A DNA stretch of 64,000 bases, from NCBI RefSeq assembly GCF_030684315.1, contig NC_081354.1, forward strand, positions 72,367,222 to 72,431,221, given 5' to 3'. Shown here in pieces: positions 1-64,000 of this stretch; the first letter of the stretch is position 1; each line of letters starts with the position of its first letter. This stretch comes from Stegostoma tigrinum. Taxonomy: Eukaryota. Under the pieces are notes generated by a model that made no database searches, was not told where the DNA came from, and worked only from the letters and a program-made list of their open reading frames with translations. Made by a program: the position numbers and the translations under genes.

Positions 1-454
1 AAGCTAGTGACATGATATTTAAGTAACACAACTATAGTTCAGTTAGTTGAAGTTTGAGGATTAAGCTGTTAAAGTACATGTGACCGGTAATATAATAAAT
101 AACATGACAAAATATGTTACTGCAGAGTAATTTTTATCTTTGTACAAGTACATCAAAAATGATAAATTTCTCCCATGAGTTACGATCTCATCTCACTGCC
201 AAGTGGCCTGAAACTAAGGTGTAAATACTTGTGTGAGCACTACATAGGGTTAGTGGGATAGCCGCAACTGATACTTCTGGCAAGAGCAATTTTCAATGTT
301 TTTTTCACTTTGTTCTTTCTGATATTTTTAATTCTTTATTATTCTTGAAGTTTTGCTCCACACCTCTTTTTAAATACCTTTCCCTATGTATTTGAGATTG
401 TCATTCTGATTTCTCATCTCCTTAATGCAACAACTCTATTGCTGCAATAGAGTG

Positions 455-780
455 TAAAGAAAATTATTGAAAAAGCAAAAAAAAACTGGTTAAAAATTGA
501 AAATAAACAAAGTGAGACTGCACGGGTGAAGAGAGAGATGGAAAGAACAAACTATAGTAAAAGAAGAATGATAAAGAAAGAGCAAGACACAGAATTGAAG
601 AGAAACGTGAAAAGAGGAAATAAAAGAGGAGAACAGTAGCAAAGTTGGAAAGGAGAAAACATAACAATGAAGGAAAAAGATGAGTGGAGGAGGTTTAATG
701 AGCAAAGCAATGAAAGTAGAGGAAAACAGATGGTGAAAGATGAGCAAGTCTGCAAAATGATGAAAACAGAAGAAAAACAA
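455..780 (+). repeat. Purine (GA)-rich low-complexity tract
   Basis: Strong A/G bias; produces spurious F/L/S-rich ORFs on the - strand. Confidence 0.7.
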
Positions 781-829
781 GATTTGGTTTTTCATGGGGT
801 ATTCAGGCTTACCAGGAATCTCATGTTGT

Positions 830-1155
830 CTTAGAGTCAATGAAAGACTTTTGAAATATTGTGACTGTTGTGGGAAATGTGACAATGTATTTGCACAGAG
901 CATGACGCTCTGATAAATAACAATTTGACATTGTTGAAGTAACTGTTTTTGTCAGGACATCAGTGACTTCATCATGACCCGCTTTTCAGAAAAAATGCCA
1001 TGGGATCTTTTTGCATTACTTGGGGAGGCAGACAGATTTACCATTTCTTCTGACTGTGCAGCACACTCTCTACTGACTGTTGGCCTGGATTTTGTGCAAT
1101 CCTAGCATGGGACATGAATCTGACACAGATCTGTGAGCTATAAATTGAGCCATGA
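830..1155 (-). mobile_element. Ancient Deu-domain-like SINE relic
   Basis: tgccatgggatcttttt..ggcagac..tgactgtgcagcacactc resembles the Deu-SINE core from memory; similar relics at ~30980-31165 and ~58310-58430. Confidence 0.5.
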
Positions 1156-1348
1156 CTGTGACACAAAAAGGCAAGTCAATATTGACATTAGAATTGCATA
1201 AGGCGAGGAATGTACCTGAAATTTGTGTCAGTGTCCTGTGTATGTCAAAGGATCGGGATTTACAGATTATAAACAGGTTCCTCTTTGCACCACCTATTGA
1301 AGAAAATTCCATTGGTCTCTTCAGAAAATGTGGAACAAAAAAATTAAA

Positions 1349-3906
1349 CCGAGATAACAAAGTGTAGAGCTGGATGAACACAGCAGGCCAAGCAGCATCT
1401 TAGGAGCAGGAAAGCTGATGTTTTGGGCCTAGACCCTTCAGCAGAAATGGAGGAGGGGAAGAGGGTTCTGAAATAAATAGGGAGAGAGGGAGAGGCGGAT
1501 CGAAGATGGATAGAGGAGAAGATAGGTGGAGAGGAGACAGATAAGTTAAACAGGCAGGGATGGAACCAGTAAAGGTGAGTGTAGGTGGCGAGGTGGGGAG
1601 GAGGTAGGTCAGCCCAGGGAGGATGGACAAGTCAACGGGGTGGGATGAGGTTAGGAGGTAGGAAATGGGGATGGGGCTTGAGGTGGTAGGAAGTGATAGG
1701 TGAGAGGAAGAACAGGTTAGGGAGGTGGGGACAGGCTGGGCTGGTTTTGGGATGCGGTAGGCGGAGGGGAGATTTTGAAGCTAGTGAAATCCACATTGAT
1801 ACCATTGGGCTGCAGGGTTCCCAAGTAGAATATGAGTTGCAGTTCCTGCAACCTTTGGGTGGCATCGATGTGGCACTGCAGGAAGCCCAGGATGGACATG
1901 TCATCCGAGGAATGGGAGGGGGATTTGAAATGGCTCACAACTGGGAGGTGCAGTTCTTTATTGCGAACCGAGCGTAGGTGATCTGCAAAGTGGTCCCCAA
2001 GCCTCTGCTTGGTTTCCCTGATGTAGAGGAGGCCACAAGGGGTACAGCGGATGCAGTATACCACATTAGCGGATATGCAGGTGAACATCTGCTTGATGTG
2101 GAAAGTCTTTTTGGGGCCTGGGATGGGGCTGAGTTAGGAGGTGTGTGGGCAGATGTAGGACTTCCTGCGGTTGTAGGGAAAAGTGCTGGGTGTGGTGGGG
2201 CTGGAGCGGAGTGTGAAGCAGCCAAGGGAGTCACGGAGAGAGTGGTCCCTCCAGAAGACAGACAAAGGGTGGGGAGGGAAAAATGTCTTTGGCGGTGGTG
2301 TTCGATTGCAGATGGCGGAAGTGTCAGAGGATGATGCGTTGGATCTGGAGGTTGGTGGGGTGGTATGTGAGGAAGAGGAGGATTTTTTTTTAGTTGTTAT
2401 TGCTGGATTGGGGTGTGAGGGATGAGTTGCGGGAAATGCCGGAGACACAGTCGAGGGTGTTCTCGACCACTGTTGTTTGGGGGGTGGGGGGGGGTGCGCG
2501 GGAACGTTGCGGTCTTTGAAAAACGAGGTACAGGAGTGGAATGGCTCATCCTGGGAGCAGATGCGGCGGAGGCAAATGAATTGGGAATCAGGGATGGCAT
2601 TTTTGCAGGAAGGTGCGTGTATACACCTCCTCCCACCCACCTTCCTGCAAAAATGCCATTCCCTATTCCCAATTCCTTCGCCTCCGCCACAGCTGCTCCT
2701 AGTATGAGGTATTCCACTCCCGTACATCACGGATGTCCTTGTTTTTCAAGGACCGCAAACACCACCCCCCCCCGACAGTGGTCGAGAACGCCCTCGACCG
2801 TGTCTGCCTCATGTCCCGCAACTCATCCCTCACACCACGTTCCCGAAATAACAACCAAAAAAAAACCCTCCTCTTCCTCACTTACCACCCCGCCAATCTC
2901 GGGATCCGACGCATCATCCTCCAGATCTTTCGCCATCTGCAATCCGACCCCACCACCAAAGACATTTTTCTCTCCCCGCCCTTGTCTGTTTTCTGGAGGG
3001 ACCACTCTCTCCGTGACGCCCTTGGCTGCTTCACACTCCGCTCCAGCCCCACCACACCCAGCACTTTTCCCTGCAACCGCAGGAAGTGCTACACATCCTC
3101 ACCCCCATCCCAGGCCCCAAGAAGACTTTCCACATCAAACAGATATTGACCTGCACATCTGCTAATGTGGCATACTGCATCCACTGTACCCATTGTGGCC
3201 TCCTGTACATCAGGGAAACCAAGCAGAGGCTTGGTGACCACTTTGCAGAACACCTACGCTCGGTTCGCAATAAACAACTGCACCTCCCAGTCGCGAACCA
3301 TTTCAACTATCCCTCCCATTCCTTAGGTGACATATCTATTCTGGGCCTCCTGCAGTCCCACAACGATGCCACCCGAAAGTTGCAGGATCAGCAACTCATA
3401 TTTCGCGTTGATACCATTGGGCTGCAGGGTTCCCATGTGGATTTCACAAGCTTCAAAATCTCCCCTCCGTCTACCGTATCCCAAAACCAGCCCACGTCAT
3501 TCTCACACTTATTCTTCCTCTCACCTATCCCCTCCTCCCACCTCAAGCTGCACCCCCATTTCCTACCTACTAACCTCATCCCGCCCCCCCCCCCTTCCAT
3601 CCTCCCTGAACTGACCTACCTCCTCCCTAACTCCCCAGCTACACTCACCTTTACTGGCTCCATCCACGCCTCTTTAACTTGTCTGTCTCCTTTCCACCTA
3701 TCTTCTCTATCCATCTTCGATCCACTTGCCCCTCTCTCCCTATTTATTTCAGGACCCTCTTCCCCTCCCCCATTTCTGATGAAGGGTCTACGCCCAAAAC
3801 GTAAGCTTTCCTGCTCCTAAGATGCTGCTTGGCCTGCTGTGTTCATCCAGCGCCACACCTTGTTATCTCGGATTGTCCAGCATCTGCAGTTCCTATTATC
3901 TCTGAT
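1349..3906. mobile_element. PLE insertion 1: ~2.55 kb palindrome of two 5'-truncated arms, tails outward (left arm - strand 1349-~2615, right arm + strand ~2621-3906), degenerate
   Basis: Both arms encode frameshifted RT C-terminus and GIY-YIG (NVVYCIRCTPCGLLYIRETKQRLGDHFADH; ORFs 1717-2088 -, 3086-3820 +). Junction palindrome gtgtatacac 2617-2626. Imperfect TSD ac(a)7tta 1335-1346 vs ac(a)9tta 3907-3920. Confidence 0.95.
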
Positions 3907-6216
3907 ACAAAAAAAAATTAGCCTGCAGTTTACAGACCTGTGCTCACTACTCACCAATATAGACTATGAAAATTGGCCCAAAGAAACAAAGTAAATGAAG
4001 GAAATTCAGAATAGAAGATGAGAGATCAACTGGAAGATTGGTCATAACATTGACAATCAAAGCAGTACCCTGTCTTGCTCTTGTATTCTCACAACTCCCC
4101 TCGTCACAACATGTATTTAAATGATTAACCCAGTTACTGAAATTATCAAATGTATACTCTATCTACATTAAGGTTCAGAATAAAAATTACAATAACCAAT
4201 AACTTTCACCAGCAGTAACATTATTAATAGTGCCTGTTTCCATGCTGTATAACAGTATGACTCTGTTATAGAATCACAAAGATATAAAGCTGATAAGTGC
4301 ACAGTTTGAAATATTAACATAGAAATGTTTACCCTTCCAAATAACTTGATGCACGCACACTCTAACCAGCTAAAGGAAAATTAAAGAAACTTTCACTACA
4401 GAAATAAACTTTGTGGGAAATAAAACACTTTGGACAAATACTTGTTATTAAAAGGAAAAATATGAATTTTTAAAAAAATTTCTTTCAGTCTGACACCCTT
4501 GTACACGTGGATAGATTGCGAGGTATGAACAGTTGCCTTTGGAATCTCTTCAGATGCACTTCATTCAGGAAATGTCAAGATGAAGTCTTTTAGAACCTTA
4601 CCAGTTCAAATAATTGCTTCAGCTATAGAATCCAGACAGCCATAAACTCAAATTTTTAAATTTAAGCAGTTATTTTGAGTCACATAACTTCAAATAAGTA
4701 TTTATTGAGAAACAGTATCCCACAATGTCCTTTTAAGTGAACTTTAAATCAAGGACCAGGAGTCTTCCCCGGTATTTCACATGAACAAATTTTTGCAATG
4801 CTTTAGACATGAGTTCTCAAAAATATTAATAGTTGAAGTGACTCTAGAACAATGCTCAAAGGAGAAAGAACTAAAATGAAGGAAAAGAATAAAAAGCTGA
4901 AGTCATGAATGGGATGTTTTGCAATTTACTTATGGTAAACTATTAGCCTGGGGGATAAGCAGCTAAAAGATTTTGTATGGGTCTAAAATCAGCTTGGAAC
5001 TACTGGATTGGAGAATCTCATTTAAAATGATCAAGAACAACTATTAGTTTGGCAATCCTTAGGCCCTCCCTCGTTGCTTATGTAATTTTAACATGCTTGT
5101 AGGTGTGCCTACATTTTCCTTACCACATTTTTGGTTCTTGAGCCTGTTGAATACTAAACTACCTAATTGAGTGTTACACAGCGTATGAAAAGCTCCAGTC
5201 CAATGTGAAATTGAATTTGAAAGAGTTTCTTGCTGTTTATTGAATAGCTTTCAGACATTTTAAAAAAAACCTTATTATTCGGAACAGTTGAAATTAAGTT
5301 TGAGTTCTATTCTAATATAAACTTGCAAACTTGCATAATCAGTCAGTCAGCAGAACTTTGCATATATATGTTTGCAGTATTGTTCCACCATGTTAGTGCA
5401 CTGCATGATATAGAAAAAATGTCCATACTACAACGCTCCTTTTAAGTCACAGTATTATGCATATATTTTCCATTGTGTAGTCAGGGATGTATTATCTTCA
5501 GTTACTGCAGCACTTATAATCCTCTCAGTGAATTAGACTTAAAAATAGTTTTAATAAGGCAAGTGATTCTGGGTATTGGCTCCCTACTGTCAAACATATA
5601 GTCCCAGGTTTCCTCCAGTTCTTTGGAGCAGAGGGACAATGCATTCTGACGTCCACCTTTGGACAACATACAGTTCCACTGTATCATGAGGGCATTGATG
5701 ACTGCAGGCTCCACTGCTGGAGGTTGATACTGGTCCTGTATTTCTATACCCATGTGTTCCTCATTCTTCATGCAGTGGCTCTCAGTCCAGCAGACATAGA
5801 GGTGATCACAGCTTCTGCACCTATATCCGCTGGGGACAGTTCCAATTAGCTTACATGGGCAAAATCAGTAGAATTATCATTCGGCAGCCACAGCACACAG
5901 AAGTAATACTTGTGCCGCATCCACCAAACATTAGGACCTAGAGGCCGTCCACAAGAAGGCCCTGGGATGCTTCTACAGAATAATGCACATCCTCATCCTG
6001 GTCCAGATCCAGGTGTCTGTTTCTTAAGCCTTTTTGTGCACATTCGGTTCCAGATTGTATGTGTGGCAGCAATAATAAGGAACTCACCTTCATCCCCCCT
6101 TTCCCACAGTATGAAGAAACTTAGCATTACATACAGGATAATTATGTGCATGTTTTGTGGTCCAGGGTGTGAAGTAAACAGATTCTGCATCTTATGTAGG
6201 ATATGGGAGCTTAGAT

Positions 6217-7240
6217 TCATAGAGCCTTGCAGCACAGAGACAGACTCTTTGGACCAACTTGTCCACTCTGACCAGATATCCTAAACTGATCGAGTTCCAT
6301 TTGCCAGCAATTTTTTTGCCCATACCCCTCTGAACTCTTCCTATTCATATATGCATCCAGATGCCTTTTAAATGCAGTAATTGTACCCACACTTTTCACC
6401 TCCTCTGGCAGCTTATTCCATACACACACCACCCTCTGTGTGAAAAAGTTGCTCGTCAGGTTCCTTTTAAATCTTTCCCCTCTCACCTTAAACCTATACC
6501 AGCTAGTTTTGGAATCTCCTACCCTTTGAAAAAGACCTCAGCTGTTCACCCTATTCCTGCCAGTCATGATCTATAAGGACATCTCTCAGCCTCCAACAGA
6601 CAAGGGAAAAAAGCCCCCACCTATTCAGTCTTTCCCTATAGCTTACAACCTCCAATCCCAGCAATGTCCTTATAAAAATCTTTTCTGAATGCTTTCAAAT
6701 TTAACAACATCTTTCCTGTAGCAAGAAGATCAGAGCCAAACACAGTATTCTAACAGTGGTCCCACCAGTGTTCTGTATAGCGCGAATATGATGTCCCAAC
6801 TCTTATTCTCAGTGTACTAACCAATGAAGGCAAGCACCCTAAATGCCTTCTTGACCATCCTGTCTACCTGTGACTCCACTTTCAAGGAACTGTGTACCTA
6901 CACTCTTAGGAGTCTTTGTTCAGCAGCATTTCCTAGGGTCTTGCCATTAACTGGGCAAATCCTGCCCTGGTTTGCCTTACCAAAATGCAGCACCATGCCA
7001 TCAGTCATTCCATGGCCCATTTGTCCATCTGATCACGGTCCTTCTTAACTATCTGATATGGGGGATGTGTTCTGGGTGGGATGCTCTGAGGGTCGGTGTG
7101 GATTTGTTGGGCCAAAGGGCCTGTTTCCATACTGTAGGGATTCTATGTTTCTATGATCCACCACACCACAAATCTTGGCATAATCTGCAAACTTTCTAAC
7201 TATATCTCCTATATTCACATCCAAATGATTTATATAAATG
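6217..7240 (-). mobile_element. CR1-type LINE 3' fragment (RT C-terminus and 3' UTR)
   Basis: ORF 6217-6486 - NFFTQRVVCVWNKLPEEV..FKRHLD; IYINHLD..KFADYAKICGVVD near 7160-7240. Confidence 0.88.
7050..7157 (+). mobile_element. HE1-like SINE 3' part nested in the CR1 fragment
   Basis: gggccaaagggcctgtttccatactgtagggattctatg tail, the same as the SINE at 25246-25528 in opposite orientation. Confidence 0.75.
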
Positions 7241-7499
7241 TCAAAACGTATATGCCGTGATGATGTGGTGAGGCTGGTATTTGTCCGATGCCAAATTCTT
7301 TGGACTAGGCAGATGCTGTCCATTGAGTGTAACCTGATATTACAGACTTCTATTCAAAATGGAGGCCTGGATGAGCAAGCAGCAAGCAAAAATCACTTTT
7401 ACTTTAATATCAGCAATTGCTGTTGTCTAATTAAAGATAATAAAATGTGAGGCTGGATGAACACAGCAGGCCAAGCAGCATCTCAGGAGCACAAAAGCT

Positions 7500-7527
7500 G
7501 ACGTTTCGGGCCTAGATCCTTCATCAG
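7500..7527 (-). ncRNA. Minimal HHR motif, core intact, one stem II mismatch
   Basis: RC CUGAUGAAGGAUCUAGGCCCGAAACGUC. Confidence 0.8.
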
Positions 7528-9543
7528 AGAGGGGGATGGGGTGAGGGTTCTGGAATAAATAGGGAGAGAGGGGGAGGCGGACCGAAGATGGAGAGAAAAG
7601 AAGATAGGTGGAGAGGACAGTATAGGTGGGGAGGTAGGGAGGGGATAGGTCAGTCCAGGGAAGACAGACAGGTCAAGGAGGTGGGAAGAGGTTAGTAGAT
7701 AGGAGATGGAGGTGCGGCTTGGGGTGGGAGGAAGGGATGGGTGAGAGGAAGAACAGGTTAGGGAGGCAGAGACAGGTTGGACTGGTTTGGGATGCAGTGG
7801 GTGGAGGGGAAGAGCTGGGCTGGTTGTGTGGTGCAGTGGGGGAAGGGGAGATTTTGAAGCTGGTGAAGTCCACATTGATACCATTGGGTTGCAGGGTTCC
7901 CAAGCGGAATATGAGTTGCTGTTCCTGCAACCTTCGGGTGGCATCATTGTGGCACTGCAGGAGGCCCATGATAGACATGTCATCTAAAGAATGGGAAGGG
8001 GAGTGGAAATGGTTTGCGACTGGGAGGTACTGTTGTTTATTGTGAACCGAGCGGAGGTGTTCTGCAAAGCGGTCCCCAAGCCTCCGCTTGGTTTCCCCAA
8101 TGTAGAGGAAGCCACACCGGGTACAGTGGATGCAGTATACCACATTGGCAGATGTGCAGGTGAACCTCTGCTTAATGTGGAATGTCATCTTGGGGCCTGG
8201 GATAGGGGTGAGGGAGGAGGCGTGGGGGCAAGTGTAGCATTTCCTGCGGTTGCAGGGGAAGGTGCCAGGTGTGGTGGGGTTGGAGGGCAGTGTGGAGCGA
8301 ACAAGGGAGTCACAGAGAGAGTGGTCTCTCCGGAAAGCAGACAGGGGTGGGGATGGAAAAATGTCTTGGGTGGTGGGGTCGGATCGTAGATGGCGGAAGT
8401 GTTGGAGGATGATGCGTTGTATCCGGAGATTGGTAGGGTGGTGTGTGAGAACGAGGGGGATCCTCTTTGGGCGGTTGTGGCGGGGGCGGGGTGTGAGGGA
8501 TGTGTTGCGGGAAATGCAGGAGACGCGGTCAAGGGCGTTCTCGACCACTGTGGGGGGAAAGTGGCTGTCCTAGAAGAACTTGGACATCTGGGATGTGTGG
8601 GAGTGGAATGCCTCATCGTGGGAGCAGATGCGGCAGAGGCGGAGGAATTGGGAATAGGGGATGGAATTTTTGCAGGAGGGTGGGTGGGAGGAGGTGTATT
8701 CTAGGTAGCTGTGGGAGTTGGTGGGCTTGAAATGGACATCAGTTACAAGCTCTTTGCCTGAGATGGAGACTGAGAGATCCAGGAAGGTGAGGGATGTGCT
8801 GGAAATGGCCCAGGTGAACTGAAGGTTGGGGTGGAAGGTGTTGGTGAAGTGGATGAACTGTTCGATCTCCTCTGGGGAGGAAGAGGTGGCGCCGATACAG
8901 TCATCAATGTAACGGAGGAAGAGGTGGGGTTTGGGGCCTGTGTAGGTGCGGAAGAGGGACTGTTCCACGTAACCTACAAAGAGGTAGGCATAGCTGGGGC
9001 CCATGCGGGTACCCATGGCCACCCCCTTAGTCTGTAGGAAGTGGGAGGAATCGAAAGAGAAGTTGTTGAGGGTGAGGACGAGTTTGGCCAGGCGGATGAG
9101 AGTGTCGGTGGAGGGGGACTGGTCAGGCCTGCGGGACAGGAAGAAGTGGAGGGCCTTGAGGCCATCGGCATGCGGAATGCAGGTGTATAGGGACTGGACG
9201 TCCATGGTGAAAATGACGTGTTGGGGGCCCCCACTGCACCACACAACCAGCCCAGCACTTCCCCTCCACCCACTGCATCCCAAAACCAGTCCAACCTGTC
9301 TCTGCCTCCCTAACCTGTTCTTCCTCTCACCCATCCCTTCCTCCCACCCCAAGCCGCACCTCCATCTCCTACCTACTAACCTCATCCCACCTCCTTGACC
9401 TGTCCGTCTTCCCTGGACTGACCTATCCCCTCCCTACCTCCCCACCTATACTCTCCTCTCCACCTATCTTCTTTTCTCTCCATCTTCGGTCCGCCTCCCC
9501 CTCTCTCCCTATTTATTCCAGAACCCTCACCCCATCCCCCTCT

Positions 9544-9571
9544 CTGATGAAGGGTCTAGGCCCGAAAAGTC
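9544..9571 (+). ncRNA. HHR motif with stem III palindrome broken (GAAAAGUC)
   Basis: ctgatgaagggtctaggcccgaaaagtc; C>A at 9568 relative to the other copies. Confidence 0.7.
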
Positions 9572-10179
9572 AGCTTTTGTGCTCCTGAGATGCTGCTTGG
9601 CCTGCTGTGTTCATCCAGCCTCACATTTTATTATCTTGGATTCTCCAGCATCTGCAGTTCCCATTATCGCTGTTGTCTAATTTCTATCCAGCCTGTCAGA
9701 GAATAGGAAAATGTGTATCAATGAGGATAAGTTATTTACTCGTGTCGAGCAAATTGGTGCAAATAAGCCTGTTCCCATTCACTAGTAAGACTCCTATTGC
9801 ACAGTTGAAAATCTGTTGCAGAATTAAACTTAATTTTCTTCAGATGTTCAGAATCTGATTTCTTCTGATCTCATGTATCCTGAACTCTCTTGCCATTGCC
9901 CATGTCATTTTTGGTCTGGAAGATTCTGCCCCTCATTTTCATATAACATGATATTATGTATTTTGTTTTACCAGGGTTACATCATTATACATGACTAAAT
10001 ATATAATGTAATGTATCTGTGTTTGTGCTTGATTTTAGCCTCATTTGAGGTTTCATGCAATTGTTGAGCCAATTGAATAAAACTAAATCCTTTACAGAAT
10101 CTATGTAAGAATAGAAACAACAAGTAAGTTGTTCAAAGTCAAAGCAGCATGTGTTGGAAATACTCCATAAGACAATGAT

Positions 10180-10770
10180 AAATAGGAACAGAATAACCAT
10201 TTAGCCCCTTGAGCCTGCTCTACCATTCAATAGGATCATGGCTGATCTGACATCCCTCACATCAACTTTCCTGCCTTTTCCCCGTAAACCTTGATACTGC
10301 TACAGATCAAGAATTGACCTAACTCAGCCTTAAATACACACAAGGACTCTGCCGTCACAGCTCTCAGTGGCAAACTGTTCTTCAGACTCTTAACACTCTG
10401 AGAGAAGAAATTCCACATCATCTCAGTCTTAAATTAGCCCTCCTTTATTCTGAGACTATGGCCTTTTGTCCTAGACGCTCCCATGAGTATTTACCCTGTT
10501 ATGCCCATTAAAAATCCTTTCTGTTTCAATGAGATCACCACTCACTCTTATGAACTTCAATGAGTAGAGTTCTGACCTGTTTAGCTTTTGCTCATAAGCA
10601 AATCCTTCCATACCAGGGATCATCCTAGTGAACCTTCTCTGAACTTTCCCCAATGAAACAATATCTTTCCTTAAATCAGAGGGCCAAAACTGCTCACAGC
10701 ACTCCAGATGTGGTCTCAGCAGCATCTTGTACAGGTGTAATAAAACTTCTCAGCTCTTGTACTCCAACCA
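10180..10770 (-). mobile_element. CR1-type LINE 3' fragment
   Basis: ORF 10471-10725 - LLRPHLECCEQFWP..KVQRRFTRMIPGMEG; CR1-like 3' UTR at 10180-10260. Confidence 0.85.
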
Positions 10771-13700
10771 GCTACTCAGCATGTTTGGTGCCATGGATAC
10801 TGTTGGCTCTGCTGCTTATTTCCAACATTTGCTGTTTTAAGTTCTCCGGCAGAATCATTGCATTTTGTTTTTGGATGTACTGGTCAGGGATATTGTTAAG
10901 TTGAGCAATAAATGTTTAAAATCACAGCCACTTCAAAATTAACAAGTAACCTAAAAAGCCATGTTTAATAGGTTTCTCACAGAAGTGAACAAGTGTCACA
11001 AAAAACTTTCATGAATAAAACATATTTGGTTTAGCACTTAATTGGAAAACAGCTGGTTCTAGTCGAGGTACAAATATAATAATGTCAGCATTCAGGAAAT
11101 CTATGCACAAACATTTTCAGCACAATGCTTGTATACATCTCTATATGGCTTTGATCTGATATAGATTATAATTTTTGAATTTTGGGGAGCAGGGAGAAGA
11201 AAATAAAATGGTAAGTTTTATGACCTACTCATAGTGGTGATAAGGTAATGTTGGATTCTGTTTTATCTTCCAGATTCACAGTAGGTTTTTTAAAAATTCT
11301 ATAAATTTGCAAGTTGCAAATTATTTTCTTTTCCACATCTGAATTTTTAAAAATTTTGTAAGATGCCTTTCCTTTCATTTTAGCTGACTTTTTGTTATCT
11401 GATTATAGTATAAATTGTATTCAAAATTAGATGCCTATTTAATGCATAAATTAGGATGAAATATTTTTCAGAATAAACACAGTAACAATGTATAAGCTTA
11501 TGGAACATTATTGCAAAATTAATACAGTTATACTACTATTCATATTTTATCTTATTTTAACAGTTTAAAAAATGCAAGCAAAAAGGATATGTGAAACTAA
11601 TTCGCAATATGGTTTCAAGTCAGACTGGTGTCTGGCTGGCAGGGGAATTTGCAGATGGTCATGCACCCATGTACACTCCAGCCTGTAAAATTAATGCAGG
11701 ATCTGTTGAAAATTTGACCTTAAGAAAGCTTAGTTTCAATAAAATCTTATTGAGACACACAAAGTGAGAACCAAGACAAGTAAGTTAGAGTAATTAATTC
11801 AAGTGAACTCAAGTACAGAAACAGGAATAAAACAACAAAAAGAAATATAGAATTAAGAGGATGAGAGTCTTTTTAAAAAGGCAGAAAGAAAATGTTTAAA
11901 GAAATAAAAAGAAAGAAGTTAATTCTTAATACCATTTTGGACGTAGTTAAGATTTACCTCCCAATAAATATTTATATAGATAATGGATAAACCCAACATT
12001 TTCCTGGTGTGCTTTGTGGGAAATTATCATATGAGTGCCAAAGCGTTGTATTGTTTTACGGTATTAAGTTCAGAGTCTCTCAGAGACATATAATTTTAAT
12101 GCAGCTTCTAAGGTGCAGGATAATGCAGGCAGCAACTTCCTGATTTCCATAATTAAGTGTGAAAGTACAGTCAGTCGAAGTAGCTCTCCAAATTGTACTT
12201 TAATCATAGTAAACAGTGTTAGCCTCACAGCTATTTTTACAACTGAATCTAGCCACCGCCTTGTAGCTAAAGATTTCCTTTAGATTGCAAAGGGTTAAAA
12301 TGATTTATCTCAGCAGTCACTTTGATTTCAAGGAAATGTGCAAATGTTTTTCTCTAATCCTCAGATCCTAGTTTATATTAGCTAATTTAGGAAGCACATG
12401 TACCTGAATCATTACATTTTAACATATAAGCAAGTGTAAAATTATAGACTGAGACTGAACACTTGATTTTGGTTAAAAATATGGTTGCATTTATGTGTTC
12501 TTAGCATGAAATTTGTGGGAAACACACTTGGTGTGGAGGTCATTGGCAAAGGTACAATACAGTTACACCCTGTGACCAGCCCATTTTACAAACAGATATT
12601 ATTGCATACCAGTTTTTCTCTTGAGAGCATTTTGTACCCTAGCTTTAAATTTCATAACTATCTCAGTTTTGAATCTTAGAAAAGAACCATTTCTGTATTA
12701 TCACAGTATGATGTTTCACTGAATTTAAGAATGAATAATGTAGCACAGCAAATTGATTTAGTTTTGTTTTTATGATGTAAATTAATTTAAGCTTGCTTTG
12801 TCTTACATGTTTAGGTGTACAATCTTCATTTAATTCACCATTGTTTTAGTAGTTTTCTAAATGTACTAAAAATTTACAAATGCAATAAACACGATTGATT
12901 TGATAATGTTCCCCAATATGATTAACAAATATGTTACCAAAATTCTTGTCTCTATTTAAATAATATCATTTTGGTGAGAATAATCTTGTAAATTATATTT
13001 AAATATCCATCTGTTTTAGGAAGATACTTCACATAACTTGCTCAGTCATTTATATTGGACACGTGCATACTTCTAAAAATATTTAAGTAAGATGTTGTGA
13101 CCACAAAATTGACTCCAAAGCACTGATGGAATACTTGAGCAGCCGAGAGCTCCGAATAGCAAGTGCAGTGACACTGACCACTTCTGGTGTGGATTGTATG
13201 TTGTCCTTTTTGGAGAGGTTCTAGAAAATGCAGCATATAGGCGTGCTATACGTGCCCTAAAACAAACACAGCTTGTTGTCAGACTGCCTCACAGGCTGAT
13301 TGGCGTATGTTCTGCAAACTTGGACTGCAGAGGCCCAGCTAACGCCCTCTCCTAATCACTCTCAGCTGTAAATGCATTCAGCTGCATGAGCAAGCTCTAC
13401 CTCTCAGTCCCCAATAAGAGCATTTAAAGGGATAGCCATCCGAATCCATGTTGGGGTACTTTTGATTTTAATTTGGCTTCTGCAGAGTCTCTGCATGGTT
13501 GTAGTGTGCTGTTGGAGAAGTTTTGGTGATTTGCTGACTTTGGAAGAACATTTCTGGACCAGAGAACCAGTGATTTGTTCACAGAAAAGCTAGAGGATAT
13601 AGACTGGAATTCTGTCGTTAATTGTTGACAAATTATTGGAGTTGGGGGTCCGTAAGATTGGGTGATATGGCAATAGAACTGTAGCTGTCAACCCATCCAT

Positions 13701-14234
13701 CAACACCACTCTCCCCTCCCCTTCTCTATCTCCACAACCACCCCCCCCCCATCAACCTCTTTGACTTTAACAGTAGCATGGAGTGATTTTGGATGGCTCA
13801 TTCATTCATTGGCCATTGAGCTCATTACACAGTTAATTGACGGCTAGCCTTTTTGCCTGCCAACTGGTCGTAGTGAGACCCAGGTTATATTTTTGACCAA
13901 ACTTTGGCTTCTTTTTCTTCAGGGAGTGCATTCTGTCCTATCAGTGGTTATTGCTTCCAGTGGTACTGCTGGGATAAGACAGCTTCCAGCCATTTAAGGT
14001 CTGCAGTTCTGTGGGGTTAGACTGCTCCCTCCCTATTGGGTATCCTGATAGCAACTGTTATATGGCTGCAGACCGGACCAACCAAGCTGATGCAGGCTTG
14101 TCACTGATTTTTACACTGGAGGATGGAGAACCTGCCCCTTGGTGTAAAACTCAGCTAATGCTTTCTCTTGGTCTGAGAAGTCACTATAGTTTTGCTAAAG
14201 AGAAAATTCTGCTTCATAAAATTCAGTTTTTTTT

Positions 14235-14625
14235 TTGAAGATCGAATTATTGGATTGACAAAGGAGAGCCAGTTGCTATATGTCTTTGAATCTCCAAACA
14301 AAAGGTTTATATTGCAAGATTAGGAATCATAGAGCTGGTTATAATGTATTAGCATGGACAGTTGATTGTTAAACAGGTTGGAAGCAGAAAGTAAGGATAA
14401 GTGGGTAATTTTCATGTTTTTTCATTGTAATTAGTGAAATGTACTAGGTCCTCATTTATTTACAATCTATGTTAATGATTTAGATGAAAAAATTTGTATA
14501 GTGAATCGAGATTTTCTGACAATACAAAGGTAATTGGGAATATAAAGTGAGAGCAGGAAATGAAATAGCAGCAAAGTAATATAGACCAGTTTACTGATTG
14601 AGCAACAAGATAGCATTGGAGTACA
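14235..14625 (+). mobile_element. Highly decayed CR1 RT fragment
   Basis: Relics of D.G.PVD, RKQKV.ISG and IYVNDLD (atctatgttaatgatttagat) motifs. Confidence 0.6.
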
Positions 14626-16984
14626 ACACTGAATTTACTTTCAGCTGCAGGGGTGGTAATACAGGTAGACAAGCTAGAGTTTACCAATACTGGCCGACAT
14701 GGCAGTTTGCCGGTATGTTCCAGCCTCTGGATTATTTTGGATCAGGCTGTGGTGCAGCAAAGTAACAGCTGTCTGTTTGAAAGTGACAGTTAACCATTTT
14801 AACCAACTGAAAAGCCAAGAAAGCCAAAGTCCTTTACAAAGACTGGAATTTTCTAGTTGGCACTTCTGAGGGTATTAACCAGCCTTAAATGAAGATAGCC
14901 TTCCAGTGATAGATCAGAGTCACTGCTCTCTTAGTAAGATTAAACTCATTGTCCTGCTGTCGTCATTATCATTGTGCTACATACAGGCTGCACATTTTGA
15001 AATTTCCTTCTTCACAAAGATGTTCTGGCAGCTGCAGCCAATTTTTAGCACACTATTTTGAAGTTTTTCAGAGGACCTCTCCATCCTGACGGTTCATATC
15101 TTTCCCATTCCTACATTAGTAACCCCCATGTCTAAATGTGTCTAGGATCATTGAGTGTTGGATAGCCTCCTCCTATTGGCCATCCAACTTCAAAAGCCTA
15201 CTTTCCTTCCTTAGTTGAATGTGACTCCCAAGTGTGGCAACTGAATTCTCCTTACAAATACCACCCCCCCCCCCCCCCCCCCAAACCCCGGCCCCAGAAT
15301 CAAGACATGTGGATTGCTAAGCCACACTTCCTCTAAATGTAGGGTTGGAATATGAGGATGTTAATTGCCTTTTGTAGACAGGACATGCGTGGGAAATTTT
15401 CCTCATTGCCTGGTAGTTGCGGTGTTTGTAGCTGTACTTAGAAGAGTTTGGCAGCTTGTTCCTGCGCATGGGTCTTCAGTGCAATTGCCAGAGTATTATC
15501 AGGGCCCACTGCTTTGAGTCAAATTATTGATATTGTTATCACTTCAGCTGATGTTATGATGGACAAGTCAAATCACGGATTGAAATCTGTCTTGATACAT
15601 CATATTTTGTTTTTAACAAGGTAGTCTTTCACTGAAACACAAGCACACAATGCTGCAGATTTGGTTTTAACAAAAAAAAAGTTGATTACACAAAAGAGAT
15701 GTAGATAACATAATAAACCAAACTATTTATATATAGCACAAGTTTAAAGGTTTTGAATCATGAAGCAAAGTATAATTAAGTTAATCCCAATGATACAGGC
15801 TAAAGAAAATGACCTTCTGTGTCACCTCTATCGGGTTTAATTTAACTGTGGCTTCAATTGCCTACGTTAAGAATTTGAGTCTTCATACAACTGAGTTTAG
15901 ACTTTCTCAGCCTCAAGAAACCCTTAGGATTTTAACAAAACACTTCTAATCTGGAGTTTTCAAACGAAATTCCTTACTCTGTGGCAACCCATTTCTCAAC
16001 GATTTCAAATTGTCTTTCTTTTCGTGGAGCAACTATCTTATATATCCAGTTTCTGCCAAGATTTTTGCAAAACTGAAACCAAAAGGTCTTTTATTAAGGT
16101 GCGGGTATTTTCCCAAAGTCAAAAAAAGACAAGAACCTTCTAACTGAAGCCTAATGCACTACAGAGTTTATTTTGTTCAGTTCAAAACAAAAATCTCCAA
16201 ATTCAAACAAATTCCCATCAGTTTCCAAGAAGTATCTCTCTGATACTTGTTTCAAAAACTGCATGTCTACAGAAATACTTACAAAGCTAGTCAATAAACT
16301 CCTTCACGTACACAGACCAAACCCTCATGCTATGCATTCAAAATGCAACTCGGTTCAAATGTACATAAACCTGGGAGAAGGTTGAGATGTATCATCTAAT
16401 TAACAGTTCTGGTTGTAAATACTTAGCTTTGTCCTTTGCAGTGATGTGCTATGCTCACACTAGTTGATGATGGGGGACGTTTGTGGAGTTTCCGTCTCCT
16501 GTTAGTTGTTTCATATCCACCACCATTCATGATTGGACATGACAGGATTACTGAGCTTGCATCTGATCTGGTGATTGTGGAATCATTGACCCCGTCTATT
16601 GCACTCTGTTTCCACTGTTTGGCAGCAATTAGTCCTCTGTTGGCATTGTATCTTCACCAAATTTACACATCATTTTTTTATATGCCTTGTACTGATCTAG
16701 GCTTGCCCTTCTGCACTTTTCATTGAAGCTGGGAGATTAACCCAGGTCCTCTTTGATAAAGAGTGGGGAATATGTTGGGCCGTAAGATTACAGATTGTGT
16801 TTGTGTATAATTACGCTGCTGCTGATTGCCCACAGCACTTCTGAAAGTCTGGTGTTGTGTAGATAAATCATTTAGCAGGTTGTCCCATTTAGCATGGTGG
16901 TTGTGCCACACAACAAATAAGTGTGCTACATTTTTGAAGAAGTAATCAAACAAGGGAGTATTCAATGAATGATAGGATACTATG

Positions 16985-17845
16985 AAGCTCAGTAGATTAG
17001 AGGGATCTTGGGGTGTTTGTCCATCGATCCCTGAAGATAGTAGGGTAGGTAAATAGGTTCATTAAAAAGGCACATGGATCACTTGCCCTTATCAGTCAAG
17101 GCAGAAATTGAGAGCAGTGAGGTTATGTTGGAGCCGTACAGGGCTCTGGATAGGCCACAACTGGAGTAATGGGAATGATTTTAGTCGCTGCATTGTTGGA
17201 AGGATATAATTGCATTGGCGAAGATGCAGAGGAGATTCTCCAGGATGTTGCCTAGGATGGGGCACTTTAGCTATGAAGAGGGAACGGATATTGCTTCGGG
17301 TTTCCTTGGAGCAGAGAAGCTTGAGGGATGGGGTGCACGGTTGAGGTATATAAGATTATGAGAAGCACAGCAAGTCTGGCAGTATCCGAAGGTAATGTTT
17401 CGGGTTTGGTGACCCCTCGTTTCTCTTGTGGGTGACCGAAACTACATACAATACCTCAAATGTGGTCTAATTATGTTTTATACTGCAGTAATATGACATG
17501 CCAACTTTTATATTCAGTTCCCTGACCAATGAAGGCAAGCATTCTCTCTGCCTTCTTTACCCATATTATCTACATGTGTTGCCGCTTTCAGCGAGCTGTG
17601 GACTTGCACCGCAAGATTTGTGTGTGCATTAGTACTCCAAAGGGTCCTGCTATTTATTGTATACTTTTCTCTTGCATTTGACTTCCCAAAAGCATCACCT
17701 CAATTGTAAATCTTATTTCTGTGATTGATAGATTTTGGTTATCAAAGACATTAACAGTGTCAATATGGAGCAGGTGAGCCAGGTTTCATTGACTCATGGA
17801 ACAGACTTGAAGTGGCTATATAGCCAATTCCTATTCCATATTCCC
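16985..17845. mobile_element. Composite of CR1 fragments (+ ~16985-17362, - ~17435-17700, + 3' end ~17715-17845) with an old PLE-end relic at ~17365-17425
   Basis: agggatcttggggtg (RDLGV), aggccacaactggagta (RPQLE), tgcagaggagattctccaggatg (QRRFSRM) on +; accaatgaaggcaagc on -. Confidence 0.65.
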
Positions 17846-20800
17846 TTTAAACTGTCTGGATGTGCAGCCAGGCAGTTTGAAATGTAAATATACTGTGCAT
17901 GGAAAACTAGCATGGAAAAAAAGAGGAATGTTCTTTTCAAGGTAAATCATGCAGATTTGTGAGGCAGCATTACAGTAATTACTTACTGCAAAGGATTATG
18001 CATTGCAAAGTGAAATTAAAGGAAGTATTGCTGTTGTTTCCAGGTAAAAATGGTAAATTCCCAAATATCCTTTGAGATTTGCTTATTCAGTTCCCTTTGT
18101 TTTTCAGTTCTTGTCTTGTCACTCAAGTGTGATAAATCAGAACATATATCTGAACCTGATGGACAGGTCAACTTGGCGTACGCAATATCCCCCTTTCCCT
18201 GGCCCAAAAGTCATGTATTTACATATACTCAGCATTTAAGTCAAAATTCATATTTTAGCCTTGATTTTTTGTGTGGCAAATATGCGATATTCTTTAGGAG
18301 TTGATGGCCATGTAGATGTGTTCACAACATAACTGAACAGATTTATTAACCTCCAGCTTGTAACTGGCTGCAAAAGGGTCAAGCTGGTGTTCAGAGGCAG
18401 GTTGCAAAGAAGTAAGTGAGTTTAAGATACCCAAACTTTGTGTCAGATATCGATTAATTAATCCACATTCCTATTCCCATCTTGAATAGCGTAATTCTTT
18501 TATTCTACAAGATAGGAGTCTGTTCTGTAACTATCACTTTTTAGTATTATTACAGATAATTTATCTAGTGACTACTTCAGATGTTATTCATGTCTTTAGA
18601 TTTCAGTTTTTTTACAAAACAATTATTATAGCTTCATGACCTGTTTCCTTCATTATTTTAACAGCATGTCATATTTCCCCTTTTCTCTTTCTCTCTCATT
18701 CACTGTCTATTTGCTCCTAAAGGAATTGAACTTATTTGCAGTAGCAGTGACATGAGTAATTTGCCTCTGGACTGGAAGGTCTACGTTTGAGTCTCCCTTC
18801 AGGACTTGACGGCCATGGAGTAAGTGTTCATAACATAGTCAAACAGGTTAAATATCAACCTGAAATCTTTCCGATACACTCAGAACGATGGGAACAGTGA
18901 GGAAGGCTTCTGGTCTGCCATGCTTTATGTGGAGTGGTGCTCATTACACTGAAGTCTCAAGGCACAGGCTAGTGACCTGTTCCAAGAAGAAAAAACATTT
19001 AGCCATGAAAGCAAACATAAGCAGTAATAAAGTCAAGAACAGTTCAAATAAAGTGACAGTGTATTGGCCTCTGTGAAGTTATTTCAGTCAGTAGCTGTTC
19101 TTAATTGATCCAAACTTGAGAATATTTTTGATGGTTTCATTTTTGTGCATTTTCTGAATTTCTTCCCTGTTACTTTGTGTATCATTTGAGTGCTAGTACA
19201 TCACATAATTTTACAAATGATTTTTGACCTTTATTATCTCGAAGTGGATTCTATGAAATCTGTTTCTCCACCTCAATGTTTTATTTGTCTTCTAACTTGT
19301 TATTTCACTCTGTGATCACCCTTATGATATGTCTGAGGATTTAAAAAAGTTCACCTGAAGGAGTTACTTCAGTCTGCGATTGGGCAGTTGGGAATGTGTG
19401 CAGGAGCACATGGCAGTTGTCATTAAGCGCAGTTTTTTCATTATTCATTCTGGCTTGTATTGGTAGTGATTAATATGATTTTTGCTTCTAGGAAAACTTA
19501 AAATTATTGTTTGTATAGTGTACAGAATTGTAATAAATCTACTACATTAATTATACTTATACTGAAGATTTTTTAACAATAGATTGCTTAAGTCTTGCAT
19601 TTTGTCACAGCTCTTAAATGCGAATAAGAGTGTTGTGCAGGGAGTTAAATGGGGCATTAATCTGTTCTTTTCTCATCTGGATTTGGCAATCTCAATCTGG
19701 TCAATTCCTCTCTGAATAACTGAATGACTGGGCTTCAATTATATAATTTAGAGCCTGATCTGCTATTTTAACTGAAGAGCACTAAGAGTTTTCCTGACAA
19801 ACCAAAGGAGGACCAAGAAGATATGCTTTTGTATATATGCTAACGATTCTCTCGGGGAGGGAGTTTTATTTTGTATTTCTTCGGAGGGATATAGGCATCA
19901 GTGGCTAGACTAGCATTTATTACCAGCCTCTATTTGCCCTTGTGAAGGGGTTGGTCTTCAACTGCTGCAATTCACTGTTATACACACAATGCTGTTAGGA
20001 TGGTGTTCCAGGTTTTGACGTAGTGATTGTGAAGGAATCTTAATATAGTTCCAAGTCAGGTGTAGCTTGGAGGAGAACTTCCAGGTTGTGGTTTGACCTT
20101 GCATCTGTTGCCCTTATCCTTATAGGGTGTTGGAGATTGAGAGTTTGGAAAGTACTTTCAAATTAACATTGATGACTCCTTCGACCCAGCTTCATCTCAG
20201 GTTTCCGTTGCTCTTCAACAACTTGTGGCCTGTTGTCTCTTGATATTTTTCCACTGGTCAAGCAGCAAATTTCTGGTGAGGGGAAATCATTGCCAGGAGT
20301 GGAAATAACATCTGGGAGTTAACTTTTCCTTGGGCCTCAACCTATGAACTTCTTATTTACTCAGGATCCTCCCATAAGACAGTCCCATTCAGCAACAAAA
20401 ATCTGAGTCAATATCTGCATTGGTGTACATCCTAGCTCCTGGACTATGACTGATTTAGAAAGGGCTGAGCTGTAAAATTAATGTGATTGCCTAACAAGCC
20501 TATTTCAAGTCTGTTAATATAACTGCCAGGTTTTTGATCCTCAAATTTAAATGCAATTTGAATTTAATATAGTTCATTCTGAACCTAGGGTTTAAATCTG
20601 ATAAAAAGAAAATTCTGAAGGCGTGAGGGGCAAATGAGCTATGATTGTGAAAATAATAAATTTGATTGTAGACAGGAAATGGCTCGTATTTAATGGAAGT
20701 GTGAATGGTCTGTCAAAGATTGACATTCCTCTAAGGCAAAATACGTAAAGGGAAAGACAAACGAGCATGGTTAGCAAAATAATTTAAAAACAAATTAAAG

Positions 20801-21149
20801 TAGGGAAACTGCCTTATAAGGATACCAGAAAAAGAGCAAAACCTGAGGATTAGAACCCAATAAAGACAACAACATAAGAAATTGGAGTTGGAGTAGGCCA
20901 TTCGGATCCTTAACTCTGCCTCACCATTAAACATATCATTGGCTGATATGTCCCAGGTCTCCACTCTTTCATGTCAGCTCTGCATAGCTGATAAATCCCT
21001 GATATTTCAAAAATTCTACCTCTTCTGTTTGATTGTGTTAAGCTTCTCTGAACATCATTCTGTTTCTTCCTATATGTAATAAATAATTTTCAAAATGGAA
21101 ATTTGAATAACATTTATTAATTCAATTATTAAAACTCATTCAGGCTGGT

Positions 21150-23855
21150 AGGACCGGTCATATATGAAAAGTGCAACTCTGAGGAGTTCCTGGATGCTAT
21201 TGTGATCCATGGCAAACACATCTGCAGTAAGTGTTTGATGTTTGAGCTACTTCAGCTCAGAGACTGAAATACAGACACAATAACACATCAGTGAGGGGGC
21301 AAGCTACCTGGATTTTTTTGTACCAGGAGAAAGTCATGTCACATAGAATAGAGTCTTCAGATTTGGTTAGAGGTCAGAGTGACGCGTGTGAGACTGGTAA
21401 GGAGACCCAGAGTGCAGGAGCATCAACTAGTGCCATTATCCAATAGGTTTGACACTCTCTCAGTTTGTTTTGACAAGAGTGGATTCTGTAGGGTGGATGT
21501 ACAACTGACCATGACATCTTAGTACAGGAAACCAACCAAATAAGGGGAGTAACAAGGAATACAATAGCAGTATTACAGGATATATAGCAAGGGAAATTGA
21601 CACAATTCATTGCAGATAAAATGAAAATGTTCCAATAGTTGTGTTGCCAAATGCCTGGATTCAGCACAGGTACTCAAGGCTGGAAAAAGAATTTGCTGTA
21701 GGAGAGGGAGATCATTTGGTTGTGGTCCATTTAGGTGCCAGTGATATAGATCTACTTTCCAAGTTCTACGTAGAGAGTATGATGAGTTGTGCAAGAAATT
21801 GGTAAACAGAACCTCAAAGGTTATAATCTCAGTATTATTAACTGAGAGGCGTACAACTTGATGTAAGATTGGAGAGGTGAATATACGGCTCACTCAAGAC
21901 TAGTGCAGTAAAGCGAGTTCAGTCCATGAACCGCTGGCACTGGTAATGGAGATAGTGAGAGCTGTATAATTGGAGCAGTTTGCACTTGAGTGTGCCGGAG
22001 CTTGGAAAAAAACATAACTAAGGAAGTAGAGAGGTTTTAAACTTATTAGTGGGAGCAGGGGCACAAATTTAGAAAGACGAGATATATCAAAGAGTAAAAT
22101 AGCCATGGTCCTACTTGACCATAGGGCTGCTCTCTCATTAGATGGAGAGAGATGACTAGTCGTGGTTTAACCAGAGAGTCACCATAATTCAGGCAAGAGG
22201 AGAAGTTGAAATGGTAAGTCCTTCATAGTAACCTAAGCTTGTGTGAGAATTGAACCATCACTCTGCATTGTAAACCAGCTGTCCAGAAAACTGAGTGAAT
22301 CAGAGTGTGGCTACAGATGACAGAGTGGATCCTGAATATTGAAGAATAAATGACATTCAAAAAGAGGAGGAAGAAGCTACCTAAAGGTGGAGGGATAGCA
22401 CTATTAATCAAGGATGGCATTGGTGCAATAGTTAGGAGATGATCTTGTATCCGAAGATTCGGATTTAAAATTGGTTTGGGATCTGACATACCTAATAATA
22501 ACATCAAGTGGAATCATGATGTCATAAAAGATGTGATAACTGGGAGGTAGCAAAGAATCGGGCAGAGTCAACTTGGAAGGATTTGTGGAAAGGAAGTCAC
22601 TTCTGAAAAATCTGCTGGGGTTATTTGAAAATGTTATCTGTAACATTGATAAAGGAGTAGTGAATTCTCAGAAGGCTTTTGATAGGGTCCTACACAGGAA
22701 TTTAGTAAACACAACTAAAGCATATGAGTTTGTGGAAAATATATTAATATTGATTGAGCATTGGTTAGTAGACAGAAAGCAGAGAGTTGGAATGAATAAA
22801 TCATTTGCATAAATGCTGGCTGTTACTAATGAGATGCCACAAGCATCAATGCTAGAGCCAGAGCTGGTTATCCAGATTTGCTGATGACACTAAACTGACA
22901 TGGAATGTAATGTATGAGGAGTGCACAAGGAGGCTTCATGAGCACTTTGATAGTTTCGAACAGGCAAATTCAATTATGAAAATGAACACAAAGTCAATCA
23001 CTTTGTCTAAAAAAAAGAATTATTTTTTAATGGTGAGATATTAGGAAGTGTGTATATCCAAAGGAACTTGTGCATGAGTTATGAATAGTTAGCATATAGT
23101 TGCAACTAGCAATTAGGAAGGAAAATGATATGTTAGCCTTCATAGCAAGGGTATTTGAATACAGGAACAAAGATGTCTTCTGCAGTTTTATACAGTTTGG
23201 GTGAGACTTCACGTGGAGAATTGTGCATGACCCCATTATCTAAGGAGGGATAGATTTTTTCATGAACTTTTTCAGACATAGTCTGACATTTCCCTGGAGT
23301 AGGTGGTACATGAAGCTAAACCTTTTTAGCCCAGAAGCTCCTAGGAAGGGTATACTCTGCAGTGGAGGGAACCAGTGTAGGTCCACCAGATTAATCTCTG
23401 ATGTAGCAGAGCTGTCCTGTGGAAAGAGATTGCACAGACTAGGTATTTATTCCCCATTGTTTCAAAGAATAAGAATGACCTCATTGAAACTTAAATGATT
23501 ATTACACGGCCTAAAAGGGTAGATGCAGATAAGATGTTTCATCTGGTTGGAGAATCTAAAACAAAATATAACCTCAGAATAAGAAGTAAGCTACTTAAGA
23601 TTGTTAAGGAATTTATACATTCGGTATTTGGTGAATCTTTGAAATTCTCAACCTAGAGGGTTCCAGCAGTTCAATCACTGAGCATGTTCATGACACAAAT
23701 CATTACATTTCTGTAGACTAATGGCATTAACAGATGTACAAATATTGCAGGAAGGTAACATTGACCTAGGTGATCAAGTATGATCTAGTTGAATGGTGGA
23801 GCTGGTTCAGTGGGCTGAATGGCCTACTCCTGTTCTTCTGTTCCCAATGTTTTAC
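21150..23855 (+). mobile_element. Long decayed CR1 element(s): ORF1 esterase relic, ORF2 relics and 3' UTR, with a probable SINE at ~22110-22300
   Basis: gtggtccatttaggtgccagtgatata (VVHLGASDI, SGNH-esterase-like ORF1); ORF 22573-22812 GFVERKSLLKNLL..KAFDRVLH..WLVDRKQRVG; tail gggctgaatggcctactcctg. Confidence 0.75.
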
Positions 23856-25245
23856 CAAGTACTAATCAGCATCTGCAATAACAAGTTGCTGGTCTGTTTT
23901 CCGTTGGTGTCTCTCCATAAGAGGCTACCGAAACTGGCTTTGAAAGATTTTCTATTTGAGAAGAAAATTCTTTCTTTCACTTAATGCACCTCCTACAGGC
24001 TGGCTCAAATTGGATTTTCGCTGCAGACTTATATGTTTGATCCGCATCTTTCCATTCATGTTATTAGCTACCACACACAGCTTCGTTCAATATATTAGAA
24101 AGAAAGTAGCAGTTAAATTGAAAACTTATTCAGAAAATGGCACCAGACCAAAAACGCTTTCTTTAACTTAACACTAAAATTATCTGTAAGAGGTAATGCA
24201 TTTGCTAAGTCTGAAGTGGAGTCTATAAAGCATTACATTGAAGTTTTTGGCAATGTTTTCATATTAACTACTGAACTGACTGCTGTCAATAGCATTTGTT
24301 AAAAGAGTTTACCAGTGATTATCACACACTCCATCATCTGAATTTATTACAAAAAGATAAATTATACATAAGCTTTCTTATGTTAATTTTTCTCTCGTAC
24401 TCATTTTTGTCACTTATGGCTTAGGTCTATATTTGGAGTGCAGCATGTTGTCTTAAAGTGCATTGGTAATGTTGAGTCATTTTTAAAACCCTTCCCTGAA
24501 TTGAGTAATTTATCTGACACAAATGGGGTTTAGGAACTCTTTGCTATTGAAGTTACAAGCACAGGTGCATTACCTCTGGTTTCAAATTTATTTGCATAAT
24601 AGCAGACAGCTAAATCGTATCTTTCAATGGTGACTGACAATGTGCATAATCAGAAAATTGTGTTTATGTCTTGATGTCAGCACTTCTTTTCTCCACAAAT
24701 TTCTAATTAAATTTCCTCAGCAAAGCCAATTAATACAGTTCTGAAAATCACTGGATTCAAAACATTAAGTCTCCTTTCTCTCCACAAATGTCGAGAGATC
24801 TGCTAAATTTCTTGATCCGTTACTGTTTTTTGTTTGTTTCAATTAACACAGTTGACTGGTTTAGGTTCATACATTGATTTACTCATATACATAACAAAGA
24901 GAGAGACATAATCTCAGTCTAAGGGGCCTTAGGTGAAATATTGGATACTAATTCCTTTCATACACTTATAAATCCATATTTTAGTTGAGTTGCAAATCAA
25001 ACTGACTTCCATAATTTAATAATTTTTATTTCTTGTATTATATAAAATATTAAAAACCTTTGCCTTCAATACAAATATAAAGTGCCTTTGTAATATGCGT
25101 TTAGAGAAACAAACACATTAGAAATCATTTTGCTTAAATTCTGCAAAACCTCCCATGCAATTTGCTTCAACACATGGAGAATCAACGGGATTTCGCCTTT
25201 TGCAGAGGGAAACGGAAGTTGGTTCCAGTTCTTTCCACAGATTTC

Positions 25246-25528
25246 CATAGAATCCCTACAGTGTGGAAATAGGCCCTTTGGCCTAACAAGACCACAACGA
25301 CCCTTGGAGCATCTAATCCAGAAGTATCCCACTATAACCCACCTCATCTCCACATCCATGGATAGTATGGGCGATTTAGCATGGCCAATCCACCTGGCCT
25401 GCACATCTGTTGGTTGTGCGAGGAAACAAGAGCATCCAAAAGAAACCCAAGCAGACACAGGGAGAATGTGCAAACTCCACACATAAAGTCTCCTGAGGGT
25501 GAATCGAAACCAGGCCGCTGGCGCCTGG
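25246..25528 (-). mobile_element. HE1-like V-SINE
   Basis: RC contains B-box-like ggtttcgattcacc, V-domain tgtggagtttgcacattctccctgtgtctgc and CR1-derived tail cactgtagggattctatg. Confidence 0.85.
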
Positions 25529-27740
25529 AACTCAACTACAAGGAGAAACAGTCATCAATCTCGAGATTCACAGTTAATTGGCATGGAAATAAATTTGGCT
25601 GTCAATTGCCAGCTGTGGGAATGGCAACGGTGTGAGTTTAAGTGAGAGTCTGGTTTAAATAAATTGCACCATCCATTATGTGGTTGCTGTTTGAGTGCTC
25701 AACTTGAAAGAAATTGTACTATGCAAACAAAAACAGAAATTTCTTGAGACACCTAGTAGGTCAGGGCAGCATCTGAGGAGAGAGAGCTGTGTTAATGTTT
25801 TGGATGCACCAAAATGGTGTGCTGCAGGATGTTAAATATAAAAGCAGCATGAATGCTGGAAGGTCCTGGCTGTGATGAGTACTTATATCTCTCTGTCTGG
25901 GTGACATGCTGATAAAAGCACCCCAGAACTTGGTGACATAATTAATGAGGTTATGAGCAGAAGATTGTGAGAGAAATGATGCTTAGTACCATGGCGCCCT
26001 GCATCTCACTTATAAACAAAACACTCAGTGGAATTAAGAAAATTCCTACGGATTCAGAAATCATTAGCAAAAGTCTAGGGAAGATGAAAAGAATGTCAGA
26101 GAGAAGTTACAGCATTGAAAGGATTCGGATTCTCTATGGAAAATTTCGTAAGTAAGTTGGACAGTACTTGAAGATGATCTTAGAATCAACATCAAGGATG
26201 TGACTGCTCTTTGAAAAAGCCAACACATTGGGCAAAAAGACCTCTTCCTCTAGCTAAAAGTTCATATTTCCAGGACAGGGGACGTACTGGAACTTTGAAG
26301 GTGCCTCCTTTTTGATTTAATTAGGTACAATTCCAGCAGTATTTACTTATTGAGCAAGGAATTAAGGACATAGCTGTTGACTGGAATGTTAGAAACTCAT
26401 TTTTGTGAGAGAAATGTGAATATTGTGTGGGGAGGGATGTGGGGATATTAACAGATAAATGAAAGAAAATAGCCTGAATTTAACCTCATCCTATGCTGCC
26501 TTGGATGTTGTATCTCTCTCAAATAGTATCTGCTATAGCTTTAACAGATATGCTTATGGGGTCATCACTGTTTCACGGCATGTGATATTAGAATCTTATG
26601 ATCTTAGATTACATCTTAACGGGAGCCTCTTGAATGCTCGTGAAAATGTGCTACTCTTCGCAAACAAATATTAGCCCAGACACTCTTGTGCCTGCAGCTG
26701 TATGTTTTGGATACATGTGAAGCTTTATGAACATCTGTTAAGTCTTTAAATATCATACTTCCCCCATCTAGTTCTTATGACGTGAGCTAACGTAACCCAT
26801 TGTTGCATTAGATATAAGTACAAAGATAAATTTAACAGCCAGAAGGCAGATCCACTTTCTTTCTGCTTATAATTTTAAGTTCTATCAAGTTGGGAGAACA
26901 GTCTCAAAAATAAAATGAATGGAAAGACTGCTTTCTGACTTTTAAAAAAAGGCAGTCAAAGATTACTCACAACACAGATACGAAGCTCTCCTGAACACAA
27001 ATGCAGCTCTAGAACCACTCCATTCATGTATCCCTTAACGCTATCACGTCATAACCATTAAACTGTTTAATAGGTAACAGTTTCATCCCTTGTTTCAGAT
27101 GCATGTCACAGACATCCAGGAATAGACCCCTTTTAGAATGTTAGTGTTAAAAGATTGATAACTTTACTGCACCCATAATAAAGCCTTTTGTCTTCATCAG
27201 CTGCGAATGTTGGTTATGGTCAGTTAAAACCTGCTGCTTCATATTTGAAGCAATGTGTTCTTTGTGAATGAGAAATGGTGAATAAACTGTTAATAGCGAT
27301 TGAGGCAGTCTTAAAGTGTGGGAACCTATTGATGTTTCCTTTCTGGAAGGGCTTTTCAGGTATTATTGAGTGAAATCAGACATACCTCAGAACCACTTAT
27401 GTCTACTAGAAGATACTCTAACATTTATTAATGTTTGGGAAATCCAATCTTGATGTATGGAATGTTACTGATACAGTTGTAAAAGCTGATGTCCTGTCTG
27501 AAGATTCCACCCTTTCCTAACTTAGCTCATGGATTTTAAAGTGTTTTGTTTTTAAGTTAGATTAATGTAGCTGCTCTTTAAATGAGCAATAACTATGGAG
27601 TGAAGTTTTCTTTTAATCTTGCATGACATTATCTGTTTTCAAAGCTAGAAATTTGCACATTCCAAGGTAAATAAAAATAAAAATGTTTTCATTAATAAAA
27701 TAAACACAACAAAATTTAAAAAAAACTAATGAAATTGCAG

Positions 27741-30406
27741 TGGGCCCATGGCCAACGCCAACGTCACTCCGCTCACTGCCTCCACAGCCAGCAGCTCCAG
27801 AGGAGACAGCAGCACCCAGCCGTGCCGAGCATTCACCATCCGCCAAGACCTCCCCCTTACTGAGGACGAACGGTCGATCGTCAGTGAAGAGCTCATCTCT
27901 GTCCCTTCCACCCAGACGTCAGTGAATGCCTGTCACATTTGGACATGGATCAGTTTTTCCGCTGCCTCCGCCTCTGCACTTACTACTTTAATTGTGAGCC
28001 AAACCCTCCCTCTACTGATCCCTTCTCCTGCCTCCAACGCACGCCCTCCTCTTGGACAACACCCCAAGGCCTCCAACCCTCTCTCGACCTCTTCAAGTCC
28101 AACTGCCGTCATGACATCAATCGCCTCAACCTCTGCACTGCCCTCACCCACTCCAACTTCTCCCACGCAGAATGTGCAGCCCTCCGCTCCAATCCCAACC
28201 TCACCATAAAACCCATGGACAAGGAAGGCGCAGTTGTAATCTGGCGTACTGACCTCTGCATCGCCAAGGCCGGATGCCAACTCTCTGACACCTCCTCCTA
28301 CCAACCCCTTGATCACAGCACCACCCTCGAACACCAAACCGTCATCTCCGAAACCATCCACAACCTCAGCACTACAGGTAACCTCCCACCCACAGCCTCC
28401 AACCTCATTGTTCCTCAACCCTGCACCTCCTGCTTCTACCTCCTTCCCAAAATCTGCAAACCTGACTGCCCTGGTAGACCCATTGTCTCCGCCTGCTCCT
28501 GCCCCGCCGAACTTATCTCCACCTATCTGGACTCCATTTTCTCCCCCTTGGTCCAGGAACTCCCTACCTATGTCTGTGACACCACCCATGCCCTCCACCT
28601 CCTCCAGAGCTTCCGGTCCTCCAACACCTCATCTTTACCATGGACGTCCGGCCCCTATACACCAGCATTCTCCACACAGATGGCCTAAAGGCCTGCCGCT
28701 TCTTCCTGACCCGCAGACCTGACCAGTCCCCCTCCTCTGACACCCTCATCTGCCTAGCAGAACTCATCCTCACCCTCAACAACTTCTCTTTTAATTCGTC
28801 CCATTTCCTACAGACACAGGGGGTGGCCATGGGTACCCGCACGGGCCCAAGCTATGCCTGCCTCTAGGTAGGCTACGTGGAACAATCCCTGTTCCGCACC
28901 TACACTGGCCCTAAACCCCACCTCTTCCTTGGTTACACTGATGACTGCATCGGTGCCACCTCGTGCTCCCATGAGGACCTCGAACAGTTCATCCACTTCA
29001 CCAACACCTTCCACCCCAACCTTAAGTTCACCTGGACCATCTCTAATACCTCCCTCTCCTTCCTGGACCTCTCTGTCTCCATCTCCAGCAATCACCTAGA
29101 AACCGAGAGCCATTTCAAGCCCAAGGACTCCCACAGCTACCTACAGTATACCTCCTCCCACCCACCTTCCTGCAAAAATGCTATTCCCAATTCCTTTGCC
29201 TCCACCGCATCTGCTCCCAGGATGAGGCATTACACTCCTGTACATCTCAGATGTCTTTGTTTTTCCAGGACCACAACTTCACCCCCTCAGTGATCGAGAA
29301 TGCCCTCGGCCGTGTCTCCGCACTTCCCGCAACTCATCCCTCACACCATGCCCCCACAATAAAGACCAACACAGAATCCCCCTTGTTCTCACATACCACC
29401 CCACCAACCTCTGGATCCAACGCATCATCTTCCAACACTTCTGCCATCTGCAATCCGACCCCACCACCAAAGACAATTTTCCCTCCCCACTCTTATCTGC
29501 ATTCCGGAGGGACCACTCACTCTGGGATTCCCTTGTCCGCTCCACACTCCCCTCCAGCCCTAGAAAGCCCGACACTTTTCCCTGCAACTGCAGGAAGTGC
29601 TACACCTGCCCCTACACCTCCCCCCTCACCCCAATTCCAGGTCCCAAAAAGACCTTCCACATCAAGCAGATGTTCACCTGCACATCTGCTAATGTTGTAT
29701 ACTGCATCCGCTGTTCCCATTGTGGCCTCCTCTACATGGGGGAACCTAAGCAGAGGCTTGGGGACTGCTTTGCAGAACACCTATGCTCAGTTCGTGCTAA
29801 ACAACTGCACCTCCCAGTCGCGAACCATTTCACTTCTCTCTCCCATTGTGCAGACGACATGTCCATCCAAGGCCTCCTACACTGCGACAATGATGCTACC
29901 CGAAGGTTGCAGGAACAGCAACTTATATTCCGCTTGGGAACCCTGCAGCCGAATGATATCAATGTGGACTTCACAAGCTTCCAATTCTCTCCTCCCCCTA
30001 CTGCATCCCAAAACCAGCCCAGCTCGTCCCTGCTTCCCTAACCTGTCTGTCCTCCCACCTATCCCCTCCTCTCACCTCAAGCCCCACCCCCATCTCTTAC
30101 CTACTAGCCTCATCCCGCCCCCTTGACCTGTCCGTCCTCCCTGGACTGACCTATCTCCTCCCTACCTCCCCACCTACATTCACCTTTACTGGCTCTATCC
30201 CCGCCTCTTTGACCGGTCTATGTCCTCTCCACCTATCTTCTCCTCTATCCATCTGCTATCCGCCTCCCCCTCTCTCCCTTTTTATTTCAGATCCCCCTTC
30301 CGCTCCCCCATTTCTGAAGAAGGGTCTTGGCCTGATATGTCAGCCTTCCTGCTCCTTTGATGCTGCTTGACCTGCTGTGTTCATCCAGCTCTGCACCTTG
30401 TTATCT
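27741..30406 (+). mobile_element. PLE insertion 3: longest copy (N-terminal region, RT, GIY-YIG, 3' end), multiply frameshifted, single arm
   Basis: ORF pieces 27939-28688 (IKPMDKEGAVV, FYLLPKICKPDCPGRPIVS), 28640-28867, 28877-29293 (YTDD), 29670-30041 (VVYCIRC..LYMGE). Perfect 15-bp TSD ctaatgaaattgcag at 27726-27740 and 30407-30421. Confidence 0.96.
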
Positions 30407-32499
30407 CTAATGAAATTGCAGATTCTTTTTGCACAGTAAATATTGTTCTTTATTCCGTACACTAAATTATCTATCATATTAGAATAGAAGCAAACTATTT
30501 ACTGCTTTGTCTATGAGGACATATAAATCACAGTTATCCCTGGGACTTGAGCTCATCTCTGACTGATTGAGACTTGCATTCTGTTGTTCCTACATGTCAG
30601 TCACAAACAAAATCGTACTTTGAGCACGATCTTGCATTTCCATCAACTTTTGTTAGTGTCTGAAGTGAGTTTACACATTCACAACTCATTTTTCTGTAAG
30701 GCAGTACAACAGCACAGAAGTTGACTGTTTTCAAAAGGCCATGACTGGTAACTGGTAGTTTGAAATGGTAGAATGTCACTGTCGTGCCATTGTGTGTGCT
30801 AAAATTAGAGCTGAAATACATTATCAGGGTAGAGCGAAATACTATCACCTTTGAGTGCTTTAATTTTGTCAAACATTAGCAACCATCACCCCTGATGACA
30901 AGAAAGTTTATAGAATTTTTTTTAAGTAAATTACATAATGGTTTTCACATTTTCAAGATATTCAAGAGCACTTCATAGTCGAAGTTTCAAGTGTAGTTAC
31001 TTTTAAATAGGAAAATGCAGCAATTAATTTGTGGACAGCAAAGTGTCACAATCAACAAAAGAGACCATTGATCAATTTTTAGTTTTTTTGATTTGTTGAC
31101 TGACTGATGGTTATCATCTGACAGAATTCCCTGATATCCTCGGAGATGTACAGTGGAATCTTTATATAGTTTAAAATTAAATACCAGAAGAATTTTTACA
31201 GGTGTACAATTACTGTGATGAATAAAACCATGGGATTTCTACAAAAGGGTGACATAGTTAGAACAGTGTAGCATTTTCCTCTTCCATATATCGATACAGT
31301 ATATTTTTATATGTAGTACTTTTTTGTACTGCAGCTTCAAGATGATGTGGACTTTAGGCACAGGTCATGTACAGTATTGGCTATCCTACTATTTCTGGGC
31401 AGGCTATTGGATTGAGTCATTATTGTTTCATTGACATTCTTTTGGAATGTCTATTATAGATTGGCTTAACCCAATGATCCTTTTTAGAAGAGTGCCACTT
31501 TCCTTCAAACCTTTATCAATGCATACGCAGTTATGGTAAACGTTTTCAGAAATTATCGTCTCATACAGATTTATGTGCTTCTCTTGCTATGTTAGTGACA
31601 TATACACTTTTTTTATTTTCGATGTTTCTCAGTAGTTTATGTATTTTTATGACTAATGCAAATTCAGAATATATAAAATGAAGACACATCCTCTTAAACC
31701 TTGAAGGAGCAGCAGAGCTGTGTACCTTGTACATCTGCTGGTGATTATCGAACAGTTGTGCCAATGTTTTGTCAGGTGTGAGTGCCTCATGGTAGGGTAA
31801 ACTCTGTGTAACCACACTGTTCAAGCGCCAGCTCAATGATATGTGCTGCTACGTTTGTGATGTTTTGCTTCTATTATTCATTGAAATTTATAAATTTCCT
31901 GTTACTTGAAGGATTGAACTTTGCTCACCATCATGCTTTTTTGTTTTGAAGATCAAATTAATTTTGTCAGTTTCTACAACTTATGGTATTTAAACTTCAA
32001 TTAATGAGCCTTCAAGGTAAATCATTTCATTTTAATCAGTTGGGTACAGAGCAACAAAATTCGAGCTGCTTTCAGTGAGAAGATTTATTGTTCTAGAAGG
32101 ACAAGGTGTATTATCTACCAGTAAAACAAACATTTAAGTACTGTAAAGTGTCCAGAAATTGTGTGGTCCTGCTGGGGTCTTAAGACTTGGAAAAGAACTA
32201 GATCCATCAAGTTACAAACATTTTGTTTTTAACTATCCAGCAAAATTGCACCAGGAGGACAGTAGCTACTTCTGTCTGTTCCAATTATCATTTCATTACT
32301 TTGGAAGTTTATCTGGTGATATCTTGGGAATTTCAAGTGCTCAACCCTGACAACTTGGCTTTATCAGAGCAATTATTAAATTTCAAAGCAGCATTTCATT
32401 TGGAACTCTCATGCATTATATTATTTATGTATTTGTGGTTGTAGTGTCAAGAATCTAATTCTGAGGGTTCAGTGGGAGGTTTATCTCATACAACCTATA

Positions 32500-32620
32500 G
32501 CACAAATCAGATGCTAGAGATCTGAAACAACAACACAAGTTGCTGGAGAAACTCAGCAGATATAACAGTATCTGCGGGGAGGAAAGAGGTAATGCTTCTA
32601 GTGTTTATCAGAACTGAAAT
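32500..32620 (-). mobile_element. Half-copy of the older PLE-like terminus
   Basis: gctggagaaactcagcag..tatctgcgggga matches the arms of 51148-51638. Further relics at ~24740-24840 (+) and ~25725-25805 (-). Confidence 0.6.
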
Positions 32621-35600
32621 TTCTTCGAATTCAGTGGATTTTTTTGAAACTTAATTCAAATTTTTGATATAAATTTTTTCCTTTGTACAAGAAATGGATG
32701 TTTGGATTGTTCATGGATGCAGTCCTGGTCCTTTGGACAAGGAATTGCAGCATCTATCTTTGTTGGAGACTGTTAATCTTTTGAATTGCAGATTATTTGG
32801 TCAATTAATGGTAATAGGGACACAGACAGAGACCAGAGAGAAAACAAGTGAGCCCAATTTAAATTAAACACTGCAGCCATTACTGTGGTTTCTTGAAATG
32901 CTGCGTTCCATGTGCTTTAGGTAGACCAATAGTGCTATTAGGGAGAGAACTCCAGAATTTTGACCCAGCGACAGTGAAGGAACAAGCCATATATTTCCAA
33001 GTTGAATGGTGAGTGGCTTGGAGGAGAATTTGCGTTTATGATGTTTCCATGTAACTACTGCTCTGATCCTTCTAGACAGAAGTGCTTTGGAGTTTAGAAG
33101 GTACTGTCTAAGAATGAACTTAGGTAAACTTCTGAAGTATATCTTTTAGATGGTACATACTGCTACAACTGAGTGTCAGTAGTGGAGTGACTGAATGTTT
33201 GTGGATGTGACGCCAGTCAAGGTGGCTGCTTCATCCAGGATGGTATCAAGCTTCTTGCCTGTTGTTGGAGCTGTACTCACCCAGGCAAGTGCAAGAAGAT
33301 AGATTGTAAGAGAGAAGATGCATTGAGATTCGAGCCTTTGCAGGTAAAATCACTATCTGGTGCGAAGAGGGAATAGTTACTATTCCTATCCATGGATGTA
33401 CAAAGGTCTTCACTCAGGCACCAGAATGGTCAATACCAGTCACTGGGTGTGCAGAACTGTCAGCTACCTGCATTGATGGGAGCAGTTTTTTGGGGCCCAT
33501 GCTATGGTAGACAAAAAAATTCATTATTCTCTTGTTTCTTCATGTAGACTTGAAAAGGAATCAAAGTGGCAATTAATGTCTCTAGTATCAAAGAAATTGA
33601 CAGCACATGTTGTTGAGGAATTGCTCCTGAGGTGGCAGTTGAGGTCCTATGGCTGGCCCATTCTGCTTTGTTGCTGTGGTGGTTTCCTGTAACTAGAGTC
33701 AGCCACTTCTGTACAAGTGCTTGGGATGTCATGGGATTTCATCTGCAGGGACATTACTATTGCTCCAAGTCAGATATGTCTACTGCTGGTGGAGGCTGCA
33801 AGTTGGAGTCTAACCCATGAGCTTTGAACCACAGGGAAGCCCTGTCCATCATGCTCTCCAGGTATTTCCTTAATATCTTCCCCTTGTGTTGTCTGCGCTT
33901 CTATCAACAAAGACAAATTGTGGGTTACTCGACAAATTCATCTTAGTTCTGTGAACATACACAACAGCAGAATGCAGTGAACGGATTGAGCACTTACCGT
34001 GTTTGCACTGTTGACCTTCAGTGCCCTTTTGACCTAGCCGGTTCTGCTGTGCAGGCCATAGGCATCACTGTACTCCGACTCAACAGTGTTTATCCCTTTC
34101 TCCCTGGTTTATTCTGCCCAAGGTCTGTGTCTGAGCACGGCATGATCCTATCAGGATGGGAAAGCTGGGGATCATGTCTAACCCTTTGCAGTCTTTCCGC
34201 TGGACCCCTGCTGAGCAGTGATAGAAAACCTTTTTCCATATTTGCTCCAGTCCAGCAAGGCACACCAAAATATTACTATTTTTTTCTTACCTGGGACTCC
34301 AAAACAGATGGATTTGGTTGCAGGTAAAGTCGTCACGTTCTGGCACCTTCCCCTTTATGAATGGAAACATGCATTGCCGCTTGTATATGATTCCACAACT
34401 CTGCATTCTGTGATAATATGAAAAAACAATGAACACGATATGTTTCCATTTAGAGTTTATTGCTACAGTAAAAGGACGAAAGACTAGAGTTTGGTGTGGA
34501 GCAGGAGCAGCCTAAAAATTAAAAAAAAATGATAAACAACGCTGGAAAGAATAATGCAGAGAGGCAGAATGGAATGTAGTGTGGCGTAATCGAAGTCTGT
34601 TTTGAAAACTCATGAAAATTGCAGGTACCAGATTTTAGAGCAACAGAATGACCATTGTTATAGTTGTGTCCAGGACAAATTCAAATCAAACTAGATCAAA
34701 ATGAGTAGATCTTGTTCTGGTTTCATACTGGTGCGTCTGGATTTTTCCCTTTGGGAATGGGAACTATGACGAGTTGAAAATCAGCTGGCTGTGCAGTAAT
34801 AACTTATTTCATGACAGGATCTGGGATTGTGTGGGTAGGTAATAGAGATGAAAAGAGGTGTTCATGCTCTGAAATTGTTAAGCTTTATGTTGTTTCCTAT
34901 AGGCTGTAAGGTAGCCAAGATAGCACTACACCTTCAACTCTAGTGCCTTGAGCACCATAATTTTAAACAGTAGAGATTGAGCGGAGTTGAATTGCATGGA
35001 CTGTGCCATTTTCATTTGCATAATAAACATCAGAGCACATCTCTAATATGACAGGCAGTGCTCACAGTGCAGAGAAGACTTCTGCAAAAGAACGAAGGAG
35101 CAGTTTTTGTGCTAAAGGAATAGTGATTCAATACACTAAAACATTTCATAGTTGTTCCTGTGTAACCTCATACATCTTTTATTTTGAATTATAAGCACCA
35201 CTTTTTCAATATCAAAATACTTTTTGTTTGAGGACTCTCAATTTTACCAAGGGCTTTTTTATTTTGGGTTTTCGGGGATTCTTTTTGTCTCCATTCTCAC
35301 TGATTCATTTATGAGTTGATATAGTCACATAGAAGCAATACTTTAAACACTATTTGTGTTGATGTATGGGGCATTGAGACTTTCACTGCATAGGTTAAAC
35401 AATTTCTTCAATATTCAATAAGGCCACAATGCACACAAGAAATATTAATATCCTGGACAGTTTCAAAATTGATACGCGCAAAAAGGATTCAACAAGAATA
35501 GATTTTTTTTCCACAATAATTGATTCACTTTTACACACAAAAAATATATCACCTTAAACATCTTTCACAGTCTAGTAAGGTCAAAGTTAGTCTATTTTCA

Positions 35601-35792
35601 TCACATATATTCAAAGCTGAAACAAATTTAAATGTGAGATTGAGGTATGAGATCTGTAGAATGGATAGTAAATGCCTGATTAAAATGTATCAGAGATAAT
35701 GGGAACTGCAGATGCTGGAGAATTCCAAGATAATAAAATGTGAGGCTGGATGAACACAGCAGGCCAAGCAGCATCTCAGGAGCACAAAAGCT

Positions 35793-35820
35793 GACGTTTC
35801 GGGCCTAGACCCTTCATCAG
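35793..35820 (-). ncRNA. Minimal type I hammerhead ribozyme motif, intact
   Basis: Reverse complement CUGAUGA-A-GGGUCUAGGCCC-GAAACGUC: conserved core boxes, stem II GGGU/GCCC, stem III reduced to palindromic ACGU as described for PLE minimal HHRs. Confidence 0.85.
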
Positions 35821-36044
35821 AGAGGGAGATGGGGAGAGGGAACTAGAATAAATAGGGAGAGAGGGGGAGGCGGACCGAAGATGGAGAGAAAAGAAGATAG
35901 GTGGAGAGAGTATAGGTGGGGAGGTAGGGAGGGGATAGGTCAGTCCAGGGAAGACGGACAGGTCAAGGAGGTGGGATGAGGTTAGTAGGTAGATGGGGGT
36001 GTGGCTTGGGGTGGGAGGAAGGGATGGGTGAGAGGAAGAACCGG

Positions 36045-37663
36045 TTAGGGAGGCAGAGACAGGTTGGACTGGTTTTGGGATGCAGTGGGTGGGGGGGAAG
36101 AGCTGGGCTGGTTGTGTGGTGCAGTGGGGGGAGGCGATGAACTGGGCTGGTTTAGGGATGCAGTTGGGGAAGGGGAGATTTTGAAACTGGTGAAGTCCAC
36201 ATTGATACCATTAGGCTGCAGGGTTCCCAGGCGGAATATGAGTTGCTGTTCCTGCAACCTTCGGGTGGCATCATTGTGGCACTGCAGGAAACCCATGACG
36301 GACACGTCATCTGGAGAATGGGAGGGGGAGTGGAAATGGTTTGCGACTGGGAGGTGCAGTTGTTTGTTGCGAACTGAGCGGAGGTGTTCTGCAAAGCGGT
36401 CTCCAAGCCTCCGCTTGGTTTCCCCAATGTAGAGGAAGCCACACCGGGTACAGTGGATGCAGTATACCACATTGGCAGATGTGCAGGTGAACCTCTGCTT
36501 AATGTGGAAAGTCTTCTTGGGGCCTGGGATAGGGGTGAGGGAGGAGGTGTGGGGGCAAGTGTAGCATTTCCTGCGGTTGCAGGGGAAGGTGCCGGGTGTG
36601 GTGGGGTTGGAGGGCAGTGTGGAGTGAACAAGGCAGTCACGGAGAGAGTGGTCTCTCTGGAAAGCAGACAGGGGTGGGGATGGAAAAATGTCTTGGGTGG
36701 TGGGGTCGGATTGTAAATGGCGAAAGTGTCGGAGGATGATGCGTTGTATCCGGAGGTTGGTAGGGTGGTGTGTGAGAACGAGGGGGATCCTCTTTGGGCG
36801 GTTGTGGCGGGGGCGGGGTGTGAGGGATGTGTTGCGGGAAATGCAGGAGACGCGGTCAAGGGCATTCTCGACCACTGTGGGGGGAAAGTTGCGGTCCTTG
36901 AAGAACTTGGACATCTGGGATGTGTGGGAGTGGAATGTCTTATCGTGGGAGCAGATGCGGCGGAGGCGGAGGAATTGGGAATAGGGGATGGAATTTTTGC
37001 AGGAGGGTGGGTGGGAGGAGGTGTATTCTAGGTAGCTGTGGGAGTCGGTGGGCTTGAAATGGACATCAGTTACAAGCTGGTTGCCTGAGATGGAGACTGA
37101 GAGGTCCAGGAAGGTGAGGGATGTGCTGGAGATGGCCCAGGTGAACTGAAGGTTGGGGTGGAAGGTGTTGGTGAAGTGGATGAACTGTTCGAGCTCCTCT
37201 GGGGAGCAAGAGGCGGCGCCGATACAGTCATCAATGTACCGGAGGAAGAGGTGGGGTTTGGGGCCTGTGTAGGTGCGGAAGAGGGACTGTTCCACGTAAC
37301 CTGCAAAGAGGCAGGCATAGCTGGGGCCCATGCGGGTGCCCATGGCCACCCCCTTAGTCTGTAGGAAGTGGGAGGAGTCAAAATAGAAGTTGTTGAGGGT
37401 GAGGACGAGTTCAGCTAGGCGGATGAGAGTGTCGGTGGAGGGGGACTGGTCGGGCCTGCGGGACAGGAAGAAGCAGAGGGCCTTGAGGCCATCTGCATGC
37501 GGAATGCAGGTGTATAGGGACTGGACGTCCATGGTGAAGATGAGGTGTTGGGGGCCAGGGAATTGGAAGTCCTGGAGGAGGTGGAGGGCGTGGGTGGTGT
37601 CACGGACGTAGGTGGGGAGTTCCTGGACCAAAGGGGAGAAAATGGAGTCCAGATAGGTGGAGA
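36045..37663 (-). pseudogene. 5'-truncated but open PLE ORF: RT core, thumb, Cys-rich linker, GIY-YIG endonuclease (Neptune-type architecture)
   Basis: TMDVQSLYTCIP, QTKGVAMGTRMGPSYACLF, FLRYIDD, LTFLDLSV, FKPTDSHSYLEYTSSHP, linker CNRRKCYTC, NVVYCIHCTRCGFLYIGETKRRLGDRFAEH..ANHF. Lacks the N-terminal RT motifs present in insertion 3. A Cys-rich RT-EN linker is typical of Neptune-group PLEs. Confidence 0.93.
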
Positions 37664-38065
37664 CCAATGGGGAGAAAATGGAGTCCAGATAGGTGGAGAA
37701 CCAAAGGGGAGAAAATGGAGTCCAGATAGGTGGAGACCAAAGGGGAGAAAATGGAGTCCAGATAGGTGGAGAACCAAAGGGGAGAAAATGGAGTCCAGAT
37801 AGGTGGAGAACCAAAGGGGAGAAAATGGAGTCCAGATAGGTGGAGACCAATGGGGAGAAAATGGAGTCCAGATAGGTGGAGAACCAAAGGGGAGAAAATG
37901 GAGTCCAGATAGGTGGAGACTAAAGGGGAGAAAATGGAGTCCAGATAGGTGGAGAACCAAAGGGGAGAAAATGGAGTCCAGATAGGTGGAGAACCAAAGG
38001 GGAGAAAATGGAGTCCAGATAGGTGGAGACCAAAGGGGAGAAAATGGAGTCCAGATAGGTGGAGA
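37628..38065. repeat. Tandem array, 12 units of 36/37 bp (ccaaaggggagaaaatggagtccagataggtggaga[a]) derived from PLE RT coding sequence STYLDSIFSPLV
   Basis: Units counted directly: lengths 36,37,36,37,37,36,37,36,37,37,36,36. The same sequence is single-copy in insertion 3 (~28516-28552). Confidence 0.97.
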
Positions 38066-41000
38066 TAGGTTCATCCTGATTAAAATGTTTCAGCTTTAAG
38101 TAAAACCAGGCATTTGCTGCCCATTCTACAAACCTCGCACCTCAAATTTGACAATTAATGCACAGAGCATAGTTTTCTCTCCCTGGAAGTGGAGAGAGAA
38201 TTGGTGACAAGGAGAAAGTAACTAGAATTTACTGGCAATTTTTTTTTCATCAGCAGCAAGACATCAGTTGAAAACTAAACTAAATGGGAATGGAAAGCCT
38301 ATTTTTCCAAGCTATTGGTGTAACTTTGGTGGAAGCATCTCTTTTTTTGGTTTCTGAGATATGAACATTGCTGGATAGGCCAACATTTTTCATCCCCCTA
38401 ATTGCCCTTAAGGTGTGTTAACAATTGAGTGCTTTGCAATAAAATGCTATTTCAGAGATTAGCTAAGAGTCAACCTTCATGCTGTAACACTGGAGTTGCA
38501 TGTAAACTCAGAGCAGGTAAAGCTGGCAGAGTTCTTTGTGAATCAATGAACTTTTATGACAATTCAGTAACTTCATTGCCACCATTACTGACATTTGTTG
38601 TTGATTCTGGAATTAATAAAGTAACCAAATTCAAACTTGATGATGAAACTTGGCTTGGTTTGTTTTACTTTGTTCCTTTCTTTTGTGTAAAGCAAAACCA
38701 CATCTGCAGCCAGGTATGCTTATGCTCTAGCAAAAAAAAACTACTATGTTAAGTAAAACAAACACAATATGGTCACTCAAGCCAGATTTCATTCTGGGAT
38801 CTGATTTGTCCATCAGCTGAGGTCATAACAAAGGTAGCCCCTCGACATCACTAAACTTACATTGACCCGCTAATATCCTGCACTTTAATTCTGTCCTGTG
38901 TATCCCTAATATTTGCTGATCTACCATTGCCAACTGTATATTCAGCTGCATAGGCCATACATATCGGAATTCCCTACTTAAGATCTCTTCATCTGCCTTT
39001 TAACTATTCCTTTAATCCCAACTCTTTATCAATGTTGGGCACTGCCCCTCGCTTCCTTTTGTCTCGTGGTGTCAAATTTTGTTTGAAAGCAGTTCTAGGA
39101 ACTGCCTTGGGTTCTTTACTGTGTTAAAGGCATTGTGTAGAGCAAAATTATTGGTGTTATGGGCGAAATGTTGCAAAAGAAGTCTTATCTGCTGAGAATC
39201 TAGCACATTTTTCAAAGAGGCAGCACAAATATGATGGGCTGAATGGTCAATTTCTAGGATGTATGATTCTATAATTAGTTTTACTCTTCAGATAAGATCT
39301 GGTTAGCAGTATTGACGTATATTATCTGTGGATAGGTTTTGCACAAGTTTGAATCGTTGATAAATCATCAACCATTTGTGCACTAAACCTGTGTCTTGAG
39401 GACAGAACTAACCTCAAGCCCATAATGATAGACTGTCTCTTACAATAGTTTCCTCGTTCTTCGATGTCTGTTTATTTTTGGATTCTTGATGAAAGCTTTT
39501 ATTTACCCGTGTTGAAATTGTGGAAGAAAGACATCAGATTTCACTGGGATCAAGAAGGTTGAAGGCTTGGGTTATTTTCATTGGAAGTTTGGATAGCTTC
39601 CATCACTACTTCTCGGTTGATCTTGACTGCATGACACATGAGTTTGCATTGTCTCCCATTAAACCCTGTGACTAATTTTAATATAAAATGTGAGACACTG
39701 ACAGCAAATTGGTGCTCAATTTACATTCCACCTGGTCTGAATTTTTGCTGACTGTAATGGAAAGTAAAATTGAGTAAGATGTAAAATGGGGGCTGTTCAA
39801 AATCCGCTAGATTTTCTATCAAGTAGGTTAGGCTATAAGTATTCTCCATCATTCTGTCTTGCTTTACCAGTTCCCTATGTTTGACTTCAAGATACTTGCC
39901 ATTGTAGTCAAAACCCTCACTTCAAATAATATAAGCAGTTTCCTATAGCAGAACATACTTGCAGCAGCCTTTTCTCTTCAGATATAAAACTGCTTATTTT
40001 CTGTTGATTCCTTCTGTACTATTGGAGAGCAATCCTTCAGATGTGAAATGCCTGAATTCTCTTTTAGTTAACATCACTTTGACATCTCCTATTAGGCCTC
40101 CTGAAAAAGATTTGTTCCCTTTGACTGAGTCTTCAATTTCCATGTAGCCTCACTCCACACTTTTATTCTACTCCCATCTGGCATCCTCTATTCTGCATGT
40201 TTTTCTTAATAAATCATTTTTTATGAGGAGGGCTATTGAAATGCATGTTTTTTTTTTGGTGGGGGCACCCTTCAATGATGTCCGAATAATTGTACCTTGG
40301 TTGAGGTAATCTGTGCAATGATTAATGTACCAGCTTTGTTCTTTCAGTTTCCATGTTGCTGTTGCTCCTAGCATTAACCATTGCATCCAAGCTGTGTGCT
40401 AGAATGTGGTTTTCAGTTCACGATATGGAATGAAGCAATACTTTCTTGTTAATATTCATGCCACACCTCCACTCTCAGTCAAACATCATGCCTTTACAAG
40501 GTTTTTACAGCAACCAACTGTTTAGATTGAGAGCCAATTCCAGATTAAAAACAATGGCTCTTCACTCACATTACCAGTCTTCCCCACCTTTTTATTTCAC
40601 AAATGGAGGGAGGTCCACATTCCTAAGAGTAGATTCTGACTAGGGCTTCTTCAGAAATGAGGAGCTGACATTCCATTCTGACAGTGCTTTCTCAGTGCAG
40701 AATTGTCAAGGGAAGGCAGATCATTCCCCTTTTCACAGCTGGCAGTCACCATTTTCTGAAATTTAGAAAGGTCTGGCTGCTGTAAGAGAAGTGTGAGATT
40801 AGGGTGCTAGGAAGGTAGAATAGCAGTTGGTTAGGGTGTCACGTCGGTTAGGTGTTAGCTAGATGGGATGTCAGCCCTCAGGGTAAAGTTACAAATAAGT
40901 AGGATGCCAAGATTCCAGCGAGGTTGTCAGGTGTGATGGTACCAGTGTACTGGGGGTTTTGAGATGGGTAGTGCATAGAGTGAGTAGTATGTCAGAATGG

Positions 41001-44000
41001 TAGGGAGTAGGCTGATTGTAATTAGGATGCCAGTTGTGTGCAAGTATTGGTTGCCAGGTGCAAGGTTGCAATGGGGCCAGGTAAGTGATAATGTTTAGAC
41101 TAGGTCAAAGTTAGTGGAAGAATTCAGGCCCAGCGGACCACAACAGGATGGTAGTTATCATATCCCAGTTTGGGGAATTGGGTGCAAAACGAGGCAAGTA
41201 GAGAGCATGTCCAGCAGTGGGAAAAGTGGATCATGTGCAGAGTGGGGCGGATGGTGGTGATGGGGCAACTTGGGGAACCTGACCAGCACTGGTGGAAGGA
41301 AGCTCAAGTGTGGAGCTGAGGGTGGTGAATCAAGATCTGGCAGAGGTATAGTCGTGGGAGTGCAAAGTAAGCTAGAATTAGTTGAATTATTACTTAGAAA
41401 CTAAATATGTCTGTTGAGAGGTATCATGATACATCTCTGGAACAGGTTGGACTTGAGCCTGGGCCTTCTCACATTCAAGGAAGGATGTTGTTTTCTAGAG
41501 TAACACAAGAGTCTCCTTAAACTTAGAAGTTTAAATATTTATTTAATAGTTTAATTTTTCTTGAGTAGCTATTTACTAGGTTTCATAAGAACCCTCCAAT
41601 TTAAATGTACATTTTTAAAGTGTTACAGGACTGGAGAAGTTGCTTAGCAGAATCTTAAAGTTTTCAACAATCCCCATAGCATCTGCTGTGATAGGGATTC
41701 CACAGGAGCCTCATGTGCAATTCCTACCTATGCTGAAATAACAACTATCAGGTTATTGGAAGATCAGAGCTATTGCTTTTAACTGTTCTGACATCCCTAG
41801 CTCTGCCCATCTTTTTGTAAAATTGAAAGTTGGAAGAAATTTTTCTGATTTTTTTTCGAGTTCTCTCTACTACTAACAGCAAAGCTGCAACCATTTGTAT
41901 ATCACAGACGTTAAACATAATTGGTCAAAAGGCCACTGTGTATAGAGTAATTACAACAAGAAACTGTCAGTGTTACAATATTGGTATAAACTACCACTAT
42001 ATGTTCCAGTGTAAATACTCACTGGCATGAAATGAAAGTTGATATCATTCCAACCTTTCCGTCTATGACTGCCATAACTACAGAAAGGTCATTGAAATTT
42101 ATGTACATTTGTGAATATTTACATTTTTCTGTCAACAATGTATGCATCATAAAGTTTAAGGTTTGCAAGTGGTGTGAATAAGCTTTTTTTATACTATTTT
42201 CACTGTAATTGGAAACAGTTGAGATCTTACTTGGATTGATTCTGGAGTTAACAAAATGTGGTGATGTATAGAAAACTAGGTGGGTTTGGTGTCACACTGA
42301 AACCCAGCTATTTAAATAACAAAAGGTTATCCACAGAAACTAAATATTGCAGCTCTGATTAGCTTGAGTGTCAAACTTGCATGACCTTTCTGGAGACAAA
42401 TCCAGACTGATACCTTGACTGTTTTACCTTGCCTCATCTGCACCTTGCTAGATAATCTGCCACTTGCTTTCCTCAGAAGTCAGACGTAGCTGGTTTTCAG
42501 CATGTGGGGGCAGTGGGGTTGCAGAGAGAAGGATATTGGGAGGCAGAAGGTTAATAGTGGGGATAGGCTCGAACAATTCAATCATGTGTGGTGGGGGGAA
42601 GGGAGTGCGGGAACTGGGAGACCTAGTATTTACTTATGGGACCTGAAAGAATAGTCCAACTCCTCCCAGCTATTAGTAAACAAAAATAATGATACATTGT
42701 CAAACCAATTCTTGGTAAGCTCCTCTTGATATCATGTTTCCCTGGCACAGCAAGACATCTTGCTGAACAATAAAACTATTTTCGGGTCCTATTTATTTCA
42801 CAGGTCTTTGGTCTGGATTTTTTCTCCCACTGCATCAGATGAGTTAGAAAATTTGGAAAGATGTAAGGAAACACAGAATTTATGATCTCTGTCTGCCCAG
42901 CATACCCATAATGTCACCGAACTTTTCCGTGCTGGAAATCATCCTGATTGACTGGTTTAGATTCCAGTTGGAAGAGAAAGAGTGTAGAACAGGTTAAGCT
43001 TACACTCCTGGGTTGGGGAGGGCATGGTGATGTGGGGAGTGCTATTCAGGGAAATGCCTCCCATCTAGTGGGGCAGAGGAAATGTCGGTAGGTGGGCAAG
43101 GAAGTGTATGACTATCACAAAGTGGGGGGCTTGTAATGTCAAATCTTCAGGGTAGTGGTTAATCACAGGTTTCATGATTAACTGAGACCATGGATAAGGA
43201 GAGCCTGGAAGGCATCATAAAGAAGGCAGAGAGCAGTTAGTAAGAATGGTGTGTGGGCCGGGGGTAGGAAATGGGTAGTGATGGCAGGATTATTCATGCA
43301 AACAGTTCAGGATGTAATTGAAGAGGCGCTCATCTCCTTGATACAGATCCTCACTTTGGCTGAGCCGCTTGGATTTCTGAGGCTCAGGAATTTCAAATGA
43401 GAAATAATAAGAAAGTTTACAATGGATTAACCTTATACATTCTTGCCTTATCACTACATTCTAAATCTTTCTCACTTCAAGTTATTTCATGAATATAATT
43501 ATGTCACTCACTCCAATAGCCTTCCTGTTAGCTCTGTTTCAAAATTCAGTTGCTCCATTAAAGCTGGAGGTGAATAGTTTTGGCAGGAGATTGAGATTGG
43601 TTTCTGGTGTTTAGTGCAGTTACCTCCAATCTAACGCAAATCCACAACTTTTTGAAGTTAAAATTATCGCTTCGATTTTTGCAGATTTGTGAAGCCCTTA
43701 TAGGGCTTTTGGATTTCCATTATATTGTGCACTTGATTGTCCCTGGTTTACAGCATCCGCAGTTCTTTCAGTTTTTACTTGATTGAACAGTTTGAAATAG
43801 CCATTTGTAAGTAGTGAGATCCCTTGAGTTTGAGCTGTGAGTAAATTCAGTCACATTTTAAAGTATTTCTTGCAGTATTTGTAGAGGAAAAGAAATAATC
43901 GTAGCCATATACCAAAACATGAGATCTTGAGCGGCTTTGACAAGATGCAGGTTGAGAGGATATTTCTTCTGTAGGAGGGGAGAATCTGGAACTTAGAATT

Positions 44001-44235
44001 AATGTTTAAAATTAAGCACTGCTCACTCATGAAAAATGAGGAGAAACCTTTTCTCACTGGTAGTCTGAAACTCTTACCCAAAAGGCAGTGGAAGCTGAGT
44101 CTTTGAATATCTTCAGTGGAGAGATGAAGATTCTTGATGACAAGATGGTGAAAGGTTGAGTTTACACAGGAATATGGAGTAATCAGATCAGTGGTGATCT
44201 CACTGAATGGTAAAGCAGACTCAAAAATCTGAGTG

Positions 44236-44461
44236 ATAATTGGAACTGCAGATGCTGGAGAATCCAAGATAATAAAATGTGAGGCTGGATGAACACAGCA
44301 GGCCCAGCAGCATCTCAGGAGCACAAAAGCTGACGTTTCGGGCCCAGACCCTTCATCAGAGAGCTCTGTGATGAAGGGTCTAGGCCCGAAATGTCAGCTT
44401 TTGTGCTCCTGAGATGCTGCTGGGCCTGCTGTGTTCATCCAGCTTCACAGTTTATTATCTT
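44236..44461. mobile_element. PLE-derived non-coding mini-hairpin (226 bp) with two back-to-back HHR motifs
   Basis: Near-perfect palindrome centred on agagctct (44360-44367), arms equal the 3' end of insertions 2/4. 13-bp TSD aaaaatctgagtg at 44223-44235 and 44462-44474. Confidence 0.95.
44332..44359 (-). ncRNA. Minimal HHR motif, intact
   Basis: RC CUGAUGAAGGGUCUGGGCCCGAAACGUC. Confidence 0.85.
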
Positions 44462-47143
44462 AAAAATCTGAGTGGCTTTCTTTTGAGGTGCGGTAAAAAA
44501 ATTCTGTGATATGGCTGAGTTAATTTGGAATTCTCCAATTTACAAGAAGATAGTAGAGGTGGGGTCATTGAATATTTTTGAGAGGAGGTAAATTGATTAT
44601 GACTGTAAGACATAGAAGTAGGCCATAAATGAGATCACGGCTAGTCTGATAATCCTCAAATCAACTTTTCTGCTTTATCCCCATTACCTTTGATTTCTTT
44701 GCTGAGTAAAAAAATCTGTCTATCTCAGCCTTGAATATGCTTGTAAGACCATAAGCTGCAAGAGCAGAATTATGCCAATTGGTCCATAAATAAAACTGAT
44801 AAATGTCTCCTGCTGATATCTAGGACTAAACTAGAGACAGTTAAATCTTCATCCAGTTGAGCTATTTTGGTTAACAATTGTTATCCAACAAAAATCTAAA
44901 GTTATTGTGAGTAGATGGGAATGTGGAGTTTTAAATACAAATGGATCAACCATAATTTAATTGAATGGCAGGACAGCCTTGAGGGGCTGAATGGCTCATT
45001 TCTGCTCCTAATTCATTGTTCAAATATGTGGTTCATATGTCCTGGTCCTAAATTGTATATTTGGAATTTGTACGAAGAAAACCCTTGAAGACAAGCTTAA
45101 GTAAAACCAATACCTTCAGTGTGAGGATTTTATGTTTCTCTTGCTCTGCTGAACTCATGTTTACAAGCCTAGCCTATCCAACATTTCCTCAAAATAATAT
45201 CTGCCCATTCCAGGTATTAATCTGATAAATCATCTCTGAACTACTTTCAATGCATTTACATCATTCCTTAAGTGAGGAGACCAATATTGTACAGACTACA
45301 TTGGATGCGGCCTCACCAATGCCTTGTATAATTGAAGCAGAGTCTCTTTACATTTATATTCAACTTCCTTTTTCAATAGAGGATAACAATCCATTAGCTT
45401 TCCTAATTTCTTGCTGTGTCTGCCTGCTAACCTTTGGTGATAGATTAAACAGCGCATCCAGGTCTCTCTGTACCTCCAGAGGTCTATAGTTACTCACCTT
45501 TTAGATAATATGCTTCTTTTGTATTCTTCTTGCCAAAATGAACAATTTCATACTTTTCTATGTTGTATTTGATTTGTCAGATATTTGACTACTCACTTAA
45601 CATCAGCTTGAAAACGGACACATTTTATCACTGATTGTTCATCTTGTACTCATCAAAACAGTTCACACGAGCACCAGTTCAAGTGGAGAATGTTGATTGG
45701 TTGGCAAGTGACTGATAGAGGTGCCGTCATGGCAAATGCATTCATTCATGATGATTTACATTTAACTGTCAGGCTTTATTAAAAGTAAAAAAGGAATGTT
45801 GACTCTGATTGGTCTGGGATTTGCCCTGAGAAATGAAGCAACAAATAGCTTTTATCTAATTTATTCTTTGTTTGTAGTAGTTGTGGCATTGGTGACTTTT
45901 GAATTGTTGGGATGAATGTAAAATGGAATGTGTCTTGTAGCAATACTGAGATAGGGTACTATCAAATGACTATTTCCATCCATGACCCTTTATAGCCTCT
46001 TTATATCCTCTTCTCAGCCTATCTTCATGCCATCAGCAAATTTTGGAACCATAGGCCCTTGTTGCATAATTTAAGTCATTTATATAAACTGTAAGACCAA
46101 TAAATCAACCAGTTTCCCCTTTACCTACAGCACAATTTACTTCTTGAAACCAGTTGATTAGATTGGTTAAACATGATTTCCCCTTTACAAAACCCTTAGT
46201 TAATTCTACATGATGATCCTGAACCAGTTATAACCCTGCTAAAACCTCTCTAATAACAATTTCCAACTGCAGTCCTATGATAAATGTTCAGTGAATTGGC
46301 CTGAAGTTTCCGGGTTTCTGACTCCCTTCGTTTTTAAAGAAAGGAGTTATACTTACTGTTTAAAAGTCTATTGGTAGTTTCAAGGAATCTAGGGAATTGT
46401 GGATAAATAAACTCAATATATCAACTTCGTCACTTGTTGTTTCTTTTAAGACTGCAATGAAGTCAATCAGGACCTGAGGACTTGTCAGCCCACTGCTTCA
46501 GTGATCTGCTCATTACTAGGTTCCTGGTGATTGCAAATTTCCTGAGTTACTTGCTGCCTTTTATTTCCTGATGTATTAGCTATTTTTGCAATGTTGCTCG
46601 CAACCTCCATAGTAAGGACTAATGCAAAATACCTGTTCAATTCATCTGTCATCAACTTATTTCCAATATTAAGTCTCCAGACTCACTTCCTATTGGATCA
46701 ATGTTTACATTGTTAGCTGCTCTCTTTTAAATATCTCTCGAGACTTTTTTCCATTTGATTTTACATTTCTAGCTTGCTTTATTAATCTTTAATACATTTT
46801 AAATATTCTGTCCAATCTTATGACCTATACTTCATCTTTGCGTAAACATATTATTTTTCTTTAAATTTCATACTACATTTAACTTTTTTGGTTAAACATA
46901 AATGGTAGGTCCTCCACTTCAAATGTTTCTTTCTCACAGAAATGTATTTATTCTGTGTATTCTGAAATACCCCCCTTATTTGTCTGCCATTGCATCTCTT
47001 CTGACATTTCCGACTTGCCAGTTTTGCCAGATTGCCAGTTTGCTTCAGCTAGCTCTGATTTCATACTCTAATAGTTGCCTTAATTTAAATTTAAAATATG
47101 AATCTTGGACCTACTCTTCTCCCACCAAAGCTGAATATATAAT

Positions 47144-47321
47144 TCAGAGATAATAGGAACTGCAGATGCTGGAGAATCCGAGATAACAAGGTGCAGAGCT
47201 GGATAAACACAGCAGGTCAAGCAGCATCATAGGAGCAGGACGGCTAACGTTTCGGGCCTAGACCCTTCATCAGAAAACAGCTTGGCCTGCTGTGTTCATG
47301 CAGCTCTAAACTTTGTTATCT
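47144..47321 (-). mobile_element. PLE-derived asymmetric mini-hairpin, older subfamily, inserted in a CR1 relic
   Basis: Long arm 47144-47276 with intact HHR core, short inverted arm ~47280-47321. TSD ctgaatatataattca 47131-47146 vs ctgaatgtgtaattca 47320-47335 (2 mismatches). Confidence 0.92.
47246..47273 (-). ncRNA. Minimal HHR motif, intact core (GUU triplet)
   Basis: RC CUGAUGAAGGGUCUAGGCCCGAAACGUU. Confidence 0.8.
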
Positions 47322-47754
47322 GAATGTGTAATTCAATTATATTCTGGTTGTTGCTGGACGTCTTCACAGTTATGTTATTAATAAATCCTGTCTCATTACA
47401 TAACACCAAGCCCAGAGCAGCTTGCTCTTTGGTTAGCGACTGAACATGCTGTTGTGAGAAATTGTCCCAAAATGAACTCCTCACCCAGGCTACCTTTGCC
47501 CGTGTGTTTTTTCCAATCAGTATGTAGGCTAAAATCTCCTACGAATATTGCCGTACCTAGCTGACAAGTTTCCATTATTTCTTCTGCATTCATACCAATT
47601 TCTCACAAATTTTGTACTTTTGAATTCCACGTGTTCCCATGTTTGCCTGTTGTTGACAAACATATTCTTTTGCTGTCAATGTAAAATTATGTTTACCAGC
47701 ATGCTTTAAAACGTGCGTTTAAAAAAAGTCATTTACATAATTTTCTCCTTGCAG

Positions 47755-47845
47755 GATACTAGCAAGTGCAGGAAAAGACCTGAAAGATAATTTCCTGATA
47801 GCACTGGCAGAGCGAGAGGAAGCCAACCGCAGTGGGAGAATGGCT
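47755..47845 (+). CDS. CFAP299: Internal coding exon (91 bp) of cilia- and flagella-associated protein 299 (C4orf22 orthologue)
   Basis: Acceptor ttttctccttgcag and donor gtgagt. After 1 nt completing a split codon it reads [30 protein letters not shown], closely matching the CFAP299 segment I recall (TLTSAGKDLQDNFLTALAMREEDNRSGKLS). No neighbouring exons recognised in the window. Confidence 0.92.
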
Positions 47846-50800
47846 GTGAGTGCACAATTAAGTGTCTAAGTTGTATGTAAATTATTTTTATATTGGAGGA
47901 AAGCGCACAAGGATTGAGCTGTAACCTTAACATGATTTATATGCATAATATAAGTGCTGTGAAATTAGTCATCAGCAGTGCTGCAAAACAAGCAATAACA
48001 TACCACTGAAAAGAAAATTAGCCAGGGTGTTAACGACTTGTTTCTCATCCACTTTGCAGCAGCATCGATGGACATTTTCACCCTCAGGGTCTTGTCAGAA
48101 AACTAGACCTTCAAGGCTGCTTTAGCTGAAATGTACACTTACACCATTGATTCTATTTAAAATATATATCATCATTTTAGTAGTTTTGCCTGGAGCTTTC
48201 AGGTGTGACCAATGAATATTCCCATAGAGGAATGAATTTCCTTGGGACTTCTTTTGGTCTGCTGGAATAACTTCAGCAGACATTTACAAGGAGTCCTACA
48301 TAACATGCTAAAGTGAGAAAAGCGTCAAGAAAATTCATTCTTGATATTTTTATTTGTGCAGTGTAATATTGTAATGATACTAACAAAGGGATTTAATACA
48401 AATTGTTCAGATATTCCTTTAAATTTGGATTAAAATTATCACATTTTTTATTTACACTTTAACTTTGACCAAAGGAATTTGCAAAAGTACAATGTAAAAT
48501 ATGCTTCATTTTAGGAATTCTAAAGGAAATTTACTGCTATAAGTTAGGCACAATTTATTATTATGTATTTTGTTTAATTTCATTTTTATTGTATTAACTG
48601 CTACAGTTGCACAGATGACCACTCGCCAAGGGTATACTACATACTTGGTCATTCTTACCTATTTGATACAATAGTTACAGTTATGTTTTTCCTATGACAA
48701 TTAGTTTTGCATTCAAAAATATGTAGATTTGTGTCAATTTATAGATGTATATGACTGGACTATGTAGTTTGCATGCTCTGTGGCATATTGGAATAACGAC
48801 GCTAGAAAGATTTAAATTATGGGTTGACCAACAAAAATTCTGGTTGGAAAAACAAACGGCAAAAAACTGATGGTCTTCTTATATCTGGAACTATGGGATT
48901 TGCGATTACTAGATCAAACATAGCCTGGAGAAGCAATTCTGGAACCTGCGGACACACATTTCCCCACTGAATATTGACTGTGTAAACAGTTTCATGCATA
49001 AGCCATTCTAGCTTTAAACTTATGTTATTGAAGTTGGTATAAAAGAACTGGTTACAACTTGTTCCTTTTTAAGACTATTCAAAGAAACCACTGTAGTTGA
49101 CTCAGAAAACAGTGAATTAAGCAGCTTCTAATGTATCTCTTCCTGTGTTTAAAACCTGAGGAAGAAAATATTGTACAGTATATGCCTACAATATTGTGCT
49201 GACACACTTCTTTTTTTTCCTTTACTGTTTTCCAAGTCTTGTGAAGTGTTTCCTTTGATGAAAAAAGGCTGATTGTAAGAATGTTTATTTCGTTTTCAAT
49301 TAACCCAAATTTGCCCCCATTTAATAAACCCACTAGTGGAAAAAGTATGAGTCATGCAGGTAATTTTGACTGAAGGTTTGACAATTCTCATTTTGTGTAA
49401 GCTCTACAAAGTTTATCAAACTATATTTACATGGGCAAAGACTGCACTTCAAGTAGCATTTTGCACTTAACTCTTCGCTGTCAGATCCTTAAAAAATGGG
49501 TGCCTGATGTATATAAAATGAACTCAGTCAGAATATATAATTTTACACCACAATGCTGTTAAATTTCACCTCTCATGGACCTAGAATTTTCTGATTTGTA
49601 CTATTTAAATGCAGGCTTCAGTCTTTTTATAAAAAAGTTAAAATACACACTAAAGTAAAAAATAATCTCGCGTTCACCTTTGATGAAATGTAAAACATCT
49701 TAATTTTTTCACACTACCTAGAAGGTGACTGTCATTTTGTTCTGTGATAGAAAGGATTAATTAAGCAATGTTCTATTTAATGCACTTTTTTGAGTTCCTT
49801 AATTTCTATTGGACAAGTCAGCTAAAATGTCTGGTATCTGGTTTTAAGATTAAATTAAATGAAGTAGAATTTCCATGGAGGTGCATCCATTTATCCTTCG
49901 CAATTTATGTATAGGAGATTATTGGGGCAACCTCCACAGAAATCGTTGGTGCATGCCTGTTATCCCACACTTATAACTCTTTTTTATTTTATGAGTATAT
50001 TATTCCTTCAGATAGTGAGATATGGGTTTAATACAACAATGTTTAAGATAAATTTGTTGACTTATTTTAGTGGAAGTATTGAACAGTGAAGAAACATTCT
50101 TTGCAGGCAAGAGAACTAAAAATAAGAACAAAATAGGTAAGATATTCAGCATACAGCAGGGCATTATGTGTATCACAAAAAAAAGCAAATGGTTGAAAGG
50201 AGGATAAAATTGTCAAAGAGATTCCCCACTCTTCTATTATAACTTTGGTGGAAACCTTGGAGAGAATCTAAAAATGGCTATTTCAGCTTCTTTACCAAAG
50301 TTTCTCTGATTTTTCAACTGAAGCTACTGCAGGCAATCTGGAAAGCCATCTCGGATATTTCTAGTGTAAATATCAAAATTAAAAGCTAAGCCTGTGAGGT
50401 TAAAGATAAAGTTTATTTTAGACAGGGTTTCTGCTGATCATGCAAAAAAGGTCATGGCAGTTGTTCAGGAAAAATTAATGGCAACTGTTATTAACAACTG
50501 AACCTCTTCCTAAATTTGAATAAGCACGTAACGAGAATTAGGTAAAGTTTGTGTTATTTTACACACAAGAAGTGTTTGTTGAAGAATATATCATAGAATT
50601 TTCCAGGGGAGTTCTCCAGTGTCTCACTGAAAGCTCCATGGGAAATTGATGAATGTTCAAGACAAGTATAAACAACTACTTATGCTGTTTCACTGGAATT
50701 TTGCTGATCATCCAAAGAAGTGACGGTGGAAGATCAGGGGAATCCCCTATGAGCCCTTCTCTCACCAAAATTATTAATTTCATTCAGCAAGAAGATTAAA

Positions 50801-51147
50801 CATTTCTGCTGATTATTTTGAAATTGTATCAGCTTTAATGTAATTATCCATTCTTTTAGTTTCTGGCTTTTGATGTTTGCATACACTTGGAGAGCTTTCC
50901 TTAAAAAAATCAATTCGTGAATTTGCATCCAATTTTTTTGAATTATAAGGAAAAGAACTCATTACAAGTGTGTAAACTCAAATGTGTTGTGATAGCCTTC
51001 AGGTTAACTTCTTGCAGATCTCTGCCAATGCCAATTATCTAGCTATACCAGTCTATTACAACTGTTGCATGTAATATTGCAGTTCTGGTGTAATGATTTC
51101 TATTTCCAAGTGCATCCCCTAATGTGAATACAGCTTAAATCCTTACC

Positions 51148-51638
51148 AATAATAAAAACAGGAAGTGCTGGAGAAATTCAGTAGGCTTGGCAACACCTGA
51201 AGAAAGAGAGGCAGAGCACTGTTTCAAGTCTGATATGGCCTTTCTTTGGAACTTCTTCAGTTCCGAAGAAGAGTTATAGAGCTGTACAGCAGAGAAACAG
51301 TCCCTTCAGTCCAACTGGTCCATGCCAGCTAGATATGCTGAATTAATCTATTTGCCAGCATTTGACCCATATCCCTCTAAACCCTTCCTATCCATATAAC
51401 CATCTAGATGCCTTTTCAATGATGTACCAGCCTCCACCACTTTCTCTGGGAGCTCATTCCATATATACACCATCCTCTACATGAAAAAGTTGCCCCTTAG
51501 GTCCCTTTTAAATTTTTCCCCTCTCACACACTGGACTTGAAACATTAACTCTGTTTCTCTCTCCATAGATGCTGCCAGACCTGCTGAGTTTCTCCATTTT
51601 TTTTCAAAGCTCTAGTATCCATAGTACTTTGCTTTTAT
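51148..51638. mobile_element. Older, distinct PLE-like hairpin element interrupted by a CR1 3' fragment (~51276-51527, - strand)
   Basis: Left arm gagaaattcagtaggcttggcaacacctg is the inverted counterpart of right arm gatgctgccagacctgctgagtttctcc. Degenerate HHR ccgaaga..//..ctggacttgaaacatt. TSD ttaaatcctt(a/g)cc at 51135-51147 and 51639-51651. Confidence 0.75.
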
Positions 51639-53511
51639 TTAAATCCTTGCCCATCTTCTACCTTCTGAAAAGATAATGAATAAGGTTACCAAGGTAATGA
51701 GCACACGTTGGGTGATGTGGTCAACTTGTATATTGAAAATGCATTTCAAATTGAGGGGACTTGTCGTTGATTGGAAAAGGTAATTTTGTCAAACCTGGAG
51801 GCAGTCTGATTTCTGTCACTTGTAGTTTAGATCAGTTTCATATATGTCAATAGCAAATCAGTAATTTGTTATCCAGTTCTTCAAGCCACAATATTGCATT
51901 GCATTTCCATAAAGGCTAGTGACTTTATAATAAAGATGTGACACAAGAGACTTTGATCGAAACAATTGCAAAAAAAAATCCTGATTATTTGTAGTTTAGT
52001 TACTTGATAGATGTTTTAGCCATTCAAACATTCAATCTTTTACCAAAGTGACGTTGAGCCACATAACTGAAAATGGTAGGCGTCTGCCCAGGACCATCCA
52101 GAGTAGCGGGTTTGAAGTGTAATGCCTTAAAAGCCGTACTGTACTGAAGCAAGCAGACTCTGCTTAAAATTGAGTAGAAAATGAAAATAAACCCTCATTA
52201 TAAGAAGCAGTCTAATCTTACAAACTGATTCCAAGCTATGCTCATTTAGTGTGATACTTGTAAGAGGCTCACATTCATTGCTCCCTTGGCTGCGTTCCAG
52301 TAAATTAATGATATCCATTGAGCTTATGACAAATAAATCAGGAATTCTGGCACGTTGTTCTATCCCAATGGCTGTATCTTTTGCCTGATATAGGACTACA
52401 ATGGGAAGAACTTTAGACCTGTTCCTGCACCCAACAGGAATTCCATACTTAGTTTTTCAGGAGGGAGAACAAGTATCCAACCGAATTTCCTACCTGTACC
52501 TCTCATCTAATTCCTTGATGTTGATATTCCATCCTAGGCAAATCTGGACCACTGCCTTAAGTGATAGTTTGGACATTCCATTGACTTTCTAGCTGTGTAT
52601 TTGTAATGATCACACTGATTCTCCTAATTTTCTACTTCAACAACTATCACCAGTAGACTTCTCAAAAAAAGTTTTATTTTTGCCAATAATTATCGGTCTC
52701 AGTTTAATTTAATTTAGCACTAGTTTTAACGCTGAGAAAGTATTGTGTTTTCAAGATTCAATCCAAACAGTAGCATGTGAAAAATCAGGAGCATTGTATT
52801 GTCAGAACTATATTTGGACGAGGGTCTGCCTGCTTACTTGGGTACTCGGGCGCACTCTTTTTATAGAGCAAGCTGTCCTCTCAATATCCAGTTTGACTTT
52901 ATTCAGTATAAGCCAAGAAAACCAGTAAAGGGATCATTTATATCTGTGCTTTGTCATGAACTACATTTGATTTGCTTTGCTACATAAATCCAGTCACTGG
53001 AACAGGACTTTATAGTGATCTTCCGCACCCTGCCATTAGGCCTAAATGTAGCCAGAATCCAGCAGTACGTGAGAATGTTGCTCATTGTGATTTCCTTAGA
53101 GTAGTCAATTAATGACCAGGAATTAAGGCTCACCATGAGATCTTAAAGCTAGACTGTCAGTGTGAGGCACTTCAAAATGGAGGTGCCCTTATTCAAGTTT
53201 TCAGACTTTGTATTTAAATCGCCTTTGCAGGTGGGACGTCAGTCAGTGGGATGGTGGCAGGAAATCCCCTCTATAGGCCTCAGCCTACCTGGAGCACATG
53301 TGCCCAGATTCATTAGTGCAGATTTCTTCCAGGCAACTCAGCTGCCGCTGTCACCTTCAGCAATCTAGAAGCCAACTGTAAAATGCCATTTAGCCACTGT
53401 CAGTCAGCCACTAACTGCACCAGTTAGATACCCGATGCATGAAAGTGGTCCTGCTGCCCCTCCTGTTTTGCCTCCAGTTATATAACCCAGAGACAGAATT
53501 GTTTCCTTTCT

Positions 53512-53852
53512 TTATTCATTCAGGGGTTGAGGGCATCGCTGGATAGGCCAGCATTTATTGCTCATCCTTAATTGCCCAGTGGGCAGTTAAGAGTCAACCA
53601 CATTGCTTTAGATTTGGAGCCACATGTAGGCCAGACCAGGTAAGGATAGCAGCATTCTTCCCTCAAGGACATTAGTGAACCAGATAGGTTTTTCCTGACA
53701 ATCAGTGATGAATTCATTATCATCATTAGACTCTTGGTCCCAGATATTTATTAGAATCAAATTTCCCCATCTGCTATGGCGCGATTTGACCGTGGGTCGT
53801 CAGAACATTGTCTGGGCCTCTGGATTAACAGTCAGTGATAATACTACTACAC
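53512..53852 (-). mobile_element. tRNA-derived SINE sharing its 3' tail with the 55990 LINE family
   Basis: Tail ccagcatttattgctcatccttaattgccc shared with the LINE; tRNA-like head at the right end. Degenerate copy at ~38350-38640. Confidence 0.75.
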
Positions 53853-54881
53853 GTTTGATTCCCCGAATGGAGCCAGGGAACTAGGATACAGACCAGCAGC
53901 ACACGTATACCCACCTCCGTCTCCAGTGCCGATTGGGGCTGGATTTAAAGCCCCAGGTTTCTAAGAGGAATGTATTGAGGTGTACTGAGATTGTAGTGAA
54001 TTGCAGATGTGAGCCTGCTTCTGATCTCTCTTTCTGAAAGTTGCTATCAATTATTTGCAATGATTTCCTAGACCGTGCACCAACTGCTGAAGGATGTTCT
54101 CCTACTGTTGCCACAAATTCATTGGCTATTAGCTGCTAACAGCTCCCAAGTCTTTGCTGTGAAGTTTTTGGTTTCTGCAGAGCACATTCCCACAAGCAGA
54201 TTGATAATCATTGGTTTTTGGTGTTGGTTGAGTGAAAGCGGTCCGTTTTTGGGGTGAATGTTTTGAGGACAGGCAGGGAAAAAATAAGTGATTCAGATTC
54301 TATTTTACTGCTCATTATTGATTATCTGTTTGATTTAAATTCTAAATTGAGAAAAGAGAAATCACTGGAAAAGTATACATTGCAATGGTTGTGATTTCTC
54401 TTAAATCAACGTTTTCCTATTTGAATCATGTTACGAGGTATTTATGTTCCCTTCTTCATTTTTGAAGTGCGTCTGTCAAATAACCTTTATGATTGTGGGA
54501 CAATATGCTTTTTGCATTGAAGCCTGCCAGAAGGAGTACTGTTTGAGCACCATGAAAATTAGCTGAGGAGAAGACAGTTCAGGTGAATTAACATGTGGCT
54601 AAAGGCTGCTGTGAGAACAAGGTATTTCATTTCATGGGATAATGGGACTGGTTTTTGGCAGAAAGAAGCAGTGCTCAAAGTGTGGACTTCACCTGAACCA
54701 ATATGGGCCCAAACTGAAAAGGTAAGGAGGAGATGAAAAAGTCTTGAAGGCTTAAAGAGTGGCAAGAGGAATCTACAAGAAATGTGAATTTAAACAACCT
54801 AAATGCAAACAAAGCAGGGGAACATAGGACAAGAATATAGAATAGAAAAACATTTGATGGCAAGTGAATACTTAGAGTTAT

Positions 54882-55054
54882 AGATAACAAAGTGTGCAGC
54901 TGGATGAACACAGCAGCTCTCTGATGAAGGGTCTTGGCCCGAAACGCCAGCTTTTGTGCTCCTGAGATGCTGCTTGGCCTGCTGTGTTCATCCAGCTCCT
55001 CACTTTGTTATCTTGGATTCTCTAGCACCTGCAGTTCCCATTATCTCTGATACA
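54882..55054 (+). mobile_element. PLE-derived asymmetric mini-hairpin
   Basis: Short inverted arm 54882-54916, then ctctCTGATGA..GAAACGCC and full 3' tail. TSD tagagttataga at 54873-54884 and 55055-55066 (extends to 17 bp with 1 mismatch). Confidence 0.92.
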
Positions 55055-55989
55055 TAGAGTTATAGAATGGAATTCTAAAAATATGATTCAACGTAAAGAA
55101 AGAGAAAATAAATTTAAAATGTGTTTTAGTTTATATAGTAATACACATAGTTTCTGTAATGATGTGGGGGAGCTGGCTGCAGTTATGTGTTGAGAACTAT
55201 CAGACATATTAGGGAGTGCTGAGCACTGGGAATTAAGCATTGCAAGGAATAACATAGTCAGAAAAGATTGAAATGGTCGAGTGGCAAGATGGAGCAGCTG
55301 TACTTGTTAATGGGTAATATAGTGGCGTTGGAAAAATGGGGCCCAGCTATGAGTAAGGTGAAAATAGAACCTTTATAGAGATAAAAGCAAAGACAAATGC
55401 ACAGTCATATGAGTATATTCAGCAAAGGCTGATCCTAATCAGAAGAGACAGCAGAGATTGCACAAAAGTTGTTGATCTCTGTGCTGTGCTGAAAGAGTAT
55501 GTCTCAACCTAGCACAAGCTCCTCCACCAATTCATCAGCAATAGTAGCATTGTCCTTCTCATCCATTTTGTCATCAAAAAGCAAGTGTGGATCTAACATT
55601 ACCTCTTGTGATTGGTCACCTTTGTGCCCACATTCTGCTCTGTGTAGCCTGTCCTGAAGATCCAGAAAATTCATGTATGTTCCCAGGGATGGAAACTTAG
55701 CGGAAAGGGTAGATTATAATTATCTGCTGCTGCTGAATAAAGAATATTCAGAGTAAGACCAGTTTCTCCATTCAGCAATAATACTTTTGATTAGAATTGA
55801 CATTGAGAATGTCCAAAACTTACGTCCCCTATAGAGAAGTTTTCTATGCAGCTGCCTCTTGACTTCATTGAAATACCTTTTGCACTTCAATTGGATGATG
55901 GAAGGTTAAAAACAAATGAGGCTCGAGCCACAGCACAGGAAAGGAAAGGATGGACACTGTACCTCCAGCAACTAATTTAATTTTTTTTG

Positions 55990-56710
55990 GTTTTCTTGTG
56001 GGACATGAATGTTGCTGGCTGACCAGCATTTATTACCTATTCCTAGTTGCCCTTGAGAAGATGGTGGTGGGCTACCTTCTTGAACTGCTGCAGTCCATGT
56101 GCTGTAGAAGACTCACAATGCCCTTTAGGAGGGAATTCCAAGACTGTAACCCAGTAACATTGAAGGAATGACATATTTCAAAGCCAGGATGGTGAGTGGT
56201 TTGGAGGGGAACTTGTAGGTGGTGATGTTCCTATGTATCTACTGTGCTCGTCCTTCTAGATGGCAGTAGTTGTGGGTTGGCAAGTTGCTGCCTAAGGATC
56301 TTTGATGAATTTCGGCAATGTGTCTTATAGATAGTACACACTGCTACTGCTGAAATACGGTGGTGTTGGGAGTGAATGCTTGTGGATGTAGTACCAATCA
56401 AGGGGACTGCTTTGTCCTGGATGGTGTCAAACTTTTTTGGAGGTGCACCTATCCAAACAAGTGGGGAGTATTCCATCACATTGTTGACTTCTGCCTCGTA
56501 TATGGTGGACAGGTTTTGGCACGTTAGAAGGTGAGTTAGTCGCTGTAGTATTCCTAGCCTCTGACCTGTTCTCGTAACGACTGTATTTTTACGTGGAGTT
56601 CAGTTGCATTCCCAATCAATGATTAACCCTAAGGATTCAGTGATAGTAACTCCGTTGTAAACTAAGGGGGTGGTAGTTAGATTGTATCTTATTACAGGTG
56701 GTCATTGCCT
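55990..56710 (-). mobile_element. CR1/L2-group LINE 3' fragment, second family
   Basis: ORF 56231-56479 - MEYSPLVW..DTIQDKAVPLIG..HHR. Related shorter copies at ~19870-20180 and ~32880-33295; probable upstream part at ~16440-16920. Confidence 0.8.
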
Positions 56711-57184
56711 GTTAACATAAACGACTGACTACCTGAAATTATCCTGAGTTTCTGTAACTTGCTCCAGGAAACAAAATCTTGTGGTCTTCATTAGTATCCA
56801 GTACTTTGTCAGGTATAGGTTGTTATTTTTAAGGTGGTATTATTTTTGTTGTTTTGTCCTGCTGTAAAGCCTGTTCTGCTACTCCTGAAGACAATTTTGA
56901 AATGACCTGTTTTGTTATGCAGCAGGTTAATGGCTGAGCAATTTTCCTACCAAATTGAGAAGTGAACTAGGAACTGTGTTTCTTCCCCACAAAGATTTTG
57001 ATTTCTACATGGCCCAGCTGACTTCCAGTTAGTATACTAGGCAGACTCAGCTGTGGGATCCCATGGAAAATCTCTATCTCCCTAGAGAAGGGAACTGTTC
57101 TGTGTATTAAGTGGCATGGTATTGGTTAAATCATCAGTATAACTACCAAGAGCTAGTCTTGCCTGCCTCAAGGACCAAATGATT

Positions 57185-57222
57185 GGGCAGGGGCAGGGGC
57201 AGGGGCAGGGGCAGGGGTAGGG
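57185..57222 (+). repeat. (GGGGCA)n simple repeat, G-quadruplex-capable
   Basis: About six direct units. Confidence 0.9.
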
Positions 57223-59744
57223 ACTCATATATCGCTGAAGTTGTATCTATGTTCTGCAGTTGACATAACATGTAAGCTACTATGTCTGCATTTGTTTATC
57301 ATGTAGTATCTTCTCAACTGAGATTTTGTTTTCTGCATTTTGTGACTGTGAGTCTAGATGTTCTCCTACTGTGAACCATTTGCTGAAGGCCTCACTGCTT
57401 TTGTTTTGGGCCTTTCCTGAGAGTTTGTCTTGTGTTGCTGGGTGCTTTAAATATTCTTGCTGTCAATAAACATGACTGGGAAGTTTACTGAGTGAGGAAT
57501 CTACTATCACTGCCACTATATAGTGAGATCATATTGAAGATGTAGAAAGAGTTGAATCTATTTTCCATATAGTGAGAAAACTTTATTAACTGTTTATTTT
57601 CTGTACGTAAGAATGGATGAGAGAGCATTTTTTGAACTATACGATCTTGATCCTCATCAGGTCTGTCCCTTATGTTGGCCAATGTCACTGATGACTTGTA
57701 CCATTCATTTGCATAATGGAACTTTTCTAGTATCATGATTCCAAATGTATTGGCGACAGTTCACCATTGTGAATCTAAATCTGAATCCTGATACACGCTT
57801 CACTTAGGTCATAACCTCCTGCTATCTGGTAATTCCCACATGTTCACATCCTTCACCATTGCTTACGTAACACTTGGCTGTATGATCCAAAGATTGAAGG
57901 GTCTGATCATGTTGAGGCATGCAAATGAGGTTTGAGCGTTAAAGTTCCCAGAGCTCACACTTGAGGAGTTGATTGATTGGCAATATGTTCCAAATCTGGG
58001 ACCCCAAATTCTAGTCCAAATTAAAATCATACTGTAACATTGTTTTAGTGGTCTTTGATGATTCAGTGGTCGGTCTGTACCTACTGTCTGGAATTTTAGC
58101 AATTCCACAGTGGTGCATGTTTTCTGATCTTTTAATCAGAAACAATGACCTAAGGATTAACTGTTTGTTTCAGACTTCAGATTTAAGAAATAACAAGTTT
58201 AGGACCCCTGAATTTATATAACTGTTCATCACTTGTTTCAGATGATGTCCAGTAGCTTTAATAAATTGTATGCCTGGATCAACTTATAAGTGTGGTCTTG
58301 CAAGATAAAGAAAGAAAGGTTTGCACTTACATTCTGCCTTTCATAACCTCAAGATGACTCAAATCTCTTTGCAGGCAATTTAATATTTTTGAACTGCGGT
58401 CACTGGTATAATGTAGGAAATGCACAACTACTTTACATATATTGTAAAAATCTGTCCATCTTACTGTCATCTTATTGTTCCTTGATGTACATTCTGAATA
58501 CAGTACTTAATGGTCTGAGAATCACTTTTCTAGATGATGTCCGCAAGTCCCTCCTTCATCAGCCCATTTGTTAATTTTTGCAAATGATGTTCTCTGATGA
58601 CAGAGTAGCTGTTTACTTAAAATGGTGCAATCAAGAGACTTCATTCCTGAAATGCCTTCTGTTTTCTTCTCAACTAATAATTCACATTTTAAAATAATAG
58701 CCCTTGTGTTTGTCAATATGTGAAAGACCGATGGGTGTTCGTATTTTATGCTTTTAATGTATAAACTTACAGAAAGAAATATTACCAGTATATAGACCAT
58801 GGGACTAATGACCAAACATATGCACTGATGCTGAGATAAAATAAAACCCAGATATGACTTTTTTTTACAGAATGAATTATATGAAATAAACAATACTAAA
58901 GATGTTTCAGCTTTTCATAGCTGTCCCAAATGGTGAGTTTCCAAGGAAGAACTGAAAGTTAAGATTTATGTCATTGTGATTAAAATATTATGCATAAAAT
59001 TGACAAAAGTGATGGAGATTTAGCTATTCCTTCATTCTCTGTAAAATAATTTGTTATAGATGTAGAGTGCATTGTATGGTTGACCCTACCTGTGATGGAA
59101 ATTTGGCCAGTGCCAGCTAAGGTTGGGATTCAAATCTGCGACTTCTTTTCACTTTGTTATGTTTGTAAAGCCAACAAACTTTAAAAGGTAAGAAGTCCAA
59201 TTTGAGTTAAATCTACGTTTTACATTCTAATCAAGTATGATTTTTCAGTTAAGATTTATGACATGCTGTCTATGTCCTCACCTTCACCTTCACTTTCACC
59301 CTCAAGGACAGATCCACTTAAATTAATTTGAACTATTACTTTCAGTCAAATTGCTTAAAGTAGTAGTAGTTTCCTGCTTTCTCTCATTTGCAATATTTTG
59401 ATACAGGTAAAAGCATAATATGAAACGCATCTCATAAAATAATTATGTCTTCTGAAATCTCTTTGAGTAGCATTTAGTTTGAATTTATTTATTGAGATGT
59501 GCAAACTCCCCAAAAAATGAGGGAGTACTGTACAGAATTTGGAGGGAGGTGATGACATAAAGTATTCTTGCAGGGCTAAAAATCAAAGACTTCCCTAAGG
59601 CTATAGGAACACAGGTTCAAGTCCCACAATAATGGATGGTGAAATTTACATTTAATTAATGAGAGTCTGTAACTTAAAAACTAATCTAATGGTGACCAGA
59701 AAACATCCATGAGTCTAAAAAAACATTTTAAAAATAGGTCTAGC

Positions 59745-60860
59745 AATTATAGATTAGTCACTTTAACATCAGTGGTGGAAAAACTTCTAGAAATAATTAG
59801 TCAGGATAAAATTAATAGTTAAATGGAAAAGTCTGAGTTGATTCAGAAAAGTCAGCATGGACTTGTTACGGGAAAATCATGTCTAACTCATATGCTGGGG
59901 CTCTTTGAAGAGGTAGCTGGGAGGGTTTAGGAGGGCGACAGTATTGACGTGGTGTACATCAACTTCCAAATGATGTTTGAAACAATGCCACACAACAGCC
60001 ATTTGAGGAAATTTATAGATTATAAAAGATGGCAGTGATGTGCAAACAAAATTGGCTGAGGGATAGGGGACAGAGAGTAATGGGTAATGGGCACTTTTTA
60101 GTTTGCGAAAACATTTTAGTGGAGTTCCCCAGGGGTTGATGTTGGGACCTTTGCTCTTCTCAATATATGATATGTAAATAATGAGGATCTTGATATGCAG
60201 GGGGAAATTTCAAAGTCTGCAAACAACTTAAAACTTAGGAGAATTGTAAACTGTAAGGGAGACCAAACAGGACTTAAAGGATAATGAAATGTGAGGCTGG
60301 ATGAACACAGCAGGCCCAGCAGCATCTCGGGAGCACTTAAAGGATACATTCATTAGTTGGTAGAGCGGCAGGACAGCTGGAAGATGCAGTTCAACGCGGA
60401 GAAGCCTGAGGTGATACGCTTTGGTACAAAGTTCACGGAGAGACAGTATAATATAAAGGAGAGAGTGCAGAAGAGGTTTATAAGAATGTTTCCAGGGATG
60501 AGACACTTTAGTTATGAGTAAAGATTAGAGAAGTTGAGACTATTTTCTTTGGAGAGGAGAGGCTAAGAGATTTTATAGAATTTTCAAAATCATGAGGGTT
60601 CTGGACTTTTTAAATAGGAAACACCTGTTCCTGGTTGTAAAAGGATCAAGAACTATAGTGCACAGGATTCATGTGTGTTACAAAAGAAACAAATGTGCTG
60701 TCAGAAATTTTTTTCCAAACAGCATGTAGTTAGCATCTGAATTCATGTCCTGGAAACATTTGGAGGCAGATTCAATGGAGGCATTAATTTAAATGCTCAG
60801 AAAGCTGGTGCAGACATGATGAACTGAATGGTTTCCTTCTGCATCATAATGATTTTTGGA
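59745..60860 (+). mobile_element. CR1 RT and 3' fragment with internal deletions
   Basis: agtcagcatggacttgttacgggaaaatcatgtctaact (SQHGLVTGKSCLT), ggagttccccagggg (GVPQG), gtgcagaagaggtttataagaatg (VQKRFIRM). Confidence 0.85.
60280..60336 (-). mobile_element. ~55-bp PLE 3'-terminal stub inserted in a CR1 relic
   Basis: gataatgaaatgtgaggctggatgaacacagcaggcccagcagcatctcgggagcac matches the PLE terminus. 12-bp TSD acttaaaggata at 60272-60283 and 60335-60346. Confidence 0.9.
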
Positions 60861-61779
60861 TACTATGGCATATATAAATACTCAGTGCCATCTTTAAGCC
60901 TATGTCCTAGTAAATGGTTCTCTCTTGAAAATAACAGTCGACTGGGCACAAAATTTGACTTTCAAATGTCCCTAGTTTTGATCGTACATGTGCTACTTGC
61001 ATATCTTGGTTAAGGCATTAGCTGCAGTGCTTTTAAAAAATATTTGTCCATTTGTGCATGGGATGTGATTATCTCTGGTTCAGCAAACCTTTATGCTCAT
61101 CCCTATGTGAAGGTGGTGCTGAGCAACATTCCATCTAAGATGCGTGGCTGCTTATGCACATTTGCATCGAGGATCTACATACAACATTTGCAGCATTGAC
61201 TTCTGGTTCTGGAAGTTGCTACTGCACATGGACCTTGGAAGTCTCCACAGAAGAAATTAGCAGAAACGGTGGTGGTGAGCTGCTCTCTTCAATCAGTGCA
61301 GGCCTTGGGATGTAGGGATAACCACGGTCGTCTGAGCAGATGAAGCAGGTGGGGCAATCACATGGTTTTACCAGGGTAGTAATGTTCACCATGTTCAGTT
61401 TGTCTTCCATGCAGAGATATAACACAAACATAAAGATTATAGATGTGCTGCACCCCATGAAATGATACCTAGGCCCAGAGCTGCTCAAGGGCATTATGTA
61501 AGGCTAAGTGCCATCTTTCGCACTGAAAGTTAGCAGCCTTTCGGTAACCATGCTACTGACATTCTGTTTGACATTATGTAAGAGCACTAATTCAGAAAAA
61601 GATGCCTGAAGGATGGGCAATAAAGGAACTCACAAGAGTGATTTATGAAATTTTGTACAAATTATCAGATATGTTGTTTTATTAAGTTGTTTTGAGGTGA
61701 ATTTAATTACAATATTGCCTTCCTAGCAATTACTGCATTCACTATCCAGATAGCTCAGGCCTTGGTTGCCCTATCTTCC

Positions 61780-62390
61780 ATCCTTGCGTGAAGATACTAG
61801 ACTGTTCCCTTCTCAGTAAAAACGGCCTATTGCTCTATCACAGCTTTGCCTGCAAATCTTTGGTCCTAATTAACCCAAGTCAGGAGTATTCTGAACCCAT
61901 AGGCCCTGTAATCAAGTATTTTTATACTATTTTGTTCCTTGTCATTATTTGTAGCCAATTTAAACCAGAGGATACTGTGATCATAGTCCCTAAATGCTTC
62001 CCTGTAGACAACGGAATCATTTGACCCAATACATTCCCCAGAGTAAGATCCTAAACTGTCTCCTTTCTCATTTGTCAAAACATGCTGAAGTAATTTGCCT
62101 TGAGCACAGTTCAGAACTGCTTCCCCCTGTCTTTTGTACTATTGCTATCCTAGTCCATACTAGGATAATTGAAGTTCCTCATTGAAGTTTCATTATATAT
62201 GCAATTTGCTGTTATTCCATGCAGATTTGTTTCCCGATAACTTTTCCACCATTTGGCCTATAGAATACAACTTAAGCATGACACCTTTATTGTTTGTTAA
62301 CTCTAACCAAGGAGATTCTGTTATTAAATCTTGTAGAACGTTCTCTGTCACCAACATTATAATATTTTGTAAGGAGACTTTTCTGTCATT
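61780..62390 (-). mobile_element. Decayed CR1 APE-endonuclease region
   Basis: Relics ESPWLEL, NFNYPSMD and DHSILWFKL on the - strand. Confidence 0.6.
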
Positions 62391-63289
62391 AGCAGAGGAT
62401 CCCAAAAGGTTTTTTTTTCACATTTTTTAAATCAAGGTTTTGAATTGTATGGAAGAGTTCATATTTCGTAGCAGAAGAACCAGCTCCTACTAGGCCCTTT
62501 CTCTCCAATATCAGCATGAGTTAGTTTGCTACACTTTTCATGATATACTGTTACCTCTCTAGTGCTTCTTAGGGTCAATAGCAAGGAGGGAAATTGAGCA
62601 GAACAATGATTCCTGCCTCCCTGCTGTCATTTACATTGATGTTACAATCTGGGTTCAGGAATCCACCCACCCAGTGCTGTGGGATGGAAAGGAAATCCAG
62701 GTTGTGAGTTGGAATGGTGGGAATTCAGAGACATGCCTCCTCATTTCACCATAGGAAATGAAAGTCATACAGTGTGTTACTTGTGTTCTCATTTTGTTAT
62801 GTAATCTTGAGCATTGTGGTCATATGAAATATTATTTGTAAGACTGAAGTAATTGATGGAAAACATCTGTCTTACCCAAACCTTGCCCTCAAAGGATTAA
62901 ATAGCAGAAACACATCAAAGTCAGGCTGAATCTTTTTTATCAATGATGTGTGGTTATATTTTATGGTACACAAATCTGCATTAGCCTTCTTTTAATTTTT
63001 TTTTCTCTTTTCGCCCTTCCTCTTTCCTCCAGGCTCTGTACATCTAAATTCTGTTGAGGGTGAGCAGATGGTTTGCTCCCATGTTGCTATTTTTCTGTGT
63101 CTTCTAATCATCTGCTAGAATATTTTCGATGATTCACCCACTGATTTTCCTTCCCTCCCTTCCTGTTGGGAAGTACGTGGCCTTTATTCAATGCCTCCTC
63201 CAGATGGCAGGTGCAGATTAAAACTTCAAGTGTGAGTAGCCCGAGGTTCAAACCTGTGCACTATTGTTCTGTGGCCTGTAGTTGGAAGA

Positions 63290-64000
63290 CCATGTTTGCC
63301 AAATTTGCTGATTACAAAAAGATCGATAGAAAACTGAAGAGGCCATAAGGAGGTTACAAAGAATATCTGGCAAATGAAATATCACGTGACAAAATGTGAA
63401 ATTGTGCACTCTGAATTGTGCACACACAAGACAAATAGAATGGAATTACATGGTCTAAATGATGTGAGATTGCAGAACTCTATAATACAGAGGGATCAGA
63501 GTATGCTAGTGTATGTATTGCAAAAATCTAGTATGCAGATACAGCAAGTAACTAGGAAAACTAAGAATATTGCCATTTATTACAAGGTGAATTGAACACA
63601 GAAGTAGGGAAGTTATGCTTCAGTTATACAAGTCACTTATGGGACTGCGAGTACTGTGCACAGTAGTGCTCAACTTAAGGAACGGTGTAAACATGTAGGA
63701 GGCATTGCAGAGAAATTTTACCAGTTGGCTATCTGTGAGTTGTCTTACGAAGAAAGGTTGGACTGATTAGGCTTTCATTTGCTGGAGCTTAAACGTATAT
63801 TACCCAACTTGACTGAAGCATATACAATACTAAGGAGTCTTGATAACATAGACATGGAGAGCATGTTTCTTGTTATGGAAAAATCTAGAACTAGGAGTCA
63901 CCCTTCAAAGGAATATGGGATTGCCCATTTTAAAGAGAAGAGGTAATTCTTAGTCTCTCTAGGAAGGTTGCAATTCTCTTCCTGTAAAGGTGGTTGAAAC
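63290..64000 (+). mobile_element. Decayed CR1 RT C-terminal fragment running off the window
   Basis: AKFADYKKI, KCEIVH, QRD motifs; cttcagttatacaagtcactt (LQLYKSL). Confidence 0.8.

Follow-up and report, generated by a model that had tools for sequence, protein, structure and literature searches.

A 5'-truncated Penelope-like element lies on the minus strand within the 64,000-nucleotide window, that is, the whole stretch of DNA analysed, to which all positions refer (Table 1). Its one open reading frame encodes a reverse transcriptase (RT) and then a C-terminal GIY-YIG endonuclease, both Pfam matches being weak and below the curated cut-offs, and by this domain order the element would be of Poseidon type. 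At the 5' break of the element we noticed a tandem array, and a perfect target-site duplication (TSD) of 14 bp encloses the element and the array together. The family has native VNTRs of 27/21 nt and 39 nt; a native 12-nt repeat is also present in it. The TSD, the 5' truncation and the tail, with inverted 5' arms elsewhere in the family, correspond to the layout of EN+ Penelope-like elements, including a 30-40-nt tail, as given in the available text of PMC8557442 and PMC11167929.

Table 1. Features of the element, the array and the flanking duplication (positions in the window).
Feature	Position	Strand	Remarks
TSD, 14 bp, copy at the element's 3' end	35675..35688	.	Identical 14-mer at 35675 and 38075
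Tail extension, ~35 nt	35689..35723	-	TSD starts 35 nt past the common 3' end
5'-truncated Penelope-like body	35724..37663	-	97% identity to a young relative (L133)
GIY-YIG endonuclease domain	36237..36470	-	Match to Pfam PF01541 (E 3e-4), slightly below the curated cut-off
Reverse transcriptase core	37170..37550	-	Match to Pfam PF00078 (E 2e-4), below the curated cut-off
Unit 1	37628..37663	-	36-nt coding segment in colinear position; final stretch of the element proper
Units 2-6	37664..37846	-	183-bp higher-order block, copy one; T variant at 37668
Units 7-11	37847..38029	-	183-bp block, copy two; T variant at 37851 and private C>T at 37921
Unit 12	38030..38065	-	Outermost full unit; its last 23 nt inside the X15/X17 contigs
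Filler, 9 nt	38066..38074	-	One parental base, a likely 10-nt back-slip, 2-4 further bases; contig-supported
TSD, copy at the element's 5' break	38075..38088	.	Identical 14-mer; contig support

Counted in the assembly, the array holds 12 tandem units (37628-38065, with unit starts from 37628 to 38030); the read contigs reach 38043-38800 only. Successive units measure 36, 37, 36, 37, 37, 36, 37, 36, 37, 37 and 36 nt, followed by the twelfth unit ending at 38065, and an extra A is present at 6 of the 11 joints. Units 2 and 7 have a T variant in common, unit 9 carries a private C>T, and TRF detected a period of 183 at 99%. Contigs from runs X15 and X17 (one contig each, from one sample, possibly the assembly's own source) matched 38043-38800 without any difference, spanning the join between filler and TSD. 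An earlier note on this DNA had described 12 copies of one coding segment inside the TSD at the 5' truncation point, with about half of the joints carrying one extra A, and both statements are borne out in the assembly. Its suggestion that the outermost few nucleotides are parental-like did not hold: TGAGTT follows the unit in 107 of 119 relatives, and TAAG or TAGG is present there in none of them. One more back-slip of 10 nt within the unit, with a 4-nt overlap, would account for the last 9 nt at least as well.

Stutter at 5' breaks across the family

Genome scans for back-jumps of period 24-39 nt at six further windows of the element gave 0, 1, 12, 7, 14 and 5 matches per window, together 34 distinct loci. 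One locus (L134), the sole match of its window, is a chance match to non-element sequence. At the 33 element loci the back-jump was found at the 5' break in 31 and internally in two (L171 and L172); 18 of the 31 break loci adjoin an inverted arm and 13 adjoin flank. The share expected at the break is 12-19% at the upstream windows, calculated from copies that span such a segment and terminate no more than 60 nt from it. At one scanned window, with 50,243 colinear matches, all 13 back-jumps lay at the break, against an expected 0.034 (1 of 30 copies). With 30 of 39 matches on it, the forward strand was favoured by the scans, and the counts may therefore be lower bounds. We also analysed 119 copies unselected for repeats, 19 of which were dropped because the 5' end was out of reach or within a native VNTR. 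A tandem of at least 18 nt was present at 4 of the resulting 100 junctions versus none of 704 internal windows. Among 30 further loci, L182 carries an element-derived repeat and L191 a target-derived one. Repeats of other kinds in the loci analysed are mostly ~80% alike.

Most scan matches have two units only. Among the longer arrays is L080, with four units of 37/38 nt and a further two of smaller size, drawn from a window 260-300 nt inside the element. Its joints differ by one A, and joints also differ within single arrays at L143, L159 and L168. Differing joints inside one array at these four loci support the proposal of repeated realign-and-extend cycles. That the array was born by retrotransposition is likewise supported, by the position of 31 of 33 back-jump loci at 5' breaks and by 4/100 junctions versus 0/704 internal windows. 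Tandem arrays are strongly enriched at 5' truncation points (31/33 versus 3-19% expected), and the same counts rule out arrays as randomly placed internal VNTRs. The array in the window is an extreme case of a stutter found at junctions across the Penelope-like family, and this stutter is real and recurrent, probably a functionless scar. Inspection of the joint list by eye gave no sign of a piRNA-like origin of the repeated windows (A at position 10).

Joints, enzyme and template strand

From 39 listed joints we set aside 10 with apparent extra letters, which mostly reflect divergence from the reference, four same-locus repeats and one internal joint, leaving 24 distinct stutter joints. These overlap by 0 nt in 10 cases, by 1 nt in 12 and by at least 2 nt in two, where chance predicts 56%, 29% and 15%, respectively. 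Restart on 0-1 paired bases, as in R2-type jumping, was found at 22 of the 24 joints, and microhomology of at least 2 nt, as expected of polymerase theta, was not in excess (2/24 versus 15% by chance); the excess of 1-nt overlaps is weak (12/24 versus 29%, p = 0.04). At the flank joins of simple copies, overlaps of at least 2 nt occur in 6 of 10 (Fisher p = 0.003 against the stutter joints), these joins coming from 11 of 24 non-inverted loci with a credible TSD, one of them with a filler, and two of the values from BLAST ends. The array's own 36-nt joint overlaps by 2 nt and its final slip by 4 nt. The stutter joints are unlike the final attachment in appearance and fit RT jumps on a non-templated overhang. 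Jumps of this kind, in which non-templated overhangs pair with a template end, are described for the R2 RT in the available text of PMC8857657, whose authors question whether jumping is required in vivo.

R2-type jumping is preceded by non-templated addition of mostly A. An added A would suit the antisense strand at the array but the sense strand in L080 and L137, and the single extra bases at stutter joints comprise G, A, T and C. While the extra A noted previously is present, a non-templated origin is not required for it, as the 37-nt unit can also be read as a fully templated blunt joint. Pairing of a single template base with the A that ends the growing antisense strand, whether or not one A is added, would yield both joint types.

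In its working the array resembles end-to-end template jumping by an RT, or a templated insertion at a break, and differs from telomerase with its dedicated template; it shows no sign of function. In the reading we prefer, to which we give about an even chance, it is an insertion scar: the element's RT would have stalled at the 5' break and jumped back ~36 nt some six times, and an ordinary DNA duplication of a five-unit block would later have extended the array to 12 units. We infer several cycles in one reaction, the RT as the enzyme and the later block duplication alike. At L147 and L164, the element's 3' start sites recur as short antisense copies between the TSD and the stutter, and at L151 each arm is adjoined by repeats of its own polarity, an order in which one set would need a sense (RNA) template. 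These fillers and the L151 order favour an RT acting on RNA. Target DNA is re-copied at the L191 and L146 junctions; according to the accessible part of PMC2718515, R1 elements copy 16-27 nt of target a second time at the 5' join when they insert, and therefore target copies do not exclude an RT. A lizard Penelope-like enzyme is described as cutting and extending both strands in vitro (PMC11167929, available text). Besides the 2-nt and 4-nt overlaps at the array, it counts against RT jumping that a 36-bp duplex must open for the back-jump, for which the sequence offers no explanation. That Penelope-like RTs possess an intrinsic repeat-addition mode, re-copying, at a stalled end, the same 25-40 nt of their RNA many times per reaction, is a possibility that we hold tentatively and rather doubt.

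Polymerase theta, an end-joining polymerase of the host, is a strong rival candidate, although we lean against it. A target 3' end would prime on the single-stranded end of the cDNA, extend ~36 nt, come off and re-prime repeatedly, the block duplication coming after. Iterated copies are indeed drawn from both sides of the break, from the element at many loci and from the target at L191 and L146, where the target-derived re-copies are a hallmark of host templated insertion, and windows are patchworked and displaced in L080, L158 and L086. This polymerase makes its insertions in iterated rounds that start from minimal pairing (PMC12426944), and at LINE 5' ends the extra nucleotides derive from the LINE or its flank and differ with the host cell (PMC4760211, PMC4245944), all as far as the available texts go. 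Overlaps of at least 2 nt are nevertheless at chance level in the stutter joints (2/24) as opposed to the family's flank joins (6/10), MMEJ being given as 2-6 bp in the available text of PMC4760211. Moreover, the insertions of this polymerase are said to be mostly <25 bp, a comparison in which the present scans cover 24-39 nt only, and the L151 order and the L147 and L164 fillers point to an RNA template.

Growth to 12 units and the question of a template

Joint types recur along the array with a period of 5, a perfect period of 2-5 being found in 1.6% of shuffles, and the shared T lies exactly five units apart (units 2 and 7). Both observations uphold the earlier suggestion that part of the growth was a later duplication of a 183-bp block. 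Counting units by hand at 31 junctions gave a continuation rate of ~0.28; at this rate, with 2,000-5,000 stuttered junctions assumed, 12 straight cycles are expected 0.006-0.014 times genome-wide and 7 units 3-8 times. The array has two mutation events versus 2.3 expected from the body (7 private non-CpG changes at 1,334 sites), a load compatible with birth of the array at insertion in a weak test that fits 7 or 12 original units equally. Probably ~7 units were made during insertion and a later 183-bp block duplication made 12. With RT jumping as the preferred reading, the history would comprise about six jumps and a final short slip, one substitution, the five-unit duplication and one more substitution.

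It is unlikely that one back-jump took place at insertion and that later slippage or unequal crossing over made the other units and the 37-nt variant. The period-5 block with its shared variant proves DNA-level duplication at the array, the extra base lengthens a single A to two, and two units are all that most scan matches have. The joint pattern could be reached by one jump, one 1-nt indel and five duplications, which counts against repeated RT jumping, yet the need for five duplications plus an indel is itself a cost. Furthermore, internal tandems are rare in the family (0/704 windows), the joints of L143, L159 and L168 differ at both ends, and the mutation load, a weak test, fits an array as old as the insertion.

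Inflation of the unit number or the joint pattern by sequencing or assembly is very unlikely. No run's contig pieces cross the internal joints; however, the outer junction is present in contigs of two runs, the array occupies just 440 bp within a 194-Mb contig, the period-5 regularity and the shared variant are unlike random error, and there are many similar arrays elsewhere in the genome.

The unit's 33-mer matches 7,101 places genome-wide, and the unit is reiterated at one of the about 7,100 places that carry it. A search for its back-jump pattern with periods 28-37 gave 11 matches in the 3.2-Gb genome, all at the array locus, indicating that the array is not due to chance. A parent element that already carried the array is ruled out, there being no second locus in the genome. 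The RNA fold around the parental window was no better than shuffles (z = 0.3), and this result and the single repeated locus rule out a hot-spot window or RNA structure. At the unit joints we found nothing beyond the 2-nt overlap that could serve as an alignment region, and no structured template boundary as in telomerase or DRT2; where those reuse a fixed template in every event, other insertions of this family repeat other windows. The telomerase-like template put forward in the earlier note is contradicted by the varying windows, the one repeated place in about 7,100 and the fold; the element has no programmed, telomerase-like template. We therefore give hardly any credence either to such a template in the element RNA, despite the most recent ancestor shared by Penelope-like and telomerase RTs (PMC8557442, available text), or to a random internal VNTR unrelated to insertion, which the native VNTRs might suggest and the 31 of 33 matches at the break oppose.

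Significance and comparison with known systems

The joining of retroelement 5' ends is unsettled, and for Penelope-like elements the later insertion steps are stated to be unvalidated (PMC11167929, available text). In this family of >50,000 matches, repeated restarts have left a legible trace at a few percent of the junctions, and such traces let RT-driven and host-driven models be tested by counting; the junction scar is of mechanistic value. Should the RT prove to be the agent, telomerase RT's closest relative can add repeats without a dedicated template, and under either enzyme an insertion can seed a minisatellite in one step. If true, a repeat-addition mode would foreshadow telomerase processivity in an unprogrammed form, with thousands of junctions in the genome as its record, and would provide a direct route from retrotransposition to new minisatellites. 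No earlier description of multi-unit arrays at Penelope 5' breaks was found in a search outside which subscription papers mostly, and supplements entirely, fell; a preprint on L1 rearrangement (10.1101/2024.12.14.628481) and PMC13580325, in their available parts, have no bearing on Penelope 5' arrays.

In having an RT with a C-terminal GIY-YIG domain, 5' truncation, inverted arms, a 30-40-nt tail and a TSD, the insertions resemble published EN+ Penelope-like insertions, for which short stuttered arrays at the 5' break are unmentioned in the available text of PMC8557442, PMC3846280 and PMC11167929. The zebrafish LINE ZfL2 also acquires extra bases at the 5' join that are templated by element or flank and made during joining (PMC4760211, PMC4245944). 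The ZfL2 extras are several nucleotides long, and multi-unit tandem arrays are not described in the accessible parts of those papers, whereas in the Penelope-like element a unit of 25-39 nt recurs as many as ~7 times, with joints overlapping by 0-1 nt. Insertions by polymerase theta share iterated cycles of extension and release, patchwork fillers and use of both break sides, but are usually <25 bp and arise at plain breaks (PMC12426944, available text); the stutter joints, unlike them, have no excess of overlaps of at least 2 nt, and a sense template would be required for some of the fillers.

Template jumping by the R2 RT is similar in its restart on minimal pairing, and may be so in its run-off and non-templated addition (PMC8857657, PMC2718515), but was demonstrated in vitro between separate templates, and repeated return to one short window in vivo is not described in the available text. 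Telomerase and the bacterial DRT2 system likewise make tandem copies of one segment by repeated realignment, a likeness of outcome only; their template is fixed and structured and includes an alignment region, and their repeat synthesis has a function (PMC12039810, available text), whereas in the stutter described here the repeated segment is set by the break point of each insertion.

Stutters at displaced and recurrent positions

Stutters, the back-jump tandem repeats at the 5' breaks of insertions, were also found to copy stretches remote from the break. At the junction of L080, another locus of the same Penelope-like family, the array consists of four 37/38-nt units and two shorter ones, and its source lies 260-300 nt from the truncation point. 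Displaced windows are likewise repeated in L158 and L151. L151 is a head-to-head insertion that carries a separate stutter on each arm, an antisense 27-nt repeat in four copies on one and a sense repeat of 17 nt on the other; the order of these repeats bears on which strand served as template.

Independent stutter loci share restart and stop points: in one scanned segment of the element 4 of 6 hits begin at the identical position, in another 6 of 13 end at the identical position. This recurrence suggests a sequence preference in where stutters restart and stop. The break of the window copy is matched to within 2 nt by four of 119 relatives (L007, L053, L081 and L130), a coincidence of position that may perhaps reflect a mild truncation hot spot.

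Junctions and the insertion site

Between target site duplication (TSD) and element, the junctions of L147 and L164 contain tiny antisense pieces of 8-19 nt that copy the 3' start sites of the element and are present twice over in L147. These pieces were likely left when priming began at the second target end and was aborted. L191 and L146 each show one re-copy of the target-site sequence itself at the 5' join. The window's element inserted into an old inverted repeat whose arms, which match imperfectly, now lie on either side of it; hence, judged from its sequence, the empty target site could have folded into a hairpin, the TSD lying at the loop.

Family copies and native VNTRs

Four further family copies lie in the window; three of them are head-to-head pairs, and the remaining one is long and older. 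The family also carries native VNTRs, of which the 27/21-nt one is GC-rich and lies inside the ORF region.

Coordinates of features in the window and at related loci
Feature	Position	Remarks
Further family copy	1354-3866	
Further family copy	7437-9640	
Further family copy	27744-30389	
Further family copy	44263-44458	
Inverted-repeat arms	35640-35681 and 38104-38145	42 nt, 81% complementary
39-nt native VNTR	36065-36173	~3 copies, near ORF end
27/21-nt native VNTR	~800-860 nt upstream of the 36-37-nt unit	2-6 copies; L011, L015, L017, L019, L023 and others
L080	G000:C1:12883340-12890339	
L151	G000:C6:31248591-31251616
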